A stretch of DNA of 64,000 nt, taken from the sequence record MZ574431.2; one strand, given 5' to 3'. A program made the translations under genes and the position numbers. Position 1 is the first letter of the stretch. Each line of letters opens with the position of its first letter. The notes below the pieces were generated by a model that was given only the letters and a program-made list of their open reading frames with translations, was not told where the DNA came from and made no database searches. This document shows positions 1 to 64,000 of this stretch, piece after piece.

Positions 1-63
1 CTCAACCACGCCAAGAAGAACCGCACCCGCTACGGCAGCCGCAAGATCACCAAGCATACCTGA
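1..63 (+). CDS. 3' end of upstream gene (partial)
   Basis: Frame 1 LNHAKKNRTRYGSRKITKHT*; its TGA overlaps the ATG at 63 (TGATG coupling). Confidence 0.45.
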   Translation, partial: LNHAKKNRTRYGSRKITKHT

Positions 64-503
64 TGAGCACCCTGGCCTACAAAGACGGCGTCCTGGCCGC
101 AGACACTCGCGTCACCGACGGAGGTGTCATTGTCGGCTCGGTGTCCAAAATCCGCCGTGTCGGACCGGTCCTGATCGCTGGCTGCGGGGACCTGCTGGAC
201 TTGGAACGTTTCCACGTCTGGGTGAAGGCGGGCCTGGAGGATGGCTTTGCAGTGGAAGACAGTGAGTGCTGGTTGATCGCACCGGGTCACCCGTTTCTGG
301 TCTTCGAGGCCACGGGCTTTCTGAGCCTGGAGGCGCCGTTTCATGCGGCGGGCTCGGGCGGCAAGTTCGCGCGCGGCGCCCTGTCGATGGGCGCAGATGC
401 GGTTGAGGCGATCCGATGCGCTCAGCAGCACGACACCCTAAGCGGTGGCCCCATCGACGTCCTCTACCTCGACGGCCGCCCCAGTCAACGGCTGGCCAGC
501 TGA
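63..503 (+). CDS. HslV/proteasome-beta-like Ntn-hydrolase
   Basis: N-terminus MSTLAYKDGVLAADTRVT and GSGGKFARGAL match the proteasome-beta/HslV pattern; paralog at 44529. Confidence 0.7.
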   Translation: MSTLAYKDGVLAADTRVTDGGVIVGSVSKIRRVGPVLIAGCGDLLDLERFHVWVKAGLEDGFAVEDSECWLIAPGHPFLVFEATGFLSLEAPFHAAGSGGKFARGALSMGADAVEAIRCAQQHDTLSGGPIDVLYLDGRPSQRLAS

Positions 504-622
504 CTTTGCGGCCTGTGGGCTGCGTTAACCATGTTTGTTTACCCTCTTCGCCGCGTTAACCTTAACAAAATCCCAGGTAGTACCCGGTATGGCCGGTACT
601 ACCGGCGGTATTACCGGAGAAA

Positions 623-1159
623 ATGCCCGTGTTTCGCTATCTGAGCGCCCTTTTCGACCACATCGTCCACTACAAGCTCGCCCCCGCCCACCTGAAGGTG
701 GAGAACCAGTACGCCCTGGAGCGCCTCAAGGCCGTCGACCGCGAAATCGCCGCTGGCCGCTATGAGGGCGCCGACCTCTATGGCTCGCGCTCCTGGACCT
801 TCTGGCGCCTGAGCCCCACCGAGCGGCTCAAGCGCGCCAACAAGGCCATCGAAGGCCGCTATGGCCGCTTCCACGCCGGCGTCAATCTGGCCGCCCCGAT
901 CACCCCGGCCCGTCCTGGCGCGCGCGATCGCCGCGTCCTAGGGCACAACGCCGCCTATGACGCTGATCTGGTCCTGGGCTTTCACGATGCGCGCGAGGCC
1001 GTCGATGTCGCCCCTGCTCGCATCGAGCGCTATCCGCGCTACAGCGAACTGCCCGCGACCCTGCCGGCCCACCTCGACAAGGACAGCTTCCTGGACTCCC
1101 ACCCGGCCGACACCGGCGGGGACCCCTTCGCCACGGCCTCAGGGACCCTGGCCAAATAG
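623..1159 (+). CDS. hypothetical protein
   Basis: 178-aa ORF, GGAG 4 nt before ATG, phage-like codon use. Confidence 0.7.
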   Translation: MPVFRYLSALFDHIVHYKLAPAHLKVENQYALERLKAVDREIAAGRYEGADLYGSRSWTFWRLSPTERLKRANKAIEGRYGRFHAGVNLAAPITPARPGARDRRVLGHNAAYDADLVLGFHDAREAVDVAPARIERYPRYSELPATLPAHLDKDSFLDSHPADTGGDPFATASGTLAK

Positions 1160-1196
1160 CGTCAGGGACCCTGGCCCAAACCGGTCAGGGACCCTG
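1139..1196. repeat. 3 x TCAGGGACCCTG (palindromic core) at exact 23-bp period
   Basis: Copies at 1139-1150, 1162-1173, 1185-1196. Confidence 0.9.
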
Positions 1197-1220
1197 CGAC
1201 TTTTCGTTTCCAAGGCCGCC

Positions 1221-1358
1221 ATGAATTTGCTTCCCATCCTTGCCTTCTGCGCCACCCTGATCGTCCTGACCCTGGTCTGCGCCTCCTTGCGCCTGTTCCG
1301 CGCCCAGGGCGATCTGCACACGCTCGCCCACGATCTGGCCGGCCTACCCCGGTCATAG
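1221..1358 (+). CDS. small membrane protein (45 aa)
   Basis: MNLLPILAFCATLIVLTLVCASLRLF, one hydrophobic helix; AAGG upstream. Confidence 0.5.
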   Translation: MNLLPILAFCATLIVLTLVCASLRLFRAQGDLHTLAHDLAGLPRS

Positions 1359-1967
1359 TTCAGGGCAATCATGACAGGGTTTGATTTCATTGAGGAATTT
1401 CGGCCGCTGTCATCTTTCAGAGTGTTTCACGCATGCCCCGCGCCCTCGAAATCCACCCATTTTGGGCGAAATCGCTCGATCTCCTGATCTGGACCATCGC
1501 CTGGATCATGCTGGCCAAGGACGAGGTGCTCGGACCACCCACCAAGAGGCCGTGGTTGTCAAGACCCGCCTGAAATCGTGTCATAGATGGGCGGATTCGT
1601 GACAGAGTGGGCGAAAATAAACCCAAAAAGCCTACCAAGGCCCTGAAATCACAGCGAGAATCCTATTCTCCGCCGTTTCTGCGGCGATTGGGCCGCCTAT
1701 TCGCCGCATGTCGCCCCCGATGGCGCCGTACCGCAGCGCTTGACACGCCATTCGCCGCCGATTAGACGAAAGGCTCGGGACCGGCGAGGGGATGTCCACC
1801 CTCTCGCGCAGGACCTGCCCTGGAGCTAGGCTTAAGCCGCCTTCTAGCCTCGCGCTCCAGGGGACCTCGTCGAGCGGCAGGCCCCCATGCAGAGCCGCTC
1901 GACCCTGACGCCCGCCCTGGCCGCCCCCCGCGCGCCTCGGCGGGCGTCTTGCATTTGGGACCTTAAC

Positions 1968-2200
1968 TTGACGTCGGATCATTTCCCCCAGGCGCCGGGC
2001 CGGCCGATGTCGACGATCCTCGACATTGACAGGTGTCACCGATCGTCGACTTGACGTCGGATCATTTCGCCCAGACTTGACGCAAGCGCATTTTGCCGGG
2101 CGACTTGACGCGAGCGCATTTTTCAAATTTGACGCGAACGCATTTCGAATTTGACGCGCAAGCATTTCGTTTCCAAACTTGACTTGACGTCATTTCATTT
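1968..2200 (+). repeat. 7 x TTGACG-N6-CATTT iteron-like direct repeats
   Basis: TTGACG at 1968, 2051, 2077, 2105, 2129, 2151, 2184, each followed 6 nt later by CATTT. Confidence 0.85.
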
Positions 2201-2228
2201 CTTGACCTGACCGCGTTCCGATTCCCCT

Positions 2229-2503
2229 GGTTAACGAAGAAGGTTAACGGCCGGTTAACCATTGGGCCGTTAGGGTTAATTTTTAGGGTTAACACCCATG
2301 GTAAACAAACATGGTTAACGCGCCTTAAGGTTAACCGTTAGGGTTAATGCGCGTTAAGGTTAACGCCCTTAGGGTAAAGGGGCCGTTAGGGTTAACGCCC
2401 AGGCCCGCAGCGTTAAGGTTAACCCCGCCAGGGCGCGCGTTAGGGTTAATCCCGAGGCCCTGAGGCGTTAAGGTTAACGAAAAGGGCCAAAAATTAGGGT
2501 TAA
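2229..2503. promoter_or_regulatory. Dense array of GTTA(A/G)GGTTAA(C/T) / GGTTAAC motifs (CtrA half-site-like)
   Basis: More than ten copies in 275 bp of non-coding DNA. Confidence 0.7.
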
Positions 2504-2885
2504 GACGCGGAAAATCGCCCAAAATCGTGGATTTTGGGGTCAAAATGGCCATTTTTAGCGGTTTTTCGGCCGATTTTGGGCCTTCTAGCCCGTTTTTGGG
2601 TTAATTTCGGCGAGTCGCCCGGTTTTGGGTGTGCCCTGAGCGGCGGCGCGCGACCTGTCGTGATCCCAGGTCGCGCGCGGGTCAATGCAGGAGCCAGAGC
2701 AGGAACGCCAGCGTCAGCAGTGACCATCCGTTCAAAAGCTTCAGGCGCTCGCCTCCTTGGTTGCCGTGGCCGCTCGCCACGTTCAGACCCTAGCGCATAA
2801 GAAAAGTGTTGCCAAGCCCAACAATGCAGTTGACAGCATAATTCTGCTATGCGACAAAGGCTCATCGAAACGAGGAGCCGCCCAC

Positions 2886-3026
2886 ATGTGGGAAGTCAAG
2901 ACCTTCAAGACCCGCCTCGCCAAGGAGGCCTGGATCGCCCGCAATGAGGCGCGTTACCAGATCGTCGAGATCGTGGTCGCCAACGCCTACGGCGTCGAAT
3001 TCAAGCCCCTGCGACGCATCGGCTAG
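2886..3026 (+). CDS. hypothetical early protein (46 aa)
   Basis: GAGGAG SD, first gene after promoter 2830. Confidence 0.75.
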   Translation: MWEVKTFKTRLAKEAWIARNEARYQIVEIVVANAYGVEFKPLRRIG

Positions 3027-3045
3027 ACACGAAAGGAAAGCCCCC

Positions 3046-3237
3046 ATGATTCCGCCCGAGGTCCTCAACCCGCGCGACTACTGGACCCCCATCGCCACGC
3101 GTCAGAAAGCCGAGGCCCTCGCCGAACGCTACGCGGTGGACGACTACGAGGCGCCCGGAACCTACACCGTCGAAGAAAAGGGCGCGGCCTTCGCCATCGC
3201 CTATTACGAAGACGGCGAATTCATCGCCTACGTCTAG
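3046..3237 (+). CDS. hypothetical early protein
   Basis: AAGGA SD; followed by terminator. Confidence 0.75.
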   Translation: MIPPEVLNPRDYWTPIATRQKAEALAERYAVDDYEAPGTYTVEEKGAAFAIAYYEDGEFIAYV

Positions 3238-3243
3238 GCCAGA

Positions 3244-3276
3244 CCCGGCGCCCCCTCCCCAGGGCGCCGGGTTTTT
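3244..3276 (+). terminator. intrinsic terminator
   Basis: CCCGGCGCCC/GGGCGCCGGG stem plus T5. Confidence 0.85.
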
Positions 3277-3450
3277 CCTGGCGCCCAGCCGTTAAGGTTA
3301 ACCCGGCGTTAAGGTTAACGCCCCATTAGGGTTAACGCCGCGTTAGGGTTAATCGGCCATTAACCCTCCAGGCGAAAATAGTGCAAGAAAGCGGTTGACT
3401 GCATATCAGGCCTATGCGACAAGAGGGCGTCCCCAACGAGGAGGCCTCTC

Positions 3451-4086
3451 ATGGCTCTGCCGGAACACCTTTTCATCGCCGATCACGGCGACCTCTACGA
3501 TACCAGCGTCGAAGGCTGGAGCGCCAAGGCGCCCCTGCGCCGCGCCTATCGCGTCGCCCTGCCCAAAATCGAGAGCATGGGCCACGTCAAGGCCGCGCTG
3601 CGCTATGGCGACACGACTGACCTGGGCGGCTATCCGCTCTACTTCGTCACGCGCGATGGCGCGGCGCTGTCGTTCGAGAGCGCCCGCAAGATGCTCTATC
3701 AGATCGCGCTCGACTTCCAAGCCGACGCCTCGACCGGCTGGCGCATCGCCGCCGTCCAGATCAACTATGAGGACGGCGACTTGCGTTGCGATCATAGTGG
3801 CGAGCGCATCCCCTGCGCCTACAATGACCCCGAAGTCATGGCCTGGGCGAGCGGCTCCAACGTGTCGGGCTTCATGCCGGACAACGAGCCTTCCCATCAT
3901 GCGACCTGGGAAGAGGCCCGCGACGCGCTCAAGCAAGACATCGAATTCGCGCGCGAGGCCTGCGAGGAGGGGAGCGAGGAGGACGGCCAATTCGCCCACG
4001 TCCTCGACGTCCTGGCCACGCTCCAAGAGGGCGCGGAATTCAACTACGGCGCCAACGGTTACCGTTGGTGGGTCGAAAAGCTCTAG
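3451..4086 (+). CDS. hypothetical early protein
   Basis: GAGG SD after promoter 3395; contains GGYPLYFVTRDG motif. Confidence 0.85.
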   Translation: MALPEHLFIADHGDLYDTSVEGWSAKAPLRRAYRVALPKIESMGHVKAALRYGDTTDLGGYPLYFVTRDGAALSFESARKMLYQIALDFQADASTGWRIAAVQINYEDGDLRCDHSGERIPCAYNDPEVMAWASGSNVSGFMPDNEPSHHATWEEARDALKQDIEFAREACEEGSEEDGQFAHVLDVLATLQEGAEFNYGANGYRWWVEKL

Positions 4087-4100
4087 CGAAAGGAACGCCC

Positions 4101-4247
4101 ATGTTCATCCTGATTGTCGGCAATCCCGTCGATGGCTACGCCTATTATGGTCCCTTCCATGACCATGACGATGCGACCAACTATGCCGAGAACACCGGCA
4201 CGGAAGGAAACCCTTGGTGGGTCGCGCCGCTTGAAGAGGCCGAGTAA
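4101..4247 (+). CDS. hypothetical early protein (48 aa)
   Basis: AAGGA SD, MFILIVGNPVDGY. Confidence 0.75.
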   Translation: MFILIVGNPVDGYAYYGPFHDHDDATNYAENTGTEGNPWWVAPLEEAE

Positions 4248-4284
4248 CCCCGCGATCTAAACCCCCTTTAAGAGGAGACCGCCC

Positions 4285-4587
4285 ATGGGCGCCGACTGTT
4301 TTGTGACCACCGCCAAGGGCAAGAACGCCAAGGAAGCGTTTCGCGACGCCGTGGACGAAGCCCAGTATAAATATGGCCATGGTGGCTATACCGGAACCAT
4401 CGCCGAAAAGCACGAATTCGCCATGGACAAGGGTTTCAAGCCCGACCCCGCGAGCGAAAAGACGGTGATCGAGCAAGCCCAAGACTACGCCTGGACCAAG
4501 GTCGAGGACGAAGACAAATATGGGCCTGCCGTGTGCCTGGACCTGGGCGAAGGTCAATTCCTGTTCTACGGCGTCGCCAAATGCTAG
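4285..4587 (+). CDS. hypothetical early protein
   Basis: GAGGAG SD; YGHGGYTGTIAEK motif. Confidence 0.85.
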   Translation: MGADCFVTTAKGKNAKEAFRDAVDEAQYKYGHGGYTGTIAEKHEFAMDKGFKPDPASEKTVIEQAQDYAWTKVEDEDKYGPAVCLDLGEGQFLFYGVAKC

Positions 4588-4590
4588 GCG

Positions 4591-4617
4591 AGTCCAGGCC
4601 TTCGCGGCCTGGGCTTT
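4591..4617 (+). terminator. probable intrinsic terminator
   Basis: CCAGGCC/GGCCTGG stem then CTTT. Confidence 0.6.
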
Positions 4618-4765
4618 GCCCTCCCGCCGGCGTTAACCTTAACGCGGCATTAGGGTTAACGCCGGCCGCCCAGGCTGTTAACCACCTTGCGAAAATAGTG
4701 CAAGAAAGCTGTTGACTGCATCAAAGCCCCATGCGACAAGAGGTCATCGAAACGGGAGACACCCC

Positions 4766-5317
4766 ATGACCGACAAGACCACCGACCTGCTCTATCCGCA
4801 AACCCTGCTGGCCCAGAACCTGCCGGGTCGCCCCGGCATGCTGCCGGCCTGGATCGTGCTGCGCGACATGGGGCCGAAATCCCATCACCGCTACGTCACC
4901 CATATGCGGCTCGAATATCCGGCCATTGACGAGGCCGGCCCGAAATACGGCTTTGACCATGGCCATTATTTCGCCGACCTGCGCGAGGCGATCGAAGACT
5001 ATAGCCAGCGCTGCGCCGATAAGGTCATGAGCGCCATGCGCCAAGCCTACGACGTACCGCGCGCGCCGGACAAGCCGCGCACCGTGACCCTGCCGCTGGG
5101 CGTGGTCCAGGCCGCCTATGGCCTGATCGACGGCAACACCTTCGACCTCAACGCCGCCACCGAGGACAAGGACTTGGTGAACGCCACCGAGGAGGCGCTT
5201 CGCGAGGCCCTGGGCTCCGATCGCTTTTTCCGCGATGTCGAAGCCGCCTCCAAGGCGCTCGCCGACGCCTACCGCGCCGCCAATCAACCGCCGGCCGAGG
5301 AGACCGCCCATGGCTGA
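4766..5317 (+). CDS. hypothetical early protein
   Basis: GGGAGACACCCC-ATG leader after promoter 4712. Confidence 0.85.
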   Translation: MTDKTTDLLYPQTLLAQNLPGRPGMLPAWIVLRDMGPKSHHRYVTHMRLEYPAIDEAGPKYGFDHGHYFADLREAIEDYSQRCADKVMSAMRQAYDVPRAPDKPRTVTLPLGVVQAAYGLIDGNTFDLNAATEDKDLVNATEEALREALGSDRFFRDVEAASKALADAYRAANQPPAEETAHG

Positions 5318-5825
5318 TTATGAGGCCTATGTGGTCTTGGACAAGCGCCGTCGCCATGTGGCGACGGTGACGTTCAAATTCACCGAAAGCCAAGTGACGG
5401 CCACCGTCGTCACGCCGTGGTCGGCGCCGGAGTCCCTGGCGCGCATCGCCAAGGTCAAGGGCTGGGTGATCGATCAAAACCGGCTCATCGATCCTGCGAC
5501 CGGCAAGGCCGTGGCCTATGTCTCCAAGGTCCAGGAGCAGACCGGCAAGGCCGGCGGCTACGGCTACGACAAGCGCGCCGCCTCGCTCGCCGGCCTCTAT
5601 GTCGATGGCCACGAGATGGGCGACCATTCGTCCAGCCTCGGCGCCCCGAAAAAGCCCAAAGGCGCCGACCTCTACCCGGCCGACTTCACCCCGCCCAAGG
5701 GCTACCGGCTGGCCAACTACCAGAGCGCCACCGAGACCAAGGAAGCCGGCTATATGTCGTGTTTCCGCGAGCAAGGGCTGAACTACCTGACCGCCCTGGG
5801 CTACGACGTTATCCAGGCGCTCTAA
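5310..5825 (+). CDS. hypothetical early protein
   Basis: GAGGAG SD, overlaps previous stop; GKAGGYGYDKRAAS motif. Confidence 0.85.
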   Translation: MADYEAYVVLDKRRRHVATVTFKFTESQVTATVVTPWSAPESLARIAKVKGWVIDQNRLIDPATGKAVAYVSKVQEQTGKAGGYGYDKRAASLAGLYVDGHEMGDHSSSLGAPKKPKGADLYPADFTPPKGYRLANYQSATETKEAGYMSCFREQGLNYLTALGYDVIQAL

Positions 5826-5829
5826 GGCG

Positions 5830-5854
5830 AAGGCCCGCCACACCGGCGGGCTTT
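5830..5854 (+). terminator. intrinsic terminator
   Basis: GCCCGCC/GGCGGGC stem plus TTT. Confidence 0.7.
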
Positions 5855-6040
5855 CTGCTGGCCCTAGGCGTTAACCTTAACCGGGCGTTAGGGTTAACGG
5901 GGCGTAAACAAACATGGTTAACGCGGCCCATGGTCAGCCCAGGCGAAAAGGTGCAAGAAAGCTGTTGACAGCATTTCGACCCCATGCGACAAGGGGGCTC
6001 CAAACAACGCCAACGCCCCAAGCGGGCAGGGAGACACCCC

Positions 6041-6622
6041 ATGGCCCTGGTCACCGAATCCTTCGCCGTCGACATCGACTGCACCCGCGCCCTGACCCCT
6101 GCCGAGCGGCGCGGTCTGGCCGCCGCCATCGCCCATCTGCTGGCCATCAACATCGATAAGGTCGAGCCCGAGCCGGGCGGCTACCTGACCGCCAATATCG
6201 GCCGCGTTCGCCCGGCCGGCATGACCGGCGAGGCCGGCCGCGAGGCGCGGATCAGGACCGAGGCCCTGACCAGCCTCGACCATGACGCCCCGGTCGCCCT
6301 GACCCTGGAGTGTGGCGGCAGCGTCGATGTCATCGCCCGCTTCTACACCATGGCCGACGCCGAAACCTACCTCAACGAAAACCCGGAAATCGACCCGGTG
6401 TCGCTGAACCTGGGCTGCTACGGCATCGACGCCCCCTATGGCGTGGCCAGCGATGCCGACGCTGATAAGCTGCTCTACGACCTGGGCTATCGCCTGCACG
6501 CCACGGCCGGCGGCTCCTGGACCTTCACCGACCCGAAGGGCTATCTCTGGGACGGCGGCGCCAAGCGTGAGGCCGTGGTCATGATCGCCCTGGCGCAAGC
6601 CGCCCAAATCGAGGAGGCGTAA
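6041..6622 (+). CDS. hypothetical early protein
   Basis: GGGAGACACCCC-ATG leader. Confidence 0.85.
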   Translation: MALVTESFAVDIDCTRALTPAERRGLAAAIAHLLAINIDKVEPEPGGYLTANIGRVRPAGMTGEAGREARIRTEALTSLDHDAPVALTLECGGSVDVIARFYTMADAETYLNENPEIDPVSLNLGCYGIDAPYGVASDADADKLLYDLGYRLHATAGGSWTFTDPKGYLWDGGAKREAVVMIALAQAAQIEEA

Positions 6623-6627
6623 ACGCC

Positions 6628-7053
6628 ATGACCCGCTATTCGATCATGGTCGAGGTCCAGACCCTCGCCGACAGCGAAACCCAGGCCCGCAAGGACGTTG
6701 AATTCGCCATCATTGAGGGCCGGTTCCCCGAGCACATGAATTGGATGGTTCGCCAGAGCGCCCCTTGCGCCGGCGAGACCGTCCAGGCCGATGACACCCC
6801 CACCCGCTGGGCGACCTTTGTCGGTCAAGCCTGGGTCCAGGGCCACAGCATGGAGGTGGACGACGCGCGCGTGCGCTACGGGATCACCGACGCCGAATTC
6901 AACGCCAATGGCGGCGATGAGCCCGCCGACTTCGACGCCCTGGCCCAAGCCGCCCGCGCCCCGCAATGGGTCAAGGACTGGTCAGGCCCGTTCGACGTCT
7001 ATATTTCCGACATCGAGGACGGGGAAGACCCCGAGGAAGTGCGCCAGCTATGA
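6628..7053 (+). CDS. hypothetical early protein
   Basis: GGAGG SD, acidic 141 aa. Confidence 0.85.
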   Translation: MTRYSIMVEVQTLADSETQARKDVEFAIIEGRFPEHMNWMVRQSAPCAGETVQADDTPTRWATFVGQAWVQGHSMEVDDARVRYGITDAEFNANGGDEPADFDALAQAARAPQWVKDWSGPFDVYISDIEDGEDPEEVRQL

Positions 7054-7600
7054 AACGCCGCCACAGCCTTTATTTGCTGGTGATCAACACCGGCCCCTGG
7101 TGATCCTCCAGGCGCCGGCCGATTTCCTGCGCTGGGACATCCACCGCGCCGCCATCCTGCGCATGATGCGCCGTGACCATGGCGTCAAGGCCAAGGACGT
7201 TCACGCCATCGAAGGCCTCGCCGGCTCGCCCTACGGCGCCGACGATGACCGCGAGGCCCTGGGCAAGCTCAAGGAAACCTTCGCGGGCCTGCGCCACGGC
7301 TTCGCCGCCTTCCACCTCTACACCTGGGACGGCAAGGACTATCAGCCCTTGCGCGAGCCCCTGACGCGCCCGCAAGGCCTTGTTCGCCTCCTAGGCCCCT
7401 ATCCGCCGCCGAGCGGCGTCTATGGGCCGCACGCGCGCAAGACCGCCTCCCACGTCTATCAGGTCTTCAACGCCGATGGCGTCAAGCTGGTGGGCGGCTC
7501 GTTCGGCCCCGATCCTGACGCGGCCCTGGCCTATGCCCGCGCCCAAGCCGCCGCCAAGGGCTACCCTGACCCGGCGGTCGAGATCGTCACCCCGAATTAA
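7050..7600 (+). pseudogene. hypothetical protein split by an apparent 1-nt deletion in the C-run at 7094-7097
   Basis: ATG 7050 frame stops at 7101-7103; one extra C gives continuous MKRRHSLYLLVINTGPLVILQAPADF...EIVTPN. Confidence 0.6.
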
Positions 7601-7685
7601 ATGCAAGAAAACTGTTGACAGCCTTTCGGGGCCATGCGAGAACAAGGCTCAAGACGAGACAAGAGACAGCCAAGAGGAGGACATC

Positions 7686-7694
7686 ATGAAGTAG
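7686..7694 (+). CDS. Met-Lys-stop minigene
   Basis: AGGAGG-ACATC-ATG AAG TAG directly after promoter 7615; twin at 33972-33980 (-). Confidence 0.55.
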   Translation: MK

Positions 7695-7715
7695 CGACAA
7701 TCTGGAGCACACCTC

Positions 7716-8174
7716 ATGAATGTATTCGTCCGCGACGATCTTTTTCAAACCGATCTCGACGAGTGTGGTGACCCGCTTCTGGGTCGCGTCTTCTACGTCG
7801 TTGTCGAGGATCAGAACGGCGCCCGCATCGCCCACGATCGTTGTTTCTACGATCACCGGCGCGTCACCGATGAGGATGGCTTCGCCTTCTGGCAAGCCCT
7901 CTCTTACGAAGACGTCGCCGCCGAGGAAGCCAAGGCGAAAGCCCTGGCCGCCAAGATCGAGAGCCATCTGGCGCGGGGCGGCGCCCTGGACCCCGAGCAC
8001 TGGCGAGACATCGACCCGTGCTATGGCTCCAAGGCCTATGCCGATCTCGACCGGTTCGGCTACTTCCTGGCCAAGGAACGGGCCGCCGACCGCGATCGAG
8101 GCGAGAACGTCCCTGACAGCCCTTGGGACGGCATCGCCGCCATGGTCGATGGCCCCAACTGGTTCGACCGCTGA
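7716..8174 (+). CDS. hypothetical early protein
   Basis: GGAG SD; 152 aa. Confidence 0.8.
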   Translation: MNVFVRDDLFQTDLDECGDPLLGRVFYVVVEDQNGARIAHDRCFYDHRRVTDEDGFAFWQALSYEDVAAEEAKAKALAAKIESHLARGGALDPEHWRDIDPCYGSKAYADLDRFGYFLAKERAADRDRGENVPDSPWDGIAAMVDGPNWFDR

Positions 8175-8178
8175 TCTT

Positions 8179-8206
8179 AAGGCCTCGCCACCCGGCGGGG
8201 CCTTTT
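8179..8206 (+). terminator. intrinsic terminator
   Basis: GGCCTCGCC/GGCGGGGCC stem plus T4. Confidence 0.7.
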
Positions 8207-8347
8207 GACCACCGCCTGGGCGTTAACCTTAACCGCCCGTTAGGGTTAACCCCGTCGCGCCCGGCGTTAACCCTGTGGCGCAAGAAAGCTGTTGACAGCA
8301 TATCAGCCCCATGCGACAAGAGCCCATCACAACGAAGGAGGTCGCCC

Positions 8348-9025
8348 ATGGGCGCCGGCATTTCAAAGACCGCACTGAACGCCCGCGTTCGGCGCCGCCT
8401 GCAAAACTTCGCCCACGCCAACGGTGGGACCTACGCCAAATATCAGGCCCAAGGCGTCAAGGACGGCCTGCCCTGGACCAAGGGCGTCAACGTACTTCGC
8501 GCCTCCAATGGCGAGACCTTTGGCCTTGACTGCATCGTCATCGGTCAGGGCGAGGCCGCCCGCCCCTACGGCTTTTCCGACCTCGATAGCGCGATCCTGG
8601 CCTATCGCCTGGACGAGGCCGAAACCGGCGCGGCGATCTTCGCGGGCCAGCGCGGCGATTACAAGCGCTTGATCGGCCGGCGTAGCCCGTTCATCCAGAC
8701 CTGGGGCTTTGACTATTGCCTCGCCCTGGAGTTGGACGACGGCGGGTTTACGCTCTTTCGCCCGAACGGGACCATGCTTCCCTTCCGGGGCGAGGCCGCC
8801 GACAGTTGGGCGCGTGAGCTTTGGGTTCTGTTGCCCAAGGTCTACCGCCGCCACGACGAGCGCAAGCCGCTCTATCGCAGCGAGGCGATCGCCCAAGCCC
8901 AGGCCCTGGACCTGTGGGCCAGCCAGTTCGCCGACGAGGATTGGACCACCGCCGGGGATGACTGGCGCGGCAAGCCCGACCACTACAAAGGCCCCCGCAA
9001 CCTGCCCCACGGCGACCCGCTCTAG
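8348..9025 (+). CDS. hypothetical early protein
   Basis: AAGGAGG SD after promoter 8292. Confidence 0.8.
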   Translation: MGAGISKTALNARVRRRLQNFAHANGGTYAKYQAQGVKDGLPWTKGVNVLRASNGETFGLDCIVIGQGEAARPYGFSDLDSAILAYRLDEAETGAAIFAGQRGDYKRLIGRRSPFIQTWGFDYCLALELDDGGFTLFRPNGTMLPFRGEAADSWARELWVLLPKVYRRHDERKPLYRSEAIAQAQALDLWASQFADEDWTTAGDDWRGKPDHYKGPRNLPHGDPL

Positions 9026-9179
9026 CCAGAGGATCACCCAGGCCCCGCGCCTGGGTTCGATCCTTGCCGCGTCCGTTAACCCTAACACGGCGTTAAGGTT
9101 GACAAAAATAAATGCAAGAAAGCTGTTGACAGCATCGAAGCCACATGCGACAAGAGGTCATCGAAACGGGAGACACCCC

Positions 9180-9680
9180 ATGAACGACCAATATCCGCCC
9201 CTGACCGATGGCCAGCAAGCGGCCCTGGTCGCCTTCGCCGACCAGCATGGCGGCCTGGGCGAGGCCTGGAAGGAAGCCCTCGGCGACGCCTGGAGGACGT
9301 GCAGCGAGCCCGAGGCCCTCAAGGCCGACCTGCGAACCATCCGCAACACCTATGGCCCCTCCTGGCTCTATGATGAATATGCCTGGGGCTGGCGCCCGAC
9401 CCTGCCGGAGTGGGAGCGCGCCGGGCGCTGGACCGACACCCCGCCGCAGCCGACGCCGGGCAAGGCCCGCTGGAGCGCGTCGTTCGACCCGCCGGCCATC
9501 GGCGAGCGCGTCCGGGTGACCACCAACGGCCTGGGCTGGGCGAGGGTCACCGGCTACTTCGTCGAAGGCGACTGGCTGGGCGTGATCGTCAAGCTTGAAG
9601 CCCCGGCCGACTGGTATGTCAAGCAGAACGGCGGCAACGTCCCCGGCCACAGCTTCGGAACCGAAATCGCCCTGGATTAA
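9180..9680 (+). CDS. hypothetical early protein
   Basis: Leader identical to that of gene 4766; WKEAL...IRNTYGPSWL motif. Confidence 0.85.
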   Translation: MNDQYPPLTDGQQAALVAFADQHGGLGEAWKEALGDAWRTCSEPEALKADLRTIRNTYGPSWLYDEYAWGWRPTLPEWERAGRWTDTPPQPTPGKARWSASFDPPAIGERVRVTTNGLGWARVTGYFVEGDWLGVIVKLEAPADWYVKQNGGNVPGHSFGTEIALD

Positions 9681-9892
9681 CCATCTGGGACTAGCCTGGG
9701 CGGCCCTGGCTGGGAAACCAGCCGGGGCGCAAGGCCGCCGGCCGGCGTTAAGGTTAACCTCTCTCGCCCGGCAGTTAAGGTTAAACCCGCCGCCCAGGCC
9801 GTTAACCAAGGCGCCCAAGAAAGTGCAAGAAAGCTGTTGACAAGCATCTAGGCCACATGCGACAAGAGGGCATCACAACGGGAGACACCCCC

Positions 9893-10746
9893 ATGACCAC
9901 CGCCCCGCGCCTGTTCGCCGATCTCGACGACCTCGCCAAGACCACCTATGTCGTCCGCATCGTCGACAACGGCGGCGAGAGCGCCGACCGTTACACGATC
10001 GTCACCGCCGACGGCGACTATTACGCCTACAGCGCCAACCCCGGCCATCCCCAAGGCGTGGGCCTGTCGGGCGAAGGCATCGACCCCAAGTGCTGGCCAC
10101 CTGGGTTGAGCGCGGCGAGGCCGTGGACCTCACCCTAGGCGAGCTTCCCGAGGCCGCCGCAAGGTGCCTGCTGGGCTCGCTGAACCAGTCTTTCGAGGAC
10201 TTCCTGAAAGCCGTCGAGGACGGCGCCCGCGACGCCGTGGCCCCGACTCGCGAAAAGGCCTCGATCCATGACGGCTCTTACGACTCGTTCGGCAAGGGCC
10301 TCTATCGGGTCGGTGAGGCCCTGGCCATCCGCCGCGACGGCGACGACGCGGGCGACGATCTAGGCCCCTACATGACCGCCGTCGAGGCGGTCAAGAACAC
10401 CCTCCCCGATGAATACGCCTTCGCCGGCGAGGAATATCTGTCGCCCCGCGACATGACCTTGACCGAGCCGGTCGCCAAGCCGCTGGCCCTGGTCCACGCC
10501 CTGGAGGCCATTCGTGACTATGAATATCAGCGCGACAACCCCGGCTCGTTCTTCGACGGCCTCAACGAGGACGACACTGACGCGGGCCTGGGGACCGATC
10601 GCCGTATCGCCTACCTCAACGCCGTGACCAGTGATGCGCGCATCGTGTCGCGGATCGGCGAGGCCGACGCCCTGGCCCTGGCCCATGAGTGCCTCGCCGA
10701 ACTGTGGACCCTCGCCCAAGAGCGTTGGGAAGAGGCCAAGGCCTAA
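9893..10746 (+). pseudogene. hypothetical protein split by an apparent 1-nt deletion in the C-run near 10084-10087
   Basis: GEGIDP in frame 9893 continues as QVLATWVERGEAVD in frame 10090 if one C is added. Confidence 0.65.
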
Positions 10747-10757
10747 GACTCCTGCAT

Positions 10758-10788
10758 CGCCCCGGCCTCATCGCCGGGGCGTCTTTTT
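10758..10788 (+). terminator. intrinsic terminator
   Basis: CGCCCCGGC/GCCGGGGCG stem plus T5. Confidence 0.8.
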
Positions 10789-10934
10789 GACCACCGCCTG
10801 GGGTTAACCCTAACGCGACGTTAAGGTTAACCCCGGCGGCCCAGGCCTTAACCATCTTTTCCCGCAAGAAAGCTGTTGACGGCATGGCATGGACATGCGA
10901 TGTCACAGAAACACCGAACGGGAGACACCCCCTC

Positions 10935-11900
10935 ATGACCACCTATCGGACGACCACCCGCCCCGACCGCCTGACGCAGATGGCGTTTTTCTCGTTCGAC
11001 GCCCTGCGCTCGGACTCGCCCTTCGCCGTCAAGCCCGCCTGTGGCAAGGCGCCGCGCGAGCGCGCCCTGGAGGACTTCGACCCGGCCGTGATGTTCACCA
11101 TCAAGCCGCGCGATCGCGGCGACGGCTACACCGCCCATGCCAATTTCGGCGGCTCTGAGGTGTCGTGGATCAGCATCGCCGGCTATGGCCTCACCGAGGA
11201 GGCCGCCCGCGCTGATCTCCTCGCCCGGTTCATCGCCGATCGCAACGGCGAGGGCAAATATGGCCCTCATGAGCCGCTGCATGGCTATGCCTGGACCAGC
11301 CAACTGGCGCCGTACTGGGATTTGCTGGAGCGTGAGGCGGCCATTCGCCAGCCCTTCGCCCGCACTCTCTATCTGGGCAAGCTCAAGTCGGGCCGCCCCA
11401 ATCCCAAGGGCTTTGACGTGTTCGTCGATGTCACATGGACCGGCGAGCGCCTGACGCTGTCGGGCGTCATTGGCCCCAAGGCTAACGGCAATTCCTGGGG
11501 CGGCTGTGGCCAGATCATCGACAGTCTGGAGCGCAAGGCCTTCCTCGAATTCGCCCCGTCCTGGCATTATGACAGCGCCCTGACGGGCCTTGTGCAGGCC
11601 TGGACGCGCTGGCATTTGAACGACCTTCGCGCCGGCTCGCCGGCTCAGGAAAAGCACCTGCGCCACTATCAGGCCAAGCTCAACATTGAGCAGGCCATGA
11701 CCGCCGGCGCCCATCATCTGGACGCCACCCGCGCCGAACTGGCGCGCGTGGGCCTGGAGCCTGACCCCTACCACCGCCACGGCGTCGGCTCCAAGGCCTA
11801 CAGCTACGGCAGCGGCTGGCTGAAAGAGGAGGTTCCAACCCACGTTCTGGACTTCCTGCGCAACCTACCCGCCCCCATCAAACAAAGCCCCTGGAGGTAA
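10935..11900 (+). CDS. hypothetical early protein (321 aa)
   Basis: GGGAGACACCCCCTC-ATG; GGCGQI and WHLNDLRAG motifs. Confidence 0.85.
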   Translation: MTTYRTTTRPDRLTQMAFFSFDALRSDSPFAVKPACGKAPRERALEDFDPAVMFTIKPRDRGDGYTAHANFGGSEVSWISIAGYGLTEEAARADLLARFIADRNGEGKYGPHEPLHGYAWTSQLAPYWDLLEREAAIRQPFARTLYLGKLKSGRPNPKGFDVFVDVTWTGERLTLSGVIGPKANGNSWGGCGQIIDSLERKAFLEFAPSWHYDSALTGLVQAWTRWHLNDLRAGSPAQEKHLRHYQAKLNIEQAMTAGAHHLDATRAELARVGLEPDPYHRHGVGSKAYSYGSGWLKEEVPTHVLDFLRNLPAPIKQSPWR

Positions 11901-11904
11901 TCGC

Positions 11905-12293
11905 ATGGCCCTAAACACCGCCGGCCTCGTCGCCCGTCTGCGCGAGGTTCTCGCCGCCGCCCGTCCCTGACCGAATGGGCCAAGGGGCGCGGTCTACAGC
12001 ATCAAAACGTGTCCGCCGTGGCGCGTGGCGACACCGTGCCGCAAACCTCGATCGCCACGGCCCTGGGCTTGCGCCGGGTGACCATCCAAGCCTATCTGGC
12101 GCCCAGTGAAGCCCTGCCCCTGCTTCCGCCGGGCTGGGAAGAGGTGCAGCCCGGATCGGCGACCCCGGTCGGCTGGACCCCTCGCGACAAGGCCGCCCAA
12201 CCCATCCCGCAAAGCGGTTCGGCCGATCGCGCCGCCCGCGCCATCCGCCTGGAGCGGCTGCGAAACGAAAAAGAAATGCGAGAAAGCCGTTGA
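11905..12293 (+). pseudogene. Cro/XRE-like helix-turn-helix protein split by an apparent 1-nt deletion at 11960-11962
   Basis: GGAGG SD; MALNTAGLVARLREVLAAA joins PSLTEWAKGRGLQHQNVSAVARGDTVPQTSIATALGL (HTH pattern) with one extra C. Confidence 0.6.
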
Positions 12294-12343
12294 CAGCATA
12301 ACAAGGCCATGCGACAAAGCCTCATCAACTGAGGAGCGCCGCC

Positions 12344-12562
12344 ATGGCCTATGCTCAAGCCTTCGTCGTCAACGCCTACATCAACGCTCATGTCGAGGAA
12401 ATCGCCTATAGCGCCATGATGGAAGACCGCGCCGCCGAGGAACTCGACGGCCTGGACTTTGGCGACCGCTGTTACTACGGCGACCGCGCTTATACGGAAC
12501 AAAGGATGCTGGAGCGCTACGCCCTGGCCGCCGCTGATCTTCACCCCATCCTCTACGCCTGA
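12344..12562 (+). CDS. hypothetical early protein
   Basis: GAGGAG SD after promoter 12290. Confidence 0.8.
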   Translation: MAYAQAFVVNAYINAHVEEIAYSAMMEDRAAEELDGLDFGDRCYYGDRAYTEQRMLERYALAAADLHPILYA

Positions 12563-12576
12563 AAGGAGGGCGTTCC

Positions 12577-12969
12577 ATGGCTAAGAAAAAGCTTCCGACG
12601 CCAAACCCGTATCGCCGCTACAGCGTCGAGGGCCTGGACGCGGCGACGAAGGCCGCCCGCCGTCCTTCGCGCGCCTGCATCCGCCATCACGTGGAAGAGG
12701 CCGCCAAGCGCCGCGCCGACGCCCTGGCCGCCCTGGCCAGCAAGACCCGCGTTTCGCGCGCCTCGACGATGAGCCTCCAGATGTGGCAAGAGGCCGCCAC
12801 CGTCTCGCTCCACATCCTGGCGCGCAAGGCCCTGGAATACCATCGCATGAGAGCGTTCGCCGTCTCCAGCGGCGGCGGCTCCTACGCCCCGAGCGGCTGG
12901 CCTCTCGACCGCCACGCCCGCGACCAATGGGCCGCCCTCAACCCTCAAGCTTTCAGCGAGGCCGCATGA
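12577..12969 (+). CDS. hypothetical basic Ala/Arg-rich protein
   Basis: AAGGAGG SD. Confidence 0.8.
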   Translation: MAKKKLPTPNPYRRYSVEGLDAATKAARRPSRACIRHHVEEAAKRRADALAALASKTRVSRASTMSLQMWQEAATVSLHILARKALEYHRMRAFAVSSGGGSYAPSGWPLDRHARDQWAALNPQAFSEAA

Positions 12970-13178
12970 CCCTGACCTATCGCACCGACTACACGCCCGA
13001 CGACGGCAAGACCATCGAGGTCAGCGACCCGATGACGCGTGAGCAGGCCATGCGGCAAGCCGCCTACCTGTCGCGCACCTACGGGACCGCCTACGCCATC
13101 GCCAGCGACGGCAAACGCGACACCGGCCAAAGGGTCTATCAAGACGGCCGGTTCGCCTACCAAGACGACAAGTTCTAA
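12966..13178 (+). CDS. hypothetical early protein
   Basis: ATGA overlap with previous gene. Confidence 0.8.
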   Translation: MTLTYRTDYTPDDGKTIEVSDPMTREQAMRQAAYLSRTYGTAYAIASDGKRDTGQRVYQDGRFAYQDDKF

Positions 13179-13180
13179 GG

Positions 13181-13207
13181 AAGGGCCTGGAGCGATCCGG
13201 GCCTTTT
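13181..13207 (+). terminator. intrinsic terminator (near-identical copy at 15923-15949)
   Basis: AGGGCCTGGAGCGATCCGGGCCTTTT present twice. Confidence 0.8.
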
Positions 13208-13348
13208 CATCGCCGGCCGGCGTTAACCCTAACGCGGCGTTAAGGTTAACCCTGGGACGCGGGGCGTAAACCAAGGAAAATGCAAGAAAGCTGTTGACAC
13301 GCATCGAAGGACCATGCGACAAAGGCTCACCAACAACGGAGAGCCCCG

Positions 13349-13906
13349 ATGCTCGACCACCCGCTGATCGTCACCGCCCTGGCCAATCTTCGCGAAGGCC
13401 CCGGCATGACCAATTCCGCCGATCGTCAGACCAAGGTCACGAGTCATCAACTGACCACGGCGATCATGCTCAAGGCCGCCGACCAGATCGCCCAAGCCCT
13501 GGGCGACCTCACCCCGCCGCCCTGCCTGGGCTATTTCCTCGCCAACGAGTTTGATCGCCTGGGAGACACCTGGGGCGACTTCATGACCGCCTTCGACGAA
13601 GGTCAGGCCCTTGCGGATGCTGACGAGGTGCTGGCGTGGTATCGCCGCACCGTCCGCGACGATCCCGAGGGCTACGCCGAGCGCATGGACGGCGCCTTGC
13701 CCAACGCCGCCACCCGAGCCCAGATCGAATCCGACTACGCCGCCGCCAAGGCCGGCGGCCGGTTCATCGTGGTTCACGGCAAGACCGGCTCGCAGTACGG
13801 CGACCGCCTGTCGCAACGCTTCGCCACCTACGAGGCGGCCGAAGAAGCCTGCGCCCCCTACCGCAAGCCCGGAACCTGGGCTTATGTCGATGAGGCCGCC
13901 TCGTGA
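13349..13906 (+). CDS. hypothetical early protein
   Basis: GGAG SD after promoter 13294. Confidence 0.85.
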
Positions 13907-14304
13907 CCAAGTTCGAGCGCCTGGACGGCTTCACGCAAGCCTTCATTTCGTCGATGGTGACGGGCAAGCCCTACGGCTTCGCCGACCTGTCGCCCGACGC
14001 CCTGGCCCGCATCATCGCCGATTGCGAGGCCTTCCAATGCGGGCGCCTGGACAAGCCCGCCCGCATGGTCTTTGGCCGCACGCCGCCGGCCACCACCGCC
14101 GTCATGGCCGTGGTCCGGGGCTCCCTGTGCTGGCACGCCGGCCGGCACTTCTGGTTGTCGCGCCAAGGCCTGCCCGACGGCTTCGACCAGAGCGAGGCCT
14201 TCGCCGGGACCTGGGCGCCGCTGCTGCACAAGCTGGCCCTGACCTTCCCGCCCCTCACCGTTCACCAAGACGCCCAAGGCGTCGTCACCGTCTCGGAGGC
14301 CTGA
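13903..14304 (+). CDS. hypothetical protein, paralog of 21884..22540
   Basis: GTGA overlap; shares IIADCEAFQ and [11 protein letters not shown] motifs. Confidence 0.8.
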
Positions 14305-14306
14305 CC

Positions 14307-14942
14307 GTGGACCGCATCGAATCCGCCACCCGCGCCGTGGACACCTTCGTAGGCGCCACGTGCGCCCCCGCCTCCATGTTCGGGCATCTGCGAGACGACG
14401 ACGCCCGCGACGGCGCGCTCTGCGAACTGCTGCGCAATCTGCGCCACTTCGCCGACACCTACGGCCTGGACTTCGCCGCCCTGGACGCCCGCGCCGGCCG
14501 GCTCTACGAGGGCGACACCGCCCAACTCGGGACCCTCGTTCTCGACGAGTCGGCCTGGAGCGCCTACGGCGACACCCTGGACACGCGCCGCGCGGCGATC
14601 GCCGCCGCCCTGCTGGCCAAGGACCACGCCGAACCGTCCGCCAGCCGCGAGGAGGCCGAAACCGAGGCCATGACCGATCACGCCGCCGTCGTCGGAACCG
14701 TGATCCGGGTAAACGACATCACCGGCTATTACGGCGAGACCGGGCAAGAGGACTTGCGCCCCCATGACGGCGCCCCGCCCTTCGCCGTCGTCGTCATGCC
14801 CTCGCCGCGCGATGATGTCATCTACTGGAATGACGAGCATCTGGACGCGCGATGGAACGTCGAGCCCGCGCCGGGCGAAACCCGCCTCTATGGCCTGCGC
14901 TCGCTCTGGGTCTTTGGCCGCTCTTTCGTCGTGGAGGGCTGA
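14307..14942 (+). CDS. hypothetical early protein
   Basis: GGAGG SD, GTG start within track ORF 13611..14942. Confidence 0.8.
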   Translation: MDRIESATRAVDTFVGATCAPASMFGHLRDDDARDGALCELLRNLRHFADTYGLDFAALDARAGRLYEGDTAQLGTLVLDESAWSAYGDTLDTRRAAIAAALLAKDHAEPSASREEAETEAMTDHAAVVGTVIRVNDITGYYGETGQEDLRPHDGAPPFAVVVMPSPRDDVIYWNDEHLDARWNVEPAPGETRLYGLRSLWVFGRSFVVEG

Positions 14943-14944
14943 TC

Positions 14945-15088
14945 ATGACCAGCCTGCAACGCGCCGGCTACGAGGCCCAGCGCGCTGGCGTCAAGTGGTG
15001 GCACAACCCGCACCCGTCGGGCTCCCCCGCCGCCTATCAATGGGACGAGGGCCACACCTTCGCCCGCCGTTCGATCACCCCCGTCTAG
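14945..15088 (+). CDS. Rmf/CrpP-like small protein (47 aa)
   Basis: GGAGG SD; RAGYEAQRAG..NPHPSGSPAAYQWDEGH resembles the Rmf-type GY.A...G...PY...W..GW pattern. Confidence 0.5.
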   Translation: MTSLQRAGYEAQRAGVKWWHNPHPSGSPAAYQWDEGHTFARRSITPV

Positions 15089-15100
15089 GAAAGGCCACCC

Positions 15101-15397
15101 ATGACCGAAGAACCGATTCGCCTGCGCTCCGAGCCCGCCAACATGACCACCGTCGCCGTGGGCGGGGTGCTGCTGTACTTCTCATATCTGACCCTGGTGG
15201 GCTTCCGCTGCCCGCGCCTGGGAACCGTCGTCAATCCCGAGGGCCGGGCCAAGTCCAAGACCACCGCCGCCCACATGACCCACTTTGGCCTCAACGCGCT
15301 GGGAACGGGTCAATGCAGCACTGAAGAAGACTTTCAGACCCTGGCCATGGGTGCGGTCATGGGTTCGAGCGGCCCTGATCACCTGTTGCTCAACTAA
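15101..15397 (+). CDS. hypothetical early protein
   Basis: AGGAAAGG SD. Confidence 0.8.
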   Translation: MTEEPIRLRSEPANMTTVAVGGVLLYFSYLTLVGFRCPRLGTVVNPEGRAKSKTTAAHMTHFGLNALGTGQCSTEEDFQTLAMGAVMGSSGPDHLLLN

Positions 15398-15512
15398 AGA
15401 CCTCTCCAAGGTCTTGGGCTGTCATCTTCCCGTTAGACTATGACAGCCCAGCCCCCGCGAACACTTCCCAACACTCGAAAACACAACCCTGTGTAGAAAG
15501 CGATTCCAAGTA

Positions 15513-15575
15513 ATGCGTTTGATCGAAGGCGGCGGCTTCCTGGCTTTGTGCTTCCTGCTGTGGCTGCTGCACTGA
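15513..15575 (+). CDS. possible 20-aa hydrophobic peptide
   Basis: MRLIEGGGFLALCFLLWLLH*; no clear SD. Confidence 0.25.
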   Translation: MRLIEGGGFLALCFLLWLLH

Positions 15576-15650
15576 GAAAACTGCAAGAAGGCTGTTGACA
15601 GCATCGAGAGCCCATGCGACAAAGGCCCATCGCAACCGGAGACCGCCGCG

Positions 15651-15917
15651 ATGGCCACCGACTACGACGATTACGGGCAAGACGCCTACGACAATTACGA
15701 AGGCTCTGTCATTGACGAGGCTTTCGAGCGCAACGCCGAAGACGCCTATGAGGACGACCTGGGCGCCGAAGACCCCGACCTCGAATTCCCCGACGAGGAG
15801 GACGACGAGGCCGACCTTCGCCGGGCCGAAGGGCTCATGCCCTGGGCCACCCCCGAGGGCGTGGAGCCGGGGCAGTTCCCCCGCCGCGCCTACGACGACG
15901 ACGAAATCCCGTTCTAG
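15651..15917 (+). CDS. very acidic protein ending in an SSB C-terminal-like tail (DDDEIPF)
   Basis: About 32 of 88 residues are D/E; GGAG SD after promoter 15595; no OB-fold-like sequence. Confidence 0.8.
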   Translation: MATDYDDYGQDAYDNYEGSVIDEAFERNAEDAYEDDLGAEDPDLEFPDEEDDEADLRRAEGLMPWATPEGVEPGQFPRRAYDDDEIPF

Positions 15918-16119
15918 CGGGGAGGGCCTGGAGCGATCCGGGCCTTTTTCGCGCCGGCCAGCGTTAACCTTAACGCGCGCTTAAGGTTAACCCCGCCCGG
16001 ACCGTTTTTCGTTTTGGCTGTCGGGCGGGATTTCGTTTTGTCTGTCGAGTGCAAGAAAGCTGTTGACACGCATCGCAGCCCCATGCGACAAAGGCTCATC
16101 ACCAACGGAGGCCTTTTTC

Positions 16120-16419
16120 ATGGCCAGCTACGAGATCACCATTTCGGTTGACGTGTCGGTCGAGGACATCGAACTCCTTTACGCCGCCGCCCTGGCCCGC
16201 GCCAAGCAAGAGGGTCAACCCGACGACAACGCCGTCGCCCTGCTGACCAATAGCGACCCGCTGGGCCGCCCTGACGTGCCGTCCTGCCTCATGATGCTGT
16301 TCGATCCGGGCGTGAGCCCTGACGGCACCTCGATCAACAACACCGCCGCCAAGCGCGCGGAGTACGACGAGGACGAGGACATGGACGCCTACGAGGAATC
16401 CCTGGAGGACGACAAGTGA
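16120..16419 (+). CDS. hypothetical early protein
   Basis: GGAGG SD after promoter 16063. Confidence 0.8.
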   Translation: MASYEITISVDVSVEDIELLYAAALARAKQEGQPDDNAVALLTNSDPLGRPDVPSCLMMLFDPGVSPDGTSINNTAAKRAEYDEDEDMDAYEESLEDDK

Positions 16420-16871
16420 GCTATTCCGGCCCCATCACCATCAGCCAAGGTCTGCGCTGGCGCCTCGATAGCTACGGCAACGGCGCGGCCTATGCCTTCT
16501 ACGACCTTTCGGCCGGCGCCAGCGTCTGGCTTGAGGGCGACGACGCCAGCGCCTTCCGCGAGGCCCTCGATACGGTCGAGACCCTGCGTCCGCAAGACGA
16601 GCCTGACGAAATCCTGGGTCATCTCTGGGACGAGCACGACTATGGCGCCGCCGCCACGGTGCAGGTTGTCGTCGTGCGCCGGGTGATCCGTGAAGACACC
16701 GTCATCGCCTTGCGCCCTGGCGAGACCGAAGCGCAAGCCAAGGAACGGGCGATTTTCAATCAATCCTCCCTCAAGTGGGATACCTACGACTGCGAATATA
16801 GCGCCGACCCCGTCACCACCGAGCCGGCCGCCGAATACGACTATCTGCGCCAACTGCCCGGCGCCATCTAA
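16416..16871 (+). CDS. hypothetical early protein
   Basis: GTGA overlap; GGAGG SD. Confidence 0.8.
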   Translation: MSYSGPITISQGLRWRLDSYGNGAAYAFYDLSAGASVWLEGDDASAFREALDTVETLRPQDEPDEILGHLWDEHDYGAAATVQVVVVRRVIREDTVIALRPGETEAQAKERAIFNQSSLKWDTYDCEYSADPVTTEPAAEYDYLRQLPGAI

Positions 16872-17036
16872 GGCCCTGGCCCGCCCTGACCCGGCGGGCC
16901 TTTCTTTCGCCGATCGCCGTTAACCCTAACCGCCCGTTAGGGTTAACGCCAAAGAAACTACAAGAAAGCTGTTGACACGCATAGCGGCCCTATGCGAGAA
17001 CGTCCCTGCCGCATTGGCGGCCTGGAGACCTATGCC

Positions 17037-17615
17037 ATGACCCGCGATTTCGTTCCGCACGTCATCACCGCCCGCACCATCGACGGCGCCTGCTATTTCA
17101 TCGGCGGCCAGACCTATGGCGATCACCTGGGCCACGCCCGCGTCATGACCAAGGACGACGCCGAACGCCGCGTCGGCGCCCTCCAGCGCCTGGAGCGCGC
17201 CAGCGCCGAGACCCGCCGCGCCAACGACCCCCATGAGGACGACTTTTCGGGCGTCTATGGGCTCGCCGTCGTGGCCACGACCTGGGAAGCCCTGGACAAG
17301 GCCGCCGAGGCGGTCAAGACCTGGGAAGAGGCCGACCTTGCCGCCGAGGAGGCTCACGACGCCCTTTATGACGACTATGACCCGAACGAGGGCATGAGCG
17401 CCGAGGAGATCGCCGCCGAAAGCGCGTGGTGGCGCGAGCAGATGGCCAAGGACCAGCCTTTCGCCCCTGGCCAGTCGGTGACCATCACCGATGAGCTTCA
17501 CCCCGACCACGGCGCCAGCGCCCGCGTCGTCGAAGCCGAGCAATCGGGCTATCTGGTGCTTGCCCTGGGCGAGCGCCTGACCTGGGGCTTGGCCAAGGGC
17601 GTGGCCGCCGCCTAA
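17037..17615 (+). CDS. hypothetical early protein
   Basis: GGAG SD after promoter 16972. Confidence 0.8.
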   Translation: MTRDFVPHVITARTIDGACYFIGGQTYGDHLGHARVMTKDDAERRVGALQRLERASAETRRANDPHEDDFSGVYGLAVVATTWEALDKAAEAVKTWEEADLAAEEAHDALYDDYDPNEGMSAEEIAAESAWWREQMAKDQPFAPGQSVTITDELHPDHGASARVVEAEQSGYLVLALGERLTWGLAKGVAAA

Positions 17616-17617
17616 AG

Positions 17618-17647
17618 AAAAAGGCCCTGGCGAGCGCCGGGGCCTTT
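17618..17647. terminator. bidirectional intrinsic terminator
   Basis: A5-GGCCCTGGC-GAGC-GCCGGGGCC-TTT between convergent genes. Confidence 0.75.
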
Positions 17648-17686
17648 CGATCGTAAGCTGTGATTAACCCTAACGCCGCCTTAAGG

Positions 17687-17923
17687 TTAATCCTTGGCCG
17701 AGCGCCGATGCGGGTTCGAGCGAAGCCATGTGTCGGCTTCGGTGCGGGTCGAGAACGGCGCCCCGCCAATGCCCGTGGTTCCGTCATCCCATTGGATCGT
17801 CCAGCCGACCTGAATGACTTCCCAGTCCTGGGAGACGCCGAACGGGATCGTAGCATGGATAGGGATACGGTTATGGGGCGGGCGCTTGAGTTGGCGCACC
17901 CGCGCCGGGATCACTTGCGGCAT
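17687..17923 (-). CDS. hypothetical protein, the only leftward gene in the early region
   Basis: AGGA SD; own TTGACA-N16-TACTTT promoter; bidirectional terminator downstream. Confidence 0.6.
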   Translation of the reverse strand: MPQVIPARVRQLKRPPHNRIPIHATIPFGVSQDWEVIQVGWTIQWDDGTTGIGGAPFSTRTEADTWLRSNPHRRSAKD

Positions 17924-17965
17924 TGGGATTTCCTGTAGGTCAAGCGGAGGCTTGGGCCATCGAGG

Positions 17966-17993
17966 AAAGTACCACGCCGCCGGCCCATGTCAA
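17966..17993 (-). promoter_or_regulatory. sigma70-type leftward promoter
   Basis: Minus strand TTGACA (17993-17988), 16 nt, TACTTT (17971-17966), with TG extension. Confidence 0.55.
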
Positions 17994-18097
17994 GAACGGC
18001 GCCACGGGTCAAGAATCGCGACTCAAGGCGCAAGAAAACTGTTGACACGCATCGCGCCGCCATGCGACAAAGGCTCAGCACAACAGGGACACCCGCC

Positions 18098-18541
18098 ATG
18101 AACCTCGAAGACTGGTTTTACCCTTCCTCCGACATCTCCAACTCTGACCAGACCATCGACTCCCGCGACGTCATCAAGCGGGTCGATGAACTGCAAGCCG
18201 CTTTCGATGACGCCGAGATCGATCCTGATCAGGTGCTCGCCGACGACGAGCTAGACCTGGGCAAGGACGCCGAGGAAATCCGCGACGCCGCCCAAGAGCT
18301 TAAGGCGCTCAAGGACTTCGCCGAGGAGGGCGAGAACTACGCCGCCGACTGGACGAGCGGCGAAACCCTGATCCGAGAAAGCTATTTCGTCGAGTATGCC
18401 GAGCAGCTTTGCAAGGACATCGGCGACCTGCCCGACAACATCCCCGGCTATCTGGCCATTGACTGGGAAAAGACCGCCAACAACATCAAGGCCGATTACT
18501 CCGAAATCGAGTTTGACGGCGTCACCTATCTGGTCCGCTAA
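18098..18541 (+). CDS. acidic protein with ArdA-like C-terminus (putative DNA mimic)
   Basis: YFVEYAEQLCKDIGDLPDNIPGYLAIDWEKTANNIKADY resembles the ArdA C-terminal pattern; strongly D/E-rich. Confidence 0.5.
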   Translation: MNLEDWFYPSSDISNSDQTIDSRDVIKRVDELQAAFDDAEIDPDQVLADDELDLGKDAEEIRDAAQELKALKDFAEEGENYAADWTSGETLIRESYFVEYAEQLCKDIGDLPDNIPGYLAIDWEKTANNIKADYSEIEFDGVTYLVR

Positions 18542-18855
18542 GGCGAGCGGCCGGCGTCCCCTGGGCGCCGGCCTTTCCCTGGCCACGATCGGTTAACCTT
18601 AACGCCTGGGGCCAGACGGTTAAGGTTAACGCAAGGCCCTGGCGAGGGAACGTCAAGGCCGCGAGCTAGGATTACTCGCGAATGGCTTAGCCGGCGTCCA
18701 GCCGGCGGCGCCTTCGACCACCGCGAGGCGGCCTTGACCCTGACAGTCTCGCCCAAGCGCCGCGCCATGTCAACCGATTTCTTATGTGCAAGAAACCTGT
18801 TGACAGCATGTCCGCCCCATGCGAGAAAGCCTCATCATTCACTGGGAACGACCCC

Positions 18856-19515
18856 ATGCCCCGCACCGTCACCAAACAGGTCTACAAGTTCACCGAACTG
18901 AGCGACAAGGCCAAAGCCAAGGCCGTCGAGTGGTATCGCGAGCTTGAGATGCAAGAAACCGGCTGGTGGGATTACGTCTATGAAGAGGCCGACCGCATCG
19001 CCGACGCCTTCGGGATCACGCTCAATCGCAGCGAAGCCGGCAAGCCCATGTCCGGCCCCGACATCCTGTTCAGCGGCTTCTACAGCCAAGGCGACGGCGC
19101 CTGTTTCCAAGGCCGCTACGCCAGCCCCCAAATCCCGGCCGTGGAGGGCTTCGCCGCCCTCGGGATCGAAGACGACAACCTCAAGGCCCTCGCCGTGCGC
19201 CTGGACGCTCTGAGCGCCAAGACCGGCGGACGCCTGACGACCGTGGTTCGCCACAGCGGTTACTATTATCACGAGTATTGCACCGCCTTCGAAACCGAAC
19301 TGACCGACCCTGAAGACGGTTCGGACTTCGACCCCTACGCCTATGACGTGGAGGATGAAAAGGAACTGGTCGACATCCTGCGCCGGTTCATGAAGTGGAT
19401 TTATCGTCAGCTTGAAGAGGCCGATGAGGCCCGCCTGTCTGACGAGACGATCACCGAAGCCCTCGCCGACTCCGACTACGAGTTTGAGGCCAGCGGGGCG
19501 CCGACCAGAGACTAG
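18856..19515 (+). CDS. conserved-looking phage protein
   Basis: VYKFTELSDKAKAKA and FSGFYSQGDGACF motifs; after promoter 18800. Confidence 0.85.
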   Translation: MPRTVTKQVYKFTELSDKAKAKAVEWYRELEMQETGWWDYVYEEADRIADAFGITLNRSEAGKPMSGPDILFSGFYSQGDGACFQGRYASPQIPAVEGFAALGIEDDNLKALAVRLDALSAKTGGRLTTVVRHSGYYYHEYCTAFETELTDPEDGSDFDPYAYDVEDEKELVDILRRFMKWIYRQLEEADEARLSDETITEALADSDYEFEASGAPTRD

Positions 19516-19705
19516 GCCAAGACGGCGCCCGGCCCTCCCGCCGGGCGCCGATCGTGGTTAACGCCGTGTCGGGTTTTTGTAACCTTAACCCTCTGTTAAG
19601 GTTAATGAAAAAGGCCCTTTCCGTTAACCACGAATAATGCGAGAAAGCTGTTGACACGCATCGCAGCCCCATGCGACAAAGGGCCATCGCAACGGGAGAC
19701 ACCCC

Positions 19706-19993
19706 ATGACGAAACAAGCCCCAAAGCGCCGCAAGCGCTACCCGCCCAAGAGCGACGCGGCCAAGGCCCGCGCCGCCGCCAAGAGCAAGGCGTTTTTCGC
19801 CCGCCACGCCCTCAAGGCCACCGAGGCGGCTATCGCCGCCATGGCGGCGGGCGATCAAAAGGCCGTCCAACGCCACGCCAAGGACGCCCGGCGCCTCAAT
19901 CGCTGGATGTGCCACAAGCGCGACATCGCCGCCGCCTTCAAGGCCGTGTTCGACATCCGCGCCGCCGCTCAAGCCCTGCGAACCGCCGCATGA
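19706..19993 (+). CDS. basic Ala-rich hypothetical protein
   Basis: GGGAGACACCCC-ATG leader. Confidence 0.85.
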   Translation: MTKQAPKRRKRYPPKSDAAKARAAAKSKAFFARHALKATEAAIAAMAAGDQKAVQRHAKDARRLNRWMCHKRDIAAAFKAVFDIRAAAQALRTAA

Positions 19994-20205
19994 TCCGCCG
20001 CCCCGCCCTCATGACCTGCATCGCCGGCGCCGCCCTCATCCTGTCGGGCGTGGCCGTTTCGGCCGCCAGCGCCCCGGAAAAGCGGGTTCTCGTCGGTCAA
20101 TACTGCGACGGCGACCCCGTGCGCCTCTATGGCCTGGAGGACGGCGAGGAAGCCGCCCAAGCCTGCGCCATCGTCGAGGTCCACGCCCTGCCGAAAGGAC
20201 TCTGA
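19990..20205 (+). CDS. small protein with N-terminal signal-like segment
   Basis: ATGA overlap; MIRRPALMTCIAGAALILSGVAVSA. Confidence 0.7.
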   Translation: MIRRPALMTCIAGAALILSGVAVSAASAPEKRVLVGQYCDGDPVRLYGLEDGEEAAQACAIVEVHALPKGL

Positions 20206-20207
20206 CC

Positions 20208-20666
20208 ATGCCCGGACATCCCGCCTTCGATCTTGATGAGCGCGAAGCCGCCGCCGTCATTGCCGGCCTGCGCCTGCTGCAACGCATCGGCGTGCCGGTC
20301 GAGCTAGAAGACGTCGCCACCAACGGCGGCGCCTTCGACGTGCTCGATGACACCGCCATCGACGCGCTCTGCGAGCGCATCAATCTGGACCTGACCACCA
20401 CGCCGCCGCCCGTGCTGATCGAGAGCCGCGAGGAGCCGGTTCGCGTCGAGGACCTCAAGGGCGGCATGATGTGCGACCTTGAGGGCGACATGTTCGCCGA
20501 CAACGCCGGCCGTTACCCCGAATTCGAGTTCGCCTATGCCGTCGTTGTCGAGGTGCAGGTCAACCCGAAGGGCGAGCCGCCTGGAACCGTGATCGTCGAG
20601 TTCGACAAGATCACCGTGGCCTTTCCCATCGGCCACACCCTGCCGACCATCAAGGACCCGCAATAA
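20208..20666 (+). CDS. hypothetical early protein
   Basis: AAGGA SD. Confidence 0.8.
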   Translation: MPGHPAFDLDEREAAAVIAGLRLLQRIGVPVELEDVATNGGAFDVLDDTAIDALCERINLDLTTTPPPVLIESREEPVRVEDLKGGMMCDLEGDMFADNAGRYPEFEFAYAVVVEVQVNPKGEPPGTVIVEFDKITVAFPIGHTLPTIKDPQ

Positions 20667-20747
20667 AACGCAAGAAAGCTGTTGACAGCATAATCAGCCT
20701 ATGCGAGAAAGGATCGTCAAAGGCGATCCCGCCTCGTGGAGACACCC

Positions 20748-21092
20748 ATGAAACTGGTCAAGTCCAACATCATCGACAACCACCGCATGACGGCGCTGCG
20801 CAACTGCATCACCGTCGCCATCGAGCGCTTTCAAGAGCACGTCGATGAGATGAAGCCGGCCGCCGAGCAATACGAGGCCGCCGACGACGCGGGCAAGAAG
20901 GCCCTGGAAGCGGCCACGCCCATGGTTCACCCTCGCGTCTATCGCCAGCTTTCCGACCAGTTCGAGGGCCAGATCGAAGAAGCCCGCAAGCTGCTGGACT
21001 GGCTGGACGGCGACGCCTACCAAGACGCCTCGGGCGAGTTCCCCGAAGGCACCGATTTCGTCGTCGTCGCCGGCCTCGTCCGCGACTACTGA
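20748..21092 (+). CDS. hypothetical early protein
   Basis: GGAGACACCC-ATG leader. Confidence 0.85.
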   Translation: MKLVKSNIIDNHRMTALRNCITVAIERFQEHVDEMKPAAEQYEAADDAGKKALEAATPMVHPRVYRQLSDQFEGQIEEARKLLDWLDGDAYQDASGEFPEGTDFVVVAGLVRDY

Positions 21093-21099
21093 CCAAGCC

Positions 21100-21126
21100 A
21101 AGGCCCGCCTCACCGGCGGGCCTTTT
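21100..21126 (+). terminator. intrinsic terminator
   Basis: AAGGCCCGCC/GGCGGGCCTTTT. Confidence 0.85.
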
Positions 21127-21268
21127 CCTCGCCAGCCCACGTTAACCTTAACGCCGCGTTAGGGTTAACGGCGGGCCGGTTTTCGTTAACCAAAGAAAAT
21201 GCAAGAAACCTGTTGACTGACATCTTGGTTCTATGCGACAAAGGCCCATCACCAACGGGAACGCTCCC

Positions 21269-21667
21269 ATGACCCAAGACCTGACCACCGAAGAACGCAA
21301 CGCCAAGCTCGCCGAAATGGCCGATCACTGGCGCGAGCAACTCAAGGTCGCCCAGGCTCGCCTTGACATGACCGTGCTGGTCGGCAAGGGCTTTATCTGC
21401 GCCCTGGACCGCGATCAATCGATGGCGATCCGCGCCGATGGTCCCGACCGCTATCGCCTGTGGCCGGTGTCGGCGCACCTGACCCACCTCCTCCACTTCA
21501 CCAAGCTTGACGCCATGCGGGTCGCCGCCCATTGGAACGCGCGCCTCCCCGACGACAAGCAAGACCTGCGAGTGAGCGCCATCCACTACCGCGACGCGCT
21601 CAAAACCTTCGTGGAAGTGGCCAAGTCGCAAATCGCCTGGATCGAAGGCGGCTGCAAGGCGGCCTGA
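21269..21667 (+). CDS. hypothetical early protein
   Basis: GGGA SD after promoter 21213. Confidence 0.8.
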   Translation: MTQDLTTEERNAKLAEMADHWREQLKVAQARLDMTVLVGKGFICALDRDQSMAIRADGPDRYRLWPVSAHLTHLLHFTKLDAMRVAAHWNARLPDDKQDLRVSAIHYRDALKTFVEVAKSQIAWIEGGCKAA

Positions 21668-21883
21668 TCTTGACGCCCTCCGGCTCCGGCCGGAGGGTTA
21701 ATTTTTGGCCAGCCTGCATTAACCTTAACGCGCAACCGTTCTCAGGTTAACCTTAACGTGAAAACGGTTGCAGGTTAACCTTAACCCCGCCCGCCCAGGC
21801 CTTAACCAAACCTCGCGAGAAAACTGTTGACTCGCATCGAGGCCCCATGCGACAAGGTGACATCGACAACCGGAGGCCCTTCC

Positions 21884-22540
21884 ATGGCCAGCCCTGAAGA
21901 CATCGCCACCGTCCAAGCCGCCGCCGTCTCTTTCGACCTGGAAGCGTGGGAAGCGGAAAAAGGCGAGTATGCCGAGGCTCATTGGCGTTATCTGAACTAC
22001 GCCTTTGAAATCGAGACCTATTCGCACATGTTCAGCCAAGCCGAACGCGACGCCGCGCGCCGTCTCATCGAAGAATATGAGACCGCCCAGACCGACCATC
22101 AAGGCACCTATGTTGACGAGAGCGCCGCGCTCATCGCCAGCGCCGACGCCTTCACCCGCCAATATATCGCCAGCGCCCTTTGGACCGGCGTCGAGTTGCC
22201 CTATGGCGACGACCGCGCCGACAGCGGCGGCGCCTATGACCTCGAAGAGGATTCGATCATCCCCGCCACGCTGCGCGACATGATCGAAGATTGCGCCACC
22301 TTCCAACGCGACAACGCCGACACCCTGGCCAAGGCCTATGAGTCGGACGTGTATATTCAAGGCGAGCGCTACAACGCCAGCAACGCGGGGCACGATTTTT
22401 GGCTGACCCGCAACGGCCATGGCGCGGGCTTTTGGGATCGCGGCCTAGAAGAGGTCGGCGAGGCCCTGACCAAGGCCTGCAAGGCGTTCGGGGAATACTA
22501 TCTCGCCATGAGCGACAACGGCGAAATCTCCAAGATGTGA
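21884..22540 (+). CDS. hypothetical protein with AGHDFWLTRNGHGAGFWDRG motif
   Basis: GGAGG SD; paralog of 13903..14304. Confidence 0.85.
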   Translation: MASPEDIATVQAAAVSFDLEAWEAEKGEYAEAHWRYLNYAFEIETYSHMFSQAERDAARRLIEEYETAQTDHQGTYVDESAALIASADAFTRQYIASALWTGVELPYGDDRADSGGAYDLEEDSIIPATLRDMIEDCATFQRDNADTLAKAYESDVYIQGERYNASNAGHDFWLTRNGHGAGFWDRGLEEVGEALTKACKAFGEYYLAMSDNGEISKM

Positions 22541-22545
22541 CGATC

Positions 22546-22573
22546 AAGGCCCGCGCTTGACGCGGGCCTTTTT
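22546..22573 (+). terminator. intrinsic terminator
   Basis: AAGGCCCGCG/CGCGGGCCTTTTT. Confidence 0.85.
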
Positions 22574-22700
22574 CTGCCCCGTCCGGGTTAACCTTAACGC
22601 CGGGCGACTTTCCGTTAACCGAAGAAAATGCAAGAAAGCTGTTGACTCGCATCTTCGTTATATGCGAACTTGACGACATCGGAAATCAAGGAACGCCGAC

Positions 22701-23075
22701 ATGGCTAAGACCGAAACCGTCGACCTCGCCCTGGTCATGCTCGATGAGAGCAAGGCCGCCAAGGGCGCCCCGCGCGCCTTCACGTTCGGCGAAGTCCGCG
22801 AGGCCTTCACCGACGCGCACGCCTTGACGTTGCTTCAAGCGCGCTTGCGCCAGATCAACGAAAACGAGTGCAACGGCTATCGCGACGAAACCGCCGAACG
22901 CCTGGACGCGCGCCGCGAGGAGCGCGCTAAGGCCGCCGTCGCCGAGATCGCCAAGCGCTACGGCCTGACCTTCCATTTCAACGGCGATCCGCGCGGGTCG
23001 GCGCTGAAGCTGAAGACGCCTCACACCGGCCGTTATAACGGCTTTGGCGGCCGTGAGGATGGTTGGGCCGTCTAG
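22701..23075 (+). CDS. hypothetical early protein
   Basis: AAGGA SD; ENECNG and NGDPRG motifs. Confidence 0.85.
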   Translation: MAKTETVDLALVMLDESKAAKGAPRAFTFGEVREAFTDAHALTLLQARLRQINENECNGYRDETAERLDARREERAKAAVAEIAKRYGLTFHFNGDPRGSALKLKTPHTGRYNGFGGREDGWAV

Positions 23076-23143
23076 GCCCAACTTGACGCCGCTTCACCCC
23101 CTGTAACGCGTCCCCTTCCACCCCTAGGCCTTGGAGACACACA

Positions 23144-23353
23144 ATGGCCCGCACTGCCGATCACACCACCGCCGACCGTACCCGCGCCCCTCGCGACCTC
23201 GCGCCGTGGGAACTCGACGCCGAACGCCGCCGCGCGCGCAAGGCTTCCAAGTCCTGGCGCGCCGAACGCAAGGGCGTGCGCTCGATGGGCGACTATGCCC
23301 AGGGCGACGACATGCGCACCCTCGCCGATGGGGCCGATTTCTACCCGAACTAG
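23144..23353 (+). CDS. hypothetical early protein
   Basis: GGAGACACACA-ATG. Confidence 0.75.
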   Translation: MARTADHTTADRTRAPRDLAPWELDAERRRARKASKSWRAERKGVRSMGDYAQGDDMRTLADGADFYPN

Positions 23354-23455
23354 GGCGCGCCCTGGCCAGCGAAAAAAAGTGCCGTCAACGCAAGAAAGGC
23401 GTTGACGGCATAATCGCCATATGCGACAAAGGCTCATCGGCAACGGAGACACGCC

Positions 23456-23650
23456 ATGACCTTCCACCACAACCTGATGAGCAAGCTGGACGCGGCCCAA
23501 ATGGCGGGCGAAATGACCTACGCCCAACACGCCGACATGCGCGCCACGCTGCGGGCCTCCAACATGCGCGGTCAAGTCTTCACCTCGATGGATGAACTGC
23601 GCAAGGCCTGCAAGGGCGCCGGTCGCGACTTCCAAGGCCGGTTCGCCTAA
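23456..23650 (+). CDS. hypothetical protein, duplicate of 24341..24535
   Basis: 53 of 64 aa identical to the paralog. Confidence 0.9.
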   Translation: MTFHHNLMSKLDAAQMAGEMTYAQHADMRATLRASNMRGQVFTSMDELRKACKGAGRDFQGRFA

Positions 23651-23666
23651 GACCCCCTCCCCTGAG

Positions 23667-23692
23667 AGGCCCGCCCTAGAGGCGGGCTTTTT
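23667..23692 (+). terminator. intrinsic terminator
   Basis: GCCCGCC/GGCGGGC plus T5. Confidence 0.85.
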
Positions 23693-23880
23693 CTTGGCCG
23701 TTAGCCTACCGTTAAGGTTAACCCCCAGGCCCTCTGGGGTTAACCCTAACGCCGCGTTAAGGTTAACCCCGGCGGCCCAGGCCTTAACCATGACAAGGAA
23801 AAAAGATCGCTTTCCTGCGAGAAAGCTGTTGACCGCATAAAGGCGATATGCGACAAAGGGTCATCAACGGAGCAAGTCCA

Positions 23881-24051
23881 ATGTCCTTCCGCCTCGCCCT
23901 TACCGAAGACGCCCGCTTCACCGCCGCCCGTGGCGCGGTCCGCACCGTCCGCGAGCAAGCCCGCCCGGCGCCGCACAAGGACATTGACGGCAAGGCCCTG
24001 CTGGCGCCCGCCTCGGCGCTGGACCGCATCCGCGCCGTTCTCGGGAACTGA
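23881..24051 (+). CDS. hypothetical early protein
   Basis: GGAG SD after promoter 23829. Confidence 0.75.
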   Translation: MSFRLALTEDARFTAARGAVRTVREQARPAPHKDIDGKALLAPASALDRIRAVLGN

Positions 24052-24054
24052 GTC

Positions 24055-24246
24055 ATGAAGGTCATCGCGCACTATGCCAACGGCCTGCAACGGGTCATCC
24101 CCTGCGAGACCTCGCAAGAGGCTGTGGCCGCGATCAAGGCGGCTCTGACCTATGATCGCGCCGCCAAGTTCACGCTTGACAAGCGCCTTGCCTCGGCGAT
24201 CCCGACCCGCGCCGCCTCCGAACGGGTTTGGCTGTTGAGCGCGTGA
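24055..24246 (+). CDS. hypothetical early protein
   Basis: Follows previous stop by 3 nt. Confidence 0.75.
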   Translation: MKVIAHYANGLQRVIPCETSQEAVAAIKAALTYDRAAKFTLDKRLASAIPTRAASERVWLLSA

Positions 24247-24340
24247 GGGCGATCGAAAAAAGATCGCCTCACCGCAAAAAACCTGTTGACTCGCATAAGG
24301 CCCCTATGCGATAAAAGGTCATCGGCAACGGAGACACGCC

Positions 24341-24535
24341 ATGACCTTCCACCACACCATGATGAGCAAGCTGGACGCGGCGATGATGTCGGGCGAACTG
24401 ACCTACGCGCAACACAGCGACATGCGCGCGGCCCTCCGCGCCGCCAACATGAGCGGCCAAGTCTTCACCTCGATGAACGAGCTTCGCGCCGCTTGCAAGG
24501 GCGCGGGCCGCGACTTCCAAGGCCGGTTCGCTTAA
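24341..24535 (+). CDS. hypothetical protein, duplicate of 23456..23650
   Basis: Same CATCGGCAACGGAGACACGCC-ATG leader; 53/64 identity. Confidence 0.9.
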   Translation: MTFHHTMMSKLDAAMMSGELTYAQHSDMRAALRAANMSGQVFTSMNELRAACKGAGRDFQGRFA

Positions 24536-24558
24536 GAGCCGGCAACCTTACTGACCAG

Positions 24559-24584
24559 AGCCCGCCCTTCGAGGCGGGCTTTTT
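24559..24584 (+). terminator. intrinsic terminator ending the early region
   Basis: AGCCCGCC/GGCGGGCT plus T4. Confidence 0.85.
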
Positions 24585-24677
24585 CGTGCGCGCCGCTAAG
24601 GGAGGCTCCAAGGCCGGCGCCCCGGCCGGTATGACCATAAGAAGGTTCCAAGAAAGTATGGCCCTACCAAAAGGGTC

Positions 24678-25092
24678 CAGGGACCCAAGGCCGGGGTTTG
24701 TTGCATTTCTGCAACAGGCCCTCAGGCGCCTCTGAATCACATTGAAAAATCCAGATACCAAAGGTCTCTGAAAATCGAAGGCCCTGTTTTCCGGCCGGCG
24801 ATCGCCTAAATCCAGGACCCCTGTCTCTAAAAATTTTATAAAAAATTCAAGCACTTGGAAAGGGGTCCCTGTTTTCCGGCAGGGTAAAAATAATTCTCAA
24901 GTACCACTTCTAAAAATTTTTTATAAAAATGCAGTTTAAGGTAAAGTACCACTATAAGTTGCATATCCGGCCATTTGCCGGACATTTGCCGGACATGTCC
25001 AGCGCGCACCAGTATCAATGAATTCAAAGGCTTAGGTGAAAAGCTGGACATTTGCCGGACATCATCCGGCCAAATCCGGCCAAATCCGGCCA
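24678..25092. repeat. AT-rich non-coding zone with several repeat families (candidate terminal-repeat boundary or origin)
   Basis: CTAAAAATTTT..ATAAAAA x2 (24827, 24910); CCCTGTTTTCCGGC x2 (24782, 24867); AAGTACCACT x2 (24899, 24944); CATTTGCCGGA x3 (24972, 24983, 25049); ATCCGGCCA(A) x3 (25064-25092). Confidence 0.85.
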
Positions 25093-25105
25093 GAGCCCCA
25101 CAACC

Positions 25106-25438
25106 TTAGCGGATGACACCCGAGGTCATCAGGTCCTGGCAGGCGTCTTCGACCGGCGGCGCGGCGGTATAGGCCTGGGTGTGATCGCGCATCGACAGCG
25201 CCGGCAGGGCGTCCAGATAGAGGCGATTGAACCGCGCGGCCTTGAGCATGTAGTCCTGGGTGAGCGCCGCGCGCCCGACAGTGCCGGCTGGCGCCTCGCA
25301 GACCTTGAGCGCTGCGTCCATCCACTGGCGCTGGGCCAGATTGAGCGCCTCGATCTGGCGATTGTGACGATCCCACGGCGTGGCCAGTATCACGACCACG
25401 ACGATGACGCCAAAGAGGATCACGGAAAGGCGCATCAT
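25106..25438 (-). CDS. membrane-anchored hypothetical protein
   Basis: MMRLSVILFGVIVVVVILATPW N-terminal helix; ATGA overlap. Confidence 0.75.
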   Translation of the reverse strand: MMRLSVILFGVIVVVVILATPWDRHNRQIEALNLAQRQWMDAALKVCEAPAGTVGRAALTQDYMLKAARFNRLYLDALPALSMRDHTQAYTAAPPVEDACQDLMTSGVIR

Positions 25439-25659
25439 CGGTGTCTCATCCAATCGAGCAGCGGCGGCAGGAAGCCGTCATAGAAGGCAAAGACCATCAG
25501 CACCAGGAACACCAGCCACAGCACGATCCCGGCGATGTCGGCCAGCAGGTTGGGCTCCTCGCCCATCGGCTCCCAGCCGGTGCCGTCGCACTCGCCCATC
25601 TGGCAGAGGATGCAGTCCTCGTGGTGGTGGTAGAGGACCTTGTCAGGCTTGGACGCCAT
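25435..25659 (-). CDS. small membrane protein with His/Cys motif
   Basis: HHHEDCILCQMGEC plus hydrophobic C-terminal helix. Confidence 0.65.
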   Translation of the reverse strand: MASKPDKVLYHHHEDCILCQMGECDGTGWEPMGEEPNLLADIAGIVLWLVFLVLMVFAFYDGFLPPLLDWMRHR

Positions 25660-25876
25660 CGTCGTCCTCGTCGTCGGGGTTTTCCTCGTCATAGACGCAG
25701 TCGGGGCAGGTCAGGTCGCCGTCCATGTTCACCCGCCAGCCATTGACCTCCAGTTCGGTCTTGGCCTCTTCCAGCGACAGGGTCAGCGGCCCGCCGGCGC
25801 GGAAGGCCTCCACCGGCTCGCTCTCGGTCTTGCACTTGTCGCACGACACGTCGACCATGGCTCGATCAAACCCCAT
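25643..25876 (-). CDS. small Zn-ribbon-like protein
   Basis: CDKC...CPDC, acidic tail; GAGGAG SD. Confidence 0.7.
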   Translation of the reverse strand: MGFDRAMVDVSCDKCKTESEPVEAFRAGGPLTLSLEEAKTELEVNGWRVNMDGDLTCPDCVYDEENPDDEDDDGVQA

Positions 25877-26447
25877 GGGCCTCACTCCTCTCACTTTCGG
25901 CAAGGTGCGCCAGCACCGTCGGATACCGCTTGGCCATCTCGGCGGCGAACGACTTGGCGTCGATGCGCCCATCGGGCGTGGCGCGCCCGGCCGCCAGCTT
26001 GTCGAGCCGCTCGATCAGCGCGTAGGCGCTCGCCTCGCAGCCGTTATAGTAGGCTTCCATCATCCCGATCAGCGAGTCCAACTCCGAGATCACCTCGTCG
26101 AGGACGCTGGCCTTGACCACCACCATGCGCTCGGCGCGGAACGCGGCTTCCTGCGCCTCGGCCTGCTTGCGCGCCCGGCGCTCCTCGTTGACGGCATGAC
26201 ACACCCGGTCGATCGCCTTGTCAAAGCCGGTGACCTCGGGATGCGACGAGCGCACGTGATCGCGCAGCGGGGCAAACAGGCGATGGTAGTGATAGCCGTC
26301 GCGCTTCCAGGTCTTCTCGCAGAACGGGCAGAACATGCGCCCGCCGCCGGCCATGGCGCTGAGCGCGGTGATCGTGCCGGTCGCCATCGACGGCGGCGCC
26401 TTCAGCATCGCCTGGGCGTGGCGCTGGTAGTCGCAGGCCTCAAACAT
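25866..26447 (-). CDS. hypothetical protein with Zn-finger-like motif
   Basis: CPFC...DHVRSSH. Confidence 0.75.
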   Translation of the reverse strand: MFEACDYQRHAQAMLKAPPSMATGTITALSAMAGGGRMFCPFCEKTWKRDGYHYHRLFAPLRDHVRSSHPEVTGFDKAIDRVCHAVNEERRARKQAEAQEAAFRAERMVVVKASVLDEVISELDSLIGMMEAYYNGCEASAYALIERLDKLAAGRATPDGRIDAKSFAAEMAKRYPTVLAHLAESERSEAHGV

Positions 26448-27156
26448 CGCGGCGCTCCCAGGTGGCGATGACCTCGCGCACCAGGGCGTGCAGCACGTGG
26501 CGGCGATTGCGGTCCATGAAGAGGTATTGGCGTTCGGCCGCGTCCTGGGCCGGCATCGGGCCTAGCAAGAGGTTCTGGCGCGTGACGACGTCATTGCCGA
26601 ACACGAAGTCGGACTTGGCCTCGGCCAGTTGCGCCTGGGCCGCCGCGACCTGGGTCGTCTCATCGGCGCCGGCCGTGGTCTTGAAGCCCACCGCGATCAC
26701 GTCGGGACGGTGGTTCTTGATCTTGCCCAGGAGCTTGGTCGCCGGCGTCAGCCGCATGGTCTGCTCGCCGTGACGGCTTTTCAGGCGCTCGGCGTGAGAC
26801 CCTGACGGCGTCGGCTGCCCATCCTCCAGGATCGTGCCGTTGTAGTCGCACAAGGCCACGTTCATGATCACCACGGCGGTGGCCGGATCATCCAGGATCG
26901 CTTCGAGCCGGTAGTTGACGTCGCGGTTGGTGATCAGCGTGCTTCTGTGGTCGGCCATCTTGGTCAGGTGCAGCTTGACCTCCGGCTGCCCAGGCAGGAT
27001 GAACCCCTCGACCGGGTGGCGCGTCTGGGGCAGGTAGAGATTGAAGAGAGCCGTCAGATCACGCGCCGTTCCGCCAAACGCCCGCGCCGCCAGCGACAGG
27101 TGACTGCGCACGTCGCTGAAGGTGCCGCCGCCCAGGATGTGGATGTTGCCGCGCAT
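26440..27156 (-). CDS. CoaB/Dfp-like (phosphopantothenate-cysteine ligase domain) protein
   Basis: ILGGGT..VR N-terminus, VIMNVALCDY, LTPATKLLGKI, AVGFKT, SDFVFGND line up in order with CoaB motifs. Confidence 0.65.
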   Translation of the reverse strand: MRGNIHILGGGTFSDVRSHLSLAARAFGGTARDLTALFNLYLPQTRHPVEGFILPGQPEVKLHLTKMADHRSTLITNRDVNYRLEAILDDPATAVVIMNVALCDYNGTILEDGQPTPSGSHAERLKSRHGEQTMRLTPATKLLGKIKNHRPDVIAVGFKTTAGADETTQVAAAQAQLAEAKSDFVFGNDVVTRQNLLLGPMPAQDAAERQYLFMDRNRRHVLHALVREVIATWERRDV

Positions 27157-27160
27157 GATC

Positions 27161-27340
27161 TCAGACCCATTCCGCATAGAGGATGTTGCCGGGGCAGTCT
27201 GCCCCATCGCCGCCTTTGTGCCGGCGCGGGAACCGTTCGCTGCCATCGCCCACATGGCGGCCTTCACGCGGCAGCCGACCCGCCGACAGCTTGCCGCAGA
27301 CGACGCACTTGAACCGCGTGGGCTGGCCGGCCTCAGTCAA
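27161..27340 (-). CDS. small Cys/His protein (59 aa, TTG start)
   Basis: MTEAGQPTRFKCVVCGKLSAGRL...RRHKGGDGADCPG fills the gap between flanking genes. Confidence 0.6.
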   Translation of the reverse strand: MTEAGQPTRFKCVVCGKLSAGRLPREGRHVGDGSERFPRRHKGGDGADCPGNILYAEWV

Positions 27341-27776
27341 GTCGATCCACGATGCTCACGCCATGGAACATCGCCGTCGGATAGACCTTGGCCATGTACT
27401 GGCCGTGCAGGTCCTCCTCGATCTCCTCGGTCAGGACCTTGGCCACCTCCAGGTCGGCGCTGGCCTGCCGCCCGCGCAGCAGCGCGATCGTCACCCGGAT
27501 CAGCGCGCGCAGCAGCAGAGCGTGACGATCTCTCGACCCGGCCGCGTCGAGCAGCAATTCCATGCCTTCCAGTCGCATGGCGGCGCGGTACGACGTCTCA
27601 TAGTAGGGGCGCGAGCCCTCGGCTGGCGCGATCGTATCGAGCAGCATCACGAACGTCGAAGGCGTGGCGTTGTCGCTCGTCCCGAGCAAGAGCTTCCAGG
27701 CGCGCGCGACGCGGTCGATCAGGTCGACGACCGGCGCAAGGCGGATCGGATCATGACCTTCGATAGCATCGATCAT
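27333..27776 (-). CDS. hypothetical protein
   Basis: ATGA overlap in leftward operon. Confidence 0.75.
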   Translation of the reverse strand: MIDAIEGHDPIRLAPVVDLIDRVARAWKLLLGTSDNATPSTFVMLLDTIAPAEGSRPYYETSYRAAMRLEGMELLLDAAGSRDRHALLLRALIRVTIALLRGRQASADLEVAKVLTEEIEEDLHGQYMAKVYPTAMFHGVSIVDRLD

Positions 27777-28240
27777 GCCGCACCCGCCTTCTCGGTGCTC
27801 AGCGGCAGCACGACCTCACCACACGGGGCCTCGGCCGGCGCATCCACGGGTGGGAAGACCGACAGGTCCACATAGGTCCAGGTCTTGATCCACCAGCACC
27901 AGCACAGGCGCCCGTGAGGCTTGGGACGGTCGCGGTTGGGCGCCACCTCATCGCTGAGCCCGTAGAGTTTCTTCAGTTCATGGCGGATGGCTCTGGCCAG
28001 CGTCTCGGGCGCGACGGCCTCGGCGGTCCAGGGCACGGCGACCAGATCGATGTCGCGCTCGCGGCTGCCATGCACCGCCAGGGCATAGCCCAGCTTCCGC
28101 GCCTCACGCCGCAGCGGGCGGATCAGGCGGCGCGCCAGGGCCTTGACCTTCTTGGGGTCGGCCGCGTCGGTGGAGTAGCCCCCATTGTGGACCTTGATCG
28201 GCTCGACCGACTTGTCGGGCGACTTCTTCTTCATGCTCAC
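27773..28240 (-). CDS. minimal nucleotidyltransferase-fold protein (Pol-beta superfamily)
   Basis: GYALAVHGSRERDIDLVAVPW has the GS-x3-D-x-D signature; later YVDLSV provides a third Asp. Confidence 0.6.
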   Translation of the reverse strand: MSMKKKSPDKSVEPIKVHNGGYSTDAADPKKVKALARRLIRPLRREARKLGYALAVHGSRERDIDLVAVPWTAEAVAPETLARAIRHELKKLYGLSDEVAPNRDRPKPHGRLCWCWWIKTWTYVDLSVFPPVDAPAEAPCGEVVLPLSTEKAGAA

Positions 28241-28656
28241 TTCCAGGCATCCTTCGGCAGCAGCGGGCGCAGGATGCGGCTGATCGTCGAGGTGGCGGCA
28301 TACAGCAGGTCCCGCACGCCGCTGGGATTGTTGTCGCCGGCAAAGCGGCTCTCACGCACGACCTGATCGCTGTATTCGAGATTGCCCAGCGCGCGATGCA
28401 GGTCCTTGACCTGATAGGCCGGCAGCGTCACGGTCACCGCGCCGTCACGGGGCATGTCGCTGATCGCGTCGAAGACCCGGTCGACCCACTGGGCGAACCG
28501 CGCCGCCGTCTCAGCGTCCGTGAACGACACGGACTTGACGAACATGCGGTTGAGCAACGCCAAGTCCTCATTCTCCTCGATCAGCTTCGACAGGCGCACC
28601 AGATGCGTCACGGGCTCGATCTCGTCGATGGAGGCCCAGGTCGTGTACTCGGTCAT
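28237..28656 (-). CDS. hypothetical protein
   Basis: Coupled overlaps both sides. Confidence 0.75.
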   Translation of the reverse strand: MTEYTTWASIDEIEPVTHLVRLSKLIEENEDLALLNRMFVKSVSFTDAETAARFAQWVDRVFDAISDMPRDGAVTVTLPAYQVKDLHRALGNLEYSDQVVRESRFAGDNNPSGVRDLLYAATSTISRILRPLLPKDAWK

Positions 28657-28904
28657 CAGTAGCTCTGTTTTCTGTCCCGAGGCGTGAACTGCCCCGGATT
28701 GAGATCAGCGTTCGGCTCGCGCTTGATCGACAGCAGGCGCGAGCCGTCATCGGCCTCATGCCAGTCGTCAAGATCGCCAGCGTCCAGCCGCGCGCGGGCC
28801 TCGGCCTCCGAGGTCGCCTCGACATACTGGATGATCTCGCGGCGCACGGCCACGCGGTAGGCGTACTGCTTGATCAGCTTGGGCGCCGGCTCAGTCCTGC
28901 TCAC
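28656..28904 (-). CDS. hypothetical protein
   Basis: Coupled overlaps. Confidence 0.7.
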   Translation of the reverse strand: MSRTEPAPKLIKQYAYRVAVRREIIQYVEATSEAEARARLDAGDLDDWHEADDGSRLLSIKREPNADLNPGQFTPRDRKQSY

Positions 28905-29278
28905 GTGTCCTGGTCCCCTGACTTGAGGCCATGCAGGCGGGTCATCAGGTTGGCCGCGAGCAGTTCCGGGAACAGCTTTGGATGATTCCAGCGGGTATCA
29001 GGCGGGAACAGCACCAGTTTCTCGCCGCTGAGATAGGTGAAGACCCGATCGACGATCTCGATCATCAGCGACTTCATCTCTTCGTCCGAGATGCGGCTAA
29101 GATCGTTCCAGGCGATCTCGCCATAGGGCGAGACCACCTTCACGTCGCTGTAATCGCCCGTCTTGGAGGACGGGAAGATACCGGCGTGGAGGTCTTCTAG
29201 CTGCGTGTTGCGCACGCAGTTGAGCACCAGCGACAGGACGTCGAGTTCATCGGCGTTCCAGCCGTCATAGAGGCCCAT
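28901..29278 (-). CDS. hypothetical protein
   Basis: CVRNTQLEDLHAG..GDYSDVKVVSPYGEIAW motif; coupled overlaps. Confidence 0.8.
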   Translation of the reverse strand: MGLYDGWNADELDVLSLVLNCVRNTQLEDLHAGIFPSSKTGDYSDVKVVSPYGEIAWNDLSRISDEEMKSLMIEIVDRVFTYLSGEKLVLFPPDTRWNHPKLFPELLAANLMTRLHGLKSGDQDT

Positions 29279-29523
29279 CAGTAGTCCCTCGGCGGATCAT
29301 AGGCGCGCTGGTTGTGCATGATCACCGCCTCGTCCATGAACTCGTCGACGAGATCGGCGAACGCCTCGGCCGACTCCCTGGTCGGGAACGTCGTGGCCAG
29401 CGCCAGCCCGTGGCGGAAGCGCTCGGTCTCGATGGGCGTCAGCCGCACGTACCAGATCAGGCGTTGCAGAGCCGGATCGACGTCCGAATAGACCAGGGTC
29501 CAGTCGCTCTCACGATGTTGCAT
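29278..29523 (-). CDS. hypothetical protein
   Basis: TGATG coupling. Confidence 0.7.
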   Translation of the reverse strand: MQHRESDWTLVYSDVDPALQRLIWYVRLTPIETERFRHGLALATTFPTRESAEAFADLVDEFMDEAVIMHNQRAYDPPRDY

Positions 29524-30088
29524 TATAGACCTGCTTGAGCGTCCTGCGGCGGGGGAAGTGCGGGGTCAGGAACCAGCCGACCTCGTGATCGCCCGGCCGG
29601 GAGAACCCCGGAACGATGACGAAGCGGGCCTCGCCGCCGATCACGTCCCAGTCGCCCACGTGCTCGGGCTTGACCCCGCGCCCAGGCACGATGCGCACCT
29701 GGGCCACGGCGCGGAAGAGGAGGTAGTGGCTGCGCGGCAGGGTGATGCGCAGGTCCGCCGGCCCCACCTCGGGATCGAACCCAAACAGCATGTCGACGCC
29801 AGGATAGTGCTGATCCAGCGTCTCGCCGCGCACCAGTTCCAGCACCACCGCGCCCAGGTCGTCGCGCCCGTCGGACAGCACGTACCAGTAGCTGGAGTAG
29901 ATGTGCGGGATCGTCGGGTCGTCGAACACCTGGGCGATGACCATCACCCCGTCTTCGAGGATGGTGTTGATCTCGCCCAGCGTCGTCGTGCCGATGATGT
30001 CGCCCAGGGCGCCGACGTCATCGTCGCCGTGCGGGAACGTCAGCACGAGGTTGACTTCGTCCTCGGGATTGCCCTTCAGGTGTCGCAT
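29510..30088 (-). CDS. hypothetical protein
   Basis: TGATG coupling with upstream gene. Confidence 0.75.
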   Translation of the reverse strand: MRHLKGNPEDEVNLVLTFPHGDDDVGALGDIIGTTTLGEINTILEDGVMVIAQVFDDPTIPHIYSSYWYVLSDGRDDLGAVVLELVRGETLDQHYPGVDMLFGFDPEVGPADLRITLPRSHYLLFRAVAQVRIVPGRGVKPEHVGDWDVIGGEARFVIVPGFSRPGDHEVGWFLTPHFPRRRTLKQVYNATS

Positions 30089-30354
30089 CACCACGCCTCG
30101 CCGTACCAGCCGCCATGATCCTCGTCGGCCGGCGGGCGATAGTCCAGCAGCAGCGTCAATTCGTCATCGGCGTAGGGGTGGATGTACCAGTCGCCCCAGT
30201 AGTCCTCGCCCAGGTCATAGTCATGCCCTTCCCAGACTTCCAGCTTCCCCTCGGCGATCGCCGCATGGAAGTCGGCGGCCGGCAGCGTCACGCGCGTGTC
30301 GTCCAGGCCGATGTGGTCGGCAAAGCGCAGATGGGCTGTGATGGTCTCGGACAT
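30088..30354 (-). CDS. acidic hypothetical protein
   Basis: 88-aa ORF in operon. Confidence 0.75.
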   Translation of the reverse strand: MSETITAHLRFADHIGLDDTRVTLPAADFHAAIAEGKLEVWEGHDYDLGEDYWGDWYIHPYADDELTLLLDYRPPADEDHGGWYGEAW

Positions 30355-30363
30355 GGATGGCGC

Positions 30364-30696
30364 CTAGCGAGCGACGGACGCGGCGATCACCGGCCGGCGG
30401 TGCGTCGGCGTCCAGCCTTCGGGCTTGGGCGCGCCGTAGTCCACCGAGCAGTCGCCGGTGAGTTCCTGAGTGCGGCCCGAGGTCTGGCTGGTGTAGTAGA
30501 AGCCGTCGCTCTCGCCGTGCTTGGACACCTTGCCGGTGGAGAAGTCGTCGACCGTGATGTACCCGCCGCTGAAGCAGGTGATCCGCGCGGGCTTGCCGTA
30601 GTTGCTGAAGCTGTAGTCGGCTTCGGCTTGGGTGCAGGCCGACAGGGCCGCAAGGCTCAGCGCCGAGGCGCCGGCGATCAACAGGGTCTTGAGCAT
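30364..30696 (-). CDS. lipoprotein
   Basis: Signal peptide with lipobox LSAC; GAGGA SD; ITCFSGG motif. Confidence 0.8.
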   Translation of the reverse strand: MLKTLLIAGASALSLAALSACTQAEADYSFSNYGKPARITCFSGGYITVDDFSTGKVSKHGESDGFYYTSQTSGRTQELTGDCSVDYGAPKPEGWTPTHRRPVIAASVAR

Positions 30697-30724
30697 GGTG
30701 TCCTCGTGCTGTGATGTTGCATGA

Positions 30725-30758
30725 CACCTACGGCGTCACCATGTCACTGTCAACAGCA
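30725..30758 (-). promoter_or_regulatory. internal leftward promoter
   Basis: Minus strand GCTGTTGACA (TTGACA 30753-30748) followed by GTGACATGG. Confidence 0.5.
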
Positions 30759-30995
30759 TTATGGCGCCAGCACCAGCCCCGCTTCCATCCAGGCGTCATC
30801 GACCTCGCCGTTCACCGCCACCGGCTCGTTGAGATAGATGATCCGCACCACTGGATCGTCGACCAGTCGCCGCCGCCGGCCGTCAAAGGCCAAGCGCTGG
30901 AACGGCGAGGCGCCCTCGACGATCCGCGTCGTCCCGGCCGGCCATTCGGGATGGGTGACGACGTCGCCGGTGTTAAGGGAATGGGGCTCAGCCAT
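30759..30995 (-). CDS. hypothetical protein
   Basis: 78-aa ORF in operon. Confidence 0.65.
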   Translation of the reverse strand: MAEPHSLNTGDVVTHPEWPAGTTRIVEGASPFQRLAFDGRRRRLVDDPVVRIIYLNEPVAVNGEVDDAWMEAGLVLAP

Positions 30996-30998
30996 GGG

Positions 30999-31289
30999 TC
31001 ACCACATCGAGCGCTCGGGATCGAAGTCTCGCGTCAGCGCATGCACCGACATCGATTCCACCACCGCGTCGTCCCAGCGGAACATGCCGATGACGTCCTT
31101 GAACACCTCGGTGATCTCGATGGTCCACACGCCGGCCGGCAGGTCATCCTCGTCCCTGGACCGGAAGGTCAGGACATCGCCCTTGCGCAGGGTCAGCGCG
31201 TCGCCGCGCGTCCAGTTGTCGCTCCAGACCTTGTGGACCGTGTCCCCGTGGCCGATGTGGAACTGGATGTTGATCTGCTTGTCGCTCAT
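30999..31289 (-). CDS. hypothetical protein, paralog of 31286..31582
   Basis: ALTLRKGDVL..DDLPAG motif; ATGA overlap. Confidence 0.75.
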   Translation of the reverse strand: MSDKQINIQFHIGHGDTVHKVWSDNWTRGDALTLRKGDVLTFRSRDEDDLPAGVWTIEITEVFKDVIGMFRWDDAVVESMSVHALTRDFDPERSMW

Positions 31290-31582
31290 GCGCACATCTC
31301 GTCTTCGGGATCGTAGCCGATCAGCGTTGCGAACACCTCAAGGTGCCAGAGCGCGGCGGCGGCGGGGTGATCGAAATCGTCGGCGACCTTGATCACCGAG
31401 ATCAGGTGGAGGAGATGGCGCCCGGCGGGCAAATTATCGACCCCGTGGACGAACACCTGCTTGAGGTAGTCGCCGCCTTTGAGCGACAGCGCCAGATCGG
31501 TCGGCCAGCGCCCGGAGATCACCGTGGCCACGGGATCGCCTTCACCATCGCGGATGATCAGCTTGACAGTACAGGTGCTCAC
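31286..31582 (-). CDS. hypothetical protein, paralog of 30999..31289
   Basis: ALSLKGGDYL..DNLPAG motif. Confidence 0.75.
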   Translation of the reverse strand: MSTCTVKLIIRDGEGDPVATVISGRWPTDLALSLKGGDYLKQVFVHGVDNLPAGRHLLHLISVIKVADDFDHPAAAALWHLEVFATLIGYDPEDEMCA

Positions 31583-31854
31583 GGTCGGTTTCCTCTCAAC
31601 TCTTCGCGCCGCGCCTGGGCGACAAGATCGCAGGCGGTCCCGTGGATTTGCTCCAGCACCGCCAAACTGACCTGCGCCTCGGCGATACCATCTGTGATCC
31701 GGCTAATCTCCTCGAAGAAGCGAGGATCATCAGGGTTCAGCATCAACTCGCAGTAGCGCAGCGACAGGTTCTCGATGTGCTGGCGGATCGCCACCTTCTT
31801 GGAACCGATCGACGCGGCGACACGACTGCGCTCCGCCAGCGACACGCTAGTCAT
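31579..31854 (-). CDS. hypothetical helical protein
   Basis: Coupled overlaps. Confidence 0.7.
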   Translation of the reverse strand: MTSVSLAERSRVAASIGSKKVAIRQHIENLSLRYCELMLNPDDPRFFEEISRITDGIAEAQVSLAVLEQIHGTACDLVAQARREELRGNRP

Positions 31855-32125
31855 GCGGCGGCGCCCACAGATCGTTGTTGACCGCTTCGGCGCCGCGCAG
31901 CACCTCCCGCAGGAGCGCCTCATCCGAGATCGCCGAGCGCAGGTCCGCGCCCATGGTCGCCATGAGACAAGCGACCGCCATTGGCGAGCTACCCTTGGCC
32001 TTGAGCATGCGCAGACCGATCGCCTTGGACAGCGACTTCACCCGCCCCTCGGCGGCGCGAAGCTGCGAGCGCAAGGTCGCGACCAGTTCGGAGGCCTCGC
32101 GCTGCTCGTCGGTCATCTCGATCAT
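31847..32125 (-). CDS. hypothetical helical protein
   Basis: Coupled overlaps. Confidence 0.7.
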   Translation of the reverse strand: MIEMTDEQREASELVATLRSQLRAAEGRVKSLSKAIGLRMLKAKGSSPMAVACLMATMGADLRSAISDEALLREVLRGAEAVNNDLWAPPHD

Positions 32126-32355
32126 CAGCCCTGCTTTCCCATCGGCGTCACGTCCGCGCGGATGTCGCTGACCACGATGCCGGCCGGCGCGCCGTGCTGC
32201 TCGACCGTCTCGATGTCGCGCACCACCTGACCGACCACCCAGAAGGCGCCGGCCTGCTTGAAGGTCGAGCCCTCCTCGATCGTCAGGGCCGCCTCCTGCT
32301 GGGTGTGGAACGACGCCACGCGCGTGCCTTCGTGCCAGAACTCAACCCGCGTCAT
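32125..32355 (-). CDS. hypothetical protein
   Basis: TGATG coupling. Confidence 0.7.
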   Translation of the reverse strand: MTRVEFWHEGTRVASFHTQQEAALTIEEGSTFKQAGAFWVVGQVVRDIETVEQHGAPAGIVVSDIRADVTPMGKQG

Positions 32356-32761
32356 GCGCCGCCTTTCGTTCAGCCCGCAGCCGCTCCATGGTCGAGGCGA
32401 CAAGCTCGCGGTCGAGCCAGATCACCATGCCGAACTTGTCCAGGCCCCTGTCGAACGAGATGGTGTTCTCCGTCTCGAACGACACGATCGTCGAGCCCCG
32501 CGAGGCGCTCCAGTCCAGGTCGCGCACGCAGGTGTCCAGCGGCTGGAAGCCGATCGCCGCATCGCCCACGGCGTTGAGCAGCGTCGTCATCGTGATCGGA
32601 CCCTTCGGGGCCGGCACGACATCGTCGACGATCGACATCAGGAAGAGAGCTTCCTTGGCCTCGTCCATCGCGACCTGGAGCGTCGGGCTCCAGGCCTCGC
32701 CGGACTTGACGGCGCTGGCCAGCATCGCCAGGGCCGCGCCGATCTTGGCGCTGTGGCTCAT
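32342..32761 (-). CDS. hypothetical protein
   Basis: ATGA overlap. Confidence 0.75.
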   Translation of the reverse strand: MSHSAKIGAALAMLASAVKSGEAWSPTLQVAMDEAKEALFLMSIVDDVVPAPKGPITMTTLLNAVGDAAIGFQPLDTCVRDLDWSASRGSTIVSFETENTISFDRGLDKFGMVIWLDRELVASTMERLRAERKAAHDAG

Positions 32762-33093
32762 TCCGTAGGGTCTCCCGGCCGATGGGTGATCAGCACCTTG
32801 ATGTCGACCGAACTGACGAAGCCTTCCCAGCCCTTTTGTCCATTCTTGGTTTCGAACGGCGTCGTGATGACGGTCTTAGCCAGATCGATGATGCGACCGA
32901 CATAGCCGCCGGCCTCCAGCCGATGGCCATCAAAGTCCCCGCCCATGGCGTGGAAGCTGATCTCCTCGCCGATGCGCAGCGACAGAGCATGGCCCTCAGG
33001 CATCGGCCCCAGGCTGTACTCGGTCGGCCACAGCTTCACACCCCTGGTCGGGTAGTGAAGCTCGGCAAAGACCATCATGGTGTCCTTGGCCAT
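32758..33093 (-). CDS. hypothetical protein
   Basis: Follows YqeY-like gene. Confidence 0.7.
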   Translation of the reverse strand: MAKDTMMVFAELHYPTRGVKLWPTEYSLGPMPEGHALSLRIGEEISFHAMGGDFDGHRLEAGGYVGRIIDLAKTVITTPFETKNGQKGWEGFVSSVDIKVLITHRPGDPTE

Positions 33094-33094
33094 G

Positions 33095-33850
33095 TCAGCC
33101 CCCGTTGGCGATCTGCGACGCCAGCTTGCCGTCGAAACGGCCGGCATGATGCGTCTTCAGGTACGCCATGATCTCGCCGATCTTGGCGTCGGCCTTGGCC
33201 GCCTTGAACGCAGCGATCACGCCACGCAGTTCGTCCTCGGTCAGCGGCGTCGGCGCGGCCGGCAGATAAGTGCCCAGGAGCGCGGCTTCCATCAGCGCCT
33301 TTTCGGCGCCGGCCTTGTCGCCGCGCTTCTCCAGGGCGATGGCCGAGGCCTGCGCGCCCTTGTAGAAGTTGCGCACGACCTCGATCACCTCCTCGTCGGT
33401 CGGGTCTTCCTTGGCCTTCTGGGCCAGATCATACAGCGCCTGCTCCAGACGACCCAGCGGCCAGCCCTCGGCTTCGGCCTGCTGCTCGGCGGCGGCGATC
33501 GCGCTGCCCTCCATGGCGGCGAACTCGTCGTTGACGACGTTGATGGCGTCAAGCACCACCTGCTCGCCCCGGCCGGCATAGTCGGCCTGCACCTTTTCCA
33601 GGGCGGCGGCGCGCAGCGGCTTGAAGAAGGCGATCGTGTCCTTGCGGGCTTGTTCGAGTTGACCCAGCGGCCACTTCTCGACCTCGGCCTGCTTGCGGAT
33701 GGGCTTGGCGCCCTCATTGTACTTGGTCGCCGCGACCGAGTTGGTCAGTTCCGAAAGCAGCAGCGACAGCAGCGTGGCCTCGGCCACCCGCGCGGGTTTT
33801 TCGGACTTGGCGCTGGCGAGGTCGGCGCGGATTACATTGATGAGGCTCAT
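33095..33850 (-). CDS. GatB/YqeY-domain protein with internal insertion
   Basis: TDEEVIEVVRNFYK, E..LL.TYLP..LTEDEL, IGEIMAYLK..GRFDGK.AS match YqeY. Confidence 0.75.
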   Translation of the reverse strand: MSLINVIRADLASAKSEKPARVAEATLLSLLLSELTNSVAATKYNEGAKPIRKQAEVEKWPLGQLEQARKDTIAFFKPLRAAALEKVQADYAGRGEQVVLDAINVVNDEFAAMEGSAIAAAEQQAEAEGWPLGRLEQALYDLAQKAKEDPTDEEVIEVVRNFYKGAQASAIALEKRGDKAGAEKALMEAALLGTYLPAAPTPLTEDELRGVIAAFKAAKADAKIGEIMAYLKTHHAGRFDGKLASQIANGG

Positions 33851-33971
33851 GAAAACTCCCGATTGCGGGACGCAGTAGGCCCCAACTTAAAATAGAATAC
33901 GCGCGCCGCCTTCATCATTCTCGGCGGCGCGCTGGCTCTGATCGGCCGGATTGGCTCCGGTGGGCGAAAGA

Positions 33972-33980
33972 CTACTTCAT
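33972..33980 (-). CDS. Met-Lys-stop minigene
   Basis: Minus strand AGGAGG-CGGTC-ATG AAG TAG, first start signal after the leftward promoter. Confidence 0.55.
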   Translation of the reverse strand: MK

Positions 33981-34049
33981 GACCGCCTCCTGGGTGGCTC
34001 TGTAGCCGCGCCCTCGTCGTTATGGAGCGCAGCCTGGATCAAGATGACG

Positions 34050-34084
34050 GAACCTCTACCGATCCGAGCAGGGTGTCAACAGAA
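34050..34084 (-). promoter_or_regulatory. leftward promoter for the 25-34 kb operon
   Basis: Minus strand CTGTTGACA (TTGACA 34079-34074), back to back with the portal promoter. Confidence 0.6.
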
Positions 34085-34092
34085 AAATCGCG

Positions 34093-34130
34093 GTGACGTA
34101 ATTCTTGACACGTGTCGTTAACCATGTCAC
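34093..34130 (+). promoter_or_regulatory. late-type promoter upstream of portal
   Basis: GTGACGTAATTCTTGACA-CGTGTCGTTAACCATGTCA; related motifs at 51020, 53935, 57484. Confidence 0.7.
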
Positions 34131-34265
34131 ACCGGCCTCACGGTCGAGCCGCATCCCGCGACCCGATCGTTCTTTCGTCATCGGCCTTGGGCGGGGCCAG
34201 TAAAGCCGGATCAGCATGCCGGCCTGAATACCCCGCCTCTTTTTTCAGACCGCGAACCGACCAAT

Positions 34266-36074
34266 ATGGCTGGCCAATCCGCCAACTCCGTCAATATCGA
34301 ACGCGTCTCGCGCGCCGTGTCCAACACGACGAACGCGATCGTCCACCCGGAGTACCAGTATTGGCTGCCCGACTGGGTCAAGCTACGCGACACCCTGGCT
34401 GGCCAGCGCGTCGTCAAGTCCAAGGGCGAGGCCTACCTGCCCCGGAACCTCGGCGCTGAAGCCCTGGAATACAAGGCCTATCTCGACGGCGCAATCTTCT
34501 TCAACATGGTCGATCAGACCCTGAACGGCATGACCGGTCAGGTCTTCCGGCGCGCGCCGGTGATCCGCAACCTGCCCGAAAAGCTCCAGGACAAGATCAT
34601 CCACCTGGGCCAGGACGGCTCCAGCCATGTCGCCTTCACCAAGACCGTCGTGCGCGAAGTCTGCGCCATGGGCCGCTACGGCGTCCTTGTCGACGCGCCC
34701 AAGACCTCCGGCGACAGCTACGCCGTCGGCTACCGCGCCGAGGACATCCTGGACTGGACCATCGAGAGCATCGGTGGCGTCCAGCGTCTGACCCGCGTGC
34801 TGCTGCGTGAATTCAAGCGCGTCCAATCGACCCTGACCGGCCGCGCCAAGGTGCGCAGCGGCGGCCAGACCTACCAGTACGAGACCGTCTACCGCGAACT
34901 GGTCCTGGAATTCGTCGACGGCCGCTGGACCTACTTCCAGAACATCTACGACAAGGGCGGCCCCCAGGGCGTGCCGACCGACATCATCCGTCCGGTCATC
35001 AACGGCAACCCGCTGACGGCGATCCCGTTCGTCTTCTTCGGCCCGACGGGCAACACGCCCGACTGCGAAAAGCCGCCGCTGATCGACATCGCCGAACTGA
35101 ACCTGTCGCACTACGAAGACTATGCCGACTTCCAGCACGGCAAGAAGTACACCTCCCTGCCGATCTACGTCGTGCCGGGCGGCAGCGAAGGCGGCGCCGA
35201 CGAGTACAAGATCGGTCCCAACACCATTTGGGAAGTGCCGATCAACTCCAAGCCCGAAATCCTGGAGTACAAGGGTGACGGCCTGAAGACCCAGGCCAAC
35301 GCCCTGTCGACCAAGGAGCGCCAGATCGCCGCGATCGGCGGCCGGCTGCTGCCGGGCATGGGGCAGGGCATCTCGGAGTCGAGCGAGCAGGCGACCATGC
35401 GCGGCGCCTCCGAGCAGTCGATCCTGCTCAACGTCATCCTGTCCGTCCAGGACGGCATGTCGCTGGTCCTGCGCTACTGGGCCGCGTGGCGCGACGTGCC
35501 CATGGCCACCACCGCCCAGGTCCGCTACGTCATCAATTCCAACTTCCTGGTCGGTCACGTCGACGCCCGCGTGCTGCGCGCCCTACAGATGCTGTGGGAA
35601 GCCGGCCTCGTGCCGATCGAGGTGCTGTTCGACAACCTGCGCGACCTGGAGGTCCTGTCCGACGACTGGACCCTGGAGATGTTCATCGAGCGCATGCAGG
35701 ACCCGACCGCCTTCGTCAACAACCCCGACGCCCAGGCCAAGACGCGCGGCTACGCCAGCCGCAAGCAGGAACTGGACGAGGCCGCCCGCAAGATCGAGCA
35801 AGGCCAGCAGGACCGCGCCCTGGACATCCAGGAAGAGAGCATCGACGGCCTGGACGACGGCGACGTGCTGCGCAAGCGCGAGGACCAGCAGATGGACTTC
35901 GAGCGCCAGCAGCACGAGGACCAGATGCAGTTCCAGTACGACAAGCTGGCCTCCGACGAGGCCCTGGCCAAGCAGAAACTGGCGACCCAGAAGGCGATCG
36001 CGGCCAAGGCCGCCCAACGCCCGGCCGTCCCGGCGCAACAACCCAGCCGGCCGCCGGCCGGTGGTCAAACCTAA
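34266..36074 (+). CDS. portal protein (DUF4055-type)
   Basis: 602 aa; HPEY..W..W..RD..AG...VK..GE.YLP, Y..Y...A.F.N....TL.GM.G.VFRR, IPFVF, PPL.DIA.LN.SHY motifs. Confidence 0.85.
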   Translation: MAGQSANSVNIERVSRAVSNTTNAIVHPEYQYWLPDWVKLRDTLAGQRVVKSKGEAYLPRNLGAEALEYKAYLDGAIFFNMVDQTLNGMTGQVFRRAPVIRNLPEKLQDKIIHLGQDGSSHVAFTKTVVREVCAMGRYGVLVDAPKTSGDSYAVGYRAEDILDWTIESIGGVQRLTRVLLREFKRVQSTLTGRAKVRSGGQTYQYETVYRELVLEFVDGRWTYFQNIYDKGGPQGVPTDIIRPVINGNPLTAIPFVFFGPTGNTPDCEKPPLIDIAELNLSHYEDYADFQHGKKYTSLPIYVVPGGSEGGADEYKIGPNTIWEVPINSKPEILEYKGDGLKTQANALSTKERQIAAIGGRLLPGMGQGISESSEQATMRGASEQSILLNVILSVQDGMSLVLRYWAAWRDVPMATTAQVRYVINSNFLVGHVDARVLRALQMLWEAGLVPIEVLFDNLRDLEVLSDDWTLEMFIERMQDPTAFVNNPDAQAKTRGYASRKQELDEAARKIEQGQQDRALDIQEESIDGLDDGDVLRKREDQQMDFERQQHEDQMQFQYDKLASDEALAKQKLATQKAIAAKAAQRPAVPAQQPSRPPAGGQT

Positions 36075-36092
36075 GCTAGATCAGACAGTTCC

Positions 36093-36257
36093 ATGACTAC
36101 CCCGCGTTACGAGTCCTACGAAGACTTCGTCCATGACCTGGACCAGTCCGGCCATCTCTCCGACGATCCCTTCGGGATCGATCTGGACATCGGGGCGCTC
36201 GACGACGCTGACCTCGAACTGCTGATCCCCACCGCCAAGAAGAAGAAGGCGACCTGA
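36093..36257 (+). CDS. small acidic protein with basic tail (54 aa)
   Basis: MTTPRYESYEDF...AKKKKAT*. Confidence 0.6.
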   Translation: MTTPRYESYEDFVHDLDQSGHLSDDPFGIDLDIGALDDADLELLIPTAKKKKAT

Positions 36258-36259
36258 TC

Positions 36260-36394
36260 ATGAGCACCACCACCGACGCCCTGGGCGCCAAGGCCGAGAC
36301 CGCCATCGGCAAGGCCGCCGCCTGGGTCCAGGCCCACACCACCATGGTGCTGGTCTTCATCCTCGGCTTCGCCGCCGGCGTCCTGTTCGTCTGA
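36260..36394 (+). CDS. small membrane protein (44 aa)
   Basis: C-terminal helix MVLVFILGFAAGVLFV. Confidence 0.65.
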   Translation: MSTTTDALGAKAETAIGKAAAWVQAHTTMVLVFILGFAAGVLFV

Positions 36395-36568
36395 TCCCGA
36401 CGCGGTCCCTGAAACGATAGGGGACCTCTGGCCGCGCCCTTTTGAAAAACGCCCGCGCGGGGGCGAGCCTGAGACCCTCCACCGTCTCCAGCCCTGGCTG
36501 CTTTTGAAACCTGATCGGTCGCCAGGGCGCCGGCCAGACCAACAATCCCACCCGACGGGAACATTCCG

Positions 36569-36805
36569 ATGACCTTCCATTACGACGCGCTCGACGAGTG
36601 CGTGAACTCGTGCGCGCCGGCTCCGACGATCTCGGTGGTGCGCGGCCTCTTCATCGACGACGGTGACAAGGCCCTGGGCAGCCCGCGCTTTGTCGCCTCC
36701 GAGGCTGGCCGCTTCATCGACATCACCACGCCGGCCTTCGAAGGCGTGCTGCATGAGGACGAGGCCTATCCGCTGCTCAAGCAACTGACGGCGGTGCTCC
36801 TGTGA
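36569..36805 (+). CDS. hypothetical protein
   Basis: GGGA SD, first of a coupled operon. Confidence 0.7.
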   Translation: MTFHYDALDECVNSCAPAPTISVVRGLFIDDGDKALGSPRFVASEAGRFIDITTPAFEGVLHEDEAYPLLKQLTAVLL

Positions 36806-37011
36806 GCCCCTTCATCACCCTGACCCTGGCGGTTGAATACGACGACGTCGAGGTGACGCTGAACGCCATCATGGTCGAGGCCTTCTTCGCCAGCGCCAGC
36901 ATCGCGGGCGTCACCGAGGTCCGCACCACGAGCGGCAAGGGCTACAACGTCCGTGAGACCTACGAGGTCGTCAAGGAGCGCGTGGCCGCCGGCCTGCGCT
37001 GGGAGGCGTAA
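36802..37011 (+). CDS. FlbD/SwrD-like small protein 1
   Basis: ITLT..VTLNAIMVEAF..T.V.T.SGKGYNVRETYEVVKERVAA parallels the SwrD family pattern. Confidence 0.6.
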   Translation: MSPFITLTLAVEYDDVEVTLNAIMVEAFFASASIAGVTEVRTTSGKGYNVRETYEVVKERVAAGLRWEA

Positions 37012-37017
37012 AGCCCC

Positions 37018-37275
37018 ATGTTCGTCAAGCTCACCCACGCCCATGGCAGCGAGGCCACCGAGGACCTCTACGTCAACCCGCTCAACATCATCGCGATCCG
37101 AGCCGACGGCGCCAACGCCCGGCTCTACGCGACCGATGGCGGCCTTTATCCGGTCGCCGAGAGCGCCGGCGACGTGGCCGAGGTCTTCGCCCAGGCGCTC
37201 GACACCAACCGTGAAAGCAACGACGCCATGCAGACGCTGCTGTCGCTGTTCGTCCAGAGGAGCCCCGCGTCGTGA
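37018..37275 (+). CDS. FlbD/SwrD-like small protein 2
   Basis: MFVKLT..G..LYVNPLNIIAI..L..TDGGLYPVAESAGDV. Confidence 0.55.
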   Translation: MFVKLTHAHGSEATEDLYVNPLNIIAIRADGANARLYATDGGLYPVAESAGDVAEVFAQALDTNRESNDAMQTLLSLFVQRSPAS

Positions 37276-37610
37276 TCATCCTGCATCGCAAGCACCCGGT
37301 CGGCGGCGGCCAGTTCACCATCCAGCGCATCGCCATTCGACCGAGCGCCCTGGACTTGATCATCGAGACCGCCCCCGACGCCCCGGCCACCATCGAAGTC
37401 AGCGGCGACCGCTATGACGTCGTCGAGACCTTCGAGCAGATCACCGGCCTGATCGGCTGCTGGAAGCACAGCGACATCCTGATCAGGGGTCACGCCCTGG
37501 CCAAGGGCGAATCGCTCCAGGACTTCCATCTGGCCGGCATCGAGTACGAGCCCGGCGCCGCTGAGAAGCACGAAGAGATGGTTCTGGTCTTGAACCCCTG
37601 GACCGAATGA
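37272..37610 (+). CDS. FlbD/SwrD-like small protein 3
   Basis: IAIRPSALDLIIETAPD..TIEVSGDRYDVVETFEQITGLI. Confidence 0.5.
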   Translation: MIILHRKHPVGGGQFTIQRIAIRPSALDLIIETAPDAPATIEVSGDRYDVVETFEQITGLIGCWKHSDILIRGHALAKGESLQDFHLAGIEYEPGAAEKHEEMVLVLNPWTE

Positions 37611-37882
37611 TCGTCGTTCACTGCCATTTCGCGCCCAACGAGGCGATCTTCCTCCACCCCGAGCGGATCACCAAGTTGCACAAGCCCTCGACCACGCAAC
37701 TGTGGGTCGAAGGCTATGAGTGCTGCCTTCAGATCAAGGAGACCCCCGAACAGGTCGCCAAGCTCTGCGCGGCCTGGGCCGATCGCTGGCGGTGGGAAGA
37801 CTTCAACAACGCAACCGCCAACTACGCCGTCTTCGACAAGGAAGCCGGCGTGGTGGTCTTCAACTTCAGCGAAAGACCCTGA
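37607..37882 (+). CDS. FlbD/SwrD-like small protein 4
   Basis: IFLHPERITKL..STTQLWV..LQIKETPEQVAKL. Confidence 0.5.
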   Translation: MIVVHCHFAPNEAIFLHPERITKLHKPSTTQLWVEGYECCLQIKETPEQVAKLCAAWADRWRWEDFNNATANYAVFDKEAGVVVFNFSERP

Positions 37883-38130
37883 TGAGCAAGCACACCGACA
37901 GCCTCATGGCTGACTGCCAGAAGCTGGTCGCCCTGACCGAGAAGATCACCGAGGCCTCCGACGGCCTGCGCGACCTGATCGTCCAGATTCCGAGGAGCCG
38001 CGAGGGCGCCCTGGCCCTGACCAAGCTCGACGAGTTGGACTACTGGGCCGGCCGCGCCATGCGCGAAATCCTCGAACCGATCCTGGGCGAGCTTCAGGAA
38101 GCCGGCCTCGTCAAGATCACCGAAGCCTAA
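37882..38130 (+). CDS. Acb2/Tad1-like helical hairpin protein
   Basis: PRSREGALALTKLDELDYWAGRAM resembles the SRE.(S/A).A.TK.EEA..W motif of these sponge families. Confidence 0.5.
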   Translation: MSKHTDSLMADCQKLVALTEKITEASDGLRDLIVQIPRSREGALALTKLDELDYWAGRAMREILEPILGELQEAGLVKITEA

Positions 38131-38188
38131 CTGGCCACATTTGGCCAGTTAGCCCCGGTTCTCCCTCACATCTGGCCACATTTGGCCA
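38131..38188. repeat. 2 x CTGGCCACATTTGGCCA
   Basis: 38131-38147 and 38172-38188, intergenic. Confidence 0.9.
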
Positions 38189-38214
38189 CTTAAGCCTAAG
38201 CCAAAGACCACGCT

Positions 38215-39039
38215 ATGACCCTCACCTACACCAAGGCGCTCGTCTGCGCCGCTGAGCACGCGCTTGCCGAAGCCATGGCCACCAAGGCCATCTATCCCGG
38301 CAACGAGCACATGACCGCCGCCATGGGCGAGGAGTTTGGCGAGGTCTGTCAGGCCCTCCTCGACGCCAGCCGCGCCCCCAAGAGCGAGACCGCCCAGGCC
38401 AAGGTCTACGCCGAGGCCATGCAACTGGCCGCCATGGCCCTGCGCATCGCCATCGAAGGCAGCGCCGAATTCCCCTATGCCTTCAAGGACGACTACGCCG
38501 CCGCCTTCAAGCCGACGACGTCCAAGAAGTCCGCGCCGGCCGACAAGCCCAAGAAGGTCAAGGAGCAGGACAAGGCCCAGGCCGACGCCGAGGCCCTGAA
38601 GAAACTCTTCGACGAACTGCGCCGGTTCGAACAGGTCAAGAAGACCGAGCCCTGGGAATATGACATCCGCTATGGCGCCGCACCAGCGCCCCGCGCCATG
38701 TGGGCCGGAGGTGGCTCGGGCACGCCGGGCGTCGGCCTGGGCGTCAGCAGCCAAGGCGCTGCGAGCGGAGGCCACTGCGTTGGTGGCGCGGGCGGAGCCT
38801 ACAGCTACAACGGCGCCGCCGAAACCGACCGACTGGTCGCCGAGACCCTGGCCAAGGCTAAGGCAGCCGCCGCCGTCAGCAAGAAGATCGCCGCCAAGAC
38901 CGACGGAGCCTTGACCGTCGACAAGGACCCCGCCCCGCCGACGGGTGACGACGCCCTGTCGGCCACGCTCGACATCATCGGCGGCCTTTTCGGCGCGATC
39001 GCCGACAACATCCCCGATCTGGACATCGACTTCTCGTGA
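38215..39039 (+). CDS. MazG-like NTP pyrophosphohydrolase domain plus low-complexity C-terminus
   Basis: GEEFGEVCQAL...EAMQLAAMALR. Confidence 0.6.
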   Translation: MTLTYTKALVCAAEHALAEAMATKAIYPGNEHMTAAMGEEFGEVCQALLDASRAPKSETAQAKVYAEAMQLAAMALRIAIEGSAEFPYAFKDDYAAAFKPTTSKKSAPADKPKKVKEQDKAQADAEALKKLFDELRRFEQVKKTEPWEYDIRYGAAPAPRAMWAGGGSGTPGVGLGVSSQGAASGGHCVGGAGGAYSYNGAAETDRLVAETLAKAKAAAAVSKKIAAKTDGALTVDKDPAPPTGDDALSATLDIIGGLFGAIADNIPDLDIDFS

Positions 39040-39212
39040 CCGAGCGCCCCACCATCCAAGTCCTGGCCATGCACGAGGACGAGCACGCCGTCTTCGTCCC
39101 CACGCCCGAGCAGGCCGCCGCGATCGCCAACGGCTCCTTGCGCATCGGCATCATCCGCTACGCGCCCAACCCCGACTATGTGCCGCCCGCCGGCCAGGAC
39201 GCCGCCCCGTGA
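39036..39212 (+). CDS. hypothetical protein (58 aa)
   Basis: GTGA overlaps at both ends. Confidence 0.65.
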   Translation: MTERPTIQVLAMHEDEHAVFVPTPEQAAAIANGSLRIGIIRYAPNPDYVPPAGQDAAP

Positions 39213-40528
39213 TCTCCATCACCATCGACAAGATCGCCCAGGAGCTTTCCCTGGACGAGACCGCCTCGGTCCCCGCCCGCTTCCTGGCCAACGCCATCCT
39301 GCTGCGCGCGATCGAGGACGACGACCTGCGCGCCGAGCATGAAGCGCTCGAACGCGTCGTCGAGAGCCTGCGCGACAAGCTCGAAGACGCCGAGCGCAAG
39401 ATCGATCGCGCTTTCGAAACCGGCCGCGACGCGGTCATGGTCACCACCCAGATCGAGCGCGCCAAGCAGCGCGAACTGCTCGACGAGATCGGCGACCTGA
39501 AAGCCAAGCTCGTCGTCGGCGATCCCGACCTGATCGCCAAGCTGCGTCGCGACATCCGCGACTACCAGACCCGCGAAACCCGCGCCGACACCAAGCTGGC
39601 CGAGTTCCGCGACAACAACATCGGCCTCTTGAAGGACCGCGAGGCGCTCGTCGAGGAAAACGACGCCCTGGTCGAGGAACTGAGGCTCGCCGACGAAGCG
39701 CGTGGCGCGGCCGAGGAACTGAGCCATGGTCTCTTGGCGCGCGCCCGCGCCGCCGAGGACGCCCACGATGCGCTCCAGGAGGCGCTGAAGAAGGCGCAAG
39801 GCGAGATCGCCACCGCCAGGGTCCGCTACGACGACCTGCTCAAGTCCAGGGCCAACCTCCAGAGCCGCGTCGACAACGCCCTCCAGGCCCAGGAAGACGG
39901 CGAGCGCGAGCGCCGCATCATGCTGGCCAATCAGCGTGACATCGAAGCGCGCATGAACCAGTACAAGCGCGTCGCCGAGAAGCTCGAACAGACCGCCGAC
40001 GTGGCCTATGTCGACAAGCTGATCCGCGAGAACGAAAAGCTCACCGCGCGCGACCGCGAACTGTCCACGACCCTGTTCGACCGCGATCGCACCATCGCCG
40101 AACTCAAGGCCCGGCTCAACGAGCCCGAAAATCGCCCCGCCAAGGACCTGATCGACACGATCAACGCCCAGGCCAAGCGAATGGGCGAGCTTGAGGCCAA
40201 GCTGGCCCGTGGCGATGGCTTCGAGGCCGCCAGCATCGAGCGCACCACCGCCGAGGTCCCCGTCCTGGTCGCCTGCGAGAGCGAAGTCGACCTCCTGAGC
40301 CTGCGCAACAGCTTCTGGCGCACCTCCCTGGCCGGCCATCTGGTCTTCCGCGTCATCGGCCACGACGAAGTGCCCGATCACCCGCTCGGCGGCATCATCG
40401 TCATGCCCGAGCAGGCCAAGCGCCTCAAGCGCGCCGCCGCCAAGGGCCAGGACCGCAACGAATGGCTGGCCAAGGCCCAAGCCCAACTCGTCGACGGCGC
40501 CGTGCAAGTCACGATCGCCAAGAACTAG
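39209..40528 (+). CDS. long coiled-coil protein
   Basis: Heptad-rich E/R/K/L/A sequence; GTG start inside track ORF 38945. Confidence 0.8.
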   Translation: MISITIDKIAQELSLDETASVPARFLANAILLRAIEDDDLRAEHEALERVVESLRDKLEDAERKIDRAFETGRDAVMVTTQIERAKQRELLDEIGDLKAKLVVGDPDLIAKLRRDIRDYQTRETRADTKLAEFRDNNIGLLKDREALVEENDALVEELRLADEARGAAEELSHGLLARARAAEDAHDALQEALKKAQGEIATARVRYDDLLKSRANLQSRVDNALQAQEDGERERRIMLANQRDIEARMNQYKRVAEKLEQTADVAYVDKLIRENEKLTARDRELSTTLFDRDRTIAELKARLNEPENRPAKDLIDTINAQAKRMGELEAKLARGDGFEAASIERTTAEVPVLVACESEVDLLSLRNSFWRTSLAGHLVFRVIGHDEVPDHPLGGIIVMPEQAKRLKRAAAKGQDRNEWLAKAQAQLVDGAVQVTIAKN

Positions 40529-40543
40529 AAAAGAAAGACGCCG

Positions 40544-40744
40544 ATGACCTCTCCGACCCTCTCCCTGACCGTCTCGGGCGCCCGCAGCGCCGGCAAGACC
40601 GTCTTGATCCGCAAGATCGCCCAGTTCCTGCGCGAGCAGGGCTACACCGTCGACACCGAGCGCCTGCCGCGTGGGACCGACTACGCCTTCGACGGCGTCA
40701 AGGCCGACGGCCGCGCCGTCACCCTGTTCGAAGGCGGCCTCTGA
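40544..40744 (+). CDS. 66-aa protein with isolated Walker A motif
   Basis: LTVSGARSAGKTVLIRKIAQFL. Confidence 0.7.
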   Translation: MTSPTLSLTVSGARSAGKTVLIRKIAQFLREQGYTVDTERLPRGTDYAFDGVKADGRAVTLFEGGL

Positions 40745-41094
40745 TGGGACGCTATCGCAAGACCACGGTGATCGATGCGGTCCAGTACATCGCCGGCGAG
40801 ACCCTGCCCGACGGCGTCCACGTTTCTCCCGACGGCGTGGCCTTCCTGATCACCCTCCAGGGCTCGACCATCGTCTATTCGGGCGACTGGGTCTGCACCG
40901 GGCCGGGCGATCAGCAGTGGGTGGTGCGCAAGGCCGTCTTCGCCGCCAACTACGAGCAAGTTCCCGACGAGCCGGCCGCCGGCGTCCCCATCGACGAGGT
41001 CCGCGACGACCTGCGTTACGCCGATCCGCTCGCCTGGGCGATCGCCAACCGTCCTGGCCTGATCATCGGCCGCGACCCCATTCCGCACGGCTGA
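40744..41094 (+). CDS. hypothetical protein (PGDYG-like pattern)
   Basis: YRK..VIDAVQY, TLQG, GDWV, VF..NYE. Confidence 0.7.
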   Translation: MGRYRKTTVIDAVQYIAGETLPDGVHVSPDGVAFLITLQGSTIVYSGDWVCTGPGDQQWVVRKAVFAANYEQVPDEPAAGVPIDEVRDDLRYADPLAWAIANRPGLIIGRDPIPHG

Positions 41095-41097
41095 TCC

Positions 41098-41490
41098 ATG
41101 ACCCTTCCCGACCCGACCAATGTCGGCCAGATGCAGATCACCGCTGCCCTGGAAGGCTATAACCCCAACGACCACTATCCGCCCAAGGGCACGCCCAACA
41201 CCTGCCTGATCCTGGCCCTGACGTGCGACAACTTCACCGTCCTGGGACACACCGGCCGCTATCTGCATGCCATGATCAACTGCGCCGGCTTCAACGGCGA
41301 GGAACTGGGCCTGGAGAACGTCCCCGACGAGCCCGGCTACTGGGTCTGCGAGAACGGCGACGTCAACGCCGGCACCGACAGCTTCACCGGCGAGGGCTAT
41401 GCGGAGATGTATGGCGATTGGCGTCGCGCCCGCCTGAGCGACTTTGCGCGCTTTGAGGTCGACATGCCGCTGGACCTCTCGGAGGCCTGA
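41098..41490 (+). CDS. hypothetical protein
   Basis: 130-aa ORF in operon. Confidence 0.75.
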   Translation: MTLPDPTNVGQMQITAALEGYNPNDHYPPKGTPNTCLILALTCDNFTVLGHTGRYLHAMINCAGFNGEELGLENVPDEPGYWVCENGDVNAGTDSFTGEGYAEMYGDWRRARLSDFARFEVDMPLDLSEA

Positions 41491-41759
41491 TGGGCTACGC
41501 CTACCGCTATCGCACCACCCGCGCGATCCCGCAACGCAAGCCCTCCTCGGCCAACTTCCATCGCTACAAGCCCCAGGCGAGCAAGCCGCCGGCCGCCAAG
41601 CTGAGCGTGACCAAACCTCCGATGCGGCCCAAGCGCCCCAGCCCCGTCATCGAAGGCGGCTTGAACCTGTCGCCGGTCTGGACCCGCATCGCCGAGATCG
41701 CCGGCTCCGCCCTGGGCGGCTGGCTGGGCGTCTGGGCCTATCACGCGGTGTTTGGATGA
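41490..41759 (+). CDS. basic protein with C-terminal hydrophobic segment
   Basis: GGAGG SD, TGATG coupling. Confidence 0.7.
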   Translation: MGYAYRYRTTRAIPQRKPSSANFHRYKPQASKPPAAKLSVTKPPMRPKRPSPVIEGGLNLSPVWTRIAEIAGSALGGWLGVWAYHAVFG

Positions 41760-42070
41760 GCAGCTATTCCGACTACGCCGCCTATCGCGAGAAGGAATTG
41801 CGGCTGGCCAAGCTGGTCGGCGGTGAAAGCGAACTGAGGCGCCTGCTCCAGGAGGGTCGCCGCATAGGCCCTGGCGCCATTCTTCGCCGCGATCCCTACA
41901 CCCACAAATACCACTACGCCCATCCTGGCTCCTCGGTCCAGAAGCCGGCCAAGCCCCGAGGCCTGTCGGTCGCCAAGCCTCCCGCTCCCAAGCCACCCGC
42001 GCCCCAACCGCCGCCTCGGCGAACCTTTCTGCAATCACTACGGGAATTCCTCCTCTATCTCTCCACCTAA
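41756..42070 (+). CDS. Pro-rich hypothetical protein
   Basis: ATGA overlap. Confidence 0.7.
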   Translation: MSSYSDYAAYREKELRLAKLVGGESELRRLLQEGRRIGPGAILRRDPYTHKYHYAHPGSSVQKPAKPRGLSVAKPPAPKPPAPQPPPRRTFLQSLREFLLYLST

Positions 42071-42092
42071 AGCCGCCTTCGGGCGGCTTTTT
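42069..42092 (+). terminator. intrinsic terminator
   Basis: AAAGCCGCC-TTCG-GGCGGCTTTTT. Confidence 0.9.
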
Positions 42093-42093
42093 C

Positions 42094-42162
42094 GTGACGC
42101 GTCCATTTTCTTGGTGCTGTTTTTCTTGACGCATGACGTGATCCATGACACGACATGGTTAA
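42094..42162 (+). promoter_or_regulatory. promoter region
   Basis: GTGACG at 42094, TTCTTGACG at 42123, GACATGGTTAA half-site. Confidence 0.5.
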
Positions 42163-42175
42163 TCACGAGGTTCAC

Positions 42176-42889
42176 ATGAACGCCCTCCTCTCCCAAGACG
42201 AAATCGACGGCCTCTTCGACGACGAACCGGCCGTCTACACCCTCACCGGCGTCACTCACGTGCCGACCCTCAAGCCGGGCGTCTACCAGACCGGCTACGA
42301 GACCACCGCCAACATGAACTACGCCCCCGGCGTCTCCCAGACCGAGATCAGCACCCTGACCGTGCCGGGCATCCACACCACCGCCCGCTATCTGAGCGCC
42401 ACGGTCCCGACCGACGCGCTGCTGCATGGCGTCGGCGACACCATGGTCGGCGCGCCGATCTTCTCGGACGTGTTCGTCATCGACGAGGCGGCGCCGCTGC
42501 TGTCGCGCGATCTGGTCGCCAGCCTGGGCCTGGAAGGCTACTATGGCGACATCGCTCCGCTGCAAGCCCCCGGCCCTGGCCGCGTGATCGATGGCGGCGA
42601 CGTCACCTTCACCGTCAACACCTTCTCCTGGCCCAAGGCCGCGCCCCTGGCCGGCGACCTGGACGATGAGGAGGAATTCTTCCTCGACGAAAGCCCCGAC
42701 GGCTTTAGCTGGTGCCTGATCCCCGACGCCAAGCGCACCGCCTGGAACGCCTTCTGCGCCGGCTTCGAAGCCACTGCCTTCGACGATCCCGATGATCCGC
42801 CGTCGGCGCATCTGCCCGACTGGGTCAAGGTCATTGAAGGCCACCCGCGCTGGACCGTCTTCAAGCGCCCCCGCCAGAAGTTCTCGTAA
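42176..42889 (+). CDS. hypothetical protein with FliM-N-like N-terminus (LLSQDEIDGLF)
   Basis: GAGG SD; first gene after own promoter. Confidence 0.8.
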   Translation: MNALLSQDEIDGLFDDEPAVYTLTGVTHVPTLKPGVYQTGYETTANMNYAPGVSQTEISTLTVPGIHTTARYLSATVPTDALLHGVGDTMVGAPIFSDVFVIDEAAPLLSRDLVASLGLEGYYGDIAPLQAPGPGRVIDGGDVTFTVNTFSWPKAAPLAGDLDDEEEFFLDESPDGFSWCLIPDAKRTAWNAFCAGFEATAFDDPDDPPSAHLPDWVKVIEGHPRWTVFKRPRQKFS

Positions 42890-42911
42890 CCCCCGCGTCC
42901 GAGTAGCCGAC

Positions 42912-43193
42912 ATGACCACGACCGCCAAGACCGTCGATCAGTTCGCCGCCAACGAGCGTGAAAAGATCGCCGACCAACTCAACCCCTTCGCCCGCGAGCG
43001 CTTCCTGGCCGGAAAGCTGCCGCTGGACGTCATCGAATACCGTGGCGAGGGCGTGCGCTCGATGGAACGCGCCATCGCCGCCAAGCGCCGCAACGGCCAG
43101 AGCGTCACCAAGGACGAACTGGAAGAACTGGCCTTCGTCAAGAAGTGGACGGCCGATCCGATCATCGTCATCCCCACCGATCTGGCGGCCTGA
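42912..43193 (+). CDS. hypothetical protein
   Basis: ATG at 42912 in track ORF. Confidence 0.7.
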   Translation: MTTTAKTVDQFAANEREKIADQLNPFARERFLAGKLPLDVIEYRGEGVRSMERAIAAKRRNGQSVTKDELEELAFVKKWTADPIIVIPTDLAA

Positions 43194-43411
43194 TGATCCC
43201 GTACGATCTTCGCCAGCAGCATGACGAGTGGGGCAACAGCCCCGCCCTGCTGTCGGCCGAGGATCGTGCGGCCCTCGACCTCGGCGCCTGGAAGCGGGCG
43301 GGTCATGAAACCCTCTGCCAGACCTGCGACCGCCCCTACTGGAAACACCCCGAGGTCATCGGCGCCCTGTGGCTCCATCGCCTCTGCGACAACACCCTGG
43401 TGAAGCTATGA
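43193..43411 (+). CDS. small Cys/His protein
   Basis: CQTCDRPYWKHP..HRLC; TGATG coupling. Confidence 0.7.
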   Translation: MIPYDLRQQHDEWGNSPALLSAEDRAALDLGAWKRAGHETLCQTCDRPYWKHPEVIGALWLHRLCDNTLVKL

Positions 43412-43656
43412 GCAAGATCAACGGCCCCTTCTGGGCCATCACCTACAAGACCGAGAGCGGCGACGAGGGCTTCTACGGCGTCTTCAACGAGGAGCCGACC
43501 GACGAGCACTTCATGGCCATCGCCATGGAGGACTTTCCCGACGAGGTGATCGAGGAAGAGAACGACGAGGGCGAGACCATCCGCAGCCTCTACATCTACT
43601 TCCGCGCCCACGAGATCGAGAGCATCGTCGATCTGCCCGAACCGGTGGAGGTCTGA
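43408..43656 (+). CDS. acidic hypothetical protein
   Basis: ATGA overlap. Confidence 0.75.
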   Translation: MSKINGPFWAITYKTESGDEGFYGVFNEEPTDEHFMAIAMEDFPDEVIEEENDEGETIRSLYIYFRAHEIESIVDLPEPVEV

Positions 43657-43658
43657 TC

Positions 43659-43964
43659 ATGGCCCTCATCCAAGCCTCCGAGGCCCTGCGACTGGTGGCC
43701 GGAACCACCGCCGACGAACTGCTCGAAAAGCTGAACGCCGAGATCACCAGCGCCGCCAAGGCCGGCCGCCGCGCGATCACCATCGGCCAGAGCTTGGTCC
43801 GCCAGACCCTGATCGACGATCACGTCAACGGCAAGAGCAAGCCCGGCGATCTGCTGGTGGTGATCGAAAACCGCCTCAACGCCGCCGGCTACACCCTGAC
43901 CAAGAACAAGGGCTACTCCGATCCGCGCGAGTACCAGTCGCCCTACCTGTCCGTGACGTGGTGA
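43659..43964 (+). CDS. hypothetical protein
   Basis: GGAGG SD. Confidence 0.8.
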   Translation: MALIQASEALRLVAGTTADELLEKLNAEITSAAKAGRRAITIGQSLVRQTLIDDHVNGKSKPGDLLVVIENRLNAAGYTLTKNKGYSDPREYQSPYLSVTW

Positions 43965-43969
43965 GCATC

Positions 43970-44236
43970 ATGCCCGAGCAAGCCATCATCTGTCTCGACG
44001 ACGAGGCCCTCGACCAGGAGATCGCCGCCGCCGCCCAGGTGGAGACCTGCCCCTTCTGCTGCTCGACGCGCATCGAGGCGCCGATGGAAGGACACCCGTC
44101 CGGCTACGGCGCGATGATGCAGACCGGTCCGACCGTCTGCTTCGATTGCGAGGCCTACGAGATGTCGCACTGGCGCGACTATCCCGAGGCCACGCCCGAG
44201 GAGAAGCAAAAGGGCTGGATCAGGGGCACGGTCTGA
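43970..44236 (+). CDS. small Zn-ribbon-like protein
   Basis: CPFC...CFDC. Confidence 0.7.
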   Translation: MPEQAIICLDDEALDQEIAAAAQVETCPFCCSTRIEAPMEGHPSGYGAMMQTGPTVCFDCEAYEMSHWRDYPEATPEEKQKGWIRGTV

Positions 44237-44508
44237 TGAGCGCGCCGCTGATGATCGAATACAGCAACGCCCAGACGGGCTTGCGTGGCTTCATCTCGCC
44301 CGAGCATGTCATCCAGGCCTTCTGGAGCAACGGCCGGCGCTACATCGTCCTGGCCCACGACAAGTCGGCCATGGAGATCGACCAAGCCCCTGACGTGATC
44401 GCCGCCCTACGGCGCGTCGCTCTGCGGGGGACGGGCGGGCAGCCTCAAGACTACGCGGTTCGTTGGGACGGCCGCGCTGGAAACATCCGGTTCGTCGGCC
44501 CTCAGTAG
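44236..44508 (+). CDS. hypothetical protein, weak FlbD/SwrD-like pattern
   Basis: FISPEHVIQAF..YIVL..AMEIDQAPDVI; TGATG coupling. Confidence 0.6.
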   Translation: MSAPLMIEYSNAQTGLRGFISPEHVIQAFWSNGRRYIVLAHDKSAMEIDQAPDVIAALRRVALRGTGGQPQDYAVRWDGRAGNIRFVGPQ

Positions 44509-44528
44509 CTTTTTCGGAGTACCCTCGC

Positions 44529-44960
44529 GTGACCACCATCGTCTTCAAGGACGGCGTCGTCGCCGCTGACCGTCTCGTGACGGAACGCGGCGCCAGCCTT
44601 GGCTACAAGACCAAGATCGTCAAGAAAGGTGGGGCGATCGCGGCGGGCGCGGGCTCCTCTATCGTCTGCCGCCAGTTCACCGACTGGTTCCTGGCCGGCA
44701 TGCGAGGCAACCCGCCGGCCATGCGCACCGATCCACAGCGCCCGGCCTCCGAGTGCGTCATCTATTTCGGCAAGGACCGCTTCGTCACCTTCGATGGTGA
44801 CGGCGTCAGCGAAATCTTCGCCGACCACCACACCCTGGGCTCGGGGGCTCCGTTCGCGCGGGGCGCCCTGGCCGCCGGCGCTGATCCGCGTCGCGCCGTG
44901 GAGATCGCCATGCAGTTTGATCTCTACAGCGGCGGCGCGATCGACGTCCTTTCCCTCTGA
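44529..44960 (+). CDS. HslV/proteasome-beta-like Ntn-hydrolase
   Basis: GGAG SD, GTG start giving (M)TTIVFKDGVVAAD (Thr1); TLGSGAPFARGAL. Confidence 0.72.
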   Translation: MTTIVFKDGVVAADRLVTERGASLGYKTKIVKKGGAIAAGAGSSIVCRQFTDWFLAGMRGNPPAMRTDPQRPASECVIYFGKDRFVTFDGDGVSEIFADHHTLGSGAPFARGALAAGADPRRAVEIAMQFDLYSGGAIDVLSL

Positions 44961-44969
44961 GCCAAGCCC

Positions 44970-45758
44970 ATGTCCTCCTGCATCGTCTGCCGTCCCAAGC
45001 CCAAGGACGGAAAACCCGTCCCCAAGCTGAAGGCCTACAAGGTCCTGGAGGTCGACGAACACACTGGTGGGATCGTCTTCGCCGCGCACCACGCCGTCGC
45101 CCGCCGGGCCGGCGCCAACGAATGGGGTGACGGCGAATGGGACTATGTCGAGTGCAGCCGCGCGCCGCAGTTCGACGCCATCGGTCCCGAGGGCATGAAC
45201 GATCTGGTGCTGTGGCGCGATGGCTGGTGGTTTGAGTGCCACTGCGGCGCGCGGATCGACGACAGCTTCCCCAAGCGGTCCAGCGACATGGTCTGGGACC
45301 CCGCAGAAGGGGACTTCGTCCAGCGCAAGCATCCGCTCAAGCGCCTCTACTGCGCGCCGGCCAGGGACGAGCCGGTCCTGCACAAGGGCTCGCTCTATTG
45401 CGACCCCTGGTGCGTGTTGACGCGCAAGGACTTCATGCTCCAGCGCGCCCAGGAAGCCCGTCTGGCCCTGACCATGGCGCGCCTGACGGGCAAGCTCGAA
45501 GGCTGCACCCACCTGTCGGGCCGCGCCTACCACGAGACCCTGTACGACGAGGACGAAGAGTTCATCGATCGCTATGGCCGCCCGCGCCGCCGGCGTCGGG
45601 AAGTCAAGGTCTACGAGGTCACGTTCAGATTTCCGGGGTCCAAGTTCAACGGCTCCTGGAAGCACACCGATCCGACCAAGGTCTATGTCAGCAAGACCGA
45701 CATTGAGGCTTGGCACAAGTTCGAGGAGACGCGCCGTGCCGCGAGTTCAACTGGATGA
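44970..45758 (+). CDS. Cys-rich hypothetical protein
   Basis: CIVC, FECHCG, YCDPWC motifs. Confidence 0.75.
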   Translation: MSSCIVCRPKPKDGKPVPKLKAYKVLEVDEHTGGIVFAAHHAVARRAGANEWGDGEWDYVECSRAPQFDAIGPEGMNDLVLWRDGWWFECHCGARIDDSFPKRSSDMVWDPAEGDFVQRKHPLKRLYCAPARDEPVLHKGSLYCDPWCVLTRKDFMLQRAQEARLALTMARLTGKLEGCTHLSGRAYHETLYDEDEEFIDRYGRPRRRRREVKVYEVTFRFPGSKFNGSWKHTDPTKVYVSKTDIEAWHKFEETRRAASSTG

Positions 45759-46347
45759 CTATGACGACGAAGAAGACGACCTGAGCTACGGCGGCGCGGT
45801 CCGCCCGCTCAAGCCCAAGTTCTCCAAGATCAAGGACGGCTCCAAGCGCCGCAACTACGAGAAGTACGTCAAGCGCGAATTCGAGATCAAGAACATCGCT
45901 CCGATCTGCATCGAGTGCGGCTCCCTGGCCAAGCTCACCAGTGGCGCGATCGCCTTCCCCCGCCGACCCGAGTTCCACCGCGAGCAGGCCTATCTCTGCG
46001 ACTGCGGCGCACGGGTCCGCTGCCACCCCGGCACCACCATCGCCCAAGGCTTCCCGGCCAAGCACCGGGTCTCCGAGGCGCGCTGGAGCGCCCACAACGC
46101 CTTCGACGCCCTGTGGCGCGATGGTCCCTTCACCCGGTTCCTGAACGCCCGCTCTCGCGCCTATGCGTGGCTGGCCGAGGAACTGGAGATGGACATCGAA
46201 GACTGCCACTTCGGCATGTTCGATCTCAACACCTGCCGCCGGGCGACCACCCTGTGTGAGACCCTGGCCCGAACCGGAACCGTGTCATGGCCGATTGGCG
46301 CCGCACCCGCTACGTCGACGACATCCTCAAGCGCCTGGAGACCATGA
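45736..46347 (+). CDS. DUF3268-like zinc-finger protein
   Basis: CIECG, CDCGARVRCH, AHNAFDALW, AYAWLAEEL..CHFGMFD. Confidence 0.7.
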   Translation: MPRVQLDDYDDEEDDLSYGGAVRPLKPKFSKIKDGSKRRNYEKYVKREFEIKNIAPICIECGSLAKLTSGAIAFPRRPEFHREQAYLCDCGARVRCHPGTTIAQGFPAKHRVSEARWSAHNAFDALWRDGPFTRFLNARSRAYAWLAEELEMDIEDCHFGMFDLNTCRRATTLCETLARTGTVSWPIGAAPATSTTSSSAWRP

Positions 46348-46487
46348 CCATCCGCGAGATCGCCGAGGCGATCGACGATCTCGAAGTCAAGGTCGAGGAC
46401 CTGGAGTCCGAGGTCGTCCGGCAGGCCAACGAGATCGACGACTACCACTACCAGACGTCGATGGGAGACAGCGATGCGTCGGACTGA
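46287..46487 (+). CDS. small coiled-coil protein
   Basis: IDDLEVKVEDLESEV heptads. Confidence 0.65.
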   Translation: MADWRRTRYVDDILKRLETMTIREIAEAIDDLEVKVEDLESEVVRQANEIDDYHYQTSMGDSDASD

Positions 46488-46800
46488 CCGCGAGATCAAA
46501 CCCACCGACCTCTTCCCGTCGGCGTTCACCGGCGGCCTCAACCGCTACCTGCCGATCAGCATGGCCTCCTACGACTATGACGGGCCAGCGCCCGACGAAG
46601 CCGTGGTCAAGGTCGAGCGCGAGCAGCACTACAAGATCAAGGTCTGGATCGACGACCTCGTCGACAAGACCAACGATGTCATCTGGGTCCGATGCCTGGG
46701 TGATCAGGTCCTTCAGGACCATCCATGGCTTCTGCTGCGTTTCACCAACCACGCACACCGAAGCAAATTCCTCAACGATTTCAAGGAGTACCTCTGTTGA
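46474..46800 (+). CDS. hypothetical protein
   Basis: GGGAG SD. Confidence 0.7.
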   Translation: MRRTDREIKPTDLFPSAFTGGLNRYLPISMASYDYDGPAPDEAVVKVEREQHYKIKVWIDDLVDKTNDVIWVRCLGDQVLQDHPWLLLRFTNHAHRSKFLNDFKEYLC

Positions 46801-46997
46801 GCAAGATCATCTCTTTCCAGGACGTGACCAACGAACTGGGCAACCGCATTTCGCTGAAGGTGCTGTTGAACGACGACGCCACCCTGACGATCGAGATCAC
46901 CGGTCCCGACAGCCAGTCGACCAACACCCTGACGCCGACCGAGTTCAAGGCCCTGGCCGGCGTGCTGCGCACCGCCCTGCCCAGCATCACCTTCTAG
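46797..46997 (+). CDS. hypothetical protein
   Basis: AAGGAG SD, TTGA overlap. Confidence 0.7.
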   Translation: MSKIISFQDVTNELGNRISLKVLLNDDATLTIEITGPDSQSTNTLTPTEFKALAGVLRTALPSITF

Positions 46998-47009
46998 GGC
47001 GCTCCAGCC

Positions 47010-47525
47010 ATGACGTCGCAGATCAGCACTGAACGGATCGCTCAGATCATGCGCGAGCAGACCCTGCGGCGTCTGGCCTTGGAAAACCCCTGCCGTCCGT
47101 GTGGCGCCCTTGGTCGTGTCAAGATCGACGACACCGAGGACGCCGACGGCTACTACGAGACCAAGGACTGCGAGCACTGCAAGGGCCGAGGCTGGTTCAA
47201 AAAGACGCTGGACGAGGTCATGGCCATGCGCTTTGGCCCCGAGTGGCCGACCCGCCTGACCCTAGAGCAGAAGCTTCGGGCCTTGGAGAACCGCTTCTAC
47301 AACCGAGCGACCTGGGAGCCCAAACCCGGCGATCTCTACACCACCAGCCGCGCCGATTTGGAGCTTTACGAGGTCGTCGATGTTGCCGACGGACATATTT
47401 GCACACGCTACCGGACGCAACCGGACGGGGCGATCTCGCGGTGGCCGGCGGAAGAGTTCCTCGCCGAGCACACCTTCGGACACGCAAGGACCCACGTACC
47501 CAATTGGGTCATCGCCTTTTCCTAG
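47010..47525 (+). CDS. hypothetical protein with CxxC pairs
   Basis: CRPCGALG, CEHCKGRG (DnaJ-like CxxCxGxG repeats). Confidence 0.75.
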   Translation: MTSQISTERIAQIMREQTLRRLALENPCRPCGALGRVKIDDTEDADGYYETKDCEHCKGRGWFKKTLDEVMAMRFGPEWPTRLTLEQKLRALENRFYNRATWEPKPGDLYTTSRADLELYEVVDVADGHICTRYRTQPDGAISRWPAEEFLAEHTFGHARTHVPNWVIAFS

Positions 47526-48033
47526 GGGACAGCATCGCGTCTGGCCGGGCAAGTTTGCCCCGTTCGAGCGCGGCTGCTGCCGCTGGTGCGGCGCCACTAT
47601 CCTGCGGGCCGACGGCACGGTCAACCGGCGCAAGCAGTTTTGCGATCGCCACTGCGTCAACGAGTTCCTGCTGCGGACCGATCCGCAGCGCTGGCGGCGC
47701 AACTGCTACAAGGAGTCGATGGGCATCTGCCATCGGTGCAGCGAGGTCTTCGACTATTACGAGGACGACGGATGGGAGGCCGATCACATCGTGCCCCTCT
47801 ACCACGCCCACCGGATCGGCGACTGGACCGCCTGGGACCCCGAGAACCTCCAGCTTCTCTGCATCCCCTGTCACAAGGACAAGACGCAGGAAGACTACGA
47901 CACCTACGGCCGGCCCTGGCTGGACGAAAGCCCCGACGTGCTGCCCACCAGCGACCAGCCGCACCCGGATGATCTGCCTGACTTCGGCGAAGAAGACGAA
48001 ATCGACTTCGACGCCGATGAAATCCCATTCTAA
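47380..48033 (+). CDS. HNH endonuclease with SSB-tail-like C-terminus (true start uncertain, probably near 47534)
   Basis: CRWC, CHRC, EADHIVP, ENLQLLCIPCHKDKT; ends DFDADEIPF. Confidence 0.8.
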   Translation: MLPTDIFAHATGRNRTGRSRGGRRKSSSPSTPSDTQGPTYPIGSSPFPRGQHRVWPGKFAPFERGCCRWCGATILRADGTVNRRKQFCDRHCVNEFLLRTDPQRWRRNCYKESMGICHRCSEVFDYYEDDGWEADHIVPLYHAHRIGDWTAWDPENLQLLCIPCHKDKTQEDYDTYGRPWLDESPDVLPTSDQPHPDDLPDFGEEDEIDFDADEIPF

Positions 48034-48049
48034 GACAAAGACTTAAGCT

Positions 48050-48934
48050 ATGATCATCGACCGCTTGCAAAAGGACGGCCTGATTGCGCCGCCCAAGTGG
48101 CTGCCGGCCAACACCCACTACCTGACCCAGATGGGCTCGATCGCCTATGCGGTCCACACGCCCGAGAGCGACATCGACGTGGTGGGCTTCGCCATCCCGG
48201 CCAAGACCGAGGTCTTCCCGCATCTGGCCGGCCACATCGAAGGCTTCGGCGCGCCGCGCAACCCGTTCTCGTCCTGGGCGCAGCATCACGTCCAGCCGCC
48301 GGGCGGCCAGGAATACGACTTCACCGTCTACTCGATCATCAAGTTCTTCCAGCTTTGCCTGGAGAACAACCCCAACATGATCGACACCCTGTTCACCCCG
48401 CGCCGCTGCGTGCTGCACGCCTCCAACATCGGCAACTACGTGCTGGAGAACCGGCGCCTGTTCCTGCACAAGGGAAGCTGCCGCAAGTTCCGGGGCTATG
48501 CCTTCTCGCAACTGGCCAAGATCAGGTCCAAGACCGCCTCCCAGAACCCCAAGCGCCAAGCCTCGATCGACGCCCACGGCTACGACGTCAAGTTCGCCTA
48601 TCACGTCGTGCGGCTGGCGCTCGAAGCCGAGCAAATCCTGACCGAGCACGACCTGAACCTGGAGGCCAACGCCCCCATCCTGCGCGACATCCGCGCCGGC
48701 AACTGGTCGCTGGATCACCTGGAAAAGTGGTTCGAGGTCAAGGAGATCGCCCTGGAGGAACTGCTGGGCAAGTCCGACCTGCGCGCCACGCCCGACGAGG
48801 ACGCCATCCGCACGGTCCTGCTCAACGCCCTGGAGATGCACTACGGCACCATCTCCCAGGCGATCGCGCGCGAGACCAATGTCGAGCGGGTCCTGAGCGA
48901 GATGCGGGCGGTCATCGACCGGCACGCCGCATGA
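48050..48934 (+). CDS. RlaP/Nuc-transf-family nucleotidyltransferase
   Basis: GSIAYAVHTPESDID, NNPNMIDTLF, FRGYAFSQL, YDVKFAYHVVRL. Confidence 0.8.
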   Translation: MIIDRLQKDGLIAPPKWLPANTHYLTQMGSIAYAVHTPESDIDVVGFAIPAKTEVFPHLAGHIEGFGAPRNPFSSWAQHHVQPPGGQEYDFTVYSIIKFFQLCLENNPNMIDTLFTPRRCVLHASNIGNYVLENRRLFLHKGSCRKFRGYAFSQLAKIRSKTASQNPKRQASIDAHGYDVKFAYHVVRLALEAEQILTEHDLNLEANAPILRDIRAGNWSLDHLEKWFEVKEIALEELLGKSDLRATPDEDAIRTVLLNALEMHYGTISQAIARETNVERVLSEMRAVIDRHAA

Positions 48935-49512
48935 GCGCCATCCCCACCTCCAAGCGCGACATCGTCGACGCCATCCTCGCGGACATCCCGGCCTGGATGG
49001 CGCCGGCCATGACCGCCCAGTTCGGTGACGACCCCGAGGATGGTCCGATCGTCGACCACACCGCCCCGTCCAGCCTGCGCAAGCTGCTGGAGGAGACCGT
49101 GCCCTTCGCCGCCGTCGAGGAGAGCGAGTTCTGGTATCGGATCGGTGTCGTCCACGGCGTCCTGGCCCACGGCTCTGGCCGCTTTGACTGGCCGGCCGCC
49201 TTCGAGGAGGCCAAGCTGATCATGAAGGCGCGACGCGGCGACATCCCGCCCGAGCGTGTCCAGAACCGCACCTATACCCACCCCGACTGGTACACCGGCG
49301 ACTGCCCCCACTTGGCGCCCTACCGCACGGCCGGCGGCTACGACGGCGCGGTCCTGCCGCGCTATCCGCTGCGCTACGGCAGCGCCGAGGTCGAGGTCTG
49401 CAACGCCTGTGAGGCCTACCGCCTCAACGTCCACAGCCCCAAGCAGTGGTGGAAGGGACCGTACCTCGAAAAATACCGCCAAGCCATGCAGGACATAGAA
49501 GACGAATGTTAA
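48931..49512 (+). CDS. hypothetical protein
   Basis: ATGA overlap. Confidence 0.75.
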   Translation: MSAIPTSKRDIVDAILADIPAWMAPAMTAQFGDDPEDGPIVDHTAPSSLRKLLEETVPFAAVEESEFWYRIGVVHGVLAHGSGRFDWPAAFEEAKLIMKARRGDIPPERVQNRTYTHPDWYTGDCPHLAPYRTAGGYDGAVLPRYPLRYGSAEVEVCNACEAYRLNVHSPKQWWKGPYLEKYRQAMQDIEDEC

Positions 49513-49904
49513 GCGCCGCCGAATCCCGCATCGAAATCCTTGAAGAAGACCTGGAGCAGACCAAAGAAGCCCTGTCCATAACCAAGGTCTGGCTCACCGA
49601 GGACAAGCAGCGTTTCGCCGACCTGTCCAAGGACTTTGACCGGCTGGTCGAGCAGGACGCCCTCAAGGCGGCCGAAATCCGCGATCAGGAAGCCCAGATC
49701 GAGGCCCTGACCGAGGCGCTGCAACAGGCCGAAGACGCCCGCGACAACTGGCAGGAAGCCTATCAGGACGTCGCCACGCGCCTGGAGGACATCGCCGACT
49801 ATCTGCGTGAGCATCTGCCGATCGGGCACCTTCAGCGAAAGGCCAAGCAGATCAACGCCGTCCTGGCGCTGTTCGCCGCCGACGACCCCCTCACCGAAAT
49901 CTAA
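49506..49904 (+). CDS. coiled-coil protein
   Basis: Heptad-rich acidic sequence. Confidence 0.75.
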   Translation: MLSAAESRIEILEEDLEQTKEALSITKVWLTEDKQRFADLSKDFDRLVEQDALKAAEIRDQEAQIEALTEALQQAEDARDNWQEAYQDVATRLEDIADYLREHLPIGHLQRKAKQINAVLALFAADDPLTEI

Positions 49905-49921
49905 CCGACGAAAGACCTTCT

Positions 49922-50380
49922 ATGCCCATCCTTACCTACGGCTCGCTTCCCGAGGTTCCCGAAGCGCTCCGCTCGATCGCCAAGTCCTGCGCCTTCCCCG
50001 TCGGCGGCTATCAGGTCGAAGTCGTCCCCGCGCTGCGACTGGACGAATTCCGTGAGGCCAACATCGCCATCACCAAGGAAAATCACACCCTCAAGACCGA
50101 GAACGCCGCGCTCAAGCTGATCGACGAGGCCGCCGAGTCCGTCGCCGCCAAGCTGCGCGAGGTCCAGAACGCCTTTGAGATCGCCTGCGCCGAACGCGAC
50201 ACCTACAAGGCCGCCTGCAAGGAACACCAGGACACGGCCAACGAGGCCCTGAGCGAAGTGGCGCTGCTGGCCGAGTTCATCCGCGCGCGCATCGGCCTTC
50301 AGGGCCTGCGCCAGGAAGCCGCCGCCATCGACATGGTCCACGACATCGTCATCGACATCACCGGCGAGGACGACCAGTGA
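49922..50380 (+). CDS. scaffold-N-terminus paralog with coiled coil
   Basis: MPI..L..VPEALRS.AK..V.VVP..L.EFR..NI..TK.N shared with 51196. Confidence 0.8.
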   Translation: MPILTYGSLPEVPEALRSIAKSCAFPVGGYQVEVVPALRLDEFREANIAITKENHTLKTENAALKLIDEAAESVAAKLREVQNAFEIACAERDTYKAACKEHQDTANEALSEVALLAEFIRARIGLQGLRQEAAAIDMVHDIVIDITGEDDQ

Positions 50381-50781
50381 CTAGCATCCTCTACGCCACC
50401 AAGGCCGACGTTCCCGTCGAACTGAGCGCCTACGCCAAGCCCTACCGCGATGAGCAGCATTTCGGCGCCGCCGTCATCACCACTGAGGGCTTGGCCGTCG
50501 AGGTGGTCGCCAAGGCCGAGTACGATGCGACCAAGGCCGCGCTCGATCTGCTGGACAGCGCCTATGGCGCCCTGGCGGCCGATCACAAGGCCCTCACCGC
50601 CGAGCGCGCCCGCCTGATCTACCAGAACGAGCAGATGAGCGCTGAGCATGCTCGCCTGACGGCCCAGGCCGAGGAGCGCGCCCTGCTCAAGGCCTTCGTC
50701 CTCGACCACATCGCCGAGAGCGACATCGAAGATCGCATCCTCGACCTCAAGGCGGTCCGGGACGTCGTCTTCCGTCACTGA
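50377..50781 (+). CDS. coiled-coil protein, weak scaffold-N similarity
   Basis: VPVELSAYAK..VEVV; GTGA overlap. Confidence 0.75.
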   Translation: MTSILYATKADVPVELSAYAKPYRDEQHFGAAVITTEGLAVEVVAKAEYDATKAALDLLDSAYGALAADHKALTAERARLIYQNEQMSAEHARLTAQAEERALLKAFVLDHIAESDIEDRILDLKAVRDVVFRH

Positions 50782-50804
50782 TTTCGCTTAAAATACAAAC
50801 GATT

Positions 50805-50839
50805 AGGCCCGCCATGACCGACATCATGGCGGGCCTTTT
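50805..50839 (+). terminator. intrinsic terminator
   Basis: AGGCCCGCCATGA/TCATGGCGGGCCTTTT. Confidence 0.9.
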
Positions 50840-51019
50840 CTGTCGTCATGGGCCTTGGGAGACACCAACGGCGGAGGACCTGCGGAGACACCCGGAGCCC
50901 TCCGCCGCTTCGCGTCCAGAGGCCGGCGGGGCCTGTGATCTGAACGCCCCCGAAGAGTGCCGAAAAACATTTCCGTCGTCAACTCAACAAAAAGCTTGAC
51001 AGACGCGAGAAATGGCGCC

Positions 51020-51060
51020 GTGACGCAATTCTTGACATTAGGAATGTTTTCCTATACGTT
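51020..51060 (+). promoter_or_regulatory. capsid-operon promoter with internal palindrome
   Basis: GTGACGCAATTCTTGACA then TAGGAA-N4-TTCCTA (51039-51054). Confidence 0.7.
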
Positions 51061-51195
51061 GCGCCACATCCCGACAACCGGTGGTGGCTACCGAAAGCCA
51101 CAGCCTACAAGTGTGTCTTAGCTCGACTGCACGAGACGGGTCGTCACGCGCGCTCCCCAGGGTGGGGAAGCCCAACCGAGAAAGTCTAAAGTTTC

Positions 51196-52014
51196 ATGCC
51201 CATCATTTCGTTCGAGGACCTGAACGCGGTCCCGGAAGCCCTTCGCTCCTTCGCCAAGACCGAGGAAGCCACGGGTAAGGTTACCGTCAACGTCGTTCCC
51301 GAGGTCAAGCTGTCGGAGTTCCGTGACAAGAACATCGAACTGACCAAGAGCAACGAAGACCTGAACGCCCGAGTCACCATGCTTGCTGGCATCGTCGGTG
51401 AAGACCCCGACAAGTTCAAGCAAGAGATCGAAGACATGCGCGCCGTGCGGCAGCGCGTCGCCGACGGTGAACTGCGTGAAGGCCGGCAGATCGAAGAAGC
51501 GATCGCCAAGCGGACCGAGGAGATGCGCAAGGGCTACACCGACCAACTCGCCTCCGAGAGCCGTGAAAAGGCCCTCTGGAAGCAGAAGTGGGAACAGGAG
51601 AACAACAAGTACAAGGAACAGATCGTCGTCGGCGCGATCAAGGATGCGTGTATGGACCCCGCCCTGGGCGTGGTCACGTCGGCCATCGGCGACATCACGC
51701 AGCGCGCCAAGTCGGTCTTCCGGGTTTCGGACGACGGTCGTCTGACGGCCTACAACGGCGAAGCGGTCATCTACGGCGGCGACGGCACCTCGTCGATCAC
51801 GCCGAAGGACTGGGTCGTCAAGCTGAAGGACGAAGCCGACTACTTCTTCAAGGGCAGCCACGGTGGTGGCGCCGGCGGTGAAGGCGGGCGTAGCTCGTCG
51901 ACCGACAAGAAGGTCGCCGGCAAGTACACGCCCGAGCAGTGGGCCAAGATGGACGCTCGCGCCCGTCTCGCCGCCGCCAACGGTCAAGACCCCAACGCCG
52001 CGTTGGGCTTCTAA
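51196..52014 (+). CDS. capsid scaffolding protein
   Basis: Directly upstream of major capsid; coiled coil; C-terminal YFFKGSHGGGAGG motif. Confidence 0.75.
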   Translation: MPIISFEDLNAVPEALRSFAKTEEATGKVTVNVVPEVKLSEFRDKNIELTKSNEDLNARVTMLAGIVGEDPDKFKQEIEDMRAVRQRVADGELREGRQIEEAIAKRTEEMRKGYTDQLASESREKALWKQKWEQENNKYKEQIVVGAIKDACMDPALGVVTSAIGDITQRAKSVFRVSDDGRLTAYNGEAVIYGGDGTSSITPKDWVVKLKDEADYFFKGSHGGGAGGEGGRSSSTDKKVAGKYTPEQWAKMDARARLAAANGQDPNAALGF

Positions 52015-52213
52015 GAACTACCCGGTTGCAGGCCCGCGCGGTGATCCGCTGCGGGCCGCACCACCCACGAGTTTCGTACGCGGCTCTCACGACCTCAAGT
52101 CGGAGGGCTGTATGCGCAAAGAATACCCTCGGTGTCGCTGACGGCCGAGGGGCGATCCGAGGCGGGGGCCGTCTCTCAACTGTCAGTATTTTTCACCAAG
52201 AGGAGCTAGCCCA

Positions 52214-53149
52214 ATGGCTGCTTTGACCCTTCTGCAAGCCGCCGAAATGGCGAACGGCCGCGACGAAGTTAAGCGCGGCGCCATCATCGAACTGTTCGCG
52301 GAGCCCGATCTGCTGCGCGTCCTGCCGTTCATGAACGTGACCGGCTCGGCCTACTCGTACATCCAAGAAGGCCAACTGCCCGGCGTCGCCTTCCGTGGTA
52401 TCAACGAGTCGTACACGACCACGACCGGCGTCGTCAACCCCCAGACCGAACGCCTGCGCATCGCCGGCGGCGACCTGGACGTCGACAAGTCGCTGATCAA
52501 GACCCACGGCGCCGACGTTCGCGGCACCCAGGAAGCCATGAAGGTCAAGGCTCTGGCCCTGTACCTCGCTGGCAAGATCGTCAACGGCGACAGCGAAGCC
52601 GATCCGCGTGAGTTCGACGGCCTGCGCAAGCGCATCGTCGGCGACCAACTGATCGCGGCCGGCGCTTCGGCCGGTGGTGACGCCCTGAGCCTGACGGTGC
52701 TGGACACCGCCATCGACCAAGTCGACGGCGCGACCCACATCATCATGTCGAAGAAGATGCGTAACCGTCTGAACGCGGCCTCGCGTCAGACCGGCGTCGC
52801 GGGCTTCATCACCTGGGACAAGAACGAGTTCGGCACCCGCATCGCGTTCTACAACGACCTGCCGATCCTCGTCACCGACTACGACGACAAGAACCAGCAA
52901 GTCATCGCCTTCAACGAAGCCTGCCCTGGCGGCGGCGCTACGGTCGGCACCTCGATCTACGTCGTGAACATCTCGGAAGCCGGCGTCGTCGGTCTCCAGA
53001 ACGGCGTGATGGACGTCACCGACCTGGGCGAAGTCCAAGACAAGCCGGTGCTCCGCACCCGCGTCGAGTGGCTGATCTCGCTCGCCGTCCTGAACGGCCG
53101 CGCTGCGGCCCGTATCTGGGGCATCAAGGACGCGGCGGTGGTGGCCTAA
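52214..53149 (+). CDS. major capsid protein
   Basis: 311 aa; LLRVLPF, GVAFRGINE, NGDS..P.EFDGL, RTRVEW motifs; GAGGAG SD; strong codon bias. Confidence 0.9.
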   Translation: MAALTLLQAAEMANGRDEVKRGAIIELFAEPDLLRVLPFMNVTGSAYSYIQEGQLPGVAFRGINESYTTTTGVVNPQTERLRIAGGDLDVDKSLIKTHGADVRGTQEAMKVKALALYLAGKIVNGDSEADPREFDGLRKRIVGDQLIAAGASAGGDALSLTVLDTAIDQVDGATHIIMSKKMRNRLNAASRQTGVAGFITWDKNEFGTRIAFYNDLPILVTDYDDKNQQVIAFNEACPGGGATVGTSIYVVNISEAGVVGLQNGVMDVTDLGEVQDKPVLRTRVEWLISLAVLNGRAAARIWGIKDAAVVA

Positions 53150-53184
53150 CGGTCACCCCCACCTACTCCTTCTAGGATTGTGAT

Positions 53185-53204
53185 GGGAGGGCTTCGGCCC
53201 TCCC
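53185..53204 (+). other. GC hairpin with UUCG loop, no U-tract (attenuation or mRNA stabiliser)
   Basis: GGGAGGGC-TTCG-GCCCTCCC between the capsid genes. Confidence 0.6.
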
Positions 53205-53249
53205 TCCCACCGTCCACCTTCAACCTCTTTTTCTAGGGAAGCTCCTGAT

Positions 53250-53690
53250 ATGGAATCCGCCGTCCGTCACCAATACGACGCCCTGCTCGCGCTGCAAGCC
53301 ATCGGCTCGGCCGCTGTCACCGCCACCGCCGTCGGCAGCAACAAGATCAGCCTGCAACGCCTGACCGCCGGTCGCGGCGACCTCAATGGCCGCTACGGCC
53401 AAGGCGCCTTCGACGTGGTTGTCTACGTCTCGGCTCTCGACGCCACCTCGGGCAACGAGACCTACGAACTCCAGTTCGTGACCTACGACGCCGCTGGCGC
53501 CAACGAGACCGTCATCGAGAAGGCCACGATCACGTCGGCCCAGGTCGGTGAAGTCCTGGAATTCAAGTTCCAGCCGATCACCATCGCCAAGCTCGATGCC
53601 GACGCCGCCCAGTTCGGCGTCAAGATGGTTCTCGCCGGCACCACGCCGTCGGTCACCTACTACGCCTTCGCCTCGCAGGACACCCACTAA
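53250..53690 (+). CDS. minor capsid/decoration protein
   Basis: 146-aa beta-rich protein directly after the major capsid gene. Confidence 0.7.
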   Translation: MESAVRHQYDALLALQAIGSAAVTATAVGSNKISLQRLTAGRGDLNGRYGQGAFDVVVYVSALDATSGNETYELQFVTYDAAGANETVIEKATITSAQVGEVLEFKFQPITIAKLDADAAQFGVKMVLAGTTPSVTYYAFASQDTH

Positions 53691-53727
53691 CACTGGGTCC
53701 CTGCCCGAGAGGGCATCGACGATCAAG

Positions 53728-53757
53728 AAGCCGCCAGCCAAAAACTGGCGGCTTTTT
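53728..53757 (+). terminator. intrinsic terminator
   Basis: AAGCCGCCAG/CTGGCGGCTTTTT. Confidence 0.9.
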
Positions 53758-53808
53758 GCTGCCTGAACTCCGCCGCCCATAGCCTCCAAGCTATAGTGGC
53801 ATCAGGCA

Positions 53809-53882
53809 TTTATGCTCTTTAGGACATAAATCTGGTTTATGCTCTTTAGGACATAAATCTGGTTTATGCCCTTTCGGGCATA
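53809..53882. repeat. 27-bp tandem hairpin repeat (2 exact plus 1 variant)
   Basis: TTTATGCTCTTTAGGACATAAATCTGG at 53809 and 53836; TTTATGCCCTTTCGGGCATA at 53863. Confidence 0.9.
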
Positions 53883-53934
53883 TCGTGACGCCGATCCTGT
53901 CATGTGACACGCATGCTATCTTAATGCAGCGTTT

Positions 53935-53960
53935 CTTGACATGCGTCGTTAACCATGTCA
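53935..53960 (+). promoter_or_regulatory. late-type promoter
   Basis: CTTGACATGCGTCGTTAACCATGTCA, 24/26 identical to 34104-34129. Confidence 0.75.
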
Positions 53961-54041
53961 TCAAGGACGCCTCTTCTCGCACGCCTTTGTGGCGTTGCGT
54001 CGGCCCGTTGGTGGCCCACCCTCCTCCACATTGAGAGCCCC

Positions 54042-54461
54042 ATGACGATCCCTTACGTTACCGTCTACACGCCGGACGGCGATGCCGAGACCCACAGCCG
54101 CCTGAACGCCGTCGATCTGGTCCGCAACAACGGCTATACCTACAAGCCCGGCCGCGCCTACACCCCGGTCGAGTCCGCGCCCTACGCCCAGCACGCCGCC
54201 CCCAACACGCCCGAGCCGGCTCATGCCGTCCTGGCCTCGGTCGGCAGCGGTTCGGCCATCGGCGCGATGGACGCCGCCCCCGTCGCGTTCAACGCCCCGG
54301 CCGCCGCTGTCGCCACCCCGGCTCCGACCGAAATCTTCGACGCCGGCAAGGAAGCCGAAGCGCCGGTGATCGCCACCGAGAGCAAGCCGGCCGTGCGCCG
54401 TGGCCGTCCCTCGAAGGCCCAACTGGAAGCTGAAGCCGCCGCCGCCGCTGGCGACGAATAA
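54042..54461 (+). CDS. Ala/Pro-rich hypothetical protein
   Basis: GAGAG SD; ends RRGRPSKAQLEAEAAAAAGDE. Confidence 0.75.
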   Translation: MTIPYVTVYTPDGDAETHSRLNAVDLVRNNGYTYKPGRAYTPVESAPYAQHAAPNTPEPAHAVLASVGSGSAIGAMDAAPVAFNAPAAAVATPAPTEIFDAGKEAEAPVIATESKPAVRRGRPSKAQLEAEAAAAAGDE

Positions 54462-54512
54462 TCCCTGGGCCTTGGCCGGAAGAGTACCCGGCTAGGCCGC
54501 GTTCCCAAGATC

Positions 54513-54540
54513 AAAGCCCGCCGACTACTCGGCGGGCTTT
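54513..54540 (+). terminator. intrinsic terminator
   Basis: AAAGCCCGCCGA/TCGGCGGGCTTT. Confidence 0.8.
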
Positions 54541-54566
54541 GTCGTATCTCAGCAGGACAACCTTAA

Positions 54567-54857
54567 ATGGACACTCGCATCCTTCTGCTCGGCCCGACCG
54601 ACAAGCAGACCCTGGTCGAAGGCGCGGCCAATACCTTCGAGGCCCAGCGCCCCTATTCGTCGGTGGTCATCCACAGCGATCGCAACCTCTATGTGCGCAC
54701 CGGCGGCGGCGACGCCACCCCCGCTGATTTCTACTGGCTCAAGGACGCCTACCTGACCCTGGCGTCCGACGAGGGCATGGAAATCTCCGTGCTGGTGGCG
54801 GCCGACCAGGACAGCGGCGGCGTGGTGCGTTTCACTCAGGCAGGCGTGGCGGGCTAA
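54567..54857 (+). CDS. putative virion protein
   Basis: AGGA SD; beta-rich 96 aa. Confidence 0.7.
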   Translation: MDTRILLLGPTDKQTLVEGAANTFEAQRPYSSVVIHSDRNLYVRTGGGDATPADFYWLKDAYLTLASDEGMEISVLVAADQDSGGVVRFTQAGVAG

Positions 54858-54864
54858 CCCACGG

Positions 54865-55260
54865 ATGCCATCGCTTTCCTACCCGGTCCACGCCAAGCTT
54901 TTCAACTGGATGAAGGGCGCAAGCTTCGGCGCTGCGCCCACCTCGCTCAAGGTCGGTCTTCTGACCGCTCCGCCCAATCCCGACGGCACCGGCATCGTTG
55001 AACCCGTCGGTGGCGGTTATGCCCGCCAGACCCTCGTCCTGGGCGCGATCGCCGTCGCCGACGGCATTTCCACCGCCAAGAACGACAACGCCGTGATCTT
55101 CGGCGCCGCCACCGTGCAGTGGCCGGCGGTCACCCACCTGGGTGTCTTCGGCAGTGACGGCACGCTCCTCTTCTATGGCCCCCTGGCGGCCTCGCGCGTC
55201 TGCACGGTCGGCGACAGCATCGCCTTTGGCATCGGGGCGATCCAACTGCGTCTGCGGTGA
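54865..55260 (+). CDS. putative virion structural protein, paralog of 57701
   Basis: PNPDGTG..EP..GYARQ..QW.AVT..G.F motifs. Confidence 0.75.
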   Translation: MPSLSYPVHAKLFNWMKGASFGAAPTSLKVGLLTAPPNPDGTGIVEPVGGGYARQTLVLGAIAVADGISTAKNDNAVIFGAATVQWPAVTHLGVFGSDGTLLFYGPLAASRVCTVGDSIAFGIGAIQLRLR

Positions 55261-55736
55261 CGGTCCTTTCCGTCAAATACACCGGCAACGGTGGCGCCAT
55301 ACCGGACCAGCCCCTGGCGCGTCCGGTATTGCTGCTTCAGGTCTCTGCCGACCTGATCATGGACACCACCGGCTGGGCCGGCACGTCCTGGACCCTCGAC
55401 AGCGGCGCTGTGCTGTTTTCGGATACCTCCGGGTCGGTCTGGGAACGCGCCGCTTACGGTGGCTGGGCCAGCCTCTACGCGGGCCTGCAACCCAACGACG
55501 CCTTCTGCGACGACGTCATCGCCGTCATTGATGATCCGGCCAGCGCCGTCGTCTTCGAGGTAGGCGCGATCGACGAATCGATCGAGCCGATCCTTGATCT
55601 CCCCAAGCTCCTGGCCATCACCGAGGCCCAGGTCGCAGAACTCGAAGCCGCGTTCCAACGCGCCGGCATCGATCCCGACACCCCTGACGTCCCCGACGAC
55701 GTCGACTTCGTCCTTATCTTCAACGCCGGTCTCTAG
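55257..55736 (+). CDS. putative virion protein
   Basis: GTGA overlap; ends DVDFVLIFNAGL. Confidence 0.7.
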   Translation: MTVLSVKYTGNGGAIPDQPLARPVLLLQVSADLIMDTTGWAGTSWTLDSGAVLFSDTSGSVWERAAYGGWASLYAGLQPNDAFCDDVIAVIDDPASAVVFEVGAIDESIEPILDLPKLLAITEAQVAELEAAFQRAGIDPDTPDVPDDVDFVLIFNAGL

Positions 55737-55742
55737 GAACCC

Positions 55743-56249
55743 ATGGCAACTCTCGTCACACGCATTTCCGATCTCGCCAGCCGCATCTCGGCCGAGATCA
55801 AAGCCCTTCGCACCCTGGTCAACGGCAACGCCGCCGATCTCTCGGCTCTGACGACCACCGACAAGTCCAGCCTTGTCGCCGCCCTCAACGAACTGCGCAC
55901 CTACACCGCCTCGGTCATCGACGACACCGCCACCTCGGCGGCGACGGCCAAGACGTGGTCGGCCAGCAAGATCACTGGCCAGATCAACGCCGCCGTCAGC
56001 GCCCTGGTCAATGGCTCGCCCGGCGCGCTCGACACGCTGAAGGAACTGGCCGACGCCCTGGGCAACGACCCCAACTTCGCCGCCACCCTGACCACGGCCC
56101 TGGGCAACCGCGTCCGTGTCGACGCGGCCCAGACCTTCACCGCCCCGCAGATGACCCAGGCGCGCGCCAACATCGACGCGGCCCAGGCCAGCGCCATCGG
56201 TGATCCCGACACCAACTTCGTCGCCGTCTTCAACACCGGCCTGACCTGA
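55743..56249 (+). CDS. fibre-like virion protein
   Basis: DKSSLVAALNEL, TWSASKI and ALDTLKELADALGNDPNFAAT motifs typical of phage fibre proteins. Confidence 0.75.
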   Translation: MATLVTRISDLASRISAEIKALRTLVNGNAADLSALTTTDKSSLVAALNELRTYTASVIDDTATSAATAKTWSASKITGQINAAVSALVNGSPGALDTLKELADALGNDPNFAATLTTALGNRVRVDAAQTFTAPQMTQARANIDAAQASAIGDPDTNFVAVFNTGLT

Positions 56250-56253
56250 TCCC

Positions 56254-56664
56254 ATGACCCTGGCGGCCCGGATTAGCGCCCTCGCCGGCGCGGTCCGCGA
56301 CAAGCTCAACACCATGACCCCGCGTCTCCTGCCTGCTGGTGGGAGCGTGGGTCAGGTGCTGACCAAGACCGCAGGGACCGACTACGCCGCTGGCTGGGCA
56401 GGCCCCGCGCCCGCCACGCCAGCGACGGTCACCGTGCCCTTCCCGCCCCGCTACGAGTGGGAAGAAGCCGTGGCCAACACCAGCCTCACCGGAGCCGAGG
56501 TTCTGGCGGTCTGGCTGGCGCCCACGACGTCGAGCGATGAGAACGAAAGCGACATGCTCGATCTCGTCACCCTGACGGCCCAGGCCAGCGCCGGCGTCGT
56601 CACCTTCAAGCTCTCCTTTTCCGAACCCACGAGCGGCCCCATCAAGCTGCTCTACAAATCCTGA
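56254..56664 (+). CDS. fibre-associated virion protein
   Basis: LPAGGSVGQVLTK...DYAAGW motif. Confidence 0.7.
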   Translation: MTLAARISALAGAVRDKLNTMTPRLLPAGGSVGQVLTKTAGTDYAAGWAGPAPATPATVTVPFPPRYEWEEAVANTSLTGAEVLAVWLAPTTSSDENESDMLDLVTLTAQASAGVVTFKLSFSEPTSGPIKLLYKS

Positions 56665-56667
56665 TCC

Positions 56668-57408
56668 ATGGCGCGCCTTTCCAAAGACCAGTCCGCTGGC
56701 ACCTTACATCCTCGCGAAAACTACGTCGCCAATGGCACGCTCGGCAGCGTCAACGCCGAGATCGTCCTGGAGACCCATGGCAACTCCATCGTCACCCTGG
56801 ACCTGCGCGGCACCTTCAACCTGACCGTCGAGCTTCAAGGCTCGGTGGACCTGATCAACTGGGTGGCCCTGCCTACCCTGCCGTTGATGGAAAACAGCGG
56901 TCTGTTGATGAACATCGCCGGCTCCACGCCCGGTAGCTGGATGGCGCGGTGCGCCGGCTTCCAGCGGCTGAAGGCCAAGGTGACGGGCTACACCTCGGGC
57001 GCGGCGACCGCGACCATGGTGGCGTCCACGGCCCCCTTCGGCCTGGGCGCGGAGCCCACGACCCCCAACATCGTCACCGCCACGGGCTCGGCCGGCGCGG
57101 CGGTCACCCTGACCCTGCCGACCGCCGCGCCCCTGACCCACCACATCACCTTCATCTCGATCACGCGCTTTGCCGCCATCGCGCTCACCGCCAACGGCGC
57201 GCCCTCGATCGTGACGACGACCAACCTTCCTGGCGGCTTGGCCTACAGCCTGCCGCGCGAGGCCGCCGCCCTGGGCACGGCGTTCAGCATGCGCGAGGAC
57301 TACTCCAACGCCTTGCGCGCCTCCGACGTTGGACCCACCACCATCGTCCTGCCGGCCACGACCGGTGTCATCTGGCGTGTCACGGTCGGCTACTACAACG
57401 CCCCCTGA
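56668..57408 (+). CDS. beta-rich putative virion protein
   Basis: Thr/Ala/Gly-rich 246 aa in structural block. Confidence 0.7.
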   Translation: MARLSKDQSAGTLHPRENYVANGTLGSVNAEIVLETHGNSIVTLDLRGTFNLTVELQGSVDLINWVALPTLPLMENSGLLMNIAGSTPGSWMARCAGFQRLKAKVTGYTSGAATATMVASTAPFGLGAEPTTPNIVTATGSAGAAVTLTLPTAAPLTHHITFISITRFAAIALTANGAPSIVTTTNLPGGLAYSLPREAAALGTAFSMREDYSNALRASDVGPTTIVLPATTGVIWRVTVGYYNAP

Positions 57409-57483
57409 TCGCCAGAGGCCTTCTAAACCGCTGCAAACCGTCGCCACCGAGGCCCTGGTCTCGGTGACGCGAACCCTTGCGCG

Positions 57484-57527
57484 GTGACGCAATCCTTGAC
57501 ACGCGGCACATCTTGTGGCACATGTCA
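57484..57527 (+). promoter_or_regulatory. late-type promoter
   Basis: GTGACGCAATCCTTGACA; downstream CATGTCAA forms an inverted repeat with TTGACA. Confidence 0.65.
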
Positions 57528-57562
57528 AGATCATTTTCCCCCAAAAATTTGGAGAGCGCTCC

Positions 57563-57679
57563 ATGCGTCGTCCCATCGTGCTTCGCGACGGTTTCAGCGG
57601 CCTGGGTGACGGGGGCGGCGGCTGCATCGGCGATGGCGGCAGCGAAGGCCTCACCGGGGACGGCGGCACCCAGATTTAA
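57563..57679 (+). CDS. 38-aa Gly/Asp-rich peptide
   Basis: GGAG SD; MRRPIVLRDGFSGLGDGGGGCIGDGGSEGLTGDGGTQI*. Confidence 0.5.
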   Translation: MRRPIVLRDGFSGLGDGGGGCIGDGGSEGLTGDGGTQI

Positions 57680-57700
57680 CCTTAACCAGCGGACCTCCTC

Positions 57701-58072
57701 GTGCCGAATTTCACCTACCTCATTCATGACGAACTGGTCGATCGCCTCGCGGGCGCCAAGGCCGGCGTCCTGACGGGTGCGCCAAACCCGGACGGCACGG
57801 GCGTGTTCGAGCCCAACGTCGCCGACGGCTACGCGCGACAGGACTTCGTGTTCAACGTCACCAAGTCCCAGGGCGTCACCACCATCTCCAACAGCCAGCC
57901 CCTCGTCTTCGGCCCGGCGCTGAACCAATGGCTGGCGGTCACCTATTTTGGCCTGTTCGACGGCGTGTCGGGCGACCTGCTGCTCTATGGCCGCCTGCGC
58001 TCCACGCGCGTGGCCAATGCCGGCGACTCCCTCTCGTTCCAGGTGGATGCGATCAACATCGGACTGCGCTAG
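57701..58072 (+). CDS. putative virion structural protein, paralog of 54865
   Basis: PNPDGTGVFEP..GYARQ..QWLAVTYFGLFD..AGDSLSF. Confidence 0.75.
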   Translation: MPNFTYLIHDELVDRLAGAKAGVLTGAPNPDGTGVFEPNVADGYARQDFVFNVTKSQGVTTISNSQPLVFGPALNQWLAVTYFGLFDGVSGDLLLYGRLRSTRVANAGDSLSFQVDAINIGLR

Positions 58073-58075
58073 TCC

Positions 58076-59959
58076 GTGGCCGTCGCGCAGCTTCAATCCA
58101 ATGCCAAGCTGGAAGTTGTGGTCGACGCCAATCTGGCCGTCTTCCTCGACAATCCGGCTGATGGCGACAGCGAACTGCGCTGCAACACCTTCGACATGTG
58201 GTTGGAGGTGGGCGAGGACATCAACATCCGCCACGCCCAGCCGCTGGTGTTTGGCACCCAGCCCGAGGACGAAGGTCCTACGGCCGGCGTCCTGGAAGCC
58301 TGCGATGTGGAGACCTTCTGCGGGCCTTGCGGCACGGGTGGGTCGACGGGTGGCGGCGGCGGCGAGTTCGACGGCACGGGCTTTGACATCGTCCTTGGTC
58401 CGGTCGCCCAGCAGGGCGATGGCTCCTGGGATGGCGCCGCGCCCCTGAACGACAGCACGCCGGTTTCAGAGGCCATCGACCGCCTCAACGAAATCCTCGG
58501 CCGGCTGGTGCCCAGCGCGCCGCCGGAATTCCCCAACGGGACCCTGTCGGTGTCCAACGCCAGTGGCGCCTCGCCAAGGCTGGCCTCGGGCGTCTCCGAC
58601 AACAGCGGCGATGCGCCCTACGCGCCCGGCGCGAGCGTCACGCGGATCACCGCCTCGGGCGTCTCGTGCTTCACGTTCAACGACGTGGGTCCGGGCAACA
58701 GCGGCGCCATCCAGGTGCTGGTCAACGGCGCGATCGCCGCGACCCGGACGCTGACGGGCGCCGACGAGGGCAACTACGCCGGCTTGGTCATCTCCGACCA
58801 GAAGGACTACCCGGTCGCCACGCCGGGCTTCTACAAGTCGCTGGACGCGACCGCCTCGGGCGTCGCCGCGCCTGTCGGCGTCAACAAGTTCCAGATGAAG
58901 CACACGGGCGCGGGCCAGACCAACACCGTCTACTTCGTCCGTGACGCCTTCACTGCCTCGCCGCAGGTGACCTCCCCGTCCCTGGCGCTCCAGGCTCTGG
59001 GCACGCCGGCCTACTCGTCCAGCGTGCCCCACTTCGGTACGGGCGGCCAGCTTCTGGTCGGCGCGTCGAGCAACAACTTCTCGGGTGAGACCTACTATGG
59101 TGGGTCTGACCCGTTCAGCGTTTCGGGCTCGGGCGGCATCATGTCCACCCAGAGCTTCGGCTACGGCGCCTTGGGTCTTTCGGTCCCGTTCGCCCGCAAC
59201 ACCACGGCCGCCGCCGCCCTGACCCCGCAGGTGGTCAACATCGACGGCTCGGTCCATGGCGTGGGGCAGGTGTCGGGCACGGCCCGCAACGTCAATGGCT
59301 CGGGCAGCGCGCTTCTGGCCTCGACCCTGATCCTGGTCAAGCGCGGGGGCGCCGGCGGCCGGATCGACGAGATGAACGTGCCGGTCTCGGGCCTGGGGTC
59401 GAGCCCCAATGGTCTTGCCGCCGTCCGCGTCGGCCTAGGCAATGGCGACACGCCCGGCGGCGCGGCGCAGGCCTGGGACAGCAGTGCTGGGCTGGACGCC
59501 TGGGAAGCGGCGGTCGTGGCCGGCGTCCTGGCCCACAACCAGACGGACTATTCCTCGGGCGTCTACCTGCCGCAAGGCCCCGACCTCTCGATCGGCCGCA
59601 GCGGCGCCCAGTACGTCACCTTCCTGTTCCAGCGCGCGCCGCTGTCGCAGTTCAAGATCGCGGTGACCGGCTCCTACGCCGGCTGCTGGACCAAGCTCCC
59701 CGGCGTGTCGGACGCGACGCCCAATGCGCCCAACGGGTGGTGGAACGGCTTCAAGGCCTACGACGGCGCAGGCGTGCCGGGTGAGGCGGGTGACCCAGAC
59801 GCCGGCTGCGCCACGGGCGCGGTCATGACCGGCGGCTCGGGCACCTTCACCATGACCTTCGGGACCCAGTCCTCCACCAACGCGGCCGGCAACACGATCC
59901 TGGTCCGCTTCAAGCTCAACCCAGGGCAGTCGATCACTGCCCTCTCCTTCACCGCCTAG
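58076..59959 (+). CDS. large virion structural protein (domain X + B)
   Basis: C-terminal ~500 aa strongly similar to 59968 protein. Confidence 0.8.
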   Translation: MAVAQLQSNAKLEVVVDANLAVFLDNPADGDSELRCNTFDMWLEVGEDINIRHAQPLVFGTQPEDEGPTAGVLEACDVETFCGPCGTGGSTGGGGGEFDGTGFDIVLGPVAQQGDGSWDGAAPLNDSTPVSEAIDRLNEILGRLVPSAPPEFPNGTLSVSNASGASPRLASGVSDNSGDAPYAPGASVTRITASGVSCFTFNDVGPGNSGAIQVLVNGAIAATRTLTGADEGNYAGLVISDQKDYPVATPGFYKSLDATASGVAAPVGVNKFQMKHTGAGQTNTVYFVRDAFTASPQVTSPSLALQALGTPAYSSSVPHFGTGGQLLVGASSNNFSGETYYGGSDPFSVSGSGGIMSTQSFGYGALGLSVPFARNTTAAAALTPQVVNIDGSVHGVGQVSGTARNVNGSGSALLASTLILVKRGGAGGRIDEMNVPVSGLGSSPNGLAAVRVGLGNGDTPGGAAQAWDSSAGLDAWEAAVVAGVLAHNQTDYSSGVYLPQGPDLSIGRSGAQYVTFLFQRAPLSQFKIAVTGSYAGCWTKLPGVSDATPNAPNGWWNGFKAYDGAGVPGEAGDPDAGCATGAVMTGGSGTFTMTFGTQSSTNAAGNTILVRFKLNPGQSITALSFTA

Positions 59960-59967
59960 GAACTCCA

Positions 59968-62148
59968 GTGGCCATCAGTGACAGCGAAAAGGTCGACTTC
60001 CTCTGGAAGAAGATCATCTACGGCGCCACCAAGACGGCGAGCGCGGCCAACAAGGCTGGCTCGAACGAAGCCATCCCCTCGCCGGTGGTGGCCTTCTCCG
60101 ACTACGTCTGGACGCAGTCCAATCTGATCCCGCTGAGCCCGCCGACCAATTCGACCCCGATCGTCGAGGTCTATACCGGCGTCCACCGCATCCAGATGAC
60201 CAACGACCCGACCTCGCCGGTCAATCAGTCCTGGCTGGCCACGGTCCTGCCGCCTGATCTGGCCAGCCGCGTCGGCGACTTCATCCCGCCCGCGTTCGGC
60301 ACCGGCTACGCCGTCAAGGTCTTCATCGGCGATCCGGCGACGGGTCCGGCCGCGCGTATCTTCCCCGAGACGACCAACGAAGAGTGGGTGTTCGACTACT
60401 CGGCGGGCGTGGTCACCTTCCCCAACAGCGTGCCGGCCGCCAAGACCGCCACCATCGGCTCGGGCACGGTGGCCGTGGGCACCCATGGCATCTTCGTCGA
60501 AGGCTACCAGTACATTGGCAAGACCGGCGGCGGCGCGGGCGAACTGGTCATCGAAAGCGGCTTTGACCTGCCGCTGGGCGAGACCGCCACGGCGGGCGAC
60601 GGCTCCTGGACGGACGGGGCCATCCCGTTCACCGACGACACCAAGGTCTCTGACGCCATCGACCAACTCAACGAGGTCCTGGGCCTGCTTGTCCCGGCCC
60701 AGCCGCCGGCCTTCCCCAACGCCGCCCTGAGCGTGGCCAACAGCACGGGTAGCAGCCCGCGACTGGCTGTGGGCGTGACCGACAACTCGACGACCTCGAC
60801 GATCACCGCCGGCTCGGCCGTCACACGCATCACCGCCGCAGGCGTCTCGTCCAACCTCTACAACGACGTCGGGCCGGGCAAGAACGGTAACGTCGCCCTC
60901 TTCGTCAACGGCGCGATCGTGGGCCAGCGCGCCCTGGTCGGCTCGGGCGACAACGGGACCTACAACGGTCTGGTCATCGCCGACCAGAAGGACTTCCCCG
61001 TCGCCACGCCGGGCTTCTGGAAGTCGGTCGACATCTCGGTCAACCTCGCCACCGTCCCCGACGGCGTCAACAGCTTCCAACTGGCCCACAGCGGCGCGGG
61101 CGCGACGGGCGTCGTCTACTTCGTCAAGGACAACATGACCGCCGTGCCGGCGCTGTCGACGACCTCGGTGGTCGAGGCCAGCCTGGGCACGGTCGCCTAT
61201 TCGTCCTCGATCCCGCACTACAACACCGGCGCGTCCCTGACCGTCCAGGCGTCGATGAACAACATCGCCGGCGAGACCTTCTATGGCGGCGCTGATCCCC
61301 TGACCCTCCAGGGCACCAACAGCATCGCCACGGCCCAGACCTACGACTACACCGCCCTGGGCATCACCACGCCGATCGCGCGCCAGACCACCACGCCGGT
61401 CATCCTCTCGCCCGTCACCATCCAGATCAACGGCGCCAACGTCCACGCCGCCGGCACGATCCAGGGCTACGGCAAGAACCCGGCCGGCCAGGGCGCGGCG
61501 GCCAACATGTCGCTGACCTCGATCCTGGTCAAGCGCGGTAGCGCCGGCGCCCGCATCGACGAGATGAGCGTCCCGGTCACGGGCCTGGGCTCCTCGCCCA
61601 ACGCCAACAACGCCGTGCGCGTCTCGGCGGGCTCGGGCGACACCCCGACCGGCTCGGCCACCGCCTGGAACAGCGCCAACGCCCTGGCTACCCATGAGGC
61701 GGCCGTGGTCGGCGGCGTGCTCAAGCACGACCAGACCAACTACACCACCGGCGTCCTGCCAGTCGGCCCGGACCTGTCGGTGGGACGCAGCGGCGCGCAG
61801 TACGCCACCTTCAGCTTCAACCGCTCGGCGCGCTCGGGCTTCAAGATCGTCATCGCCGGCAGCTACGCCGGCTGCTGGGTCAAGCTGCCGGGCGTTTCGA
61901 CGGCCCAGCCCAACGCGGCCGGCGGCTGGTGGAACGCCTTCCAGGCCTATGACGGCGCGGGCATCCCCGGCGAAGCGGGCGACCCCAACGCCGGCTGCGC
62001 CACCGGCGCGGTCATGAACGGCGGCTCGGGCACCTTCGCCATCACCTTCGGCACCGAGTCGTCCACCAACGCCACCGGCAACGAAATCATCGTCCGCCTC
62101 AAGCTGAACCCTGGCCAGTCGGTGACGGCGCTCAGCTTCACCAACTAG
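59968..62148 (+). CDS. large virion structural protein (domain A + B)
   Basis: AGGA SD; N-terminus shared with 62161, C-terminus with 58076. Confidence 0.85.
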   Translation: MAISDSEKVDFLWKKIIYGATKTASAANKAGSNEAIPSPVVAFSDYVWTQSNLIPLSPPTNSTPIVEVYTGVHRIQMTNDPTSPVNQSWLATVLPPDLASRVGDFIPPAFGTGYAVKVFIGDPATGPAARIFPETTNEEWVFDYSAGVVTFPNSVPAAKTATIGSGTVAVGTHGIFVEGYQYIGKTGGGAGELVIESGFDLPLGETATAGDGSWTDGAIPFTDDTKVSDAIDQLNEVLGLLVPAQPPAFPNAALSVANSTGSSPRLAVGVTDNSTTSTITAGSAVTRITAAGVSSNLYNDVGPGKNGNVALFVNGAIVGQRALVGSGDNGTYNGLVIADQKDFPVATPGFWKSVDISVNLATVPDGVNSFQLAHSGAGATGVVYFVKDNMTAVPALSTTSVVEASLGTVAYSSSIPHYNTGASLTVQASMNNIAGETFYGGADPLTLQGTNSIATAQTYDYTALGITTPIARQTTTPVILSPVTIQINGANVHAAGTIQGYGKNPAGQGAAANMSLTSILVKRGSAGARIDEMSVPVTGLGSSPNANNAVRVSAGSGDTPTGSATAWNSANALATHEAAVVGGVLKHDQTNYTTGVLPVGPDLSVGRSGAQYATFSFNRSARSGFKIVIAGSYAGCWVKLPGVSTAQPNAAGGWWNAFQAYDGAGIPGEAGDPNAGCATGAVMNGGSGTFAITFGTESSTNATGNEIIVRLKLNPGQSVTALSFTN

Positions 62149-62160
62149 GGGAGGGGATGA

Positions 62161-62853
62161 GTGACCATCACCATCGACCAGAAGGTCGACTTCCTCTGGA
62201 AGCGGTTGATCTACGGGGTCACCAAGACCGCGACGGCGGACGATAAGGCCGGCTCCAACGAGTCGATCCCTTCGCCGATCATCGTCTCGGCCAACGACGT
62301 CTGGTCCGATGTCGACCTGATCACCGCCAGCCCGCCCGTGGCGGACACTGCGGTGATCAAGCTGTGGACGGGCCTGACCCGTCTTCGGGCCTCCAGCGAT
62401 CCGACGGCTCAGCCGAACTTCACCTGGATCGCGACCAGCACCTTTGGCGATCTGGCCTCCCGCAAGGGCGAGTTCATCCCGCCCGGCTTCGGCTCTGGCT
62501 ACGCCGTCAAGGTCTACATCGGCGACCCGGCGACGGGACCCGCCGCCCGCATCTTCCCCGACACCACGGGCGAAGAGTGGGTCTTCGATTACGCCGCAGG
62601 TGTACTCAACTTCGCCGGCGCAGTGCCGGCCAATAAAACCGCCACGATCGGTAGTGGAACAGTCTCGGTAGCCAGTAATGGAATCTACTTCGAGGCCTAC
62701 CAGTACATCGGAGAAAAGGGCGGAGGCGGAGGCGTGGAACCCGAAGACTTGGGCACCATGGCTTACCAAGACTCCGACGACGTCAACATCACTGGTGGCA
62801 CTATCGCAAACGCCACTTTCATCAACGTCACCATCGATGGTGGCACTTTCTAA
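62161..62853 (+). CDS. virion structural protein (domain A + short tail)
   Basis: KVDFLWK..IYG.TKTA..KAGSNE.IPSP; tail LGTMAYQD..VNITGG..IDGGTF. Confidence 0.8.
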   Translation: MTITIDQKVDFLWKRLIYGVTKTATADDKAGSNESIPSPIIVSANDVWSDVDLITASPPVADTAVIKLWTGLTRLRASSDPTAQPNFTWIATSTFGDLASRKGEFIPPGFGSGYAVKVYIGDPATGPAARIFPDTTGEEWVFDYAAGVLNFAGAVPANKTATIGSGTVSVASNGIYFEAYQYIGEKGGGGGVEPEDLGTMAYQDSDDVNITGGTIANATFINVTIDGGTF

Positions 62854-62867
62854 GAGGAATTGCCGTC

Positions 62868-63284
62868 ATGGCCTCTCTCGTCTACAACTCGATGCTGGAT
62901 GATCTCGTCAAGGGCGCGATCAACTTCAACAGCGATACCTTCAAGGTTATGCTGGTGACTTCGGCCTACACGCCGAACAAGGACACCCACACCCGCAAGA
63001 ACCAAGTCACCAACGAAGTGACGGGCACCGGCTACACCGCCGGCGGTCAGGCCTCGGCCGTGACCATCACGCCCGACACCACCAACGACCGCGAAGACCT
63101 GTCGTTCGCCACGGTGACCTGGACCTCGGCCACGATCACCGCGCGCGCCGCCGTGATCTACAAGGACACCGGCACGGCGTCGACGAGCCCGCTGGTCGCC
63201 TATGTCGACTTTGGCTCGGACGTCTCGTCCACGAACGCCAACTTCGCCGTGTCGTTCTCCAGCCCGCTGCGCTTCCAGAACTAA
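62868..63284 (+). CDS. putative virion structural protein
   Basis: GAGGA SD; DTFKVML, EVTGTGYTAGG, ARAAVIY, YVDFG motifs. Confidence 0.8.
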   Translation: MASLVYNSMLDDLVKGAINFNSDTFKVMLVTSAYTPNKDTHTRKNQVTNEVTGTGYTAGGQASAVTITPDTTNDREDLSFATVTWTSATITARAAVIYKDTGTASTSPLVAYVDFGSDVSSTNANFAVSFSSPLRFQN

Positions 63285-63293
63285 GCGCGACCT

Positions 63294-63327
63294 GATGGCG
63301 ACGCCTTCGGGCGTCGCATCGGTTTTT
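63294..63327 (+). terminator. intrinsic terminator
   Basis: GCGACGCC-TTCG-GGCGTCGC then T5. Confidence 0.75.
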
Positions 63328-63353
63328 CTTCCGCCCTCAACCAGGATCGCCTA

Positions 63354-64000
63354 GTGGCCACCCTTCCCCTTGGAACGCCCGTCAGCGTCGCCTATTCAGG
63401 CGCGTCGGTGTCGTACGTTCCTACTGCGGACGGGCAAGTCACGATTCACCTGTGGGGTGGGGCCGGTTCTGGCGGTTATTACGCCGACGGTAGCGGCAAC
63501 CTCAACAAGTATGGTGGGGCGGGCGGCTATACCAACGTCCGTTTCATGGCTAAGGCCGGCGACACCATCGACATCGAGGTGGGCCAGGGCGGGCAGGTGC
63601 CGACTGGCACCGGCACGACCGCTTCCTCGGGCGGCGCGGGCGGCTGGCCTGACGGTGGTTACGGCGGACGCTCGACCACCGCCTATGTCGGTCTGGGCGG
63701 CGGCGGGGGCTCCTCTCGCGTCTATCTCAACGGCGAACTTATCGCTGTGGCGGGCGGCGGCGGTGGCGCAACTGGCTTCTATGCCGGGGGCAATGGCGGC
63801 GGTGGCATCGGCGTAACGTCGACCGACACCTCCTCGGGTGCCGGCGGCACTCAGCTTACGGGCGGCGTGGCCGGCTCGGGCACGCTTGCCGTGCAGAGCG
63901 GCGGCTACTTCAGCGGCGGTAAGGGCGGCGCAACGGCGGCCACGGCGCATGCCTATGCGGGCGGCGGCGGCGGCGGCGGCCTCTATGGCGGTGCGTCGAA
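63354..64000 (+). CDS. glycine-rich virion/fibre protein (partial, runs off window)
   Basis: AGGA SD, GTG start; IHLWGGAGSGG, GGAGGY, VGQGG, GGGGGSS, LIAVAGGGGG pattern; no stop before 64000. Confidence 0.7.
   Translation, partial: MATLPLGTPVSVAYSGASVSYVPTADGQVTIHLWGGAGSGGYYADGSGNLNKYGGAGGYTNVRFMAKAGDTIDIEVGQGGQVPTGTGTTASSGGAGGWPDGGYGGRSTTAYVGLGGGGGSSRVYLNGELIAVAGGGGGATGFYAGGNGGGGIGVTSTDTSSGAGGTQLTGGVAGSGTLAVQSGGYFSGGKGGATAATAHAYAGGGGGGGLYGGAS

Follow-up and report, generated by a model that had tools for sequence, protein, structure and literature searches.

The window analysed here, a stretch of 64,000 nucleotides, comes from the left end of the 312-kb genome of Caulobacter phage J4 (MZ574431.2), a Bertelyvirus, and shares its coordinates with that record. 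Its gene gp088 (CcrJ4_gp088) lies inside the structural-gene region (34-115 kb), between the portal and major capsid genes, in a block of about 35 small orphan genes that are not structural-looking (Table 1). The gene string upstream of gp088 ends at a terminator-like hairpin that was read by eye, as the consensus scanner missed it (probably because A-T pairs take up part of the T-run), and that is kept with compensating changes in phages CcrBL9 and CcrSC (GCCGTCC..GGGCGGC) and in the metagenomic lineage L004. The five small genes directly downstream probably share one transcription unit with gp088; orthologs of gp089-gp092, matching in length and order, follow the gp088 ortholog in CcrBL9, CcrSC, L004 and a second metagenomic lineage, L005, and gp093 is unmatched. 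No function is assigned to gp089-gp093, the neighbouring genes have no motility-related annotation, and an HslV-family peptidase, gp094, is encoded 1.6 kb downstream of gp088.

Table 1. Features of the gp088 locus, with positions counted from the first nucleotide of the 64-kb window.
Feature	Position	Strand	Remarks
Intrinsic-terminator-like hairpin	42070..42092	+	Stem GCCGCC/GGCGGC, loop TTCG, then TTTTT, at 42072-42092; directly after the gp087 stop, closing the gp073-gp087 gene string
Promoter-like element	42120..42162	+	TTTTTCTTGAC; -35-like TTGAC at 42126-42130, repeated TGAC units, CATGACACGACATGGTTAA
CtrA-type half-site TTAACCATGT	42153..42162	-	ACATGGTTAA on the plus strand; invariant in five lineages
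Ribosome-binding site GAGG	42167-42170	+	5 nt before the ATG; kept in 5/5 lineages
gp088 (CcrJ4_gp088) CDS	42176..42889	+	237 aa plus stop; annotated hypothetical protein; translation starts MNALLSQDEIDGLFDDEPAV
Candidate FliM-type CheY/Cle-docking motif LLSQDEIDGLF	42185..42217	+	Residues 4-14
Variable middle region	42227..42655	+	Residues 18-160; pLDDT 26-40; islands ALLHG (81-85) and GPGRxIDGG (133-141)
Conserved small C-terminal domain	42656..42886	+	Residues 161-237; strand-strand-helix-helix-strand; ends HPRWTVFKRPRQKFS
gp089-gp093, five small genes	42912..44236	+	Directly 3' of gp088; tight or overlapping junctions

A first-pass annotation had described gp088 as the first gene behind its own promoter, with a CtrA-like half-site in that promoter and a FliM-type CheY-binding motif at the N-terminus of the product, and as features of the sequence these elements of the description stand. 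The open reading frame is real, as translation and the J4 annotation agree, and the ATG at 42176 holds up as the start, being preceded by a ribosome-binding site in a layout that is the same in all five lineages in which the gene is found. An in-frame ATG further upstream (42155) was rejected as the true start because a 1-nt insertion in CcrSC shifts its frame and it lacks a ribosome-binding site, and the next in-frame ATG downstream (M46) also lacks one when the sequence is read by eye. The putative promoter lies between the terminator and the gene, as a 60-nt element running from TTTTTCTTGAC to CATGACAYGACATGGTTAA that is nearly invariant in J4, CcrBL9, CcrSC, L004 and L005; the J4 and L004 elements have identical variants (GCATGACGTGATC), unlike those of CcrBL9 and CcrSC. 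The same architecture (GTGACG..TTCTTGAC..ATGGTTAA or GTTAACCATGT) is seen again in the window at 34.1 and 53.9 kb, and farther along the J4 genome at 73.66, 124.79 and 150.57 kb; promoters of this class precede the portal gene and gp110.

The half-site in this element is of the TTAACCAT type, read as a reverse complement. Its 10-mer occurs six times in the window, against about 0.02 copies expected from our composition estimate, and outside the 0-24 kb repeat region the pattern GGTTAA[CT] is found in the window at 34.1, 42.15 and 53.9 kb only. The full CtrA box, TTAA-N7-TTAA, is absent at gp088, the five boxes of the window all lying at 2.2-19.6 kb and none near 42.1 kb. The sequence TTAACCAT was reportedly identified as a CtrA half-site by Laub et al. 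in 2002. CtrA binds the promoters of CbK-like phages, and both binding and CtrA-dependent expression have been shown for two CbK promoters (PMC9437464); the gp088 promoter may likewise be under CtrA control. As a route to further orthologs, the promoter 19-mer was searched for in metagenomes and set aside, since its 11 loci were all chance matches to the CATGACATGACATGG repeat and none had the gene.

We regard gp088 as a Bertelyvirus-specific accessory protein in three parts, an N-terminal motif, a variable middle and an orphan C-terminal domain. The protein and its orthologs gave nothing meaningful against Pfam, PHROGs and NCBIfam. An exhaustive HMM search of 1.84 billion representative proteins recovered six relatives and a word-indexed search three, and those in IMG/VR are CcrBL9 and CcrSC only. 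The family as defined here comprises five lineages (the J4 group, CcrBL9, CcrSC, L004 and L005), a number that makes its conservation statistics thin, and the orthologs in the other lineages are 31-43% identical to J4 gp088. The middle region, which differs between lineages in length and sequence (the total protein ranges from 188 to 243 aa), is probably flexible. The C-terminal domain (about 75 aa) is present in all five lineages and is the family-wide conserved part; it also occurs as stand-alone proteins of 58-63 aa in phage-like contigs. In AlphaFold2 models, pLDDT is 49 for the full-length protein, reaches 70-94 within the C-terminal domain of that model, and averages 77 when the domain is folded alone; Foldseek comparisons with PDB (two runs) and BFVD, those of the C-terminal domain model included, returned no match with E <0.5.

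The N-terminal motif carries the interpretation. Its segment LSQDEIDGLF agrees at 9 of 10 positions with the quoted FliM consensus LSQxEIDxLL (PMC5677366), the exception being the replacement of the final Leu by Phe. The docking peptide of the host, C. crescentus, is ASERILNQDEIDSLLG (PMC5677366); we found it in Caulobacter genomes in a protein that matches Pfam FliM and FliMN_C, and the QDEID core of gp088 is identical to that of host FliM (...ILNQDEIDSLLG). When gp088 is compared with Caulobacter FliM by BLASTP, the best alignment is the motif itself (LLSQDEIDGLF / ILNQDEIDSLL, 7/11 identical and 9/11 positive). Residues I10, D11 and L13 of gp088 align with the I57/D58 region of host FliM, and also with D12 of E. 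coli FliM, the salt-bridge partner of CheY K119. In C. crescentus, replacement of FliM I57/D58 abolishes motor reversals and the polar localisation of CleA and CleD, together with CleA binding in the two-hybrid assay and CleD peptide binding (PMC5677366).

Given the phage's own amino-acid composition, about 3e-4 chance matches to [LIVM][STN]QxEIDxL[LFIMV] are expected per proteome of 100,000 residues, and about 2e-5 to the relaxed pattern when N-terminal positions alone are counted; in the J4 genome, of which the first 214 kb were covered, the relaxed pattern is found a single time. Such a composition model understates how frequent the motif is in real proteins, because L-S-x-x-E-I doubles as a generic pattern of helix N-cap and hydrophobic staple. 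The motif should be exposed and outside the folded domain, since it lies at the extreme N-terminus, is predicted to form a short helix (residues 7-14, pLDDT about 50 in a low-confidence AlphaFold2 model) and is followed by a stretch with pLDDT <40. A PDB sequence search with residues 1-30 gave no match, FliM 16-mer peptides being below that search's 20-residue limit.

Beyond this short linear motif, gp088 is no FliM homolog. The FliM middle domain (Pfam PF02154) is absent from gp088 and all orthologs even at E values up to 10, against 248 bits for the Caulobacter FliM control, and the FliN-like SpoA domain (PF01052) is likewise absent from them in the Pfam search. In profile-profile comparison with 31 alphaproteobacterial FliMs, the N-terminal motif region alone aligns, over 11-31 columns: hhalign with the four motif-bearing sequences gave 31 columns (Prob 21%, E 0.001), and with metagenomic ortholog P0002 alone or with a 7-sequence alignment it gave the 11-12 motif columns only. 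Capture of the N-terminal 35-50 residues from fliM is therefore unsupported, as the alignment shrinks to the motif columns; the DNA differs at synonymous sites, so that there is no sign of recent capture. A FliN/SpoA-like segment in the middle region (VIDEAAPLLSRDL against VLDEQQVPLSRVL of FliM) was also rejected, as BLAST aligned it only as an 8/18 fragment (E 2.7) and Pfam lent it no support.

Among orthologs, which the first-pass annotation had named as a place to look for conservation of the motif, the picture is divided: the I-D-x-L core (I10, D11 and L13) is invariant in four of five lineages, but the full motif is confined to two (the J4 group and L004). In CcrBL9 and CcrSC, QIDALF alone is retained (TTESQIDALF and DTKRQIDALF), the LSQ part having gone and Glu having become Gln; these two phages are 76% identical overall and yet differ at four of five positions in residues 4-8, so that this part is unconstrained there. 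The syntenic ortholog of L005 starts MTAPEKLPHWITMGSADP and has no motif, while its promoter, ribosome-binding site and C-terminus are the same as in the others, which argues that the conserved function of the family is independent of the motif. Where the motif is full, it stands out: J4 gp088 and P0002, 32% identical as whole proteins, share 14 of their first 16 residues, against 1-3 identities per 16 in the next 80 alignment columns, and the motif of P0002 (LTQDEIDGLH) agrees with 8/10 of the FliM consensus. Between these two proteins the motif is conserved about as strongly as the C-terminal tail.

The same annotation had coupled gp088 with an upstream array of SwrD-like genes, and this link is weak. 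Among gp074-gp078, the single match to Pfam FlbD/SwrD (PF06289) is that of gp075, which at 16.2 bits (E 0.0079, profile positions 11-53 of 59) is below the cutoff of 24.7; gp074, gp076, gp077 and gp078 have no match to this profile at E up to 10, and the gp075-gp078 proteins align weakly with one another. About 4 kb, nine genes (gp079-gp087) and a terminator lie between array and gp088, and we find no functional tie between them.

We tentatively propose, at a little under even confidence, that gp088 is a decoy or recruiter of CheY or Cle proteins. Expressed from its own promoter, gp088 would use its exposed N-terminal helix to bind the alpha4-beta5-alpha5 face of activated host receivers (CheY~P and/or c-di-GMP-loaded Cle proteins) through FliM's Ile-Asp-x-Leu contacts, its Asp taking the role that D12 of E. 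coli FliM has in the salt bridge with CheY K119. It would thereby compete with FliM, and the switch complex would no longer get reversal or brake signals; alternatively, the motif may recruit CheY or Cle proteins to the activity of the C-terminal domain. The outcome would be altered swimming or surface attachment of the infected swarmer cell, and the phage might gain through fewer wasteful adsorptions of flagellum-dependent sister phages, or through the CtrA-linked "lytic deferment" proposed for such phages. Binding, target and physiological effect are all inferred here from sequence. Counting against the proposal are the degenerate motif of CcrBL9 and CcrSC, its absence from L005, the generic helix-capping character of L-S-x-x-E-I and the position of gp088 among the structural genes. 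A phage-encoded partner was considered and rejected, as tblastn with E. coli CheY matched no CheY-like receiver in Caulobacter phages; any partner must therefore be a host protein. The biology of the host and its phages offers a setting for such an interaction, in that CbK-like phages, whose infections are confined to swarmer cells, reach the cell by means of head fibres and flagellar rotation (PMC9266447), and the docking of CleA and CleD on the FliM peptide depends on I57/D58 (PMC5677366).

The most serious alternative, which we consider somewhat unlikely and by no means negligible, is that the likeness to FliM is coincidental and that the N-terminus forms an amphipathic helix of the ordinary kind, with Ser as N-cap, Glu at N3 and a hydrophobic staple; this helix would serve gp088 folding, oligomerisation or partner binding rather than chemotaxis, the function would reside in the C-terminal domain, and gp088 would be one of many jumbo-phage accessory or host-takeover proteins. 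That it is the C-terminal domain which is conserved family-wide and which also stands alone in other phage-like contigs agrees with this explanation, as do the degenerate motif of CcrBL9 and CcrSC, its absence from L005, the lack of FliM, FliN or other flagellar domains in gp088, and the neighbouring genes without motility-related annotation. The match, however, exceeds the capping pattern (the Q, the I-D pair and the L at i+2) and has the same QDEID as the host peptide; no second copy occurs in 214 kb, composition makes a chance match very unlikely, and the conservation of the motif between J4 and P0002 rivals that of the C-terminal tail.

A different target is also conceivable for the same peptide. 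Receiver domains commonly offer their alpha4-beta5-alpha5 face for docking, and the peptide could dock on others among them (the single-domain regulators DivK or CpdR, or the receiver part of PleD or CtrA), in which case the swarmer-to-stalked transition, ClpXP proteolysis or CtrA activity, and not motor direction, would be affected. The peptide nevertheless resembles specifically the FliM motif recognised by CheY and Cle proteins, and we know of no FliM-type peptide that binds DivK or CpdR. Phages of this kind need CtrA-controlled promoters as well as the swarmer state (PMC9437464), and the CtrA-type half-site in the gp088 promoter would allow a feedback loop; even so, we hold this alternative to be improbable.

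Conservation of the first 16 codons might instead reflect a constraint on the nucleic acid, with the promoter or leader reaching into the reading frame as a translation-initiation region or operator, or else a promoter-plus-5'-end module lately exchanged between J4 and L004, the peptide itself not being selected. The region does adjoin a strongly conserved DNA element, nearly identical over 60 nt upstream in lineages whose proteins are 31-43% identical to J4 gp088; J4 and L004 share the promoter variants that set them apart from CcrBL9 and CcrSC; and J4 and P0002 have 12/13 codons identical within the first 16. This last figure, however, is not significantly different from the 70% baseline that strong codon bias sets at other conserved residues (p ~0.06, our binomial estimate), so that protein-level selection is a sufficient explanation and N-terminal conservation at the DNA level was not adopted. 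Moreover, CcrBL9 and CcrSC have the same promoter in front of a different coding 5' end and still keep QIDALF, and in L005 the promoter is retained without the peptide; the two therefore evolve independently. A constraint on the nucleic acid or a recombination tract thus keeps a small residual probability. Smallest of all is the probability that gp088 is a morphogenesis or virion-associated protein with a targeting sequence or propeptide at its N-terminus (for example, for prohead packaging followed by removal by a protease), an idea prompted by its place in the structural region between portal and capsid genes, near the HslV-like peptidase, and by the same-class promoters before the portal gene and gp110, but opposed by the lack of likeness to structural or scaffold proteins in PHROGs, PDB and BFVD and by the character of the small orphan genes around it.

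Returning to the decoy or recruiter, in its fullest form gp088 would be a mimic of a flagellar-switch docking peptide, the first from a virus: a flagellum-dependent phage would use this FliM_N decoy to draw CheY~P and c-di-GMP-loaded Cle proteins away from the motor, or to bring them to the C-terminal domain, and so steer the direction in which the infected swarmer swims, the braking of its motor and its attachment to surfaces. It could exclude sister phages or serve the "Trojan-horse" lytic deferment proposed for CtrA-sensing Caulobacter phages. This complete picture we consider unlikely. If the peptide does dock CheY or Cle proteins, it would clearly exemplify short-linear-motif mimicry in a bacteriophage, a strategy well known in eukaryotic viruses and hardly documented in phages, and gp088 would be the first factor of a phage to act at the chemotaxis-to-motor step. 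It would also give a handle on how flagellum- or pilus-dependent phages manage the behaviour of a motile host cell, on the connection between CtrA-linked phage regulation and host physiology, and on how selective the FliM-docking surface is in Caulobacter, which has many CheY paralogs and five Cle proteins; as a laboratory tool, a peptide of 30 residues that titrates CheY/Cle regulators would be useful. If there is no binding, gp088 is another orphan jumbo-phage protein.

In its comparison with known systems, gp088 resembles FliM_N (E. coli residues 1-16; C. crescentus 47-62) in the consensus positions, in the QDEID core and in the Ile-Asp pair that CheY, CleA and CleD docking requires in C. 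crescentus, and in both proteins the motif lies at or near the N-terminus and is followed by an acidic linker (FDDE in gp088; GFDLSGDG..DD in FliM). In host FliM the motif is preceded by about 50 aa of acidic, glycine-rich extension, while in gp088 it begins at residue 4; the last Leu of the host peptide is Phe in gp088, the N/S and S/G positions differ, and gp088 has neither the middle domain nor the FliN-like C-terminal domain of FliM. The Cle proteins are receiver-domain proteins and likely partners on the host side, and it is their target that gp088 resembles, not the Cle proteins themselves. In the literature searched, we found no phage-encoded FliM mimic or CheY binder. Two phage proteins that interfere with the motility or two-component signalling of their hosts are PIT4 of Pseudomonas phage LSL4, which binds FleS and PilS at their histidine-kinase domains (PMC10714779), and Aqs1 of phage DMS3, which inhibits type IV pilus function (PMC13436744). 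Like gp088, they are small phage accessory proteins; they are proposed or shown to disable the phage's own receptor appendage, and are discussed as infection-exclusion devices (PMC10714779, PMC13436744). They differ from gp088 in that they do not mimic a flagellar-switch docking peptide, and they have no sequence similarity to it. In FliY of Bacillus subtilis, a docking peptide for CheY-P of the FliM type is joined to an unrelated body. FliY is cellular, being a phosphatase and a component of the C-ring, and has CheC-like and FliN-like domains, whereas gp088 comes from a virus and has as its body an orphan domain without a detectable relative of known function; the likeness lies in the arrangement, a short N-terminal docking peptide set on a different functional domain, to which in FliY it brings CheY-P.

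By megablast, the window corresponds to positions 1-64000 of the genome of Caulobacter phage J4 (MZ574431.2), a Bertelyvirus of the Dolichocephalovirinae with a 312-kb genome and C. vibrioides CB15 as host. Six more isolates are identical to J4 over the 41-45 kb stretch, and CcrBL9 and CcrSC match it at about 83-85% identity, patchily. The protein under study, CcrJ4_gp088 (gp088), has 237 aa and begins MNALLSQDEIDGLFDDEPAV; a GAGG RBS lies 5 nt 5' of its ATG, and this RBS-ATG layout is common to all five known lineages (the J4 group, CcrBL9, CcrSC and the metagenomic loci L004 and L005), bearing out the start codon at 42176. An in-frame upstream ATG at 42155 was rejected as an alternative start, being out of frame in CcrSC.

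Coordinates of the features discussed (window nucleotides unless stated otherwise)
Feature	Position	Strand	Details
CcrJ4_gp088	42176-42889	+	annotated "hypothetical protein"
Hairpin	42072-42092		GC hairpin, then TTTTT; directly 3' of gp087 stop codon
60-nt element			after hairpin; TTTTTCTTGAC ... CATGACAYGACATGGTTAA ... GAGG ... ATG; near-invariant in five of five lineages
Promoter-like architecture	34087-34127, 53921-53958		GTGACG-N5-TTCTTGAC, then ATGGTTAA or GTTAACCATGT
Same-type promoters	J4 73660, 124791, 150566		GTGACG..TTCTTGACATGGTTAA; upstream of three later gene blocks
gp088 short helix	residues 7-14		AlphaFold2, pLDDT ~50
gp088 low-confidence stretch	residues 18-160		AlphaFold2
gp088 small confident domain	residues 161-230		AlphaFold2, pLDDT 70-94

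The first-pass annotation reported a FliM-type motif at the N-terminus of gp088, and the comparison upholds it: LSQDEIDGLF agrees with the FliM consensus LSQxEIDxLL at nine of ten positions. More telling than the consensus is the host peptide itself, residues 47-62 of C. crescentus FliM (ASERILNQDEIDSLLG; Nesper et al., PMC5677366). The sequence ILNQDEIDSLLG is found in more than 120 alphaproteobacterial genomes, several Caulobacter among them; in Caulobacter it is preceded by some 50 aa of acidic, glycine-rich extension, and the protein that carries it is FliM (Pfam PF02154, 248 bits, and PF01052). The top BLASTP alignment of gp088 with this Caulobacter FliM pairs LLSQDEIDGLF (residues 4-14) with ILNQDEIDSLL, identical at 7/11 positions and similar at 9/11. 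A relaxed form of the motif, expected about 3e-4 times per 100,000-residue proteome of J4 amino-acid composition, turns up a single time in the first 214 kb of J4; such composition-based odds exaggerate the surprise, because L-S-x-x-E-I doubles as a generic pattern for helix N-caps and hydrophobic staples. When gp088 was compared profile to profile with 31 FliMs, the motif alone aligned (11-31 columns, probability <=21%); gp088 is thus not a FliM homolog, and what the two proteins share is a short linear motif.

Searching 1.84 billion representative proteins exhaustively with an HMM yielded six relatives of gp088; the full-length positional orthologs each precede the same string of small genes, and the C-terminal domain alone forms stand-alone proteins of 58-63 aa in phage-like contigs. 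Conservation of the motif among orthologs, which the first-pass annotation had looked to, gives a mixed picture: the motif is full in two of the five lineages (the J4 group, MNALLSQDEIDGLFDD, and P0002 of L004, MNALLTQDEIDGLHDD), reduced to its helical half QIDALF in two (CcrSC, MSPDDTKRQIDALFKE, and CcrBL9, MSPQTTESQIDALFEE) and absent from one (P0005 of L005, MTAPEKLPHWITMGSADP). J4 and P0002 are identical at 14 of the first 16 residues, against 32% over the whole protein, and at only 1-3 residues per 16 in the next 80 alignment columns. Codons of conserved residues are identical at 12/13 positions in the N-terminus versus 46/66 elsewhere, an excess that is not significant (p about 0.06, our own binomial estimate), so selection at the protein level is enough to account for the N-terminal conservation; conservation at the nucleic-acid level is a minor alternative. 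Residues I10, D11 and L13 do not vary across the four lineages that carry the motif. Aligned with them are E. coli FliM D12, which makes the key salt bridge to CheY K119, and host FliM I57/D58; when the latter pair is replaced, motor reversals, peptide binding and the localisation of CleA/CleD are abolished (PMC5677366). CcrBL9 and CcrSC, 76% identical overall, differ at four of the five residues 4-8 and retain QIDALF; constraint in this lineage bears on the helical half only. The L005 locus (8001-8681, Logan metagenome SRR22868754) represents a more distant Bertelyvirus-like phage that retains the gp088 promoter, RBS, gene order and C-terminal domain, with an entirely different N-terminus that lacks the FliM-like motif.

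From an 11-residue match and this suggestive, incomplete conservation, we hypothesize that gp088's N-terminal peptide functionally mimics FliM_N and docks activated host CheY-family receivers, a tentative reading and still the likeliest one. Candidate receivers would be CheY~P and/or c-di-GMP-bound Cle proteins (CheY-like host receivers that dock on FliM), and docked gp088 might compete with the motor or bring the receivers to its C-terminal domain. A tblastn search with E. coli CheY found no CheY-like receiver in any Caulobacter phage, so any partner would have to be a host protein. Mimicry of FliM fits the biology of CbK-like phages, which use flagellar rotation to reach the cell, infect swarmer cells only (PMC9266447) and appear to sense cell-cycle state via CtrA (PMC9437464). 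The main rival, second in probability and a serious possibility, is that the likeness is coincidental, the peptide being an ordinary helix and the orphan C-terminal domain the seat of function; the lack of the motif in the L005 ortholog and its degenerate form in CcrBL9 and CcrSC speak for this view. Docking on other receivers (DivK, CpdR) and a morphogenetic role are minor alternatives.

No family match to gp088 was found in Pfam, PHROGs or NCBIfam. Its AlphaFold2 model was built from a 7-sequence alignment; modelled separately, the C-terminal domain reaches a mean pLDDT of 77 with the order strand-strand-helix-helix-strand, and Foldseek found no structure like it in the PDB or BFVD. At residues about 70-118 of J4 gp088 (42380-42530), ALLHG and phi-phi-I-D-E-x-x-P-L-L-S-x-x-L stand in swapped order relative to P0002, and the second segment may be present in two copies in J4; an internal duplication or rearrangement of the variable middle region is suggested.

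The claim that gp088 has its own promoter with a CtrA-like half-site stands as to the conserved 60-nt element, which carries ACATGGTTAA, the reverse complement of TTAACCATGT; TTAACCAT is reportedly a CtrA half-site motif (Laub et al. 2002). Full TTAA-N7-TTAA boxes number five in the window (2244, 3298, 3349, 15970 and 19585), all in its first 24 kb, and GGTTAAC occurs in about 80 copies, often about 22 bp apart, in the left-end repeat region (500-24000), a crowding in keeping with the report by Mascolo et al. (PMC9437464) that CtrA sites cluster in CbK-like phage terminal repeats. Beyond the first 24 kb, GGTTAA[CT] occurs at 34.1, 42.15 and 53.9 kb only, upstream of the portal gene (gp072), gp088 and gp110, respectively. 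The 34.1- and 53.9-kb sites read TTCTTGAC-N7-GTTAACCATGT, and the promoter-like architecture recurring across J4 is probably the mark of a single temporal class among the phage's promoters. Hairpin, conserved element and recurring promoter type together argue that gp088 heads a gp088-gp093 transcription unit under this class, and CtrA control of the unit is plausible. Just 5' of the 53.9-kb element, two direct copies of GGTTTATGCTCTTTAGGACATAAATCT stand in tandem and a diverged third, TTTATGCCCTTTCGGGCATATCG, comes after them (53810-53900), all within the long gap that separates the minor capsid gene from gp110.

Four neighbouring small proteins of 69-112 aa, gp075-gp078 (36802-37882), had been described as a SwrD-like array that may form a motility-control system with gp088. 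We found no sign of such a system; some 4 kb separates the array from gp088, which lies downstream in another transcription unit. The Pfam FlbD/SwrD match of gp075 is below threshold (16.2 bits versus a cutoff of 24.7, E 0.0079), and gp076, gp077 and gp078 have no Pfam FlbD match. By alignment the four look like weak paralogs, and by eye they share the FlbD-like pattern phi-x-L-T...L-N...I...T-x-G-x-x-Y-x-V-x-E-T-x-E-x-V. The adjacent gp079 (82 aa, 37882-38130) has a sub-threshold Acb2/Tad1 hairpin match (PF24729, 20.1 bits versus 27, E 7e-4) and may act as a sponge that soaks up the cyclic-nucleotide signals of defence systems (anti-CBASS or anti-Thoeris); the 288-nt gap upstream of gp080 holds the direct repeat CTGGCCACATTTGGCCA(G/C)TTA twice, about 40 nt apart (38131-38200). 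Further along, gp083 (66 aa, 40544-40744) has a Walker-A-like N-terminus, SGARSAGKT, and weakly matches many families of P-loop NTPases, although at 66 aa it is much too short for a complete NTPase. A high-GC3 ORF, MSAPLMIEYSNAQ...FVGPQ (44233-44508), inside an annotated 292-nt "intergenic" gap, is probably a gene missing from the J4 annotation, since CcrBL9 (gp107) and CcrSC (gp103) have a gene annotated at the equivalent position.

Literature searches turned up phage proteins that bind histidine kinases (PIT4, PMC10714779) or disable pili (Aqs1, PMC13436744), and none from a phage that mimics FliM or binds CheY. If confirmed, gp088 would be a docking-motif decoy, known in kind, in a new viral setting.
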